DNA of 63,275 nt, the filler included, from Rhabdomonas costata (Eukaryota), in assembly GCA_019059605.1 (NCBI GenBank). It is 47 parts of 47 records of this genome, joined end to end, with 100 filler letters (N's around TTAATTAATTAA, not from the genome) between each part and the next. Parts side by side here need not be neighbours in the genome. Positions count along the whole stretch, not along the records: positions 55,290 to 56,537 come from JAHMHO010021981.1; positions 56,638 to 57,885 come from JAHMHO010021982.1; positions 57,986 to 59,231 come from JAHMHO010021983.1; 44 more parts are not named here. One strand, written 5' to 3'. The notes beneath the pieces were generated by a model. The model did not search any database. It saw only the letters and a list, made by a program, of their open reading frames with translations, and had not been told where the DNA came from. The position numbers were made by a program, and so were the translations under genes. Each line of letters begins with the position of its first letter. The first letter of the stretch is position 1. This document shows, one piece after another, positions 1 to 63,275 of this stretch.

Positions 1-171
1 GTTGGGGATTGAAATTGAGACCGAGCATGGAGAATTTCACAGTCACGGTCAAGGCAAAACCGGAAATTGGACAAATGACAGAGTACAAAATCTCGAGTCA
101 CTTGCAATACAGACCTCTCACAGCAAGACGTCAAGGTCGGTGCTGCAAGGGTTGGTTTACGCAATGCATGC

Positions 172-461
172 CTTCTTCCACAACAACCGCACCGATAGCG
201 TCGCTTATAAGAACAACAACCAGACAGGGTTTTGGTTGCTCTGATGTCGTCCGAACGGGCTGCGAGGGAACACCGTTCTCCCGGGTTGGGGTCATTACCG
301 AGAGCCGACAAGTGCCTTCCCTGCCTGAACACCGACATAAAATGTCCAAAAATGTTGAAAAAAGGGATGAAAATACCTGAGGTCTCCGCGCCAATCTCCC
401 AGCCGAGGCATACCAACAAGACCAGCGTTCCAAAGAGCACTCCGGATACAAACCGCATCAT
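172..461 (-). CDS. 5' exons of a putative secreted or membrane protein (exons 461-377 and 324-172)
   Basis: MMRFVSGVLFGTLVLLVCLGWEIGAETS resembles a signal peptide. A 52-nt GT-AG intron (376-325) keeps the frame. A pyrimidine tract plus AG lies 14 nt upstream of the ATG. Confidence 0.5.
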
Positions 462-1249
462 TGACACACAAAACTCTGCAGAAACGAAGGAGCAGAGAAA
501 CACCAACGGAAGCGATATTTCTTCAGAAAGAGGTAAATATCCCTATTCTATTCTTCTTCAAAATAGGAGGTGGGGATGGCCACTCTAAATGGAACGATCT
601 GAGAATGTTTCAATTACTCTCAAATCGATTTCAGTTTTGCAATCCTGGGTACAGCTCGCGACAAAATGCCAACGGGCTTTTGACAGACAAAGTTTACTAA
701 TGAACAGAGGCGCGGGGGCCTCGGAGACGGGGACGCTGCCTGGGACTTATATCTGGGTCCTCTGGCGCAAACACAAAGCATGGCTTTCGATTCCGTTTCC
801 CATGTCCATTTTCTCCTTTCCACGCCCTTTCTGGAACATTTCGCCTTGGCCCGGAAAAGAGCATGTGCAAGCTGAAACACAATCACCACAGATGTAGAGA
901 GGGGGTGGGGAGATGAGGTGGATTCCTTCGCAAAGAAGGCCGGACGTCACCGGACGTCATCAAAGCCAGTCACTCCGGCGAGCAAGAATAACGGAAAGAA
1001 TGGCTTCCCCGGGAGGTTTTGGCACCAGTTCCATGCCGAGGTCAGCCGCCCATCAATGCAGCTGCCGGCGTCCTCCATCGTGTCTCCACCAGAGCCATCA
1101 AAGCCATGCCTGAGCACCCCCCCCCTCCCTTAGTCTCCATTGCTGCTATGTCCATGGCAGGCGACCGGCCTACAGAAATCGACAGCTGACAAAAGTGAGG
1201 TGGCAACCAACATCATTCACCCCAAAAGTACCAGCTCACACCAACCCAA

Positions 1250-1349
1250 NNNNNNNNNNNNNNNNNNNNNNNNNNNNNNNNNNNNNNNNNNNNTTAATTA
1301 ATTAANNNNNNNNNNNNNNNNNNNNNNNNNNNNNNNNNNNNNNNNNNNN
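1250..1349. other. Artificial contig spacer (N44-TTAATTAATTAA-N44), first of about 46
   Basis: The same 100-nt linker, with stops in all six frames, recurs about every 1.35 kb. Flanking segments are unrelated and nearly equal in length, as expected for size-sorted contigs. Confidence 0.99.
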
Positions 1350-4300
1350 GGGGTTTTTTATCTCATTGCAAAAGGAACAAGCAGCAAGTGTTATCACAAA
1401 TGGGACTCCGACAAGTTGTTGTGAAGCGTGCTGTCCTTTTTTTTTAACGTACCACTGGTGCAGTCCCAGATCGAAGACTTGTAACGCATGGTTACTGCAC
1501 ATTCTTGAAAAAGCTGCATCTACCCACTACCCTCTACCTGCCAGATTTGATGCAGCCGGGAAGTGCGCCAGCGGCAACCGTTTGCTGAGTTTCTTTTTAT
1601 CTCTGCCTGCCCTTATCTCCCTTCGTTTTACATGTGCCTGGCTCTCAGGTTGGTACGCCGGCCTCTGTGGTGCAAGTGGTGGAAGCTCCAGAGGATCCTG
1701 CAGTGCGAGCCCTTCTTCAGGACATCCTCGGTATAAGGATGGATAGGGTAGAATACAGTACCTTTTCTTCTTTTCTTGGGGGGAGGGGGGCCATTATTGA
1801 GGTGGTGACTCCCCGCCAGTCACCGGGACTGAGCCGGGAGCCAGAAAAGTCAGAAGAGACAGAGAGGGAGGCGCTGCTCCTCTTCCGTACGAGCCGAAGA
1901 GGGGGATCCCCTTAATTGAGAGAGTGCCATCATCAGGGATCGGGCTGTAGCGGAAGCCGACCTCCTGCGCCACCACTCATTTCCACATTCCTCACCTGAA
2001 GAGAGGCGCTGCTCCGGCAAAGGCCGCAAGGGAACCTCCCGCACCAGAAAGAGAACGAGTATGCCAACAAGTGAGTCAGCAATACAAACCAAAAAAAGAA
2101 CCAACTGAACAACCGAGGGTTTGTCACGAGAAGAAGCCACTCGCAGACGAGGATAAGAGTATAAGAGAAAAAGAAGAGAAGAGGGGATGCAGCTTCCTAT
2201 ATTACTGCTTTCGAGAAGGCACACCAGGCGGCCGAAGGCCGCTTCATCGAATACGGTACCCCCCTCCCTTCCCCCTTCCCATCGGGGAAATTCAAAGAAT
2301 GCAAGAAGAGGAAAGGTGGGTGAGCAGGATGTATGCCGGAATGAAATGATGGGTTGGAGGGGAGGGCAGGGGAGGGGAGGGGAGATGATGATGTTTTACG
2401 CACCTGGAGTGTATGCGGAGGGTCGGTGCCTTTTCCTATGGAAGCGAGCCCTTGGGGTTCTTTCAGAGGCCACGGCGTGCCGGCGGGCGGTGCCTGGCAC
2501 CCCATGGAACCCGGCGCAGTGCCCCGAGCTCTCGCAGCACATCTCCGAGGCCTTCTTCCGGCCCGACCTCAGCCCTGCCTTCCGCCGCCCCCCCACCCNN
2601 NNNNNNNNNNNNNNNNNNNNNNNNNNNNNNNNNNNNNNNNNNTTAATTAATTAANNNNNNNNNNNNNNNNNNNNNNNNNNNNNNNNNNNNNNNNNNNNGC
2701 AGCAACGTAAATGCGCCGAAAAAACAAAAGGGGTGCAGAACAAGCAGCACAACGACACGCCACAGCGCACCGCGCCAAGGCGCCATGTGTGTGCGCGCGT
2801 GCGCGTGTGCGTGGGGATGGCCTGGAATGGCACGGCCGGCCCGGGCTGACCGGCTCTCCGGTTCCGAAGCTGCCCTCCAGCAGCGTGCTTCTCCTCGAAG
2901 ACCGGTTCGACCTCAACAGCCGACGTTGGCGAGATGATCGAGGAGGAAAGCCCTTCCTTTGACGGCCCAGCATTCTGCCTGGCCACTTACCTGTCCCCGT
3001 GGGTTCACAGGACTGCGGACCCGGCTTGGGGCTCACCGCTTCCCGAACGCCTGTGACGCGCGTTGGGCGCTGCCGGTGCTTACCTTGGTATACACCAAGT
3101 ACCTGGCTTTGATTACACTCATCCGGGTGGTGGTGTCCTTCGAGACTCCCGCTTTAATTAGGTGACCTGAAGGTTGTGGTGCTTTCTCTTCCTGCTGGGG
3201 TGGCGGGGCTACGAGGGTGCGAGGGCGCGCAAGCTTTGACTCCAAAACCCAACCCTCTTGGCAAAATGCCTGCGAATGGGCTGCCCTTCCGCGTGGAGTG
3301 TGTGCTTTCTACTGCCTGATGCCTGTGGTGTGCTTTGGCTTCGCCACTTCTAACAAACACGCGCACTTTAGGGGGTGTGAGTGTGCCCTTTGGCCTTTCA
3401 CAGCTTTCCCCTATTCCCAGTAAGCACAGCAACAGCCAAACAGTACGAACAAGGCAAACCAGCCAAACACCGCACGACTTACGATACACAGCTCCACCGC
3501 CCAAACCTTCACAACACCTCTTGCGCGGCACCCTACCAACTCAACCCCTACAACCAAAACCCCAAACAAATGCAAGAAAGAGGAAATTAAACACACAAAA
3601 CCTCAGCCCATTGCTTTACGCAATCACCAAACTCCTACTCCAACAAGTCAGGTCAAAAAGCCACAAAACACATCCAAAGCCCTTTTTGATTCTTCAACTC
3701 GATGTAGAAAGTCTTCAAGATTCCACTCAACGTAATCTTCTTTAAAATCCGCGGCATTCTCGACCATCACCACATCGTCTGCGGAATCCCGCAAAATTAT
3801 TTGCTCCACCGCGTTCTCCTTTTCGAACTCTTTCAAGATAGTTCTTGTACGAGTGCCAACTCCTCTGCTTTCAATCTTCCGCTTGCAATTCGATTTTTTT
3901 CTCGCTACGCCCAGCTTCCTACTGAGCCTCCGGCGCTCCAACCACCACANNNNNNNNNNNNNNNNNNNNNNNNNNNNNNNNNNNNNNNNNNNNTTAATTA
4001 ATTAANNNNNNNNNNNNNNNNNNNNNNNNNNNNNNNNNNNNNNNNNNNNTGTGGGGTGTGTTTGGGGTTGTGTGTACTCTTCAGCTTCGGCAGTTGGGCG
4101 GAAGGATGCGAGGATACTTCGAGTGGGGTTGGAAATCATGATCACTCGTGATCAGGATGGTCTTTGTAATTAACACCTATATCTATGTCTGTGTGCGTGC
4201 ATCGCCCTGTGACTGTGCGAGACATAGATTCCCACTGAGGTGTCCCCTGCATGACGCTCATCTCCCCACTCCCCACGGGCACCGGCACCGAGAATCCCTC

Positions 4301-4547
4301 TCAGGGAACATTTCTGCGGTTACCAGTCCTGAGCATGATTCCCATCTTCAGTCACCCAAACCGCTGGCTGAACATGAAGCAGGGGAACTGGACGCGAAAG
4401 CCACCTTGACAGCACCTTGACAAGACCTGCAAGAGAGGGCAGCAGTCTTTGTGAAGGAGAAAAGTGAGGCATCAGAACAAAGCAGCACCTCTCACGAGTT
4501 CAGATCGCTCGCTGCAAGCCCTGCCGTTGCGCATGCACATTCCACAG

Positions 4548-4649
4548 GTGCTTCGGGACACCACCACGCTGGACCTTCGGCAGAAAGAGTGCGTGGACGC
4601 CGTGATCTCCAACGGGGGATCGATGCTCTCTCTCATCAATGACATCCTG
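4548..4649 (+). CDS. Histidine kinase HisKA dimerisation-domain exon
   Basis: cag|VLRDTTTLDLRQKECVDAVISNGGSMLSLINDIL|gt matches the second helix of HisKA (T.L...Q.E....I..SG..LL.LINDILD). Confidence 0.8.
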
Positions 4650-7600
4650 GTCTGTGTCCAGGGTGCCTGCTCACATTCCTATCCATGTCCAGTTTATGGC
4701 AAAGCTCTATTTTAGATTGCGATGTTTTCCTAGGGTGAGAGGATGGGGTTGGGGTTGGGAGGTAGATGTCAATACCTCTCGAGCTCCAAGCCCCCTTTCC
4801 TCTATCGAATCAGAGTTTTTGGTTGGCTTGAGTGTCCCATTGACCATAATCGGCATAGCTTTACTACTGTACTCCCCCATGTGGGAACACAAGCAAGGCT
4901 TCCTAATCCCCTGCATGCTGTTTATTGGAAATCCTGAAGCATGCAAAGTGTCCTCACCCCCTTTTTCTGAATAAAGGGAATGAAAAAAGAGGCACAATCA
5001 CTGAAAATAGCCGTCCCGAATGTGCTCGCACAGTTTCACAAACAAGTCCGAGGAAGACATATTGGACCTCCACTGAAACTCTTTAACATATCCAGCAATG
5101 TGGTCAGAAGCAACACCGCCCTTCGCAGCAAACCAAATATTCAACCGTCCCCATGCTCCATCGATACCCTGGGTTTTAGGCTAACCCTAAACCCTAACCC
5201 TCTTCCGACAGTTCTTGCTGGAACACATCATCCCAGCCCTCCCCCTGTGCTCCGCATTCTCGCACCACATTTTGGGCATTCAGCTGCAGTAGGCACAANN
5301 NNNNNNNNNNNNNNNNNNNNNNNNNNNNNNNNNNNNNNNNNNTTAATTAATTAANNNNNNNNNNNNNNNNNNNNNNNNNNNNNNNNNNNNNNNNNNNNGG
5401 CTCCCCGCCCGCCGCGCCTCCCAGGGACCCACACGTCGACGACGGGGAGAGCGTCATTTCCTCTGTCGATTCATCGAAAGTCCTGTGAGCGGCCCAGTTG
5501 GTGTGGACACGGGCCGGGGAAACTGACAGTTATAGAAAGGGAGCGTGCAGCCCGTTATGTTCAATGCGAATAAGAAAGGAAGAGTGGCGTCGGGGGAAAA
5601 CAACAATTTAGAAAAGGGAGGAAGAAAAAACGCACTTCGCAACGGGCTCCACAGTGCCTTTGCTGCTCACAGTCTTGACCACAAGCACAGCGACGGGCCC
5701 TGAAAGTCACACAGAGGAATGGCTCTCGAATTTCGGGGGAACCAGTTGCGGTTAACCTAAGGCAGCGAAATCATCATGGCATCTTCCGAACCAGCGATAT
5801 TCGGTGAGAACAACGGAACATGAGGAAGCGAGACACACACACACACACCATCGGTGGAGTAGGGCTCATGTCGGTACCTCACCTCAAAGCAAGGCATTTT
5901 CGGTGAAGGAAAGTGGTCAGAGAAGGGGCACACGGAAGACTCGGAAGGGGGGGAGGGGGACAAAGCTGAGTGAAATCTGCAATGAGGTAGGATGTCGGCA
6001 AATCATCAACGGAATTTTCCGGAAAAACAAGGTGTGAAAAGATTGCTGCAACTCTGCTTTCAACTCAAACGAATCTGAAAGGCATCCAATGCGCAATCGG
6101 AATTGATTTCCTTGCGATCATCGGATTGGATTGTACTGCGAAGAGGGGGACCGGACGGCCGTCATTGATTCATATCTATTGCGCAGGGCTGGAGCATACC
6201 TGTGTCCACCACACCCAGACACAGTGAGAGCGAGGCTGATGTTGAGCCAATTGGAATGCAGTGCCATAGTCCAGAGACCATTGAGGAGGAGGAGGAGGAG
6301 GAGGAGGAAGAGAGCAAAGCCGTCATCTTAAGCACCCCAGCACCAAACGGCACCAAACGTACCACCCTTCCTCAACGAGGACCACTCCTGACCATTCATG
6401 TGCATTGTGATCCGGGATATTACGAACCCCCACCCTACAACGAATACCACCACACACTGCCAGCATGTCTGGAGGGCACTACCCTATTTCCTCCATTCCG
6501 CCTTTATGACCCCTGCTTATGAAGGCATAAGCCACGAGCGCACAGTGGTGTCGTAGCTGCTGCTCAGCACTAGTGGCCCCTTAGCCGAGACGCTCGTGAC
6601 TTCCGCAGAGTGCCCACGCAGTGTCGAAAGTGCATATCCCAACAACANNNNNNNNNNNNNNNNNNNNNNNNNNNNNNNNNNNNNNNNNNNNTTAATTAAT
6701 TAANNNNNNNNNNNNNNNNNNNNNNNNNNNNNNNNNNNNNNNNNNNNGGGGGGTGGGGGCAGGGACCAGCCGGATGGGGTTCCGCAGCTGCTGCTGCACC
6801 CAATTTGCGCTTGGGCTCCTGGTGACGACGGCGCTACCCCCGGCCCCGCTGCGAATGCGGCAAGATGCGGCATCAAAGGTGTGTGTTCTGCATGTCCGTC
6901 ACAAGGGCAATCCTGTGGGTTGTGCTGGCGCACCGACCAGTTTGCAATGTTACCGTTAGAGTGTGAGGTCAGCGCCAGGGGAACCCCCCACCCCGCAATG
7001 AAAAACCAGCCCCTACGTTGATCGTGTGATTGTTGGTTTTGATTGAACAATTATTACACTTATTATATTTCTAATAATATATTCCTGATTTCTGGATTGG
7101 TTGTTTTCACAATTGACAGTCCCGTCTTTAATCTCACGAACTTGACTTTGCTTTTTTGGGGGGGAGGGGGGTTCGTTTCTTTTCGCCGCTCCCTCCCCGA
7201 CTTCTCGTTTCCCCTCCTCTGCTTCTTACCTTATATAGCACGTTATTCCAGAAACTCAGAGCACGTGCCTTCTAGCCTCAGTAACAGGAAAACGTTCATA
7301 ACGGTTCGTATGCGGCATTTTATAGCGCTCCCAGGAATTGGAAACTCGTAACATACTAAAAAAAAAATCCTGAGTTCCGGGATGTAACTTGCCTCAGAGC
7401 GTTCTATGATGGTGCCGGCTCCGCCGCACATGGCCCCCTCTGTGGAGAGGGACGGCATCATGGTCATTGACGGGATGGTGAGGCGGTTCCCGAGGTGTTG
7501 GACGGTTGCTCTGTCTGTTCGGGATTTTGCGTGGGGTTTCTTCTGGGTTTTGGATTCACCACTTGCCTGTGTGATGTTTCAGACTCTAAATGCCCTCCCG

Positions 7601-7768
7601 CCTGAGCGGAGGTTGGAGACCGCGAGGCGGGGTTGCCAATCGGCTTTTGTGATGTGGCCTCTGTGTGATGTTTCCGTGAGCACTAGTTCAGGACTTTCAT
7701 CATAAGGAAGTAAACGATCCCCTCCCCCTTGGGTTTGCCCTTGGGTTTTTGCAGCGCCCTTGAAGTTT

Positions 7769-7993
7769 CGAAGGTTGTCCGAGCTACGGCGTTCCCCTAC
7801 CAGTCGCCACCACCTACGGCCTTCCCGGCGCTCCTGCATGGTGCGTGGCCCCCACAAGGAGCCACTCCTCACACGCCGCCTCCACGCAGGAGCGCCGGGA
7901 AGGCCGAAGGTTGTCCGAGCTACGGCGTTCCCCTACCAGTCGCCACCACCTACGGCCTTCCCGGCGCTCCTGCATGGTGCGTGGCCCCCACAA
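7769..7993. repeat. Tandem repeat with 136-bp period and an internal 21-bp inverted repeat
   Basis: 7769-7857 is identical to 7905-7993. 7817-7837 is the exact reverse complement of 7886-7906. Confidence 0.9.
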
Positions 7994-9571
7994 CACNNNN
8001 NNNNNNNNNNNNNNNNNNNNNNNNNNNNNNNNNNNNNNNNTTAATTAATTAANNNNNNNNNNNNNNNNNNNNNNNNNNNNNNNNNNNNNNNNNNNNTGTT
8101 TTGTGGGAAAGCTGGCGAAAAAGCTGCCAGTCCGAAGCGGGATCGTAACTTTTTGATACCAAGTCTGCTGCGACTCCTGTGATCCTTTTTGAGGTGTGCT
8201 ACTTTGCTCGTGCTGGGCCATATTGCTGAAAGGTGATCACTGCCTCAGATTATCAATGCCCTGTCTTGTGTTGGCAAATGGACAGGGCTGTAAAAAAAAC
8301 CTGCTTTTTATAAAATCTGAAAAACGGTTTCTTCATAAAGTCACGAAAAGACAGGTTTTTTTGACCTTTTTCCTTTAAGGATGGTCTCCCATATAAGGGA
8401 GGCCAGAGGTCAATGTCGTTGAATCACCCCTCGCAAGCCAGCCCGCTGACCCTATGCAATACTCCCACACCCAAGCTTGCATCGCCCTGCTGACCTCACG
8501 CCCCTAGAAATCCGAACCACAGAACCTCACCACAGCCGCAACCCCACACACTGCAACATTCCAACCCTTCCCCGTTTAACATATTGGCATTCCTCATACA
8601 ATATGCACACGTATATGCCTTGGTAAGCATTCGAACTGTAAACAGGAACGACAATGGCATTCCTCTCCGATCGAAAAATCCTTTGAGAGCTGAAGGTTCC
8701 GTATACATTCGATAGTAGTGCGGGCAGCTGTTCTTTGGAGCGGGGCCGAAACCCGAGCCACTATGCAGACCAGGTTCTTATTCGAACATTCATTGTATTA
8801 CAGGGCTGTGTCCGCACTTATGGTCAGTGTTTGCCCGCAAGCGATCGTCATACGATTCCCAGACGACGGCTATCAATAAGAGTAACAGAGACCTTCCTGA
8901 GAGGATCCGCCCAGGAATGGGGGCTGGTTCGCCCCCGGCACCAGAGGGGCCGCCCTCCTGTGGAGGGAAGAGCATCCCTGGGGGATGGTCAGTGCTGGAG
9001 CTGCTGCCGCGCTTCCCTTCGCTGGCACGGCGGATGGGAGCTGCGGAGTAGGTGCTCCCATTGGGCAGCGGCAAAGGAGCCTCCACGTCGCCTTCCTCCA
9101 CGGGAGCCATCGCGGAGGAACCTGCGAAGGTGCGGAGGTGGAAGGGACCATGGCCAAACGGAAGGGATTCGGAAGCAAACGGACCCCATTTCGCTGCGGA
9201 GAATTCGCAGCTGAACGCCGCAGAATTCTGAAGGTGTTTTGTTCCCTTTTCGGCACATTGCGGGCGGGAATATCTTCTTCGTCTGTCATTGACAATTGGA
9301 TCGGAGCACGTTTGAAGCAAACCCCTTCCCCCCCCACCCACTTCCNNNNNNNNNNNNNNNNNNNNNNNNNNNNNNNNNNNNNNNNNNNNTTAATTAATTA
9401 ANNNNNNNNNNNNNNNNNNNNNNNNNNNNNNNNNNNNNNNNNNNNTGTGTGCCCGCACGCCTGTCTCCCTTTTCCTCTTTGTTTGTTCAATTCAGATTTC
9501 CTAACCCCCTTTTCGTTTGAGCGGCTTGTAGGCCGGTGGGCCTTGATCCAGCTCTTCCTCCCATCTCTCAG

Positions 9572-10234
9572 GACGAAGGCGCATGCCTGTGCCTCCACAA
9601 CGAGCAGGAGGTGGGGTTCCGGGACGGCGTCGCGATTTCGGGGTTCTACGTGGGATCGAGCTGCGACCAATGCGACCCCATATACTGGGGCAGCCACTGC
9701 CACCTGCTCTGTGGGTGTAACAACAACGGGAAGTGCTCCCAGACAGATGGCGCCTGCGAGTGCTACGCTGACTCGGTGCTGTAATGTCCCCTGACCCCTT
9801 CACCGTTTCTCTCCTACGCCTCTCGTGCACTCCCCCTTTCTTCCTGTGTACATGTATTGCCCATTTTTTTAGCTTCCTGTCGGATAACCCTGATCCACGT
9901 TATCTCTGCTGTTTTTCTTCACCTTTCTTTGATCAATTCACCCCCACGCATTCAGTGTCGCGTCTTTTCCCTCCCTTTCTCACCGGTGTTAGTAATTGCA
10001 TTGCCTTTCGCGCCGACCTGAGTGCTGCCTTGACACTTTTCGTCCATGAAAAGTGCAAACAGGATTGAACTTTTCAAACCCCACCCCCGAATCGCCCCAG
10101 GGATGCTCGATACTCGCAACTCTCCGCACTGCTCGAAATTGCAGGCTAAGGGGTACTGGACCGGTCTGAGCTGCGAGAAGTGCGTCAGCGAGTACCTCGA
10201 GCCCCTGTGCCGCGAGAAGACCAACTTCATCGCC
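9572..10234 (+). CDS. Cysteine-rich EGF/laminin-EGF-like repeat protein (exons 9572-9775 and 10145-10234)
   Basis: The spliced peptide GFYVGSSCDQCDPIYWGSHCHLLCGCNNNGKCSQTDGACECYADS|AKGYWTGLSCEKC has EGF-like cysteine spacing. The GT-AG intron is in frame. Confidence 0.85.
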
Positions 10235-10794
10235 GTGAGCAGCAATGGCTCGCTAACCCGCGACGTTCGTGCCCAGTGCACTCGACTTCCCCCGCCCCTC
10301 GGGCACATGTCTTCCCATCCCCCATTTCAGATTCCTCCTCCTCGTCGGCCTCCATGGTGAACCCATTAGGGGTAGGTTCTTCGCGGGAGCTTATGGAACA
10401 TTGCGTTCAGGATGTTCCGCTATCAGTGCTTGCTAACCACGTCCTGACGGGTTTTCTTGTGAAAGAGAGAGAGAGAGAGTCGTGAAACTCCACCCCAGTA
10501 CCTCCTCCTGAAAAAGTTCCTTCTCCCAGTGCGATGTAACAGCGCACTCCGGAAAAGTGTCTTGAATCTAAATTGTCTCGAAGTGTTCAATATGATTCAG
10601 CCTGCTCAACAAATTTGAAGCATGGCATTGCCGTCCCCACTCTATATTCCACCACTTGCACATGGAAGCGACTTCTTCCCTTCGCCCACCCCCCNNNNNN
10701 NNNNNNNNNNNNNNNNNNNNNNNNNNNNNNNNNNNNNNTTAATTAATTAANNNNNNNNNNNNNNNNNNNNNNNNNNNNNNNNNNNNNNNNNNNN

Positions 10795-11670
10795 GTGTGG
10801 TGTGTTTGGTGTTGGTTGGTAGAACCAGCGGCGGCCTGGAAAGCACTTCGGACGGACGCCGAGTAATAACTGTTGGCCTGGTCAAAGCCGGCGTCCCACA
10901 GCATGATTCTGAGAATGGAGGGGGCAGGGGAGGCACCCACAGGCAGTGTGGCCACATTGAACCTGTCACAGAGAGCTGCAGGGGAGAGGGAGAGGAAGAC
11001 AAAGCTAATCGCAGGTAACTGCTGTGCCGACGCTTCCCCAGGACCCACCCATGGTTTCGTGGTGGTGGCTCTGTTAGCCGGTTAACCACCCCGCCAGCTT
11101 GCAGCCCTCCTCTTCTCCACCACCCGACCGCAGCGAATTTTGTGCTGAACCCCTTGCTCTGACAGAGCCTGTATGCCCCGGACTCTGAGCTGGTGTCCGC
11201 GAGGTGTTCGTCTGCGGGCTCCGACCCTCTTCCTGAGGGTCAGTTGCGCAAGGTAGTAGCCACATACGAAAAAAACGCTCAACCACACGGCCGGCAGCAT
11301 GGCAGTGGCAGTAACTCAGTGTACTGTTAACTCTCGGGCGGACTACCAGAATCTTGGACTGCATGCAGGTCGGACTAATTCTCCCCCACCCCCTACCTCC
11401 AAGGATGGCCTGACTCCTTCACTGGTCAAAAATGATGCTTGCGGTGTTTTGTTTTTCTGTCTCCGCCGTCAGGATATTTAGAAGAAGAAAAGAGCAATTT
11501 ACGGAAAGGCACATACCCTCCGAAGTTGGGGTACTTCACCAGTTGGGGCAGAATACTGGGCAGCAGGCTGGGCTGCACGTACCCCGTGCCCGCTGCAGCA
11601 GGGGCTGCAGGCAGCCCCACCAAGACTTGCAGGTTGGGGCTGACCGACGAGGCCCAGGACATCCACTGTG
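10795..11670 (-). CDS. GH18 class III (hevamine/Cts1-like) chitinase, C-terminal exons (11670-11517 and 10908 to contig edge)
   Basis: QVLVGLPAAPAAAGTGYVQPSLL...KYPNFGG|IMLWDAGFD matches class III chitinase motifs (LGLPAAP.AAGSGY and GGVMLW). Joined by an in-frame GT-AG intron. Confidence 0.88.
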
Positions 11671-12768
11671 CTGAGGGAGGAATGTAGGGAAGGGAAGAGC
11701 AACTAGAGCAATGAGCATTACCCCAGAGAAGCATCCACTCTGGTAGCGACTGTCCAAACTTTGAAAAGGCTTCAAGATGAAGCTGGGTCCGAAGGCGGAC
11801 GAGACCGTCGAGAAAGTCCGCCCTTCCCTCCTCTTGCCAGCCCCCATGTGACTGCCTTGGGGGATAAAGATGAGCGTTGTAACACCCCGAAAGTGAGAAC
11901 AGAAGTCTTCAGATGCCAGCTGAACCTTCCCAACGTCCTGCAAGTTGTCATGGTGAAAACTCTCAGTTCAGGGTTTAGCCTCTGCCAAAGAACTGCCTCG
12001 AGGTGCCAATCGGGACCCCAATAACCCAAACTCACCTAACACANNNNNNNNNNNNNNNNNNNNNNNNNNNNNNNNNNNNNNNNNNNNTTAATTAATTAAN
12101 NNNNNNNNNNNNNNNNNNNNNNNNNNNNNNNNNNNNNNNNNNNTGTGGGGGGGCATCGGGATCGAGAAGGTATGTGAGGGTGGGCAACGGTTGTCTGGTA
12201 GGCTTTGCGGTGCTGGGGTTGCTTGTCCGCTTGTGCACCCTCTGGAGACATTTGCGAATTAGGATACACACTATACTCCATACACACTATGCTCCTCCTC
12301 ATGTCATAAGTGAGTAGACAGACGCGCACAAGTAAAAGGGCTCCTTGGGAGCTAATATGAGCTAACAGGCAGCAAAAAGTGCTTGGGTATCACCTTTTCC
12401 GTTCTACAAGTTAAATTTCGGGCTGTTGAGGTGACGCGGGCAATAGACCACCTGCAATCCGCTACCGTATTTACGTACGTAAGAGAAAGGCTTTGACCTC
12501 AATGCATCATTTTGCAAATAACGAGAAAATCCATCGATTTAACAGTGCACCCCCAATGTTTTTTGTTGCACCGCAGAGCGTCCTTTTCTTCACCTAGCGA
12601 GTATGAGTCGAAACTTTTCACTTTCTTTGAATGTCCGGAAGCAAGCCTACAGCATGACCTTCCAACGGACGGCATTTTAGCTGCAGACTGCAAATGGCTG
12701 GAAGCCGCCCTCCCTTCCCCTGCCTTGGTCCCCCCCCCCGTGGGGGTGGCGTGACGGTTGGCGATTGA

Positions 12769-13065
<297 letters not shown>

Positions 13066-13581
13066 TAAATGGCATCCGGGGCAGCTACTAATAATCCGGC
13101 CCACTCCAGGGCCAGCGTAAAGTACTCCTGGGCTCCACTCTGTGATATGCTAAGCTCCGTCCGAAAACATAGGCTCATATGCAGGCCGGCAAAGGTACAA
13201 AAAGTGCTCATCCAGGCCCTTGGAATGGCCTTAAAAGGGTGCAAAAACCTTCAAGACACCAGCAGGGCTGGGAAGCTGGATGACTCTTGCTTCACCTATG
13301 AAAACCTATCCTACCAAACGGACGATGCTACCAAAACGGAGTTGTAAAAAAAAAAACTCGACAACACAAGAAAAAACCCAACANNNNNNNNNNNNNNNNN
13401 NNNNNNNNNNNNNNNNNNNNNNNNNNNTTAATTAATTAANNNNNNNNNNNNNNNNNNNNNNNNNNNNNNNNNNNNNNNNNNNNTGGTGGTTTGGTGACAG
13501 GGACCGGGTGACCGGGTGTTTGCTTAGGAACAGAGCAGTAGGACAACAAAGTACAAAAAACGAAGAGAGAAGAGGACCGCC

Positions 13582-13608
13582 CGAAAAAATGATTACACTC
13601 AGTAATGT
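13582..13608 (-). other. Spliced-leader-exon-like sequence, copy 1 (ACATTACTGAGTGTAATCATTTTTTCG)
   Basis: Shares the CTGAGTGT core, the TTTTTTCG 3' end and its length with the Euglena gracilis SL exon as recalled. 24/26 identical to the copy at 58804-58829. Confidence 0.75.
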
Positions 13609-14238
13609 CTAAAAAGTTTGAAAAGTTCGTTTTTTATTATGTATTTTTAATTTATCTGGGCCCTTCGTAAAAGTTTGCTCGCCCTATGACCCATCCTACC
13701 CAGTTTCAGAGGTCCCTGCTATCCCCTTGCGTATAAATGGTTGTTAGTTTTGACCGGGGCTCTTCTTCAAAAGTTCCTTTTGTTGGTTGTCGGCAAGCAA
13801 CGGCAAGTATTAGACCTTCAATGTGAAATTCAAGTTCTCATCTTCCAAAGATTTAACCTAATTCTCACCAAGCTCTGTATAAGAACAACGATGGCAGTCA
13901 TCGGTGTGTGACAAGATTCTGGAGCTTCTTCTTCTGGGGCAGTCAAAAACCCGGCGGACGATACCGGACACCCAGTTGCCAGATATAGGGTGCTCGTGAG
14001 GGGAAGTGACCTTGTGCACTTGAAGGCAATACCAATCCATGCAAAAGGGACGTTTGCACCAGATTAAAAAAAGTAATGCTCCGATGCTGACAAAACTCTC
14101 TCAATGCCTTTTTCACAGCTGCGTTTTCCAGCAAGGGAGTCATTCTGATCGAGAACACCAATTCCAGCACAGAGACTTTGTCCGGAGCTTAATGGGGCTC
14201 CATCTCAGTGACGTCAGCCAGCTCACAAACCGTCAATG

Positions 14239-14451
14239 TCACACCACAGCAGCCCCGCCTTCGGGGGGACGATGGCGGCACAGCAGCGCCATGCGGCTTT
14301 CCTGCGACTCGGCCCGTAACTCCTGCAGCACTGCTCTGGCCTTTGGGTTGCACACTCGCTCCAGAGCATCCGCGGAGCTTGCTGCCTCCCACAACACTCG
14401 CTCCAAGTCCACGGCATCCGTTTGTTTGCCGTGCTTCAAGAACGACAGGAC
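14239..14451 (-). CDS. Probable terminal exon, hypothetical protein
   Basis: aag|VLSFLKHGKQTDAVDLERVLWEAASS...AAVV*, with GC-rich, exon-like composition. Confidence 0.45.
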   Translation of the reverse strand, partial: VLSFLKHGKQTDAVDLERVLWEAASSADALERVCNPKARAVLQELRAESQESRMALLCRHRPPEGGAAVV

Positions 14452-15960
14452 CTTTGATAGGATACGTGTGCGCAGACGCATCCACACAGAGCGATGCAGA
14501 GAACAACCACAACACGGACCAGGCGATGTGGCTCATGGTATCGAAGACAAGAAAAGTCCTAACAGCCCTGATCACTCGTTTTACGCTCAGGTGGGCTATA
14601 TTTTGGATTTCGTTCAGGTCACATGAAATTGTATTATAGCGAAAACTAGCAAAGTGTTGCTAGTTTTGGAAATTGGCGTGGTACCCCTCGTAGAATCTCC
14701 AAATAATCTCAAGGCGGACAAGATAGCANNNNNNNNNNNNNNNNNNNNNNNNNNNNNNNNNNNNNNNNNNNNTTAATTAATTAANNNNNNNNNNNNNNNN
14801 NNNNNNNNNNNNNNNNNNNNNNNNNNNNGGGTGGGGTTGAGGACGGAGCTAGACATGTCGCTGTTCTAGCTCTCGGAGTTCGCGTGGTTCGGAGAGAGTG
14901 GTAGGTAAGAAGAACACACAGAAAATGGGGTGAGAAGAGAAAAAAGCAGACAACGGTGGTTGGTGCCCTGGAAGGAAACGAAAAGCGGTGGAAGGGGATT
15001 GTCCAGATTGGGCGATGGAGCGTGATTAATGGATTGATGGAAGCCTAAAGGAGCCAGAAAAAAATAATGTTGCCTGAGTGAGGCGGCTTTTCGGGGGGGG
15101 GGGCAATGAACAGCATGCCTCCTGCTCATCACTTTCAGTATTTATGCATTGAATTATCGGTTCAGAAGACGTACCGCCATCAAAAAAATAAATTATCACC
15201 TGTCATTGATCACACCGAGATCATACCGGGTATAGCTTCTATTCCAGTTCACCCTGCCCACTCACCTCAGTGCATGGGTTTTGTCAGCGGCTCACTTTTG
15301 CATGACTGAAGATTTCAGCGGGCAATCTCAAAAAAAAAAAAAGGATCGAATTCCCCGTTCCCACCGACAAGCCTCAGACACGCAAGGGAAGCCCGCGGGC
15401 CCATGCCGGTCAGGGCATTGGTTGCGTAGCATTCCGCCTCTTTCCCAGCTCAAAGTAACACTAACTCAACAACGGCAAAGCCACACATGCAGAGAGTGTG
15501 TGAGAATGTGAGAGCAGTGGTGCCAATGCTGGGAAGGGTAGGGGTTGGTAGCTTGCGTAGCATTCTGCCTCCCAGGTCAGGTGTAAGAAGGGCAACAGAG
15601 CCACACTCGCACCCACACAGAAAAGAAGAGAGCACTGGTTCGAGCGTAGTGCTAGAGCTGGGAAGTAGCGAGAGAAGCCAACACTTTTGACGTCCCAACA
15701 GAGAGGACAAGAAAGGAAAAAAACGAACCCGAAACAATGCAAAGCTAACGCAGAGAAGGAGACATGGGAATGGGGGGGGAGGCAAGTATCACCTGCAAGA
15801 AAAGAAAACCTCCAGGAAAGGACGCTTACTCAGGTGCGAACTCGCTGCGCAACAGCAGTACCGCAACCCCGGCCAGCAGAAATCGGGAAGCAACAGTACG
15901 TTACCCCGTCGACGTGAAAGGCACCCCTCTGCCCACAGCGGCGAGATTCCTGGGGCCTGC

Positions 15961-16054
15961 TTAGAACAAAGGGCGATACTCGGATCCGTGGGCGTAGAAG
16001 CAGCTCTGCCCCCGCCAGCATGCAGGGAAGTATCTGCAAATCGTCTCTGGGTTC
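15961..16054 (-). CDS. CCCH zinc-finger terminal exon
   Basis: cag|NPETICRYFPACWRGQSCFYAHGSEYRPLF* gives C-x5-C-x5-C-x3-H. Confidence 0.7.
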
Positions 16055-16511
16055 CTGCAAGCGGAGATCAAACACAANNNNNNNNNNNNNNNNNNNNNNN
16101 NNNNNNNNNNNNNNNNNNNNNTTAATTAATTAANNNNNNNNNNNNNNNNNNNNNNNNNNNNNNNNNNNNNNNNNNNNTTTTGTGTTGTGCAGCTAAGATG
16201 AGCTTGCCGTTGAGGAGCATACAAAACTGAAATGGACTTTTCCAAGCGAGAAACCTATTTCTTCAGTAAAACCCTAGCTCAGTTTGGGTCATGGAGCCCT
16301 CGGGAATTAGTCAATGCGACCTTGGAGCCTGGATCAAAATCCAATCTGATGGTTGATATCCGGTGCGTGCCAATGAACAGCACGCAGAACACGAAGAGGG
16401 ATACACGGTGTCGTTGCAGGGACGCGTTCCAGCAAGCTTGCTGGCACCAAAGCTCAACAACCCATGAGTCAGATGAGTCAAAAATCACAGACGCACAAGG
16501 CCGGAGGCTAC

Positions 16512-17395
16512 CTCGTACGTCTGAGTCACCACGGTCTCGCGGGGCACCGTGCGCTGCACCACGCGGTCCACCGTCACGGGGACCTGGCGGGTGACCTCCT
16601 TCACCACGGGGTAGGGCTCGTTAATCACCACCTCACGGGTGAAGGGCTGCGGCACCGGGATGGTCTGCACGCACTGAAGTGCAGTCATACAAAAGGCAGC
16701 AACCCAACATCCAAACGAAAGCACCGGAATTACACGAACCGAAATAAAAAATCAAAATTACCCGACAAGAAGGAAACAGCAGATCGAAATAAAATGTGCA
16801 TGCCTTCTTCTGCACAGGCACGGGGATCTCCACATCCTTCGTGACGATCTGCTCCACGGGCACGGGGCAGGTTTGAGTCACGACCTGCTCAACCTGATAC
16901 GGCACGTTGACGTGCTGCACACGCTCCACGGGAACCTGAAGCACCCCCGCCGCCCAGAAAACACCAGCCGCTTCCAGCTCCCATTATCCCGCAACCCTCA
17001 ACTGAAGCGAAATTATCGCAGCATTACGAGTCCCGAATGAGATTAAATGGTTGGAAACAGCGATAGCCACAGCGCGAGACCCGGCGATGTGATCTGGAAA
17101 CGCAATCCCCGCTTGAGGAGCGAGGCGAGGGTTCCACTGCTACCAGTCGTAACGGTCATCATTGGTAGCAGTTACCACCCCTCCCCTCCCAACATCGGAA
17201 CAACAAGTAAAGATCAGCTTGAAGCATGGAAAGCATCTGCCCCAAGGCAGACCTGCACTTGGCGGGTCACGGTCTGCGTCACGCGCTGGGGCACGGTCAC
17301 CGTGCTCTGCACCACGCGCTCCACAGGGTACGGTACCTGGCGGGTCACGACCTTCTCCACGGGCACGATGCGCTCCCGCTCGATCACTTCAACGA
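16512..17395 (-). CDS. Articulin (pellicle protein, VPV repeats); exons 17395-17253, 16935-16804 and 16673-16512
   Basis: V/P-rich repeats of about 12 aa: VPVEKVVTRQVPYPVERVV, VPVERVQHVNVPYQVEQVV, PYPVVKEVTRQVPV. The frame is conserved across both introns. Confidence 0.92.
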
Positions 17396-18179
17396 CTGAA
17401 CGTACAATAGAGCGGAAAGAGAAAGCNNNNNNNNNNNNNNNNNNNNNNNNNNNNNNNNNNNNNNNNNNNNTTAATTAATTAANNNNNNNNNNNNNNNNNN
17501 NNNNNNNNNNNNNNNNNNNNNNNNNNGCCCGGGGTCAACGCGCGAGCGGGAATTTTTTTTGGTTGTGTGTATGTGTCGCTCTCCTCCCCCTCCCCTTCTG
17601 CCTCCCCCTCCTCTTCCTTTCCTCCCTTTCCTCGTCCGTCCCTCCCTCCTTCTCGCTTTTGGCTGCGGGATCAAACCGTGTACTCGCCTTGCCGCCACTC
17701 GGTGGCAACACTCTTCCGTTCAGGGCGAGACTGACCGCTACGATGTCGGTCTCCAGCTGCACCACGGCGGAACAGAGGCGTCTCATTGCGAAGTAATAGC
17801 CTGGGAATTTCGCTCGGGCTACTTCTCCACCTGGTTTAATTATCCTGCACCCCCAACTGTGAAGGGAAAAACTTTGCCTATCGCCGATTGTCCTCACACG
17901 AAGTGTGTGTGTGTGTGTGTGTTGGGCGCATTGCGCGCTGGCTGTTGCCCGGTTGCCGGGTTGCTTGGTTGTTGGTGACCACTGGTGCACGCGCTGTTGG
18001 CTGTTGTGTGTGTGTGGATCGTGGATCTGGATCTGGACAGCATAAACGGCTATGATGAGGAACCGGAAACGAATAATTTACCCTATTGCGCAATGAGGCA
18101 GCGCTCAGGTTACATCCCGTCATTTCCACTTTTGTCAGCCCGCCAGCATCAGCAAGCGCGCGCACATTCACTAACACAC

Positions 18180-18425
18180 TTGGTCAGGGCCTTCAGCTTC
18201 CAATGGGCGGCCCGGATCCGGATGTTGGGGTCGGGCTGCGGTGTCGGAGGGGCCTGCTCATCGGGATCTAGCCCACTGTTAAGCCAATACTGTCGCTGCT
18301 CCTCGTTGAGCCTCTGCAAGTGCAGCTGGTGCACCTGCTCCTCCTCTGCAACCGTCGCGGAGACCGCCGCCAGCCGTGCCGTGGCCACCACGGAGAACGA
18401 GAGCAGGGTCCACCCCGAGACCCGG
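18180..18425 (-). CDS. Exon of a hypothetical protein (5' boundary uncertain)
   Basis: GC-rich open frame ...AEEEQVHQLHLQRLNEEQRQYWLNSG...WKLKALT ending at a gtgtgt donor. Confidence 0.45.
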
Positions 18426-18951
18426 TAGGCACTCTTTTTTTATTTGTATCAGTGCACACTAGAATAATAAGAGCTGGCGAAGTAATAAACCGCTCAACCT
18501 CAAAAACGCCTGGAAAGCAGGGGTGATCCTTCACGGGATTCAGGCATCCGTATGCTAAACATGTAGATTCTGTCCTTTTGGTTACTAACAGCAGGTACAG
18601 CGGGGGCAGCAACACACGCATACAGGGGTTATGTGCGCGAGCCAGATGAGCATATGACTAGAGGGACATAACAGCGCAGATGCATTAATGGGAACAGAGC
18701 CAAATCATTTTCAGTGAATAACGGGGATGCAAGTATCCGCTCGCTCAAGTGTTACCCCCTCCACCCCAACCACANNNNNNNNNNNNNNNNNNNNNNNNNN
18801 NNNNNNNNNNNNNNNNNNTTAATTAATTAANNNNNNNNNNNNNNNNNNNNNNNNNNNNNNNNNNNNNNNNNNNNGGGTTGGGTTACAATAAAACTCGATT
18901 ACCGTTCCCGAAACCCGACCACCTAAAAAGGAGTTCCTGCCGCCCTCCTTC

Positions 18952-19631
18952 TCAGTCTTCTACCGGGAAGCCCTCTTGTGTTGCGAGGGCCCTCTGCTCA
19001 GCTTCCAGGGCTGGGAATGTGGCCTCAGTCTCCCTTCGGATCTCGTCGGCCTTCGCCGCCAGCTGGGCATATTCCTTGTGAGCAATGTCACACAATGTGA
19101 GGGGAGAGATGGTCACCACATAAACCAAGTGTGGGTGAGCAGTTGACTACCATCCTGCATAAAATTACGCGGATTGCATGAATTCTTCACTTCACTTTCC
19201 CACATATAACCCATGCGCCCCCGACCTGCACTTTGGCCTTCGGTAGGGCCCTCCACATCTGCGCCAGCCTGCAGTTGATCTGCTTATCGGACAGCTTCTG
19301 AGCTCGGAACTGCTCCCGGAGATCTGGGCGGTGGGCAACGGGACAGTGAACGGAATTACCGCAGAGACGACTGCAGAGGTATTGCAGACTTCTCGTCAAA
19401 TAGGGGCACCTGCCTTTCTCTAGCGTTTTGCGCGACGACACACAAGGATTTTCTTCCAAAGAGTGGAATGCGCACAAGCTAAGCTCCGGTGTTTCGCAGG
19501 CGATTCGCACAAGGCCATCCTTCTTATCCTTCCTCTCCCATCCTTTGCTTCCTTTGTTGGGGGAGGGGTTAAAAATACCATGGGCAAACCACAGGAAGGC
19601 GTGGGTCTTGGCGCAAACATCGGCAAAGGGC
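18952..19631 (-). CDS. HMG-box protein (exons 19631-19579, 19323-19226 and 19074-18952)
   Basis: Spliced AFLWFAH|DLREQFRAQKLSDKQINCRLAQMWRALPKAKVQ|EYAQLAAKADEIRRE reproduces the three HMG-box helices. Confidence 0.8.
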
Positions 19632-20416
19632 CTTTTTGAAAAAAAAAAAAGGATGGAAGAAGCCTCATATTCACCAAAAACAACTAGAACTGATTTCACG
19701 AGGAAAAGGAACGACCGGGCGCCCCAGTGGCAGAGGCAAGAAAATTAACGAGACGAGACGGGACCAGCGACGAGGGATAGATAACACAAGCAGGCAGAGA
19801 AAAAGAGAACGAGGGAAAAGAGCAGGAATAGGAATGGGAGGCATACTCCTGTTTTGCAGCGTGCTTTAGGTGCTCCTTGGAGTCCGCTTCCAGTCTCTGC
19901 TCCTTAGCAAAAATGCGTGCATGGAAAATCTTTCGTGTGTAGGAGGAAGCCTGTGTATCAAAACCTATGTGAACATCTTGAATACGCGAATACTGTTCTC
20001 ATGGTTTCTTATTGCTAATGTTGAGGGACTGCCTCCACCAGACCTAATGTTGGGGCAAAGGGGCGACTCCGGAGCCGGGAAGTCTAAAAGAAAACTTTTA
20101 GCAAAAAATAGCAATCACAAAACNNNNNNNNNNNNNNNNNNNNNNNNNNNNNNNNNNNNNNNNNNNNTTAATTAATTAANNNNNNNNNNNNNNNNNNNNN
20201 NNNNNNNNNNNNNNNNNNNNNNNGTGTGGTGGTGAGAATATCAAGGAACAACCAAAGGACTTAACGTCATCCTTCCTCAGGAGGGGAAGAGGGTGCCAGC
20301 GACGTTTTGAGTATTTTTTTTGTGGAAAAGCCGCTGGGCCTTGGTTTCGATGGTGAGCTGGCGACGTTCCTTGCCATCCCTTTTTGCTTTCCAGTTTGTC
20401 CTCTGTCACTTCCTAG

Positions 20417-21334
20417 ACAGTCCAAAGCAGAGACCTCCAGCGAGCGCTTCGAGGAGGCTAAGAAGATCAACCAGTCCCTGCTGATGCTGGTAAGTATTGA
20501 CTGCCTCACCTATCGCTCCCTATTTCTTATTTTCTGTCTGCCCTGCACCGTAGAGGCATAGAGGTTGCACAGAGGTTCGCGTCTGTGGCTTCAGCCGAAG
20601 CAGCCCTCTCCCTCTCTTTTCTGGCTGTTTGGCTCAGTTCCGTAATGAAATCCCAAAGGCCTGAAGGGGCCCCACCTGAATGATGGACCTCCAGAAAAAA
20701 GATTCCTACTTAACCTTGGCCAAAGGCAAGGGTGAGTTTTCACGTGTGGTGCGTGCCCCTGCGAGCTTACTTGAAAAAAGGGAAGGAAAAACTGTCTCTC
20801 TTTTGATCTCTCTTCTAATTTTGACAGATTACAGGTTAGGAAAGGCATTGCACCACCGAAAGTAAGACATTGGGGCATTTCCGACCACCGTGTGATGCCA
20901 TGCAACTCAGACGGGTCATTTCAGATGCCGCTTATGGCACCTGCCTGTCCGCATCCTGCCCAAACGGATGCTATCGCGATTGGATTGAAAGCAAACCGTC
21001 ACTGTTGGGTGGTTCTGCTTTTCCAAAAAGAAGATTAGTAAGAATTGTTGCGGAAAACTAAATATATGCGGCGTTTCCAAAATTCTGTTCTTGCGCATTA
21101 CCTCGCGCCCTCCTCTCTTACAAGGGCCGGGCGCTGAACACCTTTGCGGAGGGCAGCACGGAGTTTGTGCCGCTGCGGGAGTCCAAGCTGACCCGGTTGT
21201 TGTCTGAGAGCTTCGGGGGCAACGCTCGGACGTGGATGCTGGCCTGCGTCAGCCCCAGCGCGTTCAACTACACCGAGACCATGTCCACCCTGCAGTACGC
21301 CCACAACGCCAAGCGAATCCTCCACAAGGCAAAG
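20417..21334 (+). CDS. Kinesin motor domain, C-terminal part (exons 20417-20489 and 21125-21334)
   Basis: EAKKINQSLLML|GRAL...PLRESKLTRLLSESFGGNARTWMLACVSPS...ETMSTLQYA. Confidence 0.96.
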
Positions 21335-23108
21335 GTGCACGGGAGGGTGATGTGCTTGTTTGCTTTGCCCGGTTTTTCTTGGTTGACCGGTTATTCGTCT
21401 TTTCCATAATATCATGTTGGGGTGTGTATGGCTGTGTGGTGTGCGTGTTTGTGTGACCCCAGGACACACACCNNNNNNNNNNNNNNNNNNNNNNNNNNNN
21501 NNNNNNNNNNNNNNNNTTAATTAATTAANNNNNNNNNNNNNNNNNNNNNNNNNNNNNNNNNNNNNNNNNNNNTGTGTTGTGTTGGAGCGTGGTGTGGGGT
21601 TGAGCAGTGCTTCGAGTCGGGTGGGTGCTGTGTTGGGAAGTTGTGGGTCCGGTGTGCAGGTGTTCCGTGTGCCGTGGTGGTGCTTCTGATGCTATGGGGG
21701 GTCGGTGCTAAGGGTTCCATGTTGGGTAGTGGTACAATGGGTGGTGATGGGCGGAAATGCAGACCAAAAGTCCAGGCGATGTTTGTCTTCGGCATTTCCG
21801 AGATTTCGAGGATTTCGGCCAAATTTATGGTACACAGGTCAAAATTCAATGACAAGCAAACGTTGACGGGAAGGCACGCTGAAGCCAGACTAGTGCACTG
21901 CTCGTTCTCCGTGCTGGGTTCTATCGGTGCTGGTGTTTCTCGATCTATGCAAGGGGTTGGGGTTGAGGTGTGCTTCAGTGGTGCTGCTGGGTTTGGGTGT
22001 CCACTGCTAGGGGTTTCGGCTCTTCTGTCTGGGGAAGGGTGTACAGTTGTGGTGTGGCTTCTCACGGTGGGGTTGTGGGTTCTACCGTCTCACTCGCTAC
22101 TTCTGTGCTCCACAAAGTATCAAAGTATCGACGATCGCTCCCAGTGTCCTGAGTAGTACGGGAGAGGTGATGTTGATATCGTGGTGCTACTGTCGATGGT
22201 AGTGGCAGAGTGAGTGAGAGGGACCGGTGATGAAGGTGACCGGATGTCAACAGTGACCCTGAGGCAACCATCTGAAGTGAAGGCCGCAGCAGGCCGACAT
22301 GCACCAACAACGTCACTCAACCTCTCACTCCAAGATGCCTCAACCCACGTAGCAATGTGAGTGACTTCAACCACCTCAGGAACCATGATTGAGGGGAGAT
22401 GAGAGTGAGAGTGAGAGAGGCAGAGGGGTCATGCGTAACCCTGATGCCACCACTCGACTTCTTACCCCTCACAGTTGAGAGGGATGTTGTTGGAGCGGGA
22501 GGGAGGGCCCTTGCGACCCTTACGGCCCTTATGTTCGTGAGGGACCGACCTCCGGGTCGCTTTTTTCATCCTTTGTTGTCGCCACTGCTGAGCTGAAGGG
22601 CGAGAGTACTCTTGCTGAGCACGCCCTAACCCAAATCCTTCATGTAAATTGTCTGTTTCTTTTTTTCACTGAGCTCCAGCCTTTGCAAAACTCCTGTGCC
22701 GCAGTGGTGCAGTGCGCCACCAACCTAAGCCGCTCCCAGCACTCCCATGGTACCTATCGGTCGTAGCCGCTGCCAACAGCGCGTGTGCCGTTGTTTTTCT
22801 GCCTGCATGTACCCAACAACCNNNNNNNNNNNNNNNNNNNNNNNNNNNNNNNNNNNNNNNNNNNNTTAATTAATTAANNNNNNNNNNNNNNNNNNNNNNN
22901 NNNNNNNNNNNNNNNNNNNNNGGTTGGGTGGAAGAGCTGGCCTGTTGCATTGCAGGCACGAAGCTGCAGGATGAGCTTGCGCTTGACCCCAGAGCGCTGA
23001 CAAAACGTTTGCATGTTTGAACGCTTCAGAACGATTGCAACCTTTACATCAATGTCTTCTCAAAAAAAAAAAAGGACCTCATCACAACCTTTTGGGAGGA
23101 GAACGCAC

Positions 23109-23962
23109 CGGCGCCGGATGCGCAGGAGCTGGCAAAGCGGCACTGGTGTCCTCCTCTTGAGTGTCGTCCCCATCTTTTGCATCCTCCGCATCCTCAGCCT
23201 TAAGCCAGGCCCACGCATCGACACCACGTTTCTTGGAGCAATCAGCAATGTAGTCGAGCAACTCATCTACACAATATTGCACAACAGAAAAGTTCACACC
23301 TGAAACAACGAGAAACGGTTTATTTGAAACAGATCAATGAGAATAAAAAACCTTCGCTGAGTTGGTTTGTGTGCAGCTTCTCAAGTTTGGATATTTTTGA
23401 CGACCCCGGGTCATCGCCCATTACCACAAAGTCCGTTTTCCCCGAAATATTTCCCCTGAATCAAAGGGCAAAGGGCAACGAAGGAATTGCACCAACCAAA
23501 GGTATCAAAAAAGGAAGAAAAAAAGAACATACCGGACGGTGCCCCCATGTCGTTTGACCAGATCTTCTGCCTCTGTGCGATCTAACGACTCAAGTTGCCC
23601 AGTGAAGACAAAGGTCTTTCCCTCCAAGCAGTTTTCCGCTCCTCGAGGAATGGCCTTGCTTCCTGGATTTTTGGCGCTGTGGGTGATCCGCGAAAGACCA
23701 GGAAACCACCGCTTTTTCGGCGGAGGCGCCGATCCACCTTCAGTTGATTCGCCGTTCTTGGCCTGGTGCAAGAGGCGAAGAAGGAAAACGAGAATTGAAG
23801 ACAAGCAATGAAACAAAGTGGCAAAAAAAAAACCTTGGCACTTTCGTGCGGCTTCTGCGCGTCTGGCGTTCCCACAGAAGTGCTTCGGGGCCTTTTTCTT
23901 GCTGGAGAGACATGGGAAGAATCTTTCGGAGGCTCAGTGGGAACAGCAGTGTGGACGTCCTT
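23109..23962 (-). CDS. RFC1: Replication factor C subunit 1, BRCT region (exons 23962-23834, 23762-23533, 23455-23352 and 23266-23109)
   Basis: GSKAIPRGAENCLEGKTFVFTGQLESLDRTEAEDLVKRHGGTVR|GNISGKTDFVVMGDDPGSSK...LSE|DELLDYI is the RFC1-type BRCT signature. Intron phases are consistent. Confidence 0.92.
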
Positions 23963-24300
23963 CTGCGTTTTGAACATAAAAAACTCCATGTGACATGGTG
24001 CAGACAACTAATTATGAGAGGAAAGCAATGCACACCCCAGGCATCGACGGGCTTGAATGAGCCGGGATAAACGCGGAAAGCGACGGTTGCTGTGAGGAAA
24101 CAGTCTTCACACGCCTTTCTCTTCTTGTAAAAGGTTACGCTGCTTTAGGGGCGAAGGCCAGCGGCCGTATNNNNNNNNNNNNNNNNNNNNNNNNNNNNNN
24201 NNNNNNNNNNNNNNTTAATTAATTAANNNNNNNNNNNNNNNNNNNNNNNNNNNNNNNNNNNNNNNNNNNNGTGTTGGGCGTGTTTGGTGGGGGGGTTCAG

Positions 24301-25280
24301 GGCGCCGCGGCACGGGGCGGGCTGGAGGCCGCGCTGGCAGACCTGTGGGTGACCCTGTGGGCCGGGCTGGGCGAGCTGGGGGCCGCAGATGAGATCTTCA
24401 CGTGGGCGTTACAGCAGGGGTGCTCGGCCTTCCTATCTCCCCCTTCCACCTCTTCTTCTTCTTCTTCCAACGTTTGAGCTCTGTGAAAAGGTATTTTAAC
24501 CCACCGAGGTACCGTTCTAAGCCACCCCCCAGTCGTCAACGAGGTCAGCAAGCCTGTGGTCTCGGTGAAAAACTGCCACACGCACACACTCACGCACAAA
24601 ACACATTCAAGCCAAGAGCCCAGATGTATCGATCACGAGAAATGTTTCGCTCTCTGTTCCCCCAGGTTCAGGTCTGAAGCCCGGGGGGGTAGAGGGGAGG
24701 GAAGGTTGATGCTGCCTCCCGCGGAGTTCAATTGGAGCATGAGTTTGACTGATCGCCCTTCAATTGTGATGGATAAAGAAGGGTTCAGCGGCAGCTGTGC
24801 ACTGCAGGGGATACAACTTTTTCTCTGCTTTATCAACCAGGACATGGACGGTAGGGCAGAGTGGGTACCTGTCTTCTGTTCGGTTGCACCCTTTGCTATT
24901 CAAGCACACAAGCATGTTGCGGTGGCTGCTGTTTGTACCCCAACCAGCCCTGGCTTTGAAGTATTGGTCTGCACGGAGCTCCCGTGGGTTCAGCCGTCTG
25001 AAGCAATGATGCGGTTGAAGTTTTCTGCTGTTGGGGCACCGTTCCCTTCCTCAATGCGGTGTGGACAGAGGTTACCTTATTTTCGTCCGTGCCACCGATG
25101 CCTTCTTTGTGTTGACTATTATTTTCAGCCATAACTTTGCCGCGGAGACTTTAGAGGTAATGATCAAGGTCTACCTCGAAAGCTTGAACTTCGAGTTGCT
25201 GGAGCATGCCCTCCTGCTGTGGGCAACGGAGGCCTCCACCAAAGCCAAGGGCGTGCGGCCCACCACCGAAATGGCGCATG
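24301..25280 (+). CDS. PPR-like helical repeat protein (exons 24301-24419 and 25129-25280)
   Basis: ADEIFTWALQQG|HNFAAETLEVMIKVYL...KGVRPTTEM resembles the PPR periodicity (G..P...T...I..Y). Confidence 0.5.
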
Positions 25281-26332
25281 GTGAGTTATCGCCCCTCTCC
25301 TCTGCTGAGCATTGCATTCGTATGTAAGGAATTTAGTTTTCGGCATCTGTGGCTTGCTGTGCCATCCCCTCCCCCAAAGGACGGGGGGTTGGGTCGGACG
25401 TGAACTGATGTGGTGTCGTCTGCAAAGGTGATAATCCACAAAGGCAATTCAGATGTACCCAGAATCAGGGGCTATTGAATTGCCTTTGTGGATTATCACC
25501 TTTGCAGACAACACCACAANNNNNNNNNNNNNNNNNNNNNNNNNNNNNNNNNNNNNNNNNNNNTTAATTAATTAANNNNNNNNNNNNNNNNNNNNNNNNN
25601 NNNNNNNNNNNNNNNNNNNCCAGCTCAATAAGTTTGGCATGCTTCCCGATGGGACCCTTCAAAAGCAGGAACAAGGATGGAAGGGATGCATTCAAAAAAA
25701 GGCACGGCAGCATCCACAAGTTCTTGGTAGCGGCAGCTGGGTCTGGTAATGCAACGCAAGATGCAGAATAGTGTACGGAAGAATGAGTGTCGTGGAGGAT
25801 GGAGGAGGGGTCACCGAATTCCAGAAGACCACGAAAGCATACCGGATGCGGGAAGGACGATCATGCGTTTCTCTGGGAATTAACACAACTCCTTCACCTA
25901 CGTCACCTTTAACCAATTGGGAAAGTACTCGAACCAACACGAACATGAGCTGACCTCCGTGATTACCAGTGAAATTCCAATAGTTCCACAATTGTTCAGC
26001 GTCCAAAGTCCGGCACAGCAACCAAGAACAGTGGAGATTGGAAGAATTGAACAGAAAAAGAGAGGGTGACAGAGAAGGACAAAGTAATCACAGCTCTCCA
26101 GCAAAATAACCACCACAAATATACAAATTAAGCCATGGACACGTTTATTTCACCCTCCCAGGAAATGGTCAGCGATCGCATGATGGTACGTTTCGGTTCG
26201 GTCAAGTCTCGGGTGCAGGCCTTGCTCCTTGCTCCTATCTTGAGGGATCTCTCAATTCTTCCAAAGTCCTCGGCCAAGCTTTTTTATTGGGAAACGCTTA
26301 CACTCAAACAAATTGTTAAGGAAAGAGCGCAC

Positions 26333-26454
26333 CTTTCCCGTGGCGGGGTCAACCCCGTTGCACGGGGTGCCAAAGACCTGGACGACGATCTTTCCGGACT
26401 GCAAGTGCTTCAGCATCGAGTCGTCCACCTTCACGACATGCTTCTGCCTGAAGT
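26333..26454 (-). CDS. Exon of an unknown protein, possibly C2-like or kinesin tail
   Basis: cag|FRQKHVVKVDDSMLKHLQSGKIVVQVFGTP...|gtgcgc, with high GC3. Confidence 0.45.
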
Positions 26455-26616
26455 CTGGACAAACAAAAGCACCATCAGAAGCGTGGGAAACCAGCCACCA
26501 GCTGCCCGAGCGAGTCGAACACTCGGGAGATTTTCACAAGCACCGCGCAAGGCCCGAAAACAAGGTCCATTTTCCTCTACTATCTGACTAAACTCAAATA
26601 AAAGGATCCCAAAAGG

Positions 26617-26745
26617 CAAATGCTTCTACATCTTGTCCCCATTCCCCTCATGGGTCATTGTTGGGGACAAAGACTGCGCACATACAGTAGACCCATCTCA
26701 ACATTGACTTTTCGGGGGATTGGGGACAAGATGTAGAAGCATTTG
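26617..26745. repeat. 25-bp perfect inverted repeat with 79-nt spacer
   Basis: CAAATGCTTCTACATCTTGTCCCCA (26617-26641) and its exact reverse complement (26721-26745), with imperfect extension on both sides. Confidence 0.9.
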
Positions 26746-29199
26746 TCTTTTTGACATAAACCACCCCTGAAATTCCTTCTTGCACCCTGACCTTCCCTTG
26801 GTTGCTTGTGAAGTCTCCAATGCCCCCCAAAAGACTCAAAGTTGACTTAAAGCGACCAAAAAAAAACCNNNNNNNNNNNNNNNNNNNNNNNNNNNNNNNN
26901 NNNNNNNNNNNNTTAATTAATTAANNNNNNNNNNNNNNNNNNNNNNNNNNNNNNNNNNNNNNNNNNNNTCCACCATTCAGAACTGACCACATCATCCGCC
27001 AACCTCTCGCGACACAGTTTCATCTGGGACTCGGTGGTGCCTATGTGTTTGCGTGTGCCGTGGCGAAAGCGTCGTACGTGGGTACATAGCTCCTCCCTTC
27101 TTCGATGTGGATTCCAGCAGCGAGTTGAGCCGTTCCTCGCAGAATGATGTGAACATGAATTGGCAGCTATACCTTCAGCGCTGGGCTATTTATGTCATTC
27201 AGTTTCCGCTGTGGCGCCAAGAGGTCTTGGAAACGGTCCGATGCTTGGACCGCGGGTCACGATAATGGATGTGAATAACGGTTCTCATTGTTCACATCTG
27301 TGGTTGGGGAGTAGAGGAGCCACACCAAGCAGCCGTTAGTTGGGGTGTATTTTTGGGAATCCCTGTGGTGTGTGGGCGCTAGGAGAAACAGCTGCTCTCC
27401 TCTTCGGAGAAGGTGCTTTCGCAGTGGCTGAACAAGAGGGCCACAATGGGACCCTGCACTTCGTGTGACGAGGAGCTGATCCAGGCATGGCCCTCCCCTC
27501 TAGAATATATGATGCTCTCATAATGTGTGTGCATTGTTCAGGACATACGCCATTCACCCCTGGGAGGGCTGTGTATTAAAAGATTTTCAAAAGGTGTTCA
27601 AAGGTGTTCTTTGCGGGAAAAGGTTGTGCCTTACATGCTGGGTACGAGTGGTGTAATTTTTGGGGTGGGGGTCTGCCTTGCATTTGTAACGGTGTTTGCC
27701 GATGATGGATGATAGGGGTTCGACTCACTTGTTTTTTGTATGTGCACACCAAAATGGATAGCCTTTGTTCGGTGAGATTCTTACCCCCCCCCTCAGGCAA
27801 CGTTCCCGGCTCAGGAGCCCGCTCCGACCACTCCATGCCTACCCTCTCTCCCAAAACAAAACCGTTTTCAGCTGAACTAGTCCATTGGAAAGTTCCCAAG
27901 AAATTCATATCAGGTTCATATTTCTGGGTCGGTACTTTGGCACAGGTGGGGATCACCAACTCGACAGGGCGCAATGATAGGAACAACAAACATCAAAAAG
28001 TACACGAAGATCGAACTGGAAAGGAGGATAACAACGTCAATATTACAGAAGGAGGTACCAACGCAGTTATGGGGCAGACCTCAGCATAAAGGTGGGCAAG
28101 GGAGTCCACGTGAAGGTCGTATACTCAATTCAATTCAAACAACCCGTCGGACGTTGCTCGTCAAAGGCGGCTGCGCATCACCTGGGGCTGCTGAACCAGT
28201 TCAGCGTGGACGCCTTGNNNNNNNNNNNNNNNNNNNNNNNNNNNNNNNNNNNNNNNNNNNNTTAATTAATTAANNNNNNNNNNNNNNNNNNNNNNNNNNN
28301 NNNNNNNNNNNNNNNNNGTGTGTGGGGGAGCGAGTACCCGGGACGAGTAGTACTACTGGTACCTGGGTTCGCCTGTTTTTATAAATCGGTGCGTGATGAA
28401 AGCGTATGATTCCAGATGTCCCGGTAGATCCCAAGTATTAAACGTTAAATCAGCGGAACAGGAAAGAGATAGTCGAAATGAAAGACAGAACAAGCGTGGA
28501 AGAGAGAAAGGGGGAAGGAAAGGGGGGGGGGAAGTGAGTTCACTAATGCTCCCTTTTGTTCTCTTTTTTGTTCTCGACTCGCGTGCGTGCATTGTTTGAC
28601 GAAAGAGGGACGAAAGAGCAACCATAGAAAAAAGGAGCATGAAAACCGTTCACCTCCACAAAGAGGAATTGATTTAATTGTCTGTCGTCGTGTTTCCATT
28701 CGCGCGCGATTATGGGTCTCCTGCCATGCTTGCTGTCACTTTATCTCGCTGCTCTTTAATTTATGGTCCCCCTTTTGTATCGTTTTGTTGGCCGCGCGCT
28801 ACTCTGCTTTTATTTTGCTCTCTGCTGCTGAACACCTGCCGTTTCTCTGTATTTCGTTCTCTGTCAGCTGGCTATGCTATAAAAATGTCCGTGTTGTGTG
28901 AGAAAAAACATCGAACCACTGAGGAAGGGTGTCCATCTCAGGAAATTATTCAGGTACAGGAAGGGGAGGGAGGGAGGGGATGGGAGAAACCCGTACGAGA
29001 ACAGGGTCGGGCAAAAAGTTCTTCCATCTCGGAACTCTTTATGACTCTTTATGAGCTCATCGCAGTACTTCCTAGCAAGTATTTTTTGAAGAATTCTTCC
29101 AATAAATAAATGTGTGGCTGGTGTCATAACATCCGGAAGGTCCACGATAAGGAAAACCGAGAGGCAAAGGCAAAGGCAAAGGCAAAGGCAAATGCATGC

Positions 29200-29367
29200 C
29201 TCCACTGTCTTTTCAGCAAGTGGCCGCAGAGTGGCGTTCAGGACACAGGCGTTCTCTCTCTCCAGAAGGCCCAGCCCGGCCACGGCGTGGGACAGCGTGA
29301 CCCGAACCTTCCCGTCGGGGTGACCCAGCCGGGCTAGCTCCCTTCGCAGCAGCTGACCAGCCAGAAT
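29200..29367 (-). CDS. Hydantoinase/5-oxoprolinase family exon
   Basis: VTLSHAVAGLGLLERENACVLNATLRPLAEKTVE matches the family motif S..VG.LG.LERENA.ILNA.L. Confidence 0.85.
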
Positions 29368-29891
29368 CTGAGCCAAAGCCAAAGCCAAACCCGTAAGCTT
29401 TTTGCCGGCTTCCCGTGTCCTCTCAAAAGTTCTCAATGAAATGATCGGGGACAAAGGTCACAGCAAATCAATCAGAAATAATCAGAAAAGCAATAACACA
29501 GTTTTGTCTGCGGTGCATCTAGTGGGCACACCTTATGGTTACGGCTGGCGCAAGCTGGCACAAACACNNNNNNNNNNNNNNNNNNNNNNNNNNNNNNNNN
29601 NNNNNNNNNNNTTAATTAATTAANNNNNNNNNNNNNNNNNNNNNNNNNNNNNNNNNNNNNNNNNNNNTAAACAAGGACTTTTCAGTGCCTCAAAAAATGG
29701 ATGAAAGTTGACACCGTGAGACCAGCCTACTGGGAAAACCCGAATAACTCCAAACAACAGAAAACTCATGTTCACCCACAGGTTCGGAACCACAGGACCT
29801 GGAGTCAAGAGTCAGTGAAAGTACACCATGAACGAAGTTGCAGAAAAACCTGACGAATCATTGGGTTTGTAAGACACGTGTGCCACCATAC

Positions 29892-30803
29892 CAAGGTCTC
29901 CTCGGTTGACTTCGGGGCCCTCCAGGCCCCACGGGGTGACCACCGCATAAATGAGCCGGGGATACTTGGCGTGTAAGGTGTCATAGTCCTAAAAAAATCA
30001 CCAGAGTGGAAGAATAAAGGTTTTCGCAAAAGCAATCATTTTGGAGCTGAAGGTGACCTGGGCCACAGCTTGCTCCAAAGATAAAAGATAAAGCATTACC
30101 TATTCCTGATGAAAAAATTAGCGTTGACTTCACATGAGCCCACAGCACCCACAAGTACGCACACGACCCCAAGACCGAGTTGCTCCTCCGCACAGAAGTG
30201 GAGTTAGGTTTTTCATAAAAAAGCCCACACAATCATCCAAAGATTTCTTCGGGGCGATTCGACCATGTGCGACTTGCGGCGGAGGTGAAGGTGGGTTTCG
30301 CCAGAAAACTTCGCACGGGCATATAACGACGGAGAGACGAGGGAGGAGGGAGTGTCCACCATTGTCAACGTTTTCAGCTTGGACAGCGGAAGGCTGGTAA
30401 GGAAGACGTCTACACCCTCCAGCAGACGGTGCAGGTGGGCGTGGACCTCCTGTGCCCACCGCAGGGAGGAGGGGGTGGAAAACTCGCACATCCACCGCGA
30501 GGAAAGCCGGGTTCAGATGCGAATCGACCGGAGACGGAAAGCTCTTCCGCACAACCCAACCAATGCACCCTGACGTAACGACCAAGCGAAATCGACTTAC
30601 GAGAGTGGAATGTCACGAAACGTGGTCCTAAATTTCACTGTCGACCTCCCTGGGCAGCCAGCACGAGCTTTCTTTCAGGATGCTCATACAGAGCAAGCCG
30701 CACACTGGAGAGGAGGGGTGACGGAGGTAATCCACGATGACGCTGCGCTTGCCGCGATTCAAGTGGTTGAAGAAAACCGGGTCCCTGGGCCGCCAGAAGC
30801 TTC
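29892..30803 (-). CDS. CoA-transferase family III (CaiB/BaiF); exons 30803-30706, 30449-30360 and 29988-29892
   Basis: FFNHLNRGKRSVIVDY...|EVHAHLHRLLEGVDVFLTSL...|DYDTLHAKYPRLIYAVVTPWGLEGP contains the NRGKRS and DY..L...PRLIY motifs. GT-AG introns are in frame. Confidence 0.92.
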
Positions 30804-31249
30804 CTGCAATCCCACACCAACATCTCCCAATCGGCCTCTCAAGAAAGGGTCATGTGCAGATCCAGATAGGCAGTATCCAGATACAGGCCCTACTGGTACT
30901 TGACACCCCCCACACANNNNNNNNNNNNNNNNNNNNNNNNNNNNNNNNNNNNNNNNNNNNTTAATTAATTAANNNNNNNNNNNNNNNNNNNNNNNNNNNN
31001 NNNNNNNNNNNNNNNNATAAGAACGTTGAGCCCGACTTCTATCCTTGGTGCAAGTCTTTTGAAATCGGTAGTGAAGAAGGCCTTTGAAGCGTGCTGTGCT
31101 GAACCGTGCCATTATTTCCTGTCATCCTCAAAACGTGGTTTCTCGCTCATGGAAAATGGAGTGAAAGAGGGTTCTGAGAATGAGTGTGTGTAGACTGTGG
31201 GTATGTCCTTTCTGGCTCGATGACTGCTCCCGGGGGCCTTTTTCCTGAG

Positions 31250-32218
31250 GTTATGTGCCGAGTGGGCATGGCACTGGGCCAAGCCCACTATCGAGTCTGG
31301 CACAGCACGGCCACGGCAGGCCCCTTTGGTGCCGCCGCAGCAGTGGGGACCTTGCTTGGCCTCAGCCACGCTCAGTTGGTGGATGCCCTGGGAAACGCTG
31401 GTCTAGCCCCTCACATACCTCGCCTCTTGCTGTCTCTCTCGTATCCTTTCAGGTTTTTCGGCTGATGAAAGTCACTACAAAAGCGAAGAGCAAAGCACAA
31501 CAGGTTGCGACAGTCTGTCCGCGAAATAGAAGCAATGGTCCGCTTATCCTTTCTCACCTTGCTGAGTGGGTTGGGTTTCAGGCACGCAGTCCAGTGGGCT
31601 GTGGCAGTTCCTGGAGACCGGGGCGATGACGAAGTTCCTCCACGCTGGCCGTGCCGCAGAGGCGGGGCTGATGGCCGCGGAGCTTGCCCGGGCAGGGCTG
31701 ACTGGGCCTCCAGCCATCTTGGAAGGTCACTTCAGCCATGCCCCTAACTGTCAGTACACCAGTCCTTGGCAATCCGCCAATTTTGGCAGTTGGCAATGTT
31801 ATTCAGCACACAAACGAGCTTCTGCCCGACATGAAGCGGACGGCTTTTGAGAACATTGGTGGGGGTCGCTTCATTCTTTCACCTGCTCTGTTCGTTGCAC
31901 CCACTTTCTCTCCAAAAACCACTAGCTCCGGGAAGCTTCTCCCCCTTCGCCTCTCTTCCGGTGAAGCTTCGGCTACCTTTCCCGGATGTGTCTCCAGGGT
32001 CCAAGGGGATCTTTAAGGCGATGTGCCCAGATGCGCAGCCCGACCAGCTCCTGCAGGGTAGCGACTCGGAGCCCTGGCAGCTGGGGCTGACCTCCCTGAA
32101 GCCGTGGTCGTGCTGCAGGCACACCCACCCCGCGATCGACGCTGGAGTGGAGCTGCACGGCAGGCTCAGGGGCCAAGGCCTGGGCGTTCCCACCCAGATC
32201 GCTGTGGAAACATACCAG
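31250..32218 (+). CDS. MmgE/PrpD family protein (exons 31250-31400, 31582-31725 and 31998-32218)
   Basis: WHSTATAGPFGAAAA...ALGNA|GTQSSGLWQF...KFLHAGRAAEAG...GLTGPPAILE|G...KPWSCCRHTHPAID. Confidence 0.93.
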
Positions 32219-32365
32219 GCATGCCCCTGCCTACCTACTCCCTAGTCCCTCGCAGAAGCCCAAAANNNNNNNNNNNNNNNNNNNNNNNNNNNNNNNNNNN
32301 NNNNNNNNNTTAATTAATTAANNNNNNNNNNNNNNNNNNNNNNNNNNNNNNNNNNNNNNNNNNNN

Positions 32366-33586
32366 GGGTGGGTGTAAAGACTGCGCCGCAAGCTGTGTCG
32401 ATGAGGGAGAAGTGGGAGACGTGGGAGGAGGGTCCGCAGAACTGCCATTGGTACCACTGGTCCTTGGGATGGAAGAGCAGGGGGTGTCGTTAACCTTGGG
32501 AGGCTGCTCAGGATGAAGGTGCAGATCGGGCTGGGCGGGAGGCTGAGAGGTGGTGGGCTCATCACCACGACTTCTTCTGCCGATGCTAGAACCGGTACCG
32601 CTCAAAGGGAGCACAGGGTTTGTACGAGCAGGCTGCTGCTGCTGCTGCCGTGCCCACGGCCGAGCAGAAGTGTTTGAGGGCATCACTGAGGGACCAGCGG
32701 CAGTGCTGCTGCTGCTGCTGCTGGAGCTGCGCTCCTTCGCCTCTGACGCGTGATGCGCAGGAGGACGGGAGGATGACGCGGTGGTGACACCCCCAGTGGG
32801 GGTGGGGGTGGTGCGAGGCGTTGGCAGGTAAGTCGGCAGAGCGGCCAGCACTGCCTCAGCTGCCTGCCGGATCTCCGGCACGGAGGCGAAGCGGTCCACC
32901 ACGGCCGTCACGGCCTTACTTCCTGAGTAGCAACGACCGACGGACCAACCAACCAACCAACAAACATCGATTCCAACTGCCTGAGCTTTTTGGCCGAATA
33001 ATTTTTCAAGCTTCATGAACCTGAACTTGAACTTGAATTTTACGTTTTTTTAGGCTTCCAAAAAACATTCCCAGGATACACATTGTCCAGTGTTCAACGG
33101 CATGCCCGCACAAACGGGGTGCAAAAGTAGCAGCGGCACATAGCAAAGGGTTGGATGCACAGGATGAAAACGGAAACAACAATGCCGCTGCTGGCCACGA
33201 GACCACATTACGTTTCTTTTAATTCTGCCTGCCTGATATAAAATTCTAAAATAGAAGAATGACTTTTCTTCGATCCATCCATTCAATCGTCCAAGCCATG
33301 CGCGTGCCATGGGAAACCGACGCACCAACCCATCTGTCAGTCGCTGGCATGTGATTAATTGAACACATGAAAAAAATCAGAAAACCAGAAAACAGCCCCG
33401 TAGCCATCCACCCCACACTCAAAAACACTACACACATCCACACTCACACCCACCCACCTCCCAAGGCGGAAACCGTCGCCCGCACGCCTTCCTCGGCGCA
33501 CAGCCCGGCCAGCGCGCGGCAGGCGTTGCCCTGCAGCTCGGCGTCCTCCGGAAAGCTCCACATCCCGGACAGCACCAGCACAGCCC
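32366..33586 (-). CDS. ARM-repeat protein with low-complexity tail (exons 33586-33458 and 32922 to contig edge)
   Basis: VLSGMWSFPEDAELQGNACRALAGL is ARM-like and is followed by an S/T/P/Q-rich region. Confidence 0.65.
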
Positions 33587-36565
33587 CTGAGCACACCCCC
33601 AGAAACACAAAACCNNNNNNNNNNNNNNNNNNNNNNNNNNNNNNNNNNNNNNNNNNNNTTAATTAATTAANNNNNNNNNNNNNNNNNNNNNNNNNNNNNN
33701 NNNNNNNNNNNNNNTTGGGGTAACGGGAGCAAGAGTAAGCATCCTTGTTCGAGCAGGCGACTGTGGGGAAGCTTCGAATATAGCAGTCGTCAATGAGATA
33801 GCGACGAGGGGCGGAGGCCCCAGCAAAAGTGAGATGGTGTTCCCAAGAGTGAAATGTAGCTGGGGGAATGTCTGCAGAGGTCGGGGCTTCATTCCGCGGT
33901 AGTTCGGCCTCGGCGGTTGGCAGGAAGGAGGTTGGCCGCGGCTGAAGGTCCGGCTCAGACACCACAGGAGCGGACATAGGGAATAGGTAGCGCGGAGGAG
34001 TGAGGAAAAACAGAAAAACGATAAACCGGAGATATTTAGTGAGCTGCTTTCGAAAAGCAGAGACACCACAGTGCCTTTTGCACCCCTCTCCCCCCGCCCC
34101 CATCGGATCGCTCCCGGCCGTTCACAACTAAGGGTTTTCAGACACAAGGAATGGAACGCAATGGACTTCCGGAAATCAGTCACACTGCTGTCAAGAAAAG
34201 GAGAACACAAGCGGGATCATCGATGGCACCCTGGGGATTTCACTTTCTCCAGTAGGAAGAGCACGAACAAGGTGGATTTTTCCCACAAGCACACCTTCTT
34301 TCGATATCCTTCCTTTTGCTCTGGGGCTGCTCCCTGTCAACCTGGCACGCAAGCTCATTCAGCTTTTTTTCAGTCGATGACTCTACATTCTTAAATTCCA
34401 CCTGCAAATCAAATTCAAAACATCTGTTACCCCCAGAGTGAACCCACTCCATCGCCTTGGGAAACCACTCGCAGCAACAGTAAAAAAAAAACACAAAATG
34501 CCACCATTCCGCTGTGCTTAAATTCAGCTCGGGCAAGTTAAGGTGCCCAAGGACGCTTTGATGCTTTGAAGCCCTGCAAGGCAAGCTTGAGATAGATAAA
34601 TTGAATTGAGTCACGTGCAGCTGAGCACGGTGAGGAGATTTACATAGAGCTGGACAAGAAATTACCCCATAAAATCGGACACTGGTTGACATTGTGAGAA
34701 GAATGAGTGAGAAGAATCCCCAAAGGTTGACGAACCACTCTCAGAGCCAACCAACAGGGATGGATAGCCTTGCAAAAGCACATTTGACGCCATCCGCAAG
34801 GTTCAAGCTCGTGAGGAAGATCCGCAAAGCTCCCTTGCACGTATCGCTTTAGCCAGGATTACAAACAGGAAACTCGAAAGCGTCGGCCACAACGAGGCAC
34901 GTCCGCCAAACCCACCCCACCTGTGATATATGCTGTGCGCCATCCCGGGGCACACCACCAACAAANNNNNNNNNNNNNNNNNNNNNNNNNNNNNNNNNNN
35001 NNNNNNNNNTTAATTAATTAANNNNNNNNNNNNNNNNNNNNNNNNNNNNNNNNNNNNNNNNNNNNTTTCCGCCGTTAAGTTGGATGGTAAGGCAAATCCT
35101 GGATGATGGAATGGGAACGGGTTCAGGGGTTGTGAGTGGGCACCGCTAGGGCAGTGCTGGTGATTCACTTGAGATGTTATATGACTGAGAGGGTTTTGCT
35201 GTTTCTGGGGGTGGGGTGATTTTGGTTTTCAGGGTAGCAGCGGTCTACAGGCAGGTGAGCTCGTGTAGATGAGCAGCTGAGGCTGTGATGTGGGGGTGTT
35301 GCGGTGGCTTGATTCGAAGGGGATAGATTAGGTTATGTAGGGTGACTCAAAAGGCAGGAGGTGTTTTTTAGAAGGTTGTGTTGAGGGAGCAGCTTTCAGG
35401 ACTTGAGTTGGATGCAACCCAAATGCTCTCTCACAGAAAACGCTCGTTGCATAATGAAGGGATGTAAACGTCTCGCGTTTTCGCAAACAGGATTTCCGTG
35501 GCTTCTGAGGCGCGTTGTTCGTCTGCTGTATTTAGTTTTGTCCAAACCAACCTTGTACGGCTAACGCCAACTTTTTCTTCCAGGCGTTTTAAGTCGCTGG
35601 TTCTCACCCGTTTTGCACTCGACCTTTGGACCTTGCTGCTTAATTGTCGTTGACCAGGCTTTGCTTTGGTGGAGGTTACGGGAGTGGATGTTTGCAGGGA
35701 AAGCTTTGTATCGTTTAAAAAAGAACAGGTGGTGCGAGCCATGTTGTACTAGTTGTAAGTCGCTTTTCTGAATCATCACTCTTAAAGGTTGAAACAGGAT
35801 GTCAACAATGGCAGCGTCTGCGTCAAACTTTCATTTTTTTTGCGCGATTTTGGCGGCGATGCGTAACCGTTTCTATTTTCCTTTTCCTTTTCCTTTCGGG
35901 ACCACTGAGCAAACAAGCTGCAGCCGTGAGGGTTTGCTCCACGCAGTGTGCTCAATTCATCAAACACACGCACGCACGCACGCACGCGCGCCTCGTCTTG
36001 TGGCTATCAACAGGCGCATGCGCCACACTGGCCAGCCGGATGCGGGAGCAGGAGCGGAGTAGATTAGAGACGCAGAAGGAGTTACGAAGCAATTAATTGC
36101 CCCGAAAGCGAACACTAGATCAACAAATGGGATCAAATGCCCCCAAGAAATGTCAGAAAATCTCAAAAAACAAGTTTTCATCGCTAATCCCAACATGGAG
36201 AGAGTCCACATTCTCCACCGCAACGGGAGTAAGTTGTCGTTGTAAGTTGTAAGTTGCCGTTTGCTCTCCCCTTTTCAGAACTTCTGCTGTATAGCGACCG
36301 CTTGGACCCCCCNNNNNNNNNNNNNNNNNNNNNNNNNNNNNNNNNNNNNNNNNNNNTTAATTAATTAANNNNNNNNNNNNNNNNNNNNNNNNNNNNNNNN
36401 NNNNNNNNNNNNCCGTGATATTTTCAGTAATATCCTGCTGATGGCTGGTAATCCGAGGGACCTTACTTCTGTCGATGCACAGGTGACCCTAAATCTACTT
36501 GCAAGTATTGCCAATCTGTATCTGCATGCTAAGGTTATCCTTTCCTATCCCGATCTTTGAAAAAG

Positions 36566-37660
36566 GTCTCCAAGAAGGAGCTTATGGGCCACACTCTTAA
36601 AGTGGAGCCGGCCACCAGCATCAGCCGCACCTCCGAGCCCCGCGCGGTGGTGTTCTGTGGAAACCTCCCCTTGGGGGTGACAGAGGAACAGCTGCGGCCT
36701 TTGTTCAAGAAATACAAGACCTTGGATGAGATTCGCATCCACAACGCGGTGGGCGCCCTACCCTCCATTCCTCTCTGCTTACCACCCGCACACCGGTCCA
36801 GCTTCTTGCCCTTGGCCTGCCCATGTGATGCTTCCATCGTCATTCACTGAACTGATGTTGCAGTCATTTTATGCACCCCAATGACAATTACCCCACTGAA
36901 GACGACGCGCCTTGGATTCAAACTGCACCCCTGAAACCTTGGAGGCGGATTGTGGAGTTGGGATTCGAACCGGGATACTCCCCTCTTGATAGAATTTAAC
37001 CCCATTCCCATCTGCTCTCCCTGTTGGCGCTGCGCCGCCAGCTGTTGGTGAGATCAGGCCCGTTGCGGCTTTCCCTACCCGGTTTGATGTTGGGGTTACA
37101 GCTCGGGGGGTTTTGACCAGTGATGGGTGATGGTCTGCGCACGACTCGAAACACAGGCAATAAAAAGTTTGGGCGGAAAGGGGGTAACGGATGATCGCCA
37201 TCAACTGCAAATGGAACACGGCTGGAGTTCCTCCAACAAGTGATTGCTCAATGCAGTGGGAGGGAGGGGGTTTGGGACATCACCATTTTTCAAATGAGCA
37301 GTCTCAGCAAGGGCCTTCCTGGACAACACTGACACACAACCGCCGGTTGCCGCTGCCACAGATGGTCTCCGTCGAAGTGCAGTTCAGTGCCTCGGAGATG
37401 GCGAAGTACGCCTGCCTGATGCTCCACGGCACCGTGTTTCAGAGCAGCCCGCTCTCCGTGGAGCTGAAGAGGCTGGAGGAGTACACCCCGAAGCAGCTCG
37501 TCCTGCTTACCCAGGCACGGCCCGCGCAAGGGGCGATCCCCCCTGGCACCCCCGCAGCCACCGCGGCCTCGCTGCTGGCTGCTGCCGCCGCTGCGGAGAA
37601 GAAGAAGAGGAAGAAGGACAAGAAGGACAAGAAGAAAAAGAAGCACAGGAAGAGCCCCAA
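36566..37660 (+). CDS. RRM RNA-binding protein with lysine-rich tail (exons 36566-36748 and 37362 to contig edge)
   Basis: RNP2-like VFCGNLPLGVTEEQLRPLFKKY, then VQFSASEMAKYACLMLHGTVFQSSPLSVE and a KKKRKKDKK tail. Confidence 0.85.
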
Positions 37661-37886
37661 NNNNNNNNNNNNNNNNNNNNNNNNNNNNNNNNNNNNNNNN
37701 NNNNTTAATTAATTAANNNNNNNNNNNNNNNNNNNNNNNNNNNNNNNNNNNNNNNNNNNNGTTTGTGGGGATCCTGCACCAAGCACACGTTGTCTCGGGA
37801 TGTGAAATGCGCCCTCCCCAACCCTCAACCAACACCCAAAATCACACCAGCCTGCATTCCCTCCCCCTCACAAAACAGAGGCAAAC

Positions 37887-38524
37887 CGCTGCGCCCGCGG
37901 TGCAGGAAGTCGCGGCTCATCCGGCGCATCAGCCGCAGAGTGCTGTGGGAGGTGTAGTGGAAGTCATCCAAGTGAACCTGCCAGAGGACGGAAGGGGGGG
38001 GCGAGGCCATCATCGCAATTCGAAAAAAAAATCACTCATCATGTCATTGCTGTTGCGGCAGCTGCAATGGGGCCTCCAATGGGGCTTTCCTGTCACTTCA
38101 AGGCGGCTTCGCGGGGGTTCGAATCACCCCTTGGGTTGGTCCTTAAGAAAGGGACGGTGTTCCCGGAGGTCCATGAAATACACATACCCACACTGCAAAG
38201 TCAAGAAGGATGGCGCAGAGGTGGAGCGTGCGGCGTGCTTCAGTGCAAAAGTAGCTTGCAGCTTGGCGAACCTGAGTAAGGGGAGCGATGAAGATGCGGA
38301 ACTTGGCCTCTTCCGGGATTTGGGCGGTGAGCTTGGGGTTCAGGCAGAAGATTCCTGCGAATAGGACAAGAAGTACCTTTTTCCATCCAACCTTGAACCG
38401 CCACGGAGGTAAAAGAAAAATTAAAGCACACACCTTCCATCACGAGCACGCCGTCGGGTTCCAGGGAGATCGTCCGGCCCTTCTTGGCCTTTCCCGTGAC
38501 AAAGTCGAAGGACGGGATGTCAAC
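37887..38524 (-). CDS. Uridine kinase/phosphoribulokinase family nucleoside kinase (exons 38524-38434, 38354-38272 and 37977-37887)
   Basis: VDIPSFDFVTGK...VLVMEG|IFCLNPKLT...FRIFIAPLTQ|VHLDD...LRLMRRMSRDFLHRGRS matches the EG...LN...ALTQ...RR..RD...RG motifs. Confidence 0.85.
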
Positions 38525-39588
38525 CTGCCCACACGAGCAGCAGCCGTGGAGAGAAGAGCAAGAGAGAGCAGATGCAATGACGAGTATGCGACGAACTCAC
38601 CAGACATGGAAGTGCACAGGAAAAATCGAACGCTTGCGAGCTACGAGAGTCCTCAGTACGTATTACGGTCACTTCCAAGGCCAAAAAGGTCGAAATTCTG
38701 AGCAAGGAATCTGAGGCTTGCTGCCACACAGCATTGTAGTTGGATGGCCACTCTTGATTTCAGGGATAATCCCGCTCTAATGTCAAAAAGTCCAGCAGCG
38801 ACTTAGCGGGGCTTTTTCGCATAACTGAGGCGAATTACTTCATAAGACAGTGCTTTTCAATTCCCTCAGCTTCTGCAGGGAGGAAAGGAAAGGTAGTGAA
38901 AGGAGGCAAAAGAGCGCCTTCTAGGACCTGCTCCCCGGCCATGAGTTTCTGCATGTGTTCGTTCAGGAGGTCCTAGAAGGCGCTCTTTTGCCTCCTTTCA
39001 CAACCAGANNNNNNNNNNNNNNNNNNNNNNNNNNNNNNNNNNNNNNNNNNNNTTAATTAATTAANNNNNNNNNNNNNNNNNNNNNNNNNNNNNNNNNNNN
39101 NNNNNNNNGTGGGTGGTGGATGCGGGGGTTATGCAGTCAAGAGTAAGGGAAAGCTAAACGAAGAGGGCGGGACACCAAATAACGCCGTTATGGGGCATGA
39201 CGCCCCCCTCCCTCCCATTGTTCAAATTGAGGAGGTTGTTGTGTGCTTTGGCATTAGTCAACATAACCGTGATGGATGTTTGAGCGGTTCGCCGCCTCTC
39301 CACTTCGACCAAGCCAGACTATTGGGGTGTTTGAACCCCTTTTCTAACTCCTACACAAACGTGTGGTTCGAGCACTTGCTCTTCTGCTTTTGCCTTTTGC
39401 GAACTGCGACAGAAATCAGGAAGGCCCCTGACAGTTTGGTCGCACTCGCAGCGACCAGTGTGCATTCTTCCCAACGTTACCAAGTCGTGCCACCAGGTGG
39501 GCCCTGCATCTTCGTGCCTCTAATCGGACCCTGCGCCATTTGCATACTGTGGGGGGGGGGGGTAAAGGGTGGCGGGCCTGTCCCTGAG

Positions 39589-40356
39589 CTCCCACGCTAT
39601 CGCCTTTGACGCCCTGGAGACTATTCGCAGCACCATCCCAGGGGGAGCTCTGGTGAACGCCGAGGAAGTGGCCTACGAGGAGTTCGTGGAGGTGTTCAGG
39701 ATGCTGGTGCCCACCGACTCGGAACCAAGCACTGCCCGACCCACCACCGCGCGGGTGCAATGTGCTTTTCAGACCTATTTTTTCTACACCACTTGCATAC
39801 CCCGTCGATGGAATGATTCGACCCTGCTCAGGATGTGGCTGCAAGGGCCCCTTCAATGCAAACGAACATTCTGCCGAAACCGATATCAACTTCTCCAGGT
39901 CACCGCTTTGATTATGTCATTACACCGTTGTCCCTCACTAACCCTAACCTGTTGATCGCGACACCCACCCCACCTTTAGAGGCCTTTGGGCCACCTCCCT
40001 TGTCCTATCCGTGGATGTTATTTCAAAAGACGCTCGTTCATCTGCGTACATATGTTGAGTTTTCATTGCATCGCATTTTTCAGCTCGAAAAAAGAGGAAC
40101 TGGGACGGTCGTGTCCTCCCCGCCTCCACACCATAGCCCTGCACGGATACCTCCCTTTCTCTTCGGTGCAGAAGAAAGAGCGAAACTGGTGTGGATGGGC
40201 CCGTGCCGTTCGTCGAGCCCTGGAAGGAGCCGTGAATCGGCTCCGCCCTGGCCACCAAAGGGCCACGGAAGTCTACCATGCAAAGATGAAGCCCACCACA
40301 CGGCTGATCCTCATCGTGGTGGCGTTGTCGTTGGTGATGACGCTGGCCGTGGCGGG
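39589..40356 (+). CDS. Membrane protein, possibly with a degenerate EF-hand (exons 39589-39754 and 40172 to contig edge)
   Basis: VAYEEFVEVFRML followed by the transmembrane-like LILIVVALSLVMTLAVA. Confidence 0.45.
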
Positions 40357-40461
40357 NNNNNNNNNNNNNNNNNNNNNNNNNNNNNNNNNNNNNNNNNNNN
40401 TTAATTAATTAANNNNNNNNNNNNNNNNNNNNNNNNNNNNNNNNNNNNNNNNNNNNGTTTT

Positions 40462-41704
40462 TTGGGGCAGTGCAACTATGGAGCGGCGAACGCGGCGCTG
40501 GATGGGCTTGCGGAGTACCGTCGTGCGCAAGGGCTTTCGGCGGTGAGCATTGAGTGGGGTCCGTGGGCAGAGGTTGGGATGGCTGCACGGCATAATTCTG
40601 GCGAGAGGTTTGGGAGGTTTGGGCTTGGTGTTGTGAGCTTACAGGTCGGGTTTGGGTTTCTTAATCGAATCTTATGCTTGCGTTCCAGCGCCGTTGTTTT
40701 GGCCTCACCCATCGACGTTAGCAGAATTTGCGGCTCTCAGCTTCCATCAAAAATTCTGGTAGCCGGATTGGCTGTTTCAGTTTCAGGATCCGATACTAGG
40801 CAGCCACAGAGGACTGTTCAGCGTAGTGAAGAGCTGGGTCGTGGGGGTAGGGACCCTCCTATGAGCTTTGCGGAATGTCTCTCACTAGTCACTGCGTGTG
40901 CTGAACAGACTACTGGTCGGCGTATTGGGCCTGAAGATCCCTTGATGGACGCCGGCCTTGATTCGTTGTCTTCTGTTGAGTTTCGTAACCTGTTACAGAG
41001 TCGTTTGGGATCGTCTGTGAGGCTTCCCCACACACTTGCCTTTGATTTTCCTACGACAACCGCGATTGCTAGAATGCTCTGTGCTGATCGCGAAGGTGGG
41101 AACCATGCTGCAGTGGACAGAACTCGTATCTCAGACTCCGTTGGAGATCAGTTTTCGCAAGAAATTCGCATCACAGGGATGGCCTGCAATTTCCCTGGTA
41201 ACAGCACGACGCCAACAAGGTTCTGGGAAATGATGCTTCGGAAACAGGACTGCATTTCCGAGGTGCCTACCTCACGGTTTGACGCAGACAGCTTGTTTGA
41301 AGCCAACACCCACGCATCTGATAAAATCTATGTTCGAACTGGGGGCTTCGTTTCCGACTTGGATTGCTTCGATATTCAATTCTTTGGCCTGTCTCCAGCA
41401 GAGACATGCTCCATTGACCCACAGCAGCGACTCTTTATGGAGGTTGGAACCGAAGCCCTGCTTGATGCTGGCTTCACCGTTTCAACATTAAGGCAAGCGT
41501 CTGTCGGAGTTTACGTTGGCGTTTGCAGTTCAGATTTCGAAGGTGTCGCTGGGCCTTTTGGGGCGACTGGGACTGCCCTGTCTATCATTTCAAACCGCCT
41601 GTCGTTTCAATTTGGGCTTAAGGGACCCAGTTTGAGCATAGATACTGCCTGCTCTTCCTCCCTGGTTGCTGCTGACGTCGCCTCTCGATCGTTACAACCA
41701 AACC
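40462..41704 (+). CDS. Modular type I polyketide synthase fragment: KR (C-terminal) - ACP - KS (N-terminal)
   Basis: KR: GQCNYGAANAALD...WGPWAEVGMA. ACP: LMDAGLDSL (Ser at 40963). KS: ITGMACNFPG, DPQQRL, GPSLSIDTACSSSLVA (Cys at 41650). Uninterrupted across the contig. Confidence 0.97.
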
Positions 41705-42490
41705 NNNNNNNNNNNNNNNNNNNNNNNNNNNNNNNNNNNNNNNNNNNNTTAATTAATTAANNNNNNNNNNNNNNNNNNNNNNNNNNNNNNNNNNNNNNNN
41801 NNNNTGTTTGTGGTTTCAAGACACCCTGGGGAGCAAAGCTCCAGGTTTCTTTTCGTTGGAATGGTCGTCGACTTCTATTTGTCTGCGTGTTCGGATTTCC
41901 TGTGCTGTTTGAGCGCGATGAGTCATGACATGCCATAAATTCATAGGTAATCTTAAAGCAGTACCAAGCGGCCAAAGTTAACTCCCAGCGCTGACAGCAT
42001 GTTAACCTTTGCCGCGGAGCTACTTCAGTCCTGTTTGTTCCGGCACACTACTTCCCAGAAATTCCTTGGGAACTGGGAACTATGGGCATAAATGGGATAC
42101 GTGGGCGCAGACTTATCGGAAAACCCTCTCTGCGTTTCCATGGATTTTCATACGATCCACAGGAGGAAGGGCCTGATCAGTAATCCCACGGATCCAAAAA
42201 AAACATCAATCGTCGCACGATGCCAAGGTGCCTGTGTTGCGGACGAACCTGCCTCATCTCTTCCGCGCGACATAAAGACGAGCACAAGGATGTCATTTGT
42301 TTCGGAATCACCCACTCGGGCAACACCCGAACGTATACCACAACGGCTTGTATTCGACGCACTATGGCTCGACCGTACTTGCAGTTATTACCCAACCGCC
42401 CAGATGACAAAAGACCGTGGACATCAAGAAAACCTATTACAGACCCCCTTTCGAGGCCCACAACCAGACCTATGGGATAGGACGTTCATC

Positions 42491-42519
42491 CATATTCATA
42501 TTCATATTCATATTCATAT
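42491..42519. repeat. (CATATT)n microsatellite
   Basis: About 5 copies, read directly. Confidence 0.85.
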
Positions 42520-43152
42520 CTATAGGAACGAGACCATAAATCATCAAGAGGGGAGGGGAGGGCGGGCGCATTGTGTGGTATACCAAGCCCACATTATTGT
42601 GGATATGGGCATGGGTTGATGACTGAACTTACATGGAAAACGTGCTCACCACAAAGCTGTACAATACTTTGCCTTGCACCGAAATAGAATGCAATACGAG
42701 GGTCTCTTCCGCCTCATCTGAGTGGCCTAGAACTGACCCGATTACGCTGCGAGTTCAACCACTTCCACAATCTTTCCAAACCTGTCTTGGGGCCTCTGAG
42801 AACATGAAAGAAACACAAAACGCTGTTACTACAAGACCGGTGCCATTCGCCTTCTTTCAAGGGAAAAGTTGGGATGGCTCGATCTGAGTGCTCACATAAC
42901 ATATGATTATAGACAACAATCGGCGAGTCCCCAAACACTATAAAGCTGACGCTGCTGAGAAACGATTGTGCTCAAGCAGTGTCCAAAGGACCGTTCTGAA
43001 TCGCCCGCCTGGCAATGCCCTGCCATGCCTTCGCGACATCCACCCCACACCCNNNNNNNNNNNNNNNNNNNNNNNNNNNNNNNNNNNNNNNNNNNNTTAA
43101 TTAATTAANNNNNNNNNNNNNNNNNNNNNNNNNNNNNNNNNNNNNNNNNNNN

Positions 43153-44208
43153 GGGTTTGGTGGTCCCCCAGGCCGGTAGTGGTGGGTGCTGCGGCGGCCG
43201 CGGCGGCGGCGGCGGAGGCAGCCGCATGGTGTTCATCACCAGTTGCTGCGGAAGATTGGGGGTGGCTGCCCGAAGAAGAGGCGGAGGCCGCGGCGCGGCG
43301 GCTGCCACGGCGGCCCCAGGCGGTGCTCACAGAAGTGACCACCGCGTGTCGGGTGAGCTCCTGCAGGCTCTGCAATGCGAAGCGCGAAAACTGCTGCGTC
43401 AAACTCCAAACAATCGATCCAAACAATCAAAAGAATCATTTGCCAGCACCGTTCTAATCGGGAAAAGCATGCCAAAAAGCTTGAGCTCAGTGTGCAGGCA
43501 TATTAATCCCCTTGTATTGTAGATAAAAAAGACCTTAAATGGCCGAAATGGAGTTCGTATCTAGGCGTAAACCAGCTGAAAAGGCGAGATAGGTTCCCCT
43601 TGACCCCCAAAAACAGAGACAAGAGATTGACCTGCAGAGCAATAAGGTCCAAAAAAAAAGGAAGGAAGAAAAGCCGCGGGGAAAGCGCAACCAAGAACTC
43701 AGGTGCGCAGGTGTTTACGGGAAGACACGGCGTGCATCCTTGCGATTGTCAGGAGAGCGGAGAACAATCCAAAACAGGGCGTCAATGGCAGCAGACTCTC
43801 TCTCTCACATACCACCCAGACGCGCTGTCCGGCCCAGCTGGGTCTTTCCGCAGACTCCTGGACGTACATCCCCGAGGACAGCAGCCCCGGAAGCATTACA
43901 ACCGGGAGCCTGGGCCGGTACCCTGCGCCGCAAGACAAGACACAACGCACGTCTGTCAAGTATGCAAGCCATGTGTGGTGTGTTTGGGATATTCCGATAC
44001 CACAGGACCGGGGGTTGGGGCTTACAGAAACTTTAAAGGCAGAATATCTGTGATTAATGAACAAAGAGAAAAGCCCCGCTCGTCAGCTGTCTTCCTGGGA
44101 AAGATTGGGGTGGGAAGCACCCTTGTGGTAAAACTTTTTCCCCATATTCCCTGCGCTGGCGAAGGAGTCACTGACAATATCGTTCTGGGAAATCCAAGCT
44201 TGATCCAC
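43153..44208 (-). CDS. LCAT/PDAT-family acyltransferase, N-terminal exons (44208-44121, 43922-43813 and 43369 to contig edge)
   Basis: GKKFYHKG|YRPRLPVVMLPGLLSSG...WAGQRVWV|SLQEL matches the PVV.VPG..SSG...R.W motif. Intron phases are consistent. Confidence 0.75.
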
Positions 44209-45370
44209 CTGTGCAACAAAAACAAAAAAGCAAAAAACCAACAGTAAAAGCAAAATGTGGGGTTGAAGCAAAACAAATCGTCGTATGGATGTTTCAAAAA
44301 AATAACGAAAAATAATAATGAACGCGAAAACAAAAACGACACATGCCAAAGGCGTAAAGGCTCATTTCAGAGAAGAATATGGAGGAGGCCCAAAACAACA
44401 NNNNNNNNNNNNNNNNNNNNNNNNNNNNNNNNNNNNNNNNNNNNTTAATTAATTAANNNNNNNNNNNNNNNNNNNNNNNNNNNNNNNNNNNNNNNNNNNN
44501 CCTGGAATGGTTCTCTGAAGAGCAACAGGAAAACTTATCGCACAACAACTTGAATCACACTGTAAAGAAAGTCAACCCAGGGAATCAGAAAGACAGTTTC
44601 GCCTGAGGTAAAGCCATAGGGCAATAGTGAAAACAAAATAAACTGACAAACGAAAGACCGAAGAATGGAATACGATGAAAGCAAAACGATTCATAACACG
44701 GGCAGGCATAGACCTGCCTCCAGGGGCCCAACCTGTCTCGCAAGTTCAACAGCGCCCCAATTAAGCATGACATCAATGATACGATGCAATGGTTAAAACC
44801 CGTGCAGACGCGCACACGGAATGCACTTCCTTTTGGCCCGGTGAATCCTGCTGCTCTTTTTTTCTTGCAGCAGCTGTCTTTCTCCTCGGGCCAGCCCACC
44901 ACGAAAAGAAATCAAAGCACGAGATTCCGAGCAAAATGGAACCCGCGAGTTCCATGAGCAACGGGAACAACGCGCGGACACACATAGCAGGGCAGAGCGG
45001 AAGATTTCGCTCGACTAAAGAAACTATTCAGGATTGCGACGACTAAACAAATTGGTCGGCTGCGAAAAAAACGACGACTAAAGAACCAATTCCGCCGATT
45101 TCTGCGGGCACCTGCCGCACTTCCAAGCTTTGCACACAGAGAGAGGTTGACATTGCCCAATCCCGCGATTCCAATAGAGTTGCAGGGAGTTCGGCTGCGA
45201 TCCATGCTTCCCGCGGGATTCTAACAGAATATTTCCAGGGGGTTAGGTTACCATGCGCATGCTCCCTGGGATTCAAACAGCATAGCCCCCCAGGAAAGTA
45301 AAGGGACTTGTCTCTTCTCTTCTCTTGCATTCCTTTATACCGTCTCCCAGAATTCCAATAGAGAATTCAT

Positions 45371-45595
45371 TGGCATATGTGGAGCAGTGTATCCACCCAG
45401 AACGAAGACGAGCAAACGAGAACCAGTCGATAAGGGAAGTGTCCAGCCTTACGACATAAAATAAAAGCTGTGGAAAGTACACTAAAACGGAATAAGTTCC
45501 CGGGGGGGCACTCCTCATGTAAATCTCCCTAACCCCCTGCGAGATTTATTTATTTCGTCCTCCGGGCAGGTGGATACACTGCTCCACATGTGCCA
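45371..45595. mobile_element. MITE-like element: 225 bp, 27-bp TIRs, 6-bp TSD (ATTCAT)
   Basis: TIRs at 45371-45397 and 45569-45595 match at 26/27 positions. ATTCAT is directly repeated at 45365-45370 and 45596-45601. Confidence 0.85.
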
Positions 45596-46538
45596 ATTCA
45601 TTATAACGTGCCGCTGAACAGTTTCTTCAGTCGTGACTTCTAAACAATTTCTTTAGTCGGTGCTTCCTGAATGGTTTCTTCTGTCGAGCCGAAGGGTTCT
45701 TTCTTTTCTTTCAGGTTTTTGCCCCCAACAGCTTTCGATAACAAAACGNNNNNNNNNNNNNNNNNNNNNNNNNNNNNNNNNNNNNNNNNNNNTTAATTAA
45801 TTAANNNNNNNNNNNNNNNNNNNNNNNNNNNNNNNNNNNNNNNNNNNNTGTTGTTGTTGATTCGGGAATGGCGCGGGAGTATCGTAGCCTGAACTTTTCT
45901 AACTGGCCAACTGATGGGGCAGAACAGTGCTCCCCGTGCCGATGCTCTTTCCCTTCCTCGCTGAAAGCTGACAGGCGGCAATTCATTGGTCACGCTGCCT
46001 CGACCGCGTCTGCCAATAAAGGGCAAAGTCGTTGTAAGTCGCTTTAGAAAGGAATGCACATTCAAATATGGGAGGGGACGTCGATGATCAAACGGAAAAT
46101 CTGAGGATCCGAAGACACGTGTTGGACAACTCAGGCAGTTTCGACGGCAGCGTTTTTGACAATGTTTTTTTTGCATATGGATATTTTGGACGAGATGGAA
46201 GGGATTAGAGGGCGATACGTGTAGTCAGTAAAAAAATGCAGATTAGGCTGTGGATATGCTGAAATCACCCTTCTCCTGGGGTGCGGAGCTAGGTAACACT
46301 GACAAAACAACCAAACCCTACGGCCATACTTACTGCATTGTAGTAGAGCGTTCCTGGAAAAGCTGGAAATGTCCGTCTGGGGTCGGACCCCCTGCCATTC
46401 AAATTCTAGTTCGCATCGCTTTCTCTACAGCCCAATGCCAAAAAAAAGCCGCTGCCCTGGCGAGCAAACCCTGGGACGTCAGCCCGGCCTCATGCTTCCC
46501 ACACCGATGTGCTCCGTGTACTTTCCGGCCACACACAC

Positions 46539-46643
46539 CTTGGCCTCGTTGGCGAGCGGAGTGTAAATCTGCACCATGGCAGCCACGGTATACTCGTTCG
46601 GCTGCAACTTCGAGGCCAGCAATTCCTTGTAGTACTTCTCCGC
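46539..46643 (-). CDS. PPR-motif exon
   Basis: cag|AEKYYKELLASKLQPNEYTVAAMVQIYTPLANEAK|gtgtgt is 35 codons with a PPR-like P.EYT...M...Y pattern. Confidence 0.65.
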
Positions 46644-48316
46644 CTGTATGTACACATACATACAGAGAGACCCCAAGAGGGAGGTGGCGCGGTGTTTCAA
46701 AAACCGAAGTGGAAGAATGGTGACAGTGGTAAGTGTTACCAGTGACAACAATTTTGGATCGTCAGAGCAGAACCGATGCTGTCCCAACCGTGGTATTGCC
46801 CGCGTCACCTCAACACTGAGTACTTTCACTCACAGTGCAATAAATTTGCAATTTGCAATTTATTATTACCGAAATTGCGAAAAAATGGTCTGACAACAAC
46901 GCTGCATAACGCCTCAAAGGGGGCCGTTTTCCTTGTACATTTTGGGCTTTGCGTGCGTTCTAGCTTTGATCTTGACGCGAAGCATATGTAGCCGGCAGCG
47001 ATTTCTGAAGTGCTAGCCTCACCCAAACCGAAACCCATTCACCCACGATTGAAAGCAATGCAACTGCTTGCAACCGCAGCCCCCCCCCCCGCGCAGNNNN
47101 NNNNNNNNNNNNNNNNNNNNNNNNNNNNNNNNNNNNNNNNTTAATTAATTAANNNNNNNNNNNNNNNNNNNNNNNNNNNNNNNNNNNNNNNNNNNNGGGG
47201 GGTTGTAGTGAAAGTGAGAGTTTACAGTGGAGTCCAAGGTCTGCGACGGCTCTGTTACAGGGATTCCCCTTGGGATTCCGTCATTCCGGTGTGTTGCAGA
47301 GCAGAGGCTATCTCTGTACCCTTCTCTGCCGAGCTTCCCACCTCGTCGATCGCCGTAGGTCACCGCACCCCTTGAAAAAGGGGGGACCCTGTCTGGTGGG
47401 CTTTCAGCTCACCCTCCTCTGTTGCTTCGGCTTTCTTCTTCATCGATCGGCCGTGTTGGGCTGGCTGGTGGATTTGGGGTTGGTTCGGTTTGTTTCTCAC
47501 TCAGATCGGAAGAAAAGCAAAGTCCCACAGAGCACTTCTCGTTCCTCTTGGGTACCGAGTGTGACTTCCGCCCCGCCCCACACCTTCCCTCCCTGCAAAC
47601 GGCACCCGTGTTCGAAGCCATTTCCCCTCTCACACACGCACCTCTTCCGAACGGTGCGGCGCGGCCAAATCCCGGCCCCTGTCCAATGGAAGAGTGCGTG
47701 AGTGCGTAAGGGGGTATCGGCTGCGCTTCTTGTTGCCCGTAAGTATCCCCCCCCTTCCTCAGGTGTCATTGTGTTCCGGTGGTGGGCTCCTCCAGTGACG
47801 CAGACCTCCCCTCCCTAATCTGGCCTTCCCGTGTATGTGACACGAACGCCAGGGTGTAGTGTTTTGCGTGCTTTTTGTGTTGACAGTAAGAGATAGAGTG
47901 AACCGGTGCCCGTAGGTGCTGAGTTTGTAGTATCGCTTCATTCCCTTCCGCTGTGTTTCCACACCGCACGCAAACCCCTCAAGGAGGTCCTGATCTGAAT
48001 GTGAATCATGGGGACGTTTAGTTGTGCATTCTCGGTGAAAGATCGCAGGCTTTTCTGAGGTCCTATTCCTTGTTAGGGAATGTGTTTTGGGTTTGGTGAC
48101 TGATAGATGGTTGCCCTTGGCCTTCGCCGTATTTGTAATTCGAAGTCGTGGACACGGATCAGTAATGCGAAAAAAAAAAAGTTAGGTAATTGCAGTGCTG
48201 AATGTCATTGCAGCCACGAAATCACATCGGTCCTGCGCATCCTGTGCATTGATCCATTTACCTTTACCAAGTTACCATTTACCTTCACCAAGTTGCACAC
48301 CCTTCTCCATGCGCCC

Positions 48317-48317
<1 letters not shown>

Positions 48318-48356
<39 letters not shown>
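48318..48356. repeat. (CA)n microsatellite (others near 17903-17922 and 50150-50179)
   Basis: Read directly. Confidence 0.95.
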
Positions 48357-48358
<2 letters not shown>

Positions 48359-50148
48359 GAGACTGGTGTTTGGGGGTGCGGCGAAGAAGGCACAGATGCG
48401 AGGCGAGCATGCAAGTGGGATGTGCAATGAATGATGTAAGTCGGGAAACNNNNNNNNNNNNNNNNNNNNNNNNNNNNNNNNNNNNNNNNNNNNTTAATTA
48501 ATTAANNNNNNNNNNNNNNNNNNNNNNNNNNNNNNNNNNNNNNNNNNNNGTGTTGGGTGTGGTTGGTGGTGGTGGGAGGGCAGCGGGTGACCGAATGGTA
48601 GCGCGGAAGAAAATCTCCGGCAGTGAAGACAAGGATGATATATACGTTCGGTTCTGTGAAAAAACAAAAAACGGAACGAAAACACACCGCAGACTACATT
48701 GCAAGGTGAGTCCCGGAACGCTCCAGGATGGACTTTCACATGCGCTCATTCGCTCTGGTGTGGCCAGAGAGTTTAAGATAAAGTAATCTGCATTCCAAAA
48801 ACTCGGTCCCACGTTGGTTTAAATACAAACACGGTCAGTAGCCAAGCATCTCAAAGATTCCAGCGTCCCACAAGGCCTCGTTTTCTGCGACAGACAGCGC
48901 TTCTTCCCTTAAGATGCTCTTGCAATCGCGTCAAATCTTCAGGCTGACTACCATTGCCACCGCCAGGATGGCTGGAGCACATTTCCCTCCCTTTTTCCAG
49001 GAAGAAAGGACTGACACCCCCACCCAAACGGGAGCACGGCCTGGACTTCCTTCCCGCCAGGCCACGGTGTGCTGTTGTACATCACAGCAATGCGAAAACA
49101 CGCGGACGAAGACATCGTGCTGCTCTCTCAAAACCCCAACGCGACGCAAACACACGGCACGCACACACGCACAACGCCGGAAACACATCCAGTGGTGGGG
49201 GTGAAGCAGGAGCAGGCGGGGGTCCTAACTCAGTTGTCGAATTGCATCTTAACCATCGGTGCAAAGCCAGTGTGGAAGCGAGGGTGAGAAAAAAGGAAAG
49301 AAAGAGGGCTTTACGTCCGCACCAGCCCTCATGTCAGGGAGTCCCTCCCGAAAAGGTGTGGGGGGTGGCGTACTGCAAGGCAGTAGTGCACCGGTGAGGG
49401 AGAGAGTAAGCTTCAGAAAGTGCCGAGCAGCGAGACGGACAACCGAGAGAGAGAGAGACCAATTAACAGCTGCCCCGCACCGCAATTCTTTCTTTACTGG
49501 AACCACGGCAAAAAGCAAACGGAAACATACACACACAGACCCCCGCGAACACCGGACTTCAGAATTGGGAAGCGTCGGGATGTGACCCAAATCGAGAAAA
49601 CCGCAAACTACTTTCCTCGCCACTCCATTCAAACGATGCCAAGGAGGGCTTTCCAAGGGGAAAGACAAAAAGAATTTCCGGGAAGTGGAGGAGGAGAGTT
49701 CAGGTGGTACCCGCCCCTTATCCACCTCGAAGGAAGTCTGCGATGTCCTCGACCACGCTTCCAAACTTCTCCCACAAAAACCAACCACACCCAACACNNN
49801 NNNNNNNNNNNNNNNNNNNNNNNNNNNNNNNNNNNNNNNNNTTAATTAATTAANNNNNNNNNNNNNNNNNNNNNNNNNNNNNNNNNNNNNNNNNNNNGGT
49901 TTTGTGTGCGCCACGCACCCCAAACAGCAAAGGCTAGACCCGATCGGCATGCGTGGCGCACACAAATTCAGCACCATATTCGTCTGGCATTGTCCTGCTG
50001 GTTCCTGAAACTTCTTAAACTTAAACAGGCGCTACCAAAAGACGAGAACCGATTTGCAGCACGTGCGGGAACGAGTCGGGATTCTCGGGCGTGCGCCAAG
50101 GAATGCAAAGGCGGCACTGAAAGCGGCGGTGCCTCTACAGCCGATACG

Positions 50149-50181
<33 letters not shown>

Positions 50182-50510
50182 CAAGCACACGTGCTCAGCG
50201 AAAGGCATGACACATGAAACCTGCAACTCTTCGGCCCTGGTATATCACGCCGCTGTTCGACCTCGCTGTTCGACGTAGCTGTTCACACAAACCATGCTGC
50301 TTATTTCTCCCATCCTCTTTACCAGATTTACTTCGGGTTGGGTCGGATAGTGCACGGGTAGAGGCGAAATACAGATAATACTAAATCCAACTCTTCTGCG
50401 AGGGGTCAGAACTCAGGTACAGAGGTTCTTCTGCCTAAAGACATTCACGGCGGGGTGCATTCGAGGAACAAGGTGCACAGCGGTAGGAACTCCACCCCAG
50501 GGTGCGGCAC

Positions 50511-50640
50511 CGTGGTGCAGCAGCGCCAGGTCCGGTCGAGGTAGAGGTAGGCCCGATCATACGCCGTGCCCAGTACGGTCCCTCGGGCGTGCTTCAGCAG
50601 CTCTCCAAAGAGGTCGCGAAACCCCGTGAACTGGTAGAAC
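50511..50640 (-). CDS. Exon of a hypothetical protein
   Basis: aag|FYQFTGFRDLFGELLKHARGTVLGTAYDRAYLYLDRTWRCCTT|gt, with high GC3. Confidence 0.5.
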
Positions 50641-51454
50641 CTTTGAGTGCAGGAGCGAAACTATGGGCAATGTTCATGAAGAAATCTTTGGGAAAGAATA
50701 CTATCGAGGGCTCGCAGAGCCAGTCGTTCTCTATATCCAATTGGCGGGTCAGCCACCCTAGCAGTTATTTAGTTGCGAACGGGAAGCAAAACAAACAAAG
50801 GGAATGATCTGGTACCACACCAGAAAGAGCCAGGTCGAAAACAATGCCGAACAGCAAAATGAAAAGCTTCCTCTGGCTGAGAAGGACAACTCCAAAAGGC
50901 GGTTTTCAAGGCAACCACTCCCATGCTGGGACCATGCGGGACAGCACTTAACTTGCTCGCTTCATCAATTCTCCTGAAGCATCCAGTAGCATTCGTGGGT
51001 CACAAAAAAAACGATTGGGTTGACAGGCTAGTAGAGGAACAAATAAAGAGGCGATTTCCAACCCTCTTCGAAGGGTAAAGATCTGTAGCACGGCCTGCCC
51101 CATCGCCACCGCCTTCTGGAGACTGACAATCTCCGCCAACAAAACCNNNNNNNNNNNNNNNNNNNNNNNNNNNNNNNNNNNNNNNNNNNNTTAATTAATT
51201 AANNNNNNNNNNNNNNNNNNNNNNNNNNNNNNNNNNNNNNNNNNNNCGAATAAGGACCTGCAATAACAACGGCGTTCGTGCAATGACGTTCACGCAACTG
51301 CTGCTGCCTAAGCTGGTCCAACATATATGTCCCTCCGAAACAACGATTCGAACATAAGTTAACTGTCTGCAAAAGCCAGTCACCCAATGGAGCCATCCCA
51401 AAATGAGAGTGTGGTGGCTGTAAAGTGTGGAAACAATGTGCAGAAGGTGCAAAC

Positions 51455-51659
51455 CCGTGTGCCCTCACGCACGGCGCGGACTTCCAGGCGGAAGTGCGAG
51501 TACTCTGCGGTCAAGTCCCGTGCAGAGGTGGCGCTGCGGCCCTCGAAAAGCCCCGCCTTGCCGTGGGCCTCTCCCCCGTAGCCCGCCATACTGGCGCCCT
51601 TCTCCGCGCGGCGGGGAAGGAGATAGCGGTCGTACCACCCCACCAGCGCCGGGGGATAC
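51455..51659 (-). CDS. Exon of a hypothetical protein
   Basis: aag|YPPALVGWYDRYLLPRR...EYSHFRLEVRAVREGTR|gtttgc. Confidence 0.5.
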
Positions 51660-54237
51660 CTTTGAGCGTGGATGGGGGCTGCACAGCTAGTGCTGTGTTT
51701 GCGTGGGTGATTCAAACGCGCCTCAAATGTCAATGGAACCGAAGTAAACTGGGAGGGCGTCAAAGGAATAAACTCTTGAAGATCTATTCAGATTCATCGA
51801 AGCCTTTTTTTGGGCTGAAAGGGCCCTGTGCATTAGTGCAAAGTGTTTGTTTCCCACAACACCCACACAGCCCACGAAACACCAGCCACACACCTTACGG
51901 ATCCGCACAGAAGCTTTCATCCAGCATCCTGCGTTTTCTTTTGAACACAACACCTTCGCACCTCTCTCTCTCTCCCGCGGCGACACAGACGAAAGGCGGA
52001 GTGAAGCTCAGCCCCAGCGCCATTGGAGTGAGCTGCAAGCTGCGCAAAGGAAGCCGAAGGCCGGCGCGAAAAGGAAAAAGATGCCGCACCCCACGCACAT
52101 CTTCGCAAGCCAGCAGCACGAGTCGGGGAAAAGTAAATCCCTAGAACCCAAAAGTAGCACTAGTTGTGGGGGGTTCAACAAATGGCAAACCTCAAAATAA
52201 AAAGAAGCTTGGAATGGACAATAATTCTGAAACTCTGTGCTTCATCCCCCCCGTGATATAGCGCGCGTCATTTCAAAAGTGAGAGTTACAGCCGAAGCGA
52301 TAATTCGGCAAAAACTGACCACGGAACTACAAAGGTGAGATGTGATGACACTCGTTTTAATGTCCGAAAAAGCCTGAAAATTCCCTGAAACACCACATCT
52401 AGTTACATAAGTCACGTGCCATGAGTGCGCCATTTGCGAAGATACCTATTTCCACTAACCAAGCTGTTCAAATGCAACACTTCAACACAAAACCNNNNNN
52501 NNNNNNNNNNNNNNNNNNNNNNNNNNNNNNNNNNNNNNTTAATTAATTAANNNNNNNNNNNNNNNNNNNNNNNNNNNNNNNNNNNNNNNNNNNNGGTGTT
52601 CTTGCATAGGTGTCGTTTGGGACGTTAACTTTTCCAGCCTTTTGTTTTGCTTTGCTGTGCTTTCCTTTGCTTTGTTTTCTTTTCTTTTCTTTTCTTATTT
52701 TATCTTTTCTTTTCATTCAACGCTCATGCAAGGCCCAGCAATAATTCTTCGGTTAAGGTAATAGTTGATGTTTTATACCAGTATTCCACATCTTTCACAA
52801 CGGGCGATATAAAATTGCACTTAAAAACACTCGATTCAAGAATGTCTCCAAGATCAAGAAAGTCTCAAATGGAACGTGGGACGTCTCCTGGTTGAAGCGG
52901 AAGCTCAAAACATTGTATAAATGATCCGAAAAATTCAAGACCGGATCCTCCCTCGCTCCTGTTCACCCTCGTTTCGTCTGTCACCTTATCACGCAACGCA
53001 ATTCGCTCTTTTAACAACAACAGTTACAGGCCATCTTCAGATGTGTCAGATGGTAATTTGACGCCTTTCCCGCGTTTGGTCGCAGGCGTGGTATCAAGTG
53101 GGAGCGCGGCACCTCCAGGAGTGAGTGCCGTCTTTGGCCCCATCACCATCCCAACTGTAACCCCAGTCCTTGTGCTCCCTGTTCTTGGTCCTGTGCGAAT
53201 ACCTGCGATACATGATATGGCTGGGGTTGCTGCCGTCTCACTCACTCTGAATGACTTGGACGCGTTTCTCAAACAGGTCGCATTATCTGCTTGGAGTTAT
53301 CGGATGCCCTTGACATCGCTGCTTTGCTTCTCTCGCTCTTTTGTCGTCCCCGGATTCATTTGCACCAATAAGTCAAATTGCCCTGCATTGGTTGTAAACA
53401 TATACTGGTCTGGAAAGGAATTATTCCTTCCTTCCTTCCTCCGCGTGCATCGGCGGTCATCATAGGTGCACACAGTGTTCAACTGCATGTCCCGTGGAGA
53501 GAGGGGGGCGGGTCACTTCCAGCTTGGAATGTGGTCCAGGTTTTTGCTGGTTTTCTTTCATGGGATGCGATACGGCGTCGATTCGAACTTGTTTTGAAGT
53601 GCTGTGGAAATTACCGAAGTGGTGCTGCTCCCTCCAAACTTGGGCTTGTCTTCGCAGATCGCCCTCACATTGCTCGGCCAAACAGTAATCTTCATTGTGG
53701 AGATGAGCTCGGGCAATCTGCTGGGCTGCTCGGTTCTGGGGCAGAATGTCGTGGGAACTCCAGACCCAGTCACTCGGCTTGCGCAGCCCATTCGGGCGGA
53801 CCAAGTCAGCACAGGAGCCGTCAGAGATCTACCACACAACANNNNNNNNNNNNNNNNNNNNNNNNNNNNNNNNNNNNNNNNNNNNTTAATTAATTAANNN
53901 NNNNNNNNNNNNNNNNNNNNNNNNNNNNNNNNNNNNNNNNNTTTTTTTTGCGCAAGTAGTTTCAGCCATAGCTCACTGACATGACCCGCGCCGTATAAAT
54001 TTAAGACGCATAATGGCAAACACACTGGGGAAGCAGGTAAGACAAACCATGAAACTCAAAACATGGCAAAACAAATAGAAAACTCAATTCCGCCAACCTG
54101 CTGCCCAGATACTACGCTACTACATCATGCATGATACGCCACAATCAGAGGATTCCAAATTTCGCACAAGTTCAAAAATGCTCAAAATTTTACATCCTGC
54201 CATATTATAGTACACGGCTCATGAAATGAAACGAAAC

Positions 54238-54515
54238 CTAGCCACATCGAAAGAGCGCCTGGAATCACGAACAGCAGTCCAAACGGGGTCACCACCCCAA
54301 CCACGGAGAAAACCACCAGGTACCGCAAGGGCCTACTCACGACATGTGGAGAGTCGGGCGGTGCGGAGGAGGAGGAAGCCGTGGAAGTTGCGATAGGAGC
54401 AGCCTTCGAGGGCCGCTCGGTTTGATTTCCAGGAGAGCTCCCTCGTGCGAGTCGAGGCGGCTTCAGGCGGAAGGGCCTCGCAAGCGCAGGTAGCTGCAGC
54501 CGAGGGCAGTGACGC
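54238..54515 (-). CDS. Exon of a putative membrane protein (possible organellar presequence)
   Basis: An R/S/P-rich stretch followed by hydrophobic YLVVFSVVGVVTPFGLLFVIPGALSMWL, bounded by AG and GT. Confidence 0.45.
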
Positions 54516-55601
54516 CTTGGTACCGAGCAAAGAACATGACAAATGGTGCGAGTGGCGAGCATGAGCCTTTCTGCTCTTATCTTGAAGAACGCTCAGAGAC
54601 CAGAGAAAAGAATGGATGCAAAGATACACCAAAAGGAGAAATGTGCTGCGAGATCGAACCGAACTTATCATGGGACATATCCTACACCAAATGCTTGACA
54701 CAGGCATGGCAATTCCGTGCTGGGATGCGGCTTGGAAGGCGCTTCAAGCAGTGTTCCTCGAATTCGAGCATTTGGGCCACGGAACACCAGCGAAAAAGAG
54801 AAATGCTCTGGTGAAATAGGTCTTTCTCACCCCCGCACACGATGAACACGATGACCGCACTCCGCGCTTGGTAAATCAGAAGCGCAATGTTGGCCATCGC
54901 GGAACCCAAACTCTGCAATACAAGTACACTGCACAGTGCGCGGAGACGTAACATCGTCACCACCGTCATACTAACTGTCCACACAGCTTCTTCGGTTCCA
55001 CCGGTGCATAAGCGCACGCTCGCCAGGGAACAAGAGGCATCTGCACTGAGGGATACTCATGGGGTGGCGAATGCCACCGGTGCCACAAAACCCGCGTTGT
55101 GGCGGCATATCGAGGGTCCCCACTCGTCGTATTGCGCGTTCGTTTTGGCCAGGGAGAAAAACTCTTGCTGAGGCACACGAGGATAAGATNNNNNNNNNNN
55201 NNNNNNNNNNNNNNNNNNNNNNNNNNNNNNNNNTTAATTAATTAANNNNNNNNNNNNNNNNNNNNNNNNNNNNNNNNNNNNNNNNNNNNGTGTGGTTGTG
55301 AACCTCTTGCGCCACAATGAAAGAATTCCAAAATTTTATTGCGACGCGAAAAAAAATTTTCACGTGTGGTGCTATGGTGCTACTATAAAGTTTGGGTCGA
55401 AGTAATTTCTTCTGGTCCCGGATGCCATGACAGTTCTGTGGAATTTCGGAGAAGGTTCCCCGAGGTGACTTTCTTTGGTGTGGCAGGGGGTTAGGTGGCG
55501 GTGCTCGTGCCCCAGAGGTTTTCAAGAACCACTATAAAGGGGGCCTTCTTATTCACCAAGCCCTATTGACCAAGCCCGGTGGATCCTTGCATATACATGC
55601 T

Positions 55602-55634
55602 TATGGCTCACATATGGCTCACATATGGCTCACA
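55602..55634. repeat. 11-bp tandem repeat (TATGGCTCACA)x3
   Basis: Read directly. Confidence 0.9.
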
Positions 55635-55764
55635 TATTTGCTTCTGCTGTGCCTTAACTCAATTCAGGCACAAATTGGCGGTTGATGGTGGGGTTTTCCG
55701 TTAATGGGTCTGGCACTGAGGACATTTACGCCCTGTTGTCCCTGTTGGGTGGCCAAACCCCCAG

Positions 55765-56074
55765 GCGGTGCTCCACCACAGCGTGGCGTTGTGGGAGTCC
55801 CTGGACCGCCTGCTCCTCACGGTGTGCCCCAACACTTCCGCCATGCCCACGGTGGCCAACCTCAAGGCCGACCCAGGCCGGTTCATGCCCGCACTGCGCT
55901 CTCAGCAGCGTGAGTTCCTCCGGGCCGTGCCGGGGTACCCCACTGCGCTGTTCCAGGGCCGCGGCGTGGTGACCGTGGCCGGTGGCCCGAGGTACCTCCC
56001 CGCCGCAATGGCCTCCCTGCAGATGCTACGGAGGGCAAACTGCAGCCTTCCCGTGGAACTCTGGCACACTGCAG
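55765..56074 (+). CDS. GT71 (Mnn2/Mnn1-like) alpha-mannosyltransferase exon
   Basis: FQGRGVVTVAGGPRYLPAAMASLQMLRRANCSLPVELW matches the G.GIV..AGG...LR...LPVE motif. Confidence 0.85.
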
Positions 56075-58803
56075 GTGCCTCTCCCGGTTTTAATTAATTC
56101 TCCCTGTCTGTCTTCAAATTCATTTTCCCCGTAACTTTTTTTAACTTAGGTAAGTGTCACCCGGAAACTCAGAAAATGGTATGTGTATTCGAAGTGTGGT
56201 GTGTGTATTCGAAGTCTTTTCAGCCTATAGAAATGCCGCTGTCTGGGGACATGTTAAGTGATGAACCCGGACAGTTTTCTTGACTGGGAACCTAAAAGGC
56301 AGTTAGATATGGGATGCTGCGAAGAGACTACAAGGCGCGATTTTTCCCGGGTGATTCGTTGAGTGTATTGATCTTTTGAAGAGAATTGTCAATTCTCTAA
56401 CCGGCTGTTTTGTTGAGAAGGTAGGTAAAGATAGGGTATAAAAACAGTCATTCTGATTTTACGGTGTAGCGTACTTTATTTTAACTCTAATCACGCTTTT
56501 TTTAATCACGCTATGTTCTCGGATCATAAAAAAAACANNNNNNNNNNNNNNNNNNNNNNNNNNNNNNNNNNNNNNNNNNNNTTAATTAATTAANNNNNNN
56601 NNNNNNNNNNNNNNNNNNNNNNNNNNNNNNNNNNNNNGTTTGTGTGGAACAGAAAACCCACAGGCATTGCCAAATGGCAGGTGTGATCGTGGAAACAGGA
56701 TCCAGAAGAGATTGGCGGTGAGGGGACCCCGCTGTGCAATAATTCTTCCGACGGTGGGGCTTTCCTGATTTACTCAGTGTCGCTGTTTCGACATCTTGAG
56801 GAGCAGCAGAGGGCGACACAGCGGTTAACGGACAACCTGGTTCAAATCGGTTTTGCCGTTCGACGTGGGATTACCACTGAAAAAAGTTAACAATCACGCC
56901 AATCTGTTCACACTCACATCAGTCGGCCGAGCAGCGGGCAGGCCTCCGCCCTTAAACTGATGATGACGCACAAACACTAGTTTTTAGCCGGTAGAATTCG
57001 TGCCAAAAGCTCTAGCAGCTCAAATAAGACACCCATCCCCTTCTGTCATAATCGGATTGTACCCGGCTCTCCTCCAATCCTTCTCCCAAGCACCAGGTCA
57101 AGTGGGCACGCAGGACTTGGTGCAGTGAACCTACAAACTGATCACTGGAATGGGCCTGGACCTGAACAATTTGGACCAGGCCCTGCCGCTGACCCCAACC
57201 GTGCGTCACTCTACTCCTCATAGATACCGTCCCCATCCTCTCTCTAGTTGATATTTCCCTTCTTCCCAGTCAGTTCAATTTATTTGCGTGTCCTGCGTGT
57301 CCACTTGACCAGTGGGGAGGATTTTTGGCCTTTTCCTGTGAATATCTCCTTTTGGGGGTGGGGGTGGGGGTAATTCAACAGCAGCATAGGGCATGCCCGC
57401 AAAAACGGGTGCCACTGTTTTGGTGGCATGCAGCACTGCCAGTTCTGTGACAGCACTCGACCCCAGCCCCGCTCACGCGCCACCAGCCAAGCCCCAACTT
57501 ACCATGAAAATAGCCCATCACACAGCGCCCGTCCAGCTCAGCCCGCAGCCACTCCAATTCAGCGCACGCCACGCAGCCAGCCGCCACAGCCCGGCTCACA
57601 ATATCTCTATTAGCAAAATCAACGTGTGGTTAGCGGGACCCGAATATCCCCTGAAATTAGAAGGGAAACAGAAAAGCAGGAGCTGGGTGGACATGCTGAC
57701 TGCAACGAAGCAAACGAACTTCAAAACTCACCTTAGAATAACAAACGAAAGCGGGTGAGGGTCACAAAGCCGCGGACCTGAGCCATAACTTTACTCAGCA
57801 TGTCCACGGTGAGGGCCTGCACTTGCGCCTGCGAGGCCGAAGAGGCCGCCATCATCGAGCTCCACGAAAGCTCCACCGTACGCGTNNNNNNNNNNNNNNN
57901 NNNNNNNNNNNNNNNNNNNNNNNNNNNNNTTAATTAATTAANNNNNNNNNNNNNNNNNNNNNNNNNNNNNNNNNNNNNNNNNNNNGTGTTTTTTGTGAAT
58001 CGCTTTGTCATGCAATATTCGCGCTATCTACTGTTAGTCAAGTTCTCGGTTTTCAACCTCAACTCAAACGGTGACGACCCTCTGGGGTGTTGACAGACAT
58101 TTTTTATTGCGGGATACTTAAAAGCATACTTTTCGTTTTTGAATTCTACATAGCCAAAAAGCTGTGAATTGCGTTCAGTTGGATGTGAGAAACTCTGAGA
58201 AACTCTTGTGATTGTGGTGCTTCGACCGATCGGCCTTGACTTCCGCGTGTTTTTCAAATTTGAATCACCTCTTCGAATCCCCCGCTTATTTGTGGAATTC
58301 AACAGTTGTGATCATTTTACGTTGGTTTACGTTGGACTTGCTGTTCAGCCTACCCGGGACCTATGAAGACGTGCTTCCAGTAGACACCGCTTGGCGTGAG
58401 GGAAAGCGTCACCTCGAGGGTGAATTCTCACAAGTATGGGTGCAGCGGTCTTGTGCCATCGGACTGCGTGACATGAGTGTGTTTGGAGCAGTGGAATCCA
58501 CCAGTAGAGGGATGAAGAGGCAAGGTCCCTTTTTTCTCTGACGGTTTTGACGCCTTGTGGCGGTGCAGGCTGCCGGGGGGTTAAAACGCGGGGTTAAAAC
58601 TTTATAGTGAGCAAAGCAGAAAACCGAATTACCTTACTTTCAGTGCGACACTCCTACGTTTTCACCCTGCAGGTTTGGTAACCTGACGCAGCATTGCTAT
58701 TATTCTGCTTTTTTGGGTGGCGTGAAAGTCATAAAAAAAGGAAACCTGGCCCTCAACCACAAGAAAAAGTAAACTACCGCAAAGCGTCAGCAGGGTACCA
58801 AAC

Positions 58804-58829
58804 CGCAAAAATGGTTACACTCAGTAATG
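58804..58829 (-). other. Spliced-leader-exon-like sequence, copy 2 (CATTACTGAGTGTAACCATTTTTGCG), followed by GT
   Basis: 24/26 identical to copy 1, which is on an unrelated contig. Confidence 0.72.
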
Positions 58830-60130
58830 AAACAATCAGGAAGTGGATGTTTAGCCACAATGCAGCAAGAAAAATTACCTTGTACGGACCGTGACCGAAA
58901 GTAGTGGGAAGAGTGTTATATGTTTCCTTTTCCTTTCGCCCCATTTTTGGCTCGACCGTGGGAGCCATATTCACTTGTCAAATGCCCTTCGTAGGGTGGC
59001 CCTGCTGGGAACGATCACGCTTATGAGGACAGGTGTGCCATGCCCTCTCGCTTTTGTTCCCTATTCTTGAAATTCGTCAATTGATTCGCCATTTATATCC
59101 CATTCCTATTCCCGAACGCTCACTCTGCTTCACTGACGGGAGTGTGTAATTTTTTTCTCACAGCTCTTCGACATCGACCAGGTCTCCAACTGAAATGCAC
59201 AATGAGATGACGCGGGCAGCCACCACCTCAGNNNNNNNNNNNNNNNNNNNNNNNNNNNNNNNNNNNNNNNNNNNNTTAATTAATTAANNNNNNNNNNNNN
59301 NNNNNNNNNNNNNNNNNNNNNNNNNNNNNNNTGTGGTGGTGATTCCGGTGAACTCCAAGAGGATTCAACCGGCACAGTCTAACCTCTTGGAGTTCACCGG
59401 AATCACCACACAAATCAAAGGGAGGTCTCACGAACAACGCTCGATGACAGGCCTTCACGAGGATTGCTTCAAAAAGGTTTGAAAGGCATCACTGCAGCAC
59501 GCTGCCAACACAGACAAAGAGACGGTCATTCGGCATACGTGGCGTAAGGTTTCCTTTCTCTGCTTGTTGGCGAGACCCTGGACATCGGCCAACTGACGCT
59601 GAATTTTCTGAATCAGAAACATCAAACACACACGTGAGCATATAAGTCACCACAGAGGACGTTTTTTTCTCGCCGGCGGTGTTAGGGTTTACTTATCTCT
59701 TTGAGAGATCTTACTCAGTTTGATGCCTTTGACCTTGCCGGCACACCGCCCAATCTCTTCGTCCTCCTATCCGAGTGGGCCTTCATCAGATGCAGGCTAG
59801 TCACCGGAATATCTCCTGGGCTCACTTGTGCGGTATTCCGTGAGTCTCACAGTAGCATTGGGGTTGTTGTACGCTTGGCCTCGCGGAAGTTTGGTTGGGG
59901 TTTCGGGATCCAACTTGCCATTCGTGGAAGCCTCCGCCGGTGCGGTCAGCTACCGATATATTGATGGCATACCCTTTAGTGCACGTTGTCTTCAGTTTTA
60001 CGAAGCTCATGGTGGCGGATCTGGTCTTGGAGTTGGTGACGGTGTGACCAAAAAAGGAGAAAACTACTAAAAGAAGAACATATACAGCCTATCAAACGGA
60101 GGGTGATGTGAACCGCAGTGGCCACGTGAC

Positions 60131-60253
60131 CTGGGATTCCCGCAGTTGTGTCTGGTACAGCTGCTGCTGCTGCTGGATTTGCTGCAGCATGGACTGCTCA
60201 CCATCCTTGGCTTTGGTGACCTGTGCCTGGAGGGCTGCAATGGTGCCTTGGTC
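60131..60253 (-). CDS. Q-rich coiled-coil exon
   Basis: cag|DQGTIAALQAQVTKAKDGEQSMLQQIQQQQQLYQTQLRESQ|gt. Confidence 0.6.
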
Positions 60254-63133
60254 CTGCAAAGAGAGACCAAGAACCAAGGACGAGAATTTCTCGAGACACA
60301 ACGATTTGCTGCAAAAACGAGTACCAACTCACGACGGTTCAACAGACACCGACACACAGGGAAGCCAGTGGTGCAAAAGTAATTGCTAAACGAGAGCATA
60401 AAGTCTAACGGCTCGGGGCAGGCGACAGCCAACCGACCTTGTCCGAGTCCAGCCAAGCTGAAGGAAGCGGGGCAGCCTACCACGCTGCAACCTAGGGTCA
60501 CGACCGGAAAACCACAGGAAGTAAGGTCGGTCAATTCAGTTACCGTGACGCCATCAACCACACAACCACACCCACCACANNNNNNNNNNNNNNNNNNNNN
60601 NNNNNNNNNNNNNNNNNNNNNNNTTAATTAATTAANNNNNNNNNNNNNNNNNNNNNNNNNNNNNNNNNNNNNNNNNNNNTTGAGGCGAATCCAGTGACTG
60701 TCCAATGCCTCTTGGGAGTCCAGGGTGTCGTTTGAGAGGTCGGAAATGACAACGTCAAGGCTCACGTCTCACTAAGTCATGCGTGAGACGCGAGCATGAG
60801 AGCATGTCGCCTCAACTCCGTACTACTTACTCAATCATTCCAAATGCTTAACTACCATTTTCTCGATGAATTCATTGGAAACTTCTGTATGACTTCCAGG
60901 CAAGGGAAGTAAACGCGCGCTCGGAACGGAGGGAAAAGAACAGAGGAAAATCTAAATTTTGGAAGAAAGAAGGGGGAATGAGGCTAAATTTGAAATATGT
61001 CATTGAACAAGCGAATGAGATGGCTTGCAACAAGCAATAACAAACTGCCGTCGTAAACAGTATCCTAAAAAATGGCTCAGGCGAAGTATGGCTATGGTGT
61101 TTTTCATTGATACAATCATGTAAAATTATGCGCACTTAAACTTGGGGTATTTTAAAAAAGTTATTATAAAGAATTTGTCGCTCCAAATGTTAGTTAGCTT
61201 ATTGTTGAGTTTTCGTAGTGCTCACCACCAAAGCTTTTCTGCGCATAATTTAGCATTTAATGCCCTGTGGATGGTTCATTTATAACCGAACAGCCCAATT
61301 TTTGGTCGAAAACCAATAAGGTGTATTGAGAATTTTTCAAAAGTGAGCCCCCGAAGAAACAGGGAATTCCCGCACAAACGGGGTGCCAATGGTTCAGGCG
61401 AAAAGCAAATATTTTACACTCGGACACAGGTCGAAGAGAAGATGCAAAGCAAAAGGAAGTGAGGATGGGATTTGAGTCAGCTGAAGAGGTTGGTAGGTTG
61501 GAGATAACGGCAAAGACAGAACACGTTGGATGAGTGAGAGACATTGCGGTCGATTAGCCACAGGGCGGATGGAGGGAAAGCGGTGGCGTTTCAGGAAGGT
61601 GGGCAGATGAGTGAATGTTTGGGTGGGTGGGGGAAGAGCGCAGCAGCGGACGAAAAGGAAAGACAGGAAAAGGAAAAGGCAATAAACGTTGGTGAGTTGG
61701 AAAGTTGCCAGTACTGTGTGCATAGTGACAGACGGGAAAAAGCAAAGTTGGGGCAGACTGCCGAAGGATATACGAAAAGAAAACAAAAGGGAACAAACAG
61801 AAAACACCAACAAAACACGCGTAACACGTTAATCACCGGGGGGGGGGCAGGGTGGCCTCCCTTATTCGTCTAAGATTGGGAGCACCGCCCGACTCTGCTG
61901 CCGGCCCCAGTCTTCGCCACAACAACCNNNNNNNNNNNNNNNNNNNNNNNNNNNNNNNNNNNNNNNNNNNNTTAATTAATTAANNNNNNNNNNNNNNNNN
62001 NNNNNNNNNNNNNNNNNNNNNNNNNNNTGTGTTGGGAGAGTATCTCCGAACAGGCCGAGGCTGCTCGGGTCGAGGCAGTTAGACAGGTGCGCCCCTCCCT
62101 CGGTTCTTTTCGGGTTTGTCAGGCCTGAAAATACCCAACATACCCATCGTACCCAACATATTTGATATAGCCCGTATATTGTTGTTTGATGTGTGCGCCC
62201 GTATATGGTGCGAAAGGAGGCTGGGCCGCGATGGGGCACGTGGACCCTCCCACGCGTAGTGAACAGCATATACAAAAAGACCCTGGCGGCTTCAGTGCTT
62301 TTGCCCCGCAGAACATCAGAAACTTGGGCATAAGTGCTTTTATGCCCCCCCCCCCTCGGGGCGTTTCTGCACGAAACCCCCGCTCTTTCTCTTAACAAGT
62401 TGTATGCGTCTGGTGTTGCAATGCCCTCGAGCGACGACATCAGAAGTGAGTGGGAAAGGACGGCCTTGCTGCCTCTCTCTGAATAGTGCAGTGAAAAACC
62501 TGAGGTGCTTCGGCTTCAGCTGTGGATGGAGTTGTTTTGCCTGAATCTCAATTTAATGGTTGGACGCCTTTCACGGGTACGGCAACATGGTGCTGTGTAC
62601 AGCATTCGTTTGGTGAGGTGATCTCAACCCAGACAGAAACTGGGAGAATGTCAGAGTATGATCCTTTTACCCTGTGTTGACCCCATATGTGGGTGATCTC
62701 CGATTGGAGTTTTCGAGTAGATGTACAGAACCCCAGTTTGCAGGTGCAGTTCGGCACCATAGGAATGGATGTTGCACTTCGAAGATGGGGCGATTTTTGA
62801 AGACTGAAGACTGAGGTTGAAGCTGTCATTGTCAAAATGAAAAAGAGTTAGGTTTCAGGTGATAACTGTACCTGTGACGAAAAGTCTCAGTTTACCAGCG
62901 GAGCATACTATATTTGATTTGGTTGAGCCGGTCTCCGTCAGGAGGCGATGCAGAATTGGATGCGGACCGGATCTCCAAGCCAGGAAAAGGGTGGCAGCAT
63001 CCTTTTCCTATGGACGTTTGGTTAGACATAAACGGTTAAGGTTGACGGTGAATTCTCTGTTGCTGAACTTGAGGGTGGCTTCTCTCTTCGGGGTATTCAG
63101 CTCGCTATCCTAGTGGCGGATATTCGGCAGCAG

Positions 63134-63275
63134 GCGGAGGTCACCAGTGCCCAGGCCGACCACAGCTTCCACACTGGGGTCATCGCCTCGGTGTCGATTG
63201 CCATGGGGATCCTGTCCTTTGCCGTGCTCAGCGCTGTGGTGTTCAGCCTGGCCATCACCCACCACCCCAAACAAA
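63134..63275 (+). CDS. Transmembrane exon, possibly preceding a HAMP domain (receptor-type protein)
   Basis: GVIASVSIAMGILSFAVLSAVVFSLAITH at the contig edge. Confidence 0.5.

What the first reader, a model, noticed from the sequence alone, without database searches (positions are those of the whole stretch)
13484..13640. Genomic spliced-leader relic: SL-like exon fused to UTR-like sequence with an AG acceptor just upstream
Seen: the minus strand reads ...ttttcaaactttttAG|ACATTACTGAGTGTAATCATTTTTTCG|GGCGGTCCTCTTCTCTCTTCG. The 27-mer recurs at 24/26 identity on an unrelated contig (58804-58829). Known: it shares CTGAGTGT and the TTTTTTCG end with the Euglena gracilis SL exon (ACTTTCTGAGTGTCTATTTTTTTTCG, from memory). 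A true SL RNA gene has GT straight after the exon; this copy does not, and is followed by pyrimidine-rich, 5'UTR-like sequence. Inference: a trans-spliced mRNA was reverse-transcribed and reinserted, and the T-rich AG just upstream could let a new SL be added in front of the relic. This mRNA recycling is described in dinoflagellates; I do not know of it as an established feature of euglenids. Two copies in about 59 kb of arbitrary contigs would imply many genome-wide. Weaker partial matches lie at 46878-46889 (ACCATTTTTTCG) and 38021-38044.
Basis: partly seen in the sequence, partly recalled or inferred. Interest (0 to 1): 0.85.

Follow-up and report, generated by a model that had tools for sequence, protein, structure and literature searches.

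The report
Spliced-leader copy without a splice donor
A euglenid genome contig carries a perfect copy of the short leader that this organism splices onto its mRNAs, but without the splice signal a leader gene needs, so it may be a reverse-transcribed RNA put back into the genome, which one short contig cannot prove.

Summary
Window 13582-13608 (-) is the spliced leader (SL) of Rhabdomonas costata: 26/27 to the published SL and 27/27 to SL exons in four environmental loci. GG, not GT, follows it. TTTTTAG lies directly upstream. Downstream are about 85 unstructured, pyrimidine-rich bases without ATG, and then the contig ends in a whole-genome-amplification primer remnant.

- The second copy (58804-58829) is followed by GT and a T-run at SL-RNA distance. 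It looks derived from an SL RNA gene, so it is not a second relic.
- The two "weaker matches" score no better than shuffled sequence.
- GT after the exon does not by itself prove an SL RNA gene. In environmental contigs the same exon plus GT sits just upstream of an R2-like retrotransposon ORF.

My odds for copy A:
- retrocopy of a trans-spliced RNA: about 0.4
- SL RNA gene broken at the exon-intron boundary: about 0.22
- amplification or assembly chimera: about 0.2

No parent gene, poly(A) tail, target-site duplication or read support could be checked, because no genome or read tool was offered for this window. I found no report of SL relics in euglenids in the library searched. The finding is interesting but unproven.

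The parts
13582..13608 (-). Copy A: complete 27-nt spliced-leader exon (ACATTACTGAGTGTAATCATTTTTTCG)
   Evidence: 26/27 to the published R. costata SL. 27/27 to the SL exon in L001-L003 and L008.
13609..13615 (-). TTTTTAG directly abutting the first SL base: a 3' splice-acceptor-like motif. The G at -1 could also be a cap-derived extra base.
   Evidence: This heptamer precedes 9 of 116,692 positions in the window. Whether it works as an acceptor is inferred, not tested.
13616..13668 (-). A+T-rich upstream flank. The 60 bases 13609-13668 are 73% A+T, in contigs of about 49% G+C.
   Evidence: No similarity to the flank of copy B or to the metagenome loci.
13497..13581 (-). Native sequence after the SL. 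It starts GGCGGTCC (no GT). The full 98 bases 13484-13581 are 68% pyrimidine and hold no ATG. There is no significant fold. The sequence is unique in the window.
   Evidence: (z +0.83).
13484..13496 (.). G/T-only contig end (TGGTGGTTTGGTG on +), probably a remnant of the whole-genome-amplification primer and not native sequence
   Evidence: 50 of 94 contig ends are at least 11/12 G/T. PMC8219788 states that the WGA4 kit was used.
58804..58829 (-). Copy B: variant SL (CATTACTGAGTGTAACCATTTTTGCG). 24/26 to copy A. The position of the first SL base holds T instead of A.
   Evidence: score 42, against a shuffle maximum of 24.
58733..58803 (-). Sequence after copy B: GT donor at 58803-58802 and a T7 run at 58739-58733 (+65 to +71). 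The layout resembles an SL RNA intron, but there is no significant fold and no canonical Sm site.
   Evidence: z +0.70 to +0.93. SW with shuffles against L001, L004, L005, L007, L008, L009 and copy A: none significant; best is L008, 155/1000 shuffles as good.

Best explanation
Copy A is a genome-encoded, full-length copy of the organism's spliced leader that is not part of a working SL RNA gene. Most likely a trans-spliced RNA was reverse-transcribed from its capped 5' end and the cDNA was integrated. That RNA could be a cellular mRNA or a retroelement transcript. On this reading the genome now reads [unrelated flank][G][27-nt SL][5' part of that RNA].

Shown:
- the 27-mer is the species' SL
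- there is no GT donor
- there is no SL-RNA-like structure downstream
- similarity to true SL RNA genes starts at SL base 1 and stops at the exon end

Inferred:
- the RNA origin
- that the G at -1 comes from the cap
- that TTTTTAG upstream could accept a new SL, giving an mRNA with SL plus relic
For: 1. Identity. Copy A matches the published R. costata SL 26/27 and the exon in L001-L003 and L008 27/27.
2. Similarity to those loci is limited to the exon plus one G. The flanks show no significant match.
3. No GT follows. E. gracilis SL RNAs are stated to use canonical GT (PMC10679874, passage). Of the 9 complete environmental SL occurrences, 7 are followed by GT.
4. The downstream RNA fold is no better than shuffles (z +0.83). 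The canonical L001-type SL RNA gives z -3.17, with an unpaired AAUUUUUGA.
5. The same exon occurs without GT in front of open reading frames elsewhere. L009 has the SL mid-contig, then 31 nt, then an ATG and a 203-aa ORF. L007 has the SL, then 228 nt, then an ORF of at least 554 aa.
6. Reverse transcriptase is at hand in organisms with this SL. L008 carries an RVT_1 ORF (E 7.7e-17).
7. All 4 mid-contig copies that lack a canonical SL RNA gene context (copy A, L004, L005, L009) are preceded by G. L001-L003, L008 and copy B are preceded by T or C.
8. Plain cDNA contamination is unlikely, because the transcriptome never held more than 17 SL bases. No primer-like G/T or C/A run of 16 bases or more lies inside contig A.
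Against: - This is one locus, with only about 85 native bases after the SL and no ATG in them.
- No CDS, poly(A) tail, target-site duplication or parent gene can be seen. No copy of the downstream sequence exists elsewhere in the window.
- Copy A keeps SL bases 1 and 2. The other four non-canonical environmental copies start at base 2 or 3, so its 5' side may be gene-derived rather than RNA-derived.
- A T-rich stretch right before the SL is also seen at L001, L008 and copy B, so it may be a feature of SL RNA genes.
- Retrocopy insertion does not by itself explain the TTTTTAG adjacency (9/116,692 positions).
- The DNA was PCR-amplified from few cells and assembled at 10-20x.
- I could not see the R. 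costata SL RNA gene sequence of Frantz et al. 2000 (not held). I therefore could not compare its intron with the sequence downstream of copy A.
- The supplementary tables of PMC8219788 were not consulted.
Confidence: 0.4

Rival explanations
1. Copy A is a resident SL RNA gene (promoter side and exon intact) whose intron was cut off exactly at the exon-intron boundary. The cause would be an inserted mobile element or a deletion. Site-specific non-LTR retrotransposons with a restriction-like endonuclease target SL RNA genes in trypanosomatids. A relative could do so in euglenids.
For: - The exon is complete from base 1 and perfect.
- A T-rich stretch just upstream is shared with L001 (TGCTT), L008 (TTTTC) and copy B (TTGTTT).
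- The upstream 60 nt are 73% A+T, which could be a promoter.
- The CRE clade (SLACS, CZAR, CRE1/2) inserts at a fixed position in SL RNA genes (PMC12278014, passage).
- L008 shows the same SL next to an ORF with RVT_1 and no Pfam endonuclease hit. Its best PDB match is R2 protein (E 7.7e-4). A CCHC motif plus P..D...D motif is invariant in 5 of 5 aligned relatives.
- Copy A's downstream shares GGTCCTCTTCT..CGTTTT with the region after the SL unit in L005 (score 29; 2 of 1000 shuffles as good).
Against: - A break exactly at the splice junction (within 1 nt) is improbable unless an element targets that site, and no such element is known.
- No RT or L007/L008-like coding sequence is present anywhere in the window (tblastn, 0 hits).
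- The match to L005 is within the range of CT-rich background. Two unrelated window tiles of 2256 score higher, at 30 and 34.
- No upstream similarity exists between copy A and copy B or L001.
- AG at -2/-1 differs from the TT or TC seen at L001 and L008.
- No 5S rRNA or second SL unit lies on the contig.
Confidence: 0.22
2. The junctions are artefacts of sample preparation or assembly. A polymerase copied an abundant SL-bearing RNA or cDNA during PCR-based whole-genome amplification, jumped templates at the RNA's 5' end onto unrelated DNA, and the chimeric amplicon was assembled as a contig.
For: - The DNA came from 69 to about 2000 cells, was amplified with the WGA4 kit and assembled at 10-20x.
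- Contigs behave like single amplicons. 50 of 94 ends carry G/T-only primer remnants, and primer-like runs also occur inside contigs, for example 43972-43988 and 48081-98.
- A break exactly at the first SL base, with an extra G, is what an end-of-template jump would give.
- Metagenome locus L005 shows that such SL junctions can be chimeric. Its upstream genes are bacterial: NAD-dependent DNA ligase and RACo.
Against: - It needs reverse-transcriptase activity or cDNA in a DNA preparation.
- The authors' cDNA never held more than 17 SL bases, whereas copy A has all 27.
- No primer-like G/T or C/A run of 16 bases or more lies inside contig A.
- It does not explain the TTTTTAG adjacency.
- The chimera must have been common enough to assemble.
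Confidence: 0.2
3. Copy A is an active but unusual SL RNA-type gene. It would either use the GT five bases further on (GGGCG|GT), giving a longer leader, or make a non-splicing small RNA that starts with the SL sequence.
For: - A GT lies at +6/+7, and MAFFT aligned GCGGT in both window copies.
- CGTTTTTTGT at +20 to +29 loosely resembles the CGTTTTGT and CGTTTTAT that follow the SL units of L004 and L005.
Against: - Published and transcriptome leaders end in ...CATTTTTTCG.
- There is no canonical Sm site and no stem-loops.
- The T-run lies only about 22 nt after the exon, against +53 to +83 in the environmental units.
Confidence: 0.05

Closest known systems
Relic spliced leaders of dinoflagellate retrogenes (mRNA recycling; PMC5585692, PMC6050394, PMC12014239, abstracts seen; original description recalled, not read)
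   Same: An SL sequence is encoded in genomic DNA, directly joined to non-intron sequence and without a splice donor. It is read as the mark of a reverse-transcribed trans-spliced mRNA. A fresh SL can be added upstream.
   Different: - The phylum and the SL differ.
- Here there is one locus, with no visible CDS, poly(A) tail or parent gene.
- The relic is full-length with an AG just outside it. As I recall, dinoflagellate relics are usually truncated at an AG inside the leader.
- No mRNA with tandem leaders has been shown.
Euglenid SL RNA genes (E. gracilis: about 0.6-kb SL RNA-5S rRNA repeats plus dispersed copies, PMC2784804 passage; GT donor, PMC10679874 passage)
   Same: Copy A has the exact leader exon. 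Copy B and environmental L001-L003 have exon plus GT plus a T-rich end about 70-100 nt on.
   Different: Copy A has no GT, no Sm site, no stem-loops and no linked 5S rRNA gene.
CRE-clade retrotransposons (SLACS, CZAR, CRE1/2) of trypanosomatids (PMC12278014 passage) and nematode NeSL-1 (recalled)
   Same: In both, an SL gene sequence abuts foreign DNA at a sharp boundary. L008 shows an RT ORF with CCHC and restriction-like endonuclease motifs next to this very SL.
   Different: - CRE elements cut inside the exon at a fixed position (as I recall, between bases 11 and 12). Here the whole exon is kept.
- No RT sequence is present in the window.
- In L008 a complete SL-RNA-like unit precedes the ORF, so the relation there (target, promoter or chimera) is itself open.

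Membership tests
Functional euglenid SL RNA gene | Exon identical to the leader found on mRNAs | tested here: met
   Copy A: 26/27 to the published R. costata SL and 27/27 to the exons in L001-L003 and L008. Copy B: 24/26 to copy A.
Functional euglenid SL RNA gene | GT splice donor directly after the exon | tested here: not met
   Copy A is followed by GG. Copy B does meet this feature (GT at 58803-58802).
Functional euglenid SL RNA gene | Intron of about 70-75 nt with stem-loops and a single-stranded Sm-binding site | tested here: not met
   Copy A z +0.83 and copy B z +0.70 to +0.93, with no AAUUUUUG-type site. L001 gives z -3.17 with AAUUUUUGA between hairpins.
Functional euglenid SL RNA gene | Tandem repetition, or linkage to a 5S rRNA gene | tested here: not met
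   No Rfam family reached its gathering score in the window. Nothing relevant appeared at E up to 10 on either contig. The contigs are only 1.2 kb, so a wider array cannot be excluded.
Relic-SL retrogene (dinoflagellate type) | Genomic SL joined directly to mRNA-like sequence with no donor site | tested here: inconclusive
   The junction without GT is shown. That the 85 nt are mRNA-derived is not shown: they have no ATG and no match to anything.
Relic-SL retrogene (dinoflagellate type) | Intronless CDS, poly(A) remnant, target-site duplication, and an intron-bearing parent locus | not testable with these tools
   The contig ends 98 nt after the SL. No whole genome is held and no read tool was offered.
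Relic-SL retrogene (dinoflagellate type) | Transcripts carrying a new SL followed by the relic | not testable with these tools
   No RNA data could be reached. Only the acceptor-like TTTTTAG is seen.
SL-gene-specific non-LTR retrotransposon insertion (CRE/NeSL type) | RT plus restriction-like endonuclease ORF adjoining the interrupted SL gene | tested here: not met
   tblastn of the L008, L007, L004, L005 and L009 ORFs against the window gave 0 hits. The Pfam scan of six contig A ORFs was empty. The contig may simply be too short.
SL-gene-specific non-LTR retrotransposon insertion (CRE/NeSL type) | Same insertion position in many SL gene copies, with target-site duplication | not testable with these tools
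   Only one non-GT copy is in the window. L007 has a boundary at the same exon end, but it starts at a contig end.

The most novel reading that the evidence does not exclude
The SL was knocked in precisely at a gene's own trans-splice acceptor. A reverse transcriptase copied the mature SL-mRNA to its 5' end. It then jumped end-to-end onto the 3' end of the just-released outron, which terminates in ...TTTTTAG. The resulting cDNA (outron-SL-exon) had homology on both sides and converted the native locus.

This would explain in one step the complete SL, the missing donor and the otherwise very improbable abutting TTTTTAG. It would also mean that euglenids recycle processed mRNAs into their genomes as dinoflagellates do, leaving leaders that can be re-spliced.
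Probability: 0.08. Interest if true: 0.85.

Novelty: new member of a known kind. Interest (0 to 1): 0.45.

Why it matters
If copy A is a true retrocopy, it would be direct sequence evidence that trans-spliced RNAs are written back into a euglenid genome. SL tags could then be used to count and date retroposed genes in Euglenozoa, as is done in dinoflagellates. That would bear on how these large, repeat-rich, intron-rich genomes grow.

My searches of the held library found no such report for euglenids.

The check also has practical value:
- It shows that "GT follows or not" is an unsafe classifier on its own.
- It shows that this amplified assembly carries primer remnants and likely chimeras.
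- The genome and eight environmental loci support A, not G, at SL position 10.

Tried and rejected
- Rfam: nothing at gathering score in the window or in eight loci. On the two contigs there were only chance-level hits at E 2.5 and 7.9.
Earlier-findings look-ups were empty or irrelevant.
- Idea: contig A holds a duplicated segment split by a 92-nt SL-bearing insertion (repeats D1 and D2). Rejected, because 59 of 500 shuffles score as well.
- Idea: copy A's downstream is homologous to the L005 unit. It is nominally 2/1000, but two unrelated CT-rich window tiles score higher, so I treat it as weak.
- Idea: copy B's downstream is homologous to L008 through a shared GAGGGCCAG. Not significant, 155/1000.
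- Copy B's 26-nt inverted repeat (58672-58697 and 58779-58804, 77% complementary) is no better than five other pairs on the same contig.
- Protein searches for context: the contig A ORFs, L009 ORFs, L007 ORF and L004/L005 ORFs have no Pfam family. The window ORF 14239-14532 and L009 ORF-B have no homologues.
- The viral and prokaryotic genome collections hold no exact SL match.
- Frantz et al. 2000 and Keller et al. 1992 are not held, so the true R. costata SL RNA intron was not compared.

Full report
**What the window is.** The window is 47 contigs of 1240-1253 bp joined by N/TTAATTAATTAA spacers. Of the 94 contig ends, 50 are at least 11/12 G/T when read inward. That fits the R. costata draft genome described in PMC8219788 (passages read):
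- DNA from 69 to about 2000 sorted cells was amplified with the PCR-based WGA4 kit.
- It was assembled with SPAdes 3.7.0, giving N50 1194 bp at 10-20x coverage.

Everything below therefore rests on the window, nine metagenome loci and the literature.

**The observation.**
- On the minus strand, 13582-13608 reads ACATTACTGAGTGTAATCATTTTTTCG. TTTTTAG precedes it and GGCGGTCCTCTTC... follows.
- A 3-mismatch search finds exactly two copies, this one and 58804-58829 (24/26), against 0.00 expected in 100 shuffles.
- A gapped local-alignment scan gives 54 and 42 for these two, and at most 24 for anything else. Ten shuffled windows peak at 19-24.
- The flanks of the two copies are unrelated to each other.

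**Is it the species' leader?** Yes.
- PMC8219788 quotes the R. costata SL from Frantz et al. 2000 as ACATTACTGGGTGTAATCATTTTTTCG. Copy A differs at one base, position 10.
- One scan of the metagenome collection with a degenerate 21-mer returned nine loci. Eight carry the same leader with A at position 10. The ninth, L006, lacks the 3' end and is probably a chance hit.
- The leader also resembles the Eutreptiella SL given in the abstract of PMC3621762.

**What true SL RNA genes with this exon look like.**
- L001-L003 (four copies) read exon|GTATAAACTCC... They fold into three hairpins with an unpaired AAUUUUUGA (z -3.17; 1 of 200 shuffles as stable).
- Of the nine environmental occurrences with a complete 3' end, seven are followed by GT (L001, L002, L003 twice, L004, L005, L008). 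Two are not (L007, L009).
- E. gracilis SL RNAs are stated to use canonical GT (PMC10679874, passage).
- Copy A fails this test, and its downstream RNA is no more stable than shuffles (z +0.83).
- Copy B passes the GT test. Copy B also has a T7 run at +65 to +71, about where the environmental units turn T-rich.
- However, copy B has no significant fold (z +0.70 to +0.93) and no significant similarity to the environmental introns.
- I read copy B as derived from an SL RNA gene (a variant, pseudogene or retropseudogene), not as a second relic. The "two in 59 kb" extrapolation therefore falls to one.

**GT alone is not a safe classifier.**
- In L004, L005 and L008 the exon is followed by GTGAACCCTCC... 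and, 110-200 nt later, by open reading frames.
- The 1242-codon frame in L008 has an RVT_1 domain (E 7.7e-17) and no Pfam endonuclease hit.
- Its best solved relatives are R2 retrotransposon proteins (E 7.7e-4).
- In an alignment with four of its six database relatives, a C-x2-C...H-x3-C motif and a P-x-D...D motif after the RT are invariant in 5 of 5 sequences.
- That is the layout of the restriction-like-endonuclease LINEs. Among them, the CRE clade inserts into trypanosomatid SL RNA genes (PMC12278014, passage). NeSL in nematodes is recalled, not read.
- L005's upstream genes are bacterial (NAD-dependent ligase, RACo), so its join at the SL is probably a metagenome assembly chimera. That is a warning for all such junctions.

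**Non-GT copies elsewhere.**
- L009 has the SL from base 2 in mid-contig, then 31 nt, then an ATG and a 203-codon frame. The contig's first and last 32 nt repeat with one mismatch, which gives a 1866-nt unit.
- L007 has the SL at the contig end, then 228 nt, then a frame of at least 554 codons with C2H2-like motifs.
- Neither has Pfam hits. L009 ORF-B has no database relatives; L007's ORF was not searched for relatives.
- I cannot tell whether these records are DNA or RNA.
- They show that this leader is found fused to ORF-bearing sequence in relatives, which fits RNA-derived copies. They are not independent proof.

**Explanations for copy A.**

(a) Retrocopy of a trans-spliced RNA. Evidence for:
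- similarity to SL RNA genes is confined to the exon
- the donor is missing
- the downstream sequence is unstructured
- RT is present in relatives
- a G at -1 is shared by all 4 non-canonical mid-contig copies (copy A, L004, L005, L009) but by none of L001-L003, L008 and copy B. As I recall, an extra G is typical of cap-templated cDNA ends.
- plain cDNA contamination is unlikely, because the transcriptome never held more than 17 SL bases

Evidence against:
- about 85 native bases, no ATG, nothing else to test
- the leader is complete from base 1, unlike the other four non-canonical copies
- TTTTTAG directly upstream is very improbable by chance (9 of 116,692 positions) and is not predicted by random insertion

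(S) An SL RNA gene broken at the exon end. This explains the full exon and the T-rich, A+T-rich upstream. It needs a break within 1 nt of the splice junction. No transposon sequence is in the window. The CT-rich match to L005 (2/1000 shuffles) is beaten by two unrelated tiles of 2256.

(c) An amplification or assembly chimera. This is plausible given the primer remnants and the primer-like internal runs. It needs RNA-templated synthesis, and no primer-like run of 16 bases or more lies inside contig A.

I put (a) at about 0.4, (S) at 0.22, (c) at 0.2 and an unusual active gene at 0.05. The rest is unassigned.

**A bolder reading.** One bolder reading would explain the abutting acceptor. A reverse transcriptase jumps end-to-end from the mRNA's 5' end to the 3' end of the released outron. 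Gene conversion of the native locus follows, which would place the SL exactly at the gene's own acceptor. I give it about 0.08.

**Comparison and novelty.**
- Relic leaders marking retrogenes are established in dinoflagellates (abstracts of PMC5585692, PMC6050394 and PMC12014239 in the listings).
- Three full-text searches combining euglenid terms with relic, retroposition, retrogene, processed pseudogene or retrotransposon terms found no such report for euglenids.
- The kinetoplastid intron paper discusses RT-mediated intron loss without SL relics (PMC11613528, section 10 read).
- The library lacks most subscription journals, and supplements were closed.
- If real, this is a new member of a known kind of feature in a new phylum. 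As it stands, it is one unverified junction in an amplified, fragmentary assembly.

Noticed in passing
window, contig ends (e.g. 4050, 10795, 24271, 48550, 49797, 62028); internal runs at 43972-43988 and 48081-48098: 50 of 94 contig ends are at least 11/12 G/T read inward. Many resemble one another (GTGTTGGGTGTG.TTGG...), so they are probably untrimmed whole-genome-amplification primers. Similar runs inside contigs may mark chimeric joins of amplicons.
   Followed up: partly
window 13599 (SL position 10); L001-L005 and L007-L009: The genome copy and eight environmental loci have A at SL position 10 (CTGAGTG). The published R. costata SL quoted in PMC8219788 has G (CTGGGTG). This is either a strain difference or an error in the printed sequence. 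The transcriptome there covered only the last 17 bases.
   Followed up: partly
L008:6-3942: The same SL plus a GTGAACCCTCC... unit of about 100 nt lies directly upstream of a 1242-codon ORF. The ORF has an RVT_1 domain, conserved CCHC and restriction-like endonuclease motifs, and no AP-endonuclease domain. This is an R2/CRE-like retrotransposon associated with an SL unit in an organism using this leader. Only 6 relatives exist in the 5.8-billion-protein collection.
   Followed up: partly
L009:1-1898: A 1866-nt unit, with its first and last 32 nt repeated with one mismatch. A single reading frame is open all round except for two stops inside the embedded SL and one after a 203-codon ORF. It has no Pfam family, and ORF-B (the only ORF searched) has no homologue. 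It could be a tandem gene array, a small replicon or an assembly artefact.
   Followed up: partly
L005:3601-13105: The genes upstream of the SL are bacterial (acetyl-CoA hydrolase, RACo, NAD-dependent DNA ligase). The contig is probably a metagenome assembly chimera joined at the SL's 5' edge.
   Followed up: partly
L007:1840-1891 (minus strand): The SL is followed 23 nt later by a perfect 11-nt inverted copy of its own core (GAGTGTAATCA / TGATTACACTC). This gives a hairpin at the 5' end of the ORF-bearing sequence.
   Followed up: no
L004:819-927: A second, internally deleted SL (ATTACTGAGTG-TTTTCG, again followed by GT) begins 66 nt after the end of the first SL exon, ahead of an ORF that begins ATGTCCGT, as does a short ORF in L008.
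   Followed up: no
window 58672-58804: A 26-nt imperfect inverted repeat (77% complementary) brackets the 133 nt that start at the last base of copy B's SL. It is not better than other chance pairs on the contig.
   Followed up: partly

Follow-up and report, generated by a model that had tools for sequence, protein, structure and literature searches.

What does a spliced-leader (SL) word signify when GT and a segment with paired ends follow it in the genome of the rhabdomonad euglenid Rhabdomonas costata: an SL RNA gene, the remnant of one, the relic of a retroposed transcript, or a leader encoded in cis? The locus that raises this question was found in a window of 63,275 nt (the whole stretch of DNA analysed here), in which 47 unrelated contigs of ∼1.25 kb are chained with 100-nt N/TTAATTAATTAA linkers and 58.6 kb of sequence is available for copy counts. 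Because the window consists of joined contigs, only positions 57986–59231 form the genuine context of the locus and can be used as its neighbourhood.

A variant leader word followed by GT

The minus strand reads as the first-pass annotation had quoted it, with an SL-like word at 58829–58804, GT at 58803–58802 and CAG at 58669–58667. The word is the 26-mer CATTACTGAGTGTAACCATTTTTGCG (58804–58829, minus strand), ending ...TTTTTGCG at 58804. It is identical at 24 of 26 positions to the R. costata SL (published in PMC8219788), to the other copy in the window (copy 1) and to nine environmental copies, and falls short of the full identity with the mRNA leader expected of a functional SL RNA gene. 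With up to three mismatches allowed, the window contains two such words where 0.00 would be expected, far more than chance would give; a scan of a viral contig collection for the leader gave no match. The 10 other copies (copy 1 and the nine environmental ones) have neither of the two substitutions of the present locus (copy 2), T16C and T24G, although the scan pattern permitted both. At the position just 5′ of the word (58830), the A that opens the full 27-nt leader is replaced by T. Immediately 3′ of the word stands a splice-donor GT (58802–58803, minus strand), which opens the pentamer GTTTG.

The locus had been described as a second SL-like exon. Another copy indeed exists, at 13582–13608 on the minus strand, but it lies on a different, unrelated contig and is no neighbour of the present one. 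Copy 1 matches all 27 nt of the leader but continues with GG where copy 2 has GT, so that leader words without GT also exist in this genome; the contig of copy 1 stops 98 nt downstream of the leader.

The contig of copy 2 gave no sign of coding context: ten ORFs compared with Pfam produced nothing below E 0.1, and ORFs of 82 aa (minus strand) and 109 aa (plus strand) had no homologues among proteins of near length. In the 820 nt downstream of the leader we saw neither an ORF (none exceeds 95 aa on the leader's strand) nor poly(A) (A-tracts reach 6 nt at most), and no homologous protein was found. Likewise, a tblastn search of the window with the retroelement proteins encoded by the ORFs of environmental loci L004–L008 returned nothing below E 0.1. 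The contig holds no tRNA, and its only tandem repeats are two, of 20 nt. This lack of coding potential and of homologues fits non-genic DNA. Two repeat candidates around the word were rejected. A third degenerate leader at 58647–58622, which would have made a tandem array, was matched in quality by 222 of 300 shuffles and scored 0.8 bits with the SL RNA model described below; a 24-nt direct repeat (58858–58881 and 58612–58635), considered as a target-site duplication, was matched by 119 of 300.

Possible SL RNA gene remnant or relic leader

Downstream of the GT, the features of SL RNA genes are missing. According to PMC11170887, the 5′ splice site of the Euglena gracilis SL RNA is GTATA and that of conventional introns GTGTG; GTATA is also present in the environmental SL RNA genes L001–L003, while L004, L005 and L007 have GTGAA, and copy 2 has GTTTG. 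Sm sites are expected 20–60 nt after the donor (SLIDR criteria, PMC7986045), and L001–L003 carry one, AATTTTTGA, between hairpins. At copy 2 the patterns AT{4,6}G, [AG]AT{3,6}G[AG] and AC?T{4,6}G all gave 0 matches in the 204 nt after GT, the only AT5G at the locus being inside the leader word itself. The first 101–102 nt folded with z-scores of +0.63 and +0.77 (147 and 157 of 200 shuffles were as stable), compared with −3.03 for L001 (0 of 200). No Rfam family reached its gathering score in the window or in L001–L008, and the single Rfam match on the contig was at chance level (E 2.5).

We put at about even the chance that copy 2 is what decay has left of a dispersed SL RNA gene, with no function remaining. 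A dispersed gene copy would have decayed such that the leader word (24/26) and the GT survived, and what an SL RNA requires further downstream (a hairpin-flanked Sm site, a GTATA-type region and a stable fold) was lost; since all three are absent, the locus would no longer donate its leader. Dispersed SL RNA genes beside tandem SL-5S arrays have been reported in E. gracilis (PMC2784804), and copy 2 resembles euglenid SL RNA genes in having a leader of 26–27 nt and then GT and, as some of the E. gracilis copies do, in lying outside an array. It differs from them by its two leader substitutions, its GTTTG, and its lack of an Sm motif and of a stable set of hairpins.

A covariance model built from the same-leader environmental SL RNA genes L001–L003, three nearly identical sequences, bears on this reading. 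Copy 2 scored 18.7 bits (E 0.0021 over its contig and 0.15 over 87 kb), a match that at the latter E is not significant by itself. Its leader word alone accounts for 6.6 bits, leaving a gain of ∼12 bits from context. By comparison, a perfect leader word alone (that of copy 1) scores 14.6 bits, and loci with an SL-RNA-like post-leader part reach 28.8–31.2 bits, ∼14–17 above this value and well over copy 2's own total. Three mRNA-type junctions gain just 0–3.7 bits (L006, 14.6; L008, 15.4; copy 1, 18.3). With its ∼12-bit gain, copy 2 behaves like the gene-derived loci and unlike the mRNA-type junctions. Two sources supply much of the gain: the GT, which allows stem I to close, and a U-rich match of 7 nt. 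Stem I has two non-standard pairs among its seven, and stem II is missing. The first of the two alternatives in the first-pass annotation, an SL RNA gene at a dispersed site or a pseudogene of one, is best supported in its pseudogene form (24/26 leader, retained GT, context gain); a working gene is not supported, given GTTTG in place of GTATA and no Sm motif or stable fold.

Neither environmental intron type could be recognized in what follows the word. When the 140 nt downstream of it were aligned locally with L001-type introns, 58–70 of 300 shuffles scored as high, and an intron-only nhmmer profile of L004, L005 and L007 gave 39 window hits up to E 1000, none of them at copy 2. The downstream part is therefore not simply the ordinary SL RNA intron, the outcome that the first-pass annotation had named as fatal to its proposal, as judged against these two same-leader types. 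When the same 140 nt were compared with eight environmental post-leader sequences, seven were at shuffle level; the eighth, L005, gave a score of 24 (2 of 300 shuffles) in one of 16 comparisons, matching +88 to +116 of L005 out of register, and intron homology is unproven by this alignment. Blocks seemingly shared by eye with the GTGAACCCTCC family (ACCCT, GAGGGCCAG and TTTTAT) were likewise discarded, the locus being absent from the 39 nhmmer hits at E ≤ 1000. These results weigh against a remnant: a young pseudogene with a 92%-identical exon should have kept intron similarity, unless the intron of this species differs from both types. Two further points count against it: GT might follow the word by chance, for which we estimate odds of roughly 1 in 16, and copy 1 is a leader word of this genome that has no GT.

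The main rival, to which we assign a low but appreciable probability, is a relic leader. It would be improbable, though less so than the readings that follow, that the word began as the 5′ terminus of an RNA (an mRNA or a retroelement transcript) that was trans-spliced and then retroposed, that the GT arose by chance and that decayed transcript makes up the remainder. Dinoflagellates offer well-documented cases of such relic leaders (PMC5585692, PMC6050394 and PMC12014239); our literature searches turned up no report of them from euglenids. As in the dinoflagellate relics, copy 2 is a dispersed leader copy whose homology ends at the leader's ends; among the two window copies and eight environmental loci, homology starts and stops at the leader. 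Such junctions exist, as seen from copy 1 (GG), L006 (AC) and L008 (AA), the latter two running on into ORFs. Furthermore, the first base of the 27-nt leader is changed (T for A), and L004, L005 and L008 differ at the first two. Copy 2 differs from the dinoflagellate relics in being followed by GT and in having neither an ORF nor poly(A) behind it. We estimate that GT would directly follow the word by chance in only ∼1 of 16 cases. The 820 nt without ORF, poly(A) or protein homologue also count against a retroposed transcript, although old decayed copies would escape detection. The context gain exceeds that of all three mRNA-type junctions, two of which (L006 and L008) may be either DNA or assembled transcripts.

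The paired ends of the GT...CAG segment

As claimed, a 137-nt GT...AG segment (58803–58667, minus strand) follows the word, and a further donor-like GTAAGG (58637–58632) lies 29 nt past its CAG. The segment (58667–58803) folds as one long imperfect hairpin. Its ends form the inverted repeat that had been noticed, with arms at 58672–58697 and 58779–58804 (26 nt, 77% complementary). In the duplex, the 5′ arm (58784–58806, minus strand) comprises the last 3 nt of the word plus the next 20 nt, and the 3′ arm (58669–58689, minus strand) terminates in the TGC of TGCAG. The predicted duplex of the ends has −28.0 kcal/mol and pairs 58806–58796 with 58680–58669 and 58790–58784 with 58689–58683. Folding of 58660–58830 gave a z-score of −2.11, with 4 of 200 shuffles as stable.

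An equally good partner 55–325 nt downstream was found for 183 of 4000 random 25-mers of the same window (4.6%) and in 13 of 1000 mononucleotide shuffles. Of 1500 genomic windows, 13 closed end to end at exactly 137 nt, and 15% equalled the segment in overall MFE. The ends of the segment thus pair only moderately beyond chance: the inverted repeat is a real hairpin-forming feature, of a strength met at about one in 20 genome positions. To us it seems incidental, or else the trace of a small foldback insertion or of a duplication next to an old splice site; we do not take it for an intron signal. An amplification chimera is an unlikely source, since the arms are imperfect (77%).

A foldback element of ∼133–138 nt, inserted at the exon/intron junction of an old SL RNA-type gene, is a doubtful explanation of the whole locus, less probable than a relic leader. 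Its terminal inverted repeats would be GGTTTGGTA and TACCAAACC, flanked by TGC on either side, and the original intron would begin at 58665 (GTGAAAAC...). The perfect 9-nt terminal inverted repeats with a 7-nt inner block and the 3-nt direct repeat favour this, and in its length of ∼133 nt, its inverted termini, the short direct repeat around it and its folding as one hairpin the segment does resemble MITE or foldback elements. In addition, GTGAAAAC recalls the intron starts GTGAACCC (L004, L005 and L007) and GTATAAAC (L001–L003). Its likeness to each type is, however, 6/11, which equals that of the direct junction GTTTGGTACCC to L001 (6/11) and is thus no more than chance would give. As evidence, a flanking repeat of 3 nt is weak, the element occurs once in the 58.6 kb, its fold energy is unremarkable, and past the segment there is no SL RNA 3′ half, the intron-only profile search being empty there.

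Less probable again, and in our view very unlikely, is a working, divergent dispersed SL RNA gene that trans-splices a variant leader (C16, G24). Leader word and GT are present, and a U-rich element, TACTTTTTCTTG (58760–58771, minus strand), lies at +33 to +44, i.e. inside the 20–60-nt Sm range, and loosely resembles the long Sm site of flatworms (both from PMC7986045). It looks Sm-like by eye but matches 0 of 3 Sm patterns, and the SL RNA model places its ACTTTTT at the model's 3′ end. A run of seven T (58733–58739, minus strand), ∼65–71 nt past the GT, is a possible end of a transcript and would give a unit of ∼97 nt, and a 10-bp interrupted stem directly follows the splice site. The failed Sm patterns, a fold no better than shuffles, GTTTG vs GTATA and an upstream flank unlike that of L001–L003 all argue against such a gene, as does the variant leader's absence from all nine environmental copies.

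A cis-encoded leader is the least credible reading, lacking positive support: the stem ranks in the top ∼5% only, nonconventional register and consensus are absent, and no coding sequence was found downstream. It would require that transcription start at ∼58829, that the leader be a first exon in cis, and that the hairpin-closed 137-nt segment between GT and CAG be removed, joining ...TTTTTGCG to GGTGAAAACG (58666 downward); this course of events as a whole is most improbable. It would amount to the capture of an SL RNA gene as an ordinary 5′ exon, or to a twintron-like SL RNA gene in which removal of an inner intron restores the splice-site region. Certain observations do point this way. GT and CAG stand at the ends of the hairpin, as the boundaries of nonconventional and intermediate introns are brought together by paired ends, and GT-AG is shared with the conventional/intermediate subtype (PMC4770533); GTTTG is identical at 4 of 5 positions to the conventional GTGTG of E. 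gracilis (PMC11170887), closer than to the SL-RNA type; and the layout loosely recalls that of L005 and L007, where CG/GU is paired near a CAG.

These observations are outweighed. Pairing as strong arises at 4.6% of random positions, and Milanowski et al. assign GT-AG introns that have such a stem to the ordinary conventional class (PMC4770533). In nonconventional introns, +4, +5 and +6 pair with −8, −7 and −6 (PMC4770533); here the helix follows the register +1/−7, in agreement with the remark in the first-pass annotation that the pairing departs from the classical +4/−6, and the corresponding bases are T/C at +4/−6 and G/A at +6/−8. Only a shift of the 5′ border to 58807 would bring about the nonconventional register, and +1 would then be a T. 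The E. gracilis consensus, CCAGG at +3 to +7 and CCTG at −9 to −6 (PMC11170887), is missing at these positions: no CAGG lies near the 5′ end, and CCTG is found at −7 to −4. The tract before the CAG is A-rich, not C-rich as described in PMC11170887. The putative next exon between CAG and GTAAGG (58638–58666, minus strand) measures 29 nt and has stops in all three frames; neither a coding region nor a homologue was found beyond it, and the segment has no recognizable coding exon on either side. Finally, the parallel with L005 and L007 comes down to two homologous loci and a frequent trinucleotide.

Dispersed leaders in euglenids

The remnant of a dispersed SL RNA gene remains our preferred reading, and strays of this kind, small-RNA gene copies in decay, are commonplace; copy 2 by itself matters little. 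Its wider interest lies in the company that it keeps. That 58.6 kb of essentially random contigs contain two leader words hints at many dispersed copies in this genome, as far as n = 2 can suggest, and these could stem from SL RNA genes and pseudogenes or from retroposed trans-spliced RNAs. A cis-spliced leader, if true, would represent a state between cis- and trans-splicing of a kind seldom observed.

Among the environmental loci, L007 has the same leader and an SL-RNA-like start, followed by a reverse-transcriptase ORF. In folds of L005 and L007, the CG/GU junction between leader and intron start has as its pairing partner a GCCG(G) that closely precedes a CAG, and this CAG lies 46–49 nt downstream, ahead of an ORF. 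If real, this layout would tie the idea of a cis-encoded leader to SL-gene-associated euglenid retroelements. Retrotransposons of the CRE/SLACS/CZAR type sit in the SL RNA genes of trypanosomatids. The resemblance of our locus to these is one of context only, through the leader and SL-RNA-like start that head the reverse-transcriptase ORF of L007; unlike in CRE-type elements, no reverse transcriptase or ORF homology was detected by Pfam or tblastn in the contig or window. From the layout of L007 it follows that leader plus GT can head something besides a free SL RNA gene. Collectively, the environmental loci show one and the same leader at the head of a textbook SL RNA gene and of a reverse-transcriptase ORF, which raises the idea that euglenids may carry SL-gene-associated retrotransposons like those of the CRE clade in their trypanosomatid relatives.

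Sequence and pairing at the locus

A direct check of the sequence bore out, base for base, how the first-pass annotation had read the locus. On the minus strand, a 26-nt word resembling the spliced leader (SL), here called copy 2 (58829–58804), is followed by GT (58803–58802) and, at the close of a 137-nt GT...AG segment, by CAG (58669–58667), with GTAAGG 29 nt beyond the CAG. The leader word matches twice in the window versus 0.00 matches expected, far above chance; the second match, copy 1, lies at 13608–13582 (minus strand). Compared with the R. costata leader as published in PMC8219788, copy 1 differs at one base and copy 2 at 4 of 27 bases, and two substitutions in the copy 2 word are absent from all ten other copies. 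The same source gives an N50 of 1,194 bp for the draft genome. The 63,275-base window consists of 47 pieces of ∼1,248 bases each with 46 identical 100-nt linkers (N runs around TTAATTAATTAA) between them; any synteny that seems to cross a linker is artificial, and all sequence outside the piece at 57986–59231, copy 1 included, is unrelated to the locus.

The segment ends form a 26-nt inverted repeat (77% complementary) whose helix begins 3 bases within the leader word; as an RNA duplex of 11 pairs, then an internal loop and 7 further pairs, it reaches −28.0 kcal/mol. Folding of 58660–58830 gave a z-score of −2.11, with 4 of 200 dinucleotide shuffles as good, and the pairing was matched by 13 of 1000 mononucleotide shuffles of the downstream region. 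An equally good partner 55–325 nt downstream was found for 183 of 4000 (4.6%) real 25-mers of the window, and the energy of the whole hairpin was equalled in 15% of equally long genomic windows. Because the pairing is so often matched and an AG a few bases from a helix end is common, the composite of GT...AG and paired ends is mildly unusual, not striking. The T24G change in copy 2 (58804–58829, minus strand) creates ATTTTTG, an Sm-type motif, within the leader word itself, adds two pairs to the hairpin, and gives rise to the flanking TGC repeat. Approximately 70 nt downstream of GTAAGG, the plus strand carries a 13-nt tandem duplication (CGGGGGGTTAAAA / CGCGGGGTTAAAA, window 58574–58599).

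Environmental loci carrying the leader

Scanning metagenome contigs for the leader, with the two variant positions left free, yielded eight loci (L001–L008) with nine copies, and all nine have the canonical bases at these positions. The loci sort into three groups. L001–L003 (four copies) have the textbook layout of an SL RNA gene: after the leader come GTATA, which PMC11170887 also gives as the E. gracilis SL RNA 5′ splice site, and three hairpins with AATTTTTGA between hairpins; the fold of this gene type is more stable than all of 200 shuffles (z −3.03). In L003, two canonical copies stand head-to-head ∼375 nt apart (642–666, minus strand; 1040–1064, plus strand). Rfam detected no 5S rRNA in L001–L003 at the gathering score, and thus the SL RNA genes of this organism lie outside an SL–5S unit of the E. 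gracilis type.

A covariance model was built from L001–L003. The second group, L004, L005 and L007, shares GTGAACCCTCC, a variable hairpin and AGCCG, and scored 28.8–31.2 bits; as this is 14–17 bits above the leader alone, the start of these loci is SL-RNA-like as judged by the model. Each has an ORF downstream of the leader start. L004 carries a second, internally shortened leader-like word (∼885–901, plus strand) 66 nt after the first (819–843, plus strand), again with GT after it and, shortly thereafter, a 190-aa ORF; CA-type microsatellites occupy both contig ends. L005 (1–13746) is mostly bacterial-looking, with tightly packed ORFs (NAD-dependent DNA ligase, RACo, acetyl-CoA hydrolase, DUF2400), and its leader sits in a GC-rich tail from 13081; the contig is probably a chimeric assembly.

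In L006 and L008 (14.6 and 15.4 bits respectively), the leader is joined to sequence that lacks the GT, with an ORF downstream. In L006 (minus strand), part of the leader recurs inverted over 11 nt (TGATTACACTC) at nt 17–27 after the leader, so that the 5′ end can fold back on itself; the downstream ORF (554 aa) bears C2H2-like motifs. In L008, a 314-aa open frame (2–946) runs directly into the leader word (939–963) and a second ORF begins 32 nt past the leader, i.e. this contig is either two transcripts joined in assembly or a leader-bearing insertion within a gene.

Origin of copy 2

Against the covariance model, the mutated copy 2 word alone scored 6.6 bits, and 18.7 bits with its context (E 0.15 over 87 kb); copy 1 rose from 14.6 to 18.3 bits. 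The ∼12-bit gain derives mostly from two features, the GT and a U-rich match of 7 nt, and is more like that of the SL-RNA-like loci than that of mRNA-type junctions. Under the model, copy 2 lacks stem II and forms two non-standard pairs in stem I. Its 5′ splice site reads GTTTG, and the first ∼100 nt of the locus fold no better than shuffles. The 204 nt that follow the GT contain no Sm pattern, comparison of the post-leader sequence with the two environmental intron types revealed no similarity, and a search further downstream found no SL RNA 3′ half. Together, the score gain, the GT, the missing Sm, fold and intron features, and the substitutions describe a leader copy that retains one hallmark of SL RNA genes, the GT, and has lost, or never had, the features of a working one. 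Dispersed SL RNA genes beside tandem arrays were reported in E. gracilis (PMC2784804); a decayed dispersed copy is therefore a known kind of object, and the best reading of the locus is a stray copy of an SL RNA gene that has decayed.

Alternatively, copy 2 could be a relic of retroposition, which would account both for homology that stops at the leader ends and for the absence of GT from copy 1. However, the GT at copy 2 must then be chance, and neither an ORF nor poly(A) lies downstream of it. A foldback insertion would explain why inverted repeats lie at the termini with TGC on both sides, but is based on a single copy and short motifs.

The first-pass annotation had offered a dispersed SL RNA gene or pseudogene, or else a leader spliced in cis through a structured intron. 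The former is partly supported, as a decayed copy, by its GT and context score; the latter found no downstream gene. Nonconventional introns are defined by pairs of +4, +5 and +6 with −8, −7 and −6, usually CAG/CTG (PMC4770533), and the E. gracilis consensus in PMC11170887 has CCAGG at +3 to +7 and CCTG at −9 to −6. In contrast, the helix of the 137-nt segment starts at +1/−7 and its 5′ end lacks CAGG; the nonconventional register is obtained only with the 5′ border slid to 58807. The segment donor is identical to the conventional GTGTG at four of five positions; the tract before its CAG is A-rich, not C-rich. Since the putative next exon after the CAG has stops in all frames, ten contig ORFs gave no Pfam match, and no homologues of the two best were found among proteins of similar length, the contig offers no recognisable gene that the leader could head. 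Cis-splicing of the leader here is very improbable. A tandem array, a third leader-like word and a long target-site duplication at the locus, as well as homology of copy 2 to the GTGAACCCTCC family, each failed a control.

Leader copies elsewhere and a reverse-transcriptase element

Copy 1 (13582–13608, minus strand) is an exact 27-nt leader with A at position 10 versus the published G. TTTTTAG stands before it and GG, not GT, after it; its contig ends 98 nt downstream. Bases +3 to +25 resemble +49 to +71 of L005 (19 of 22; 2 of 300 shuffles, as one of 16 comparisons). Copy 1 may be the relic leader of a retroposed RNA.

L007 (1–4380) has its leader at nt 8–32, an SL-RNA-like start after it (28.8 bits), and a leader region of ∼196 nt that precedes a 1,237-aa ORF. 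In this ORF a reverse-transcriptase domain was identified (E 7.6e-17), and among solved structures R2 proteins are its best relatives (E 7.7e-4); by eye, the C-terminus shows CCHC and a PD-type endonuclease motif. The L007 contig, either DNA or an assembled transcript, is a candidate for a euglenid retrotransposon associated with SL genes and recalls the CRE clade of trypanosomatids. The value of the R. costata locus lies mainly in the hint it gives of leader copies being common in the genome, and further in this leader-headed reverse-transcriptase element as an environmental side finding.
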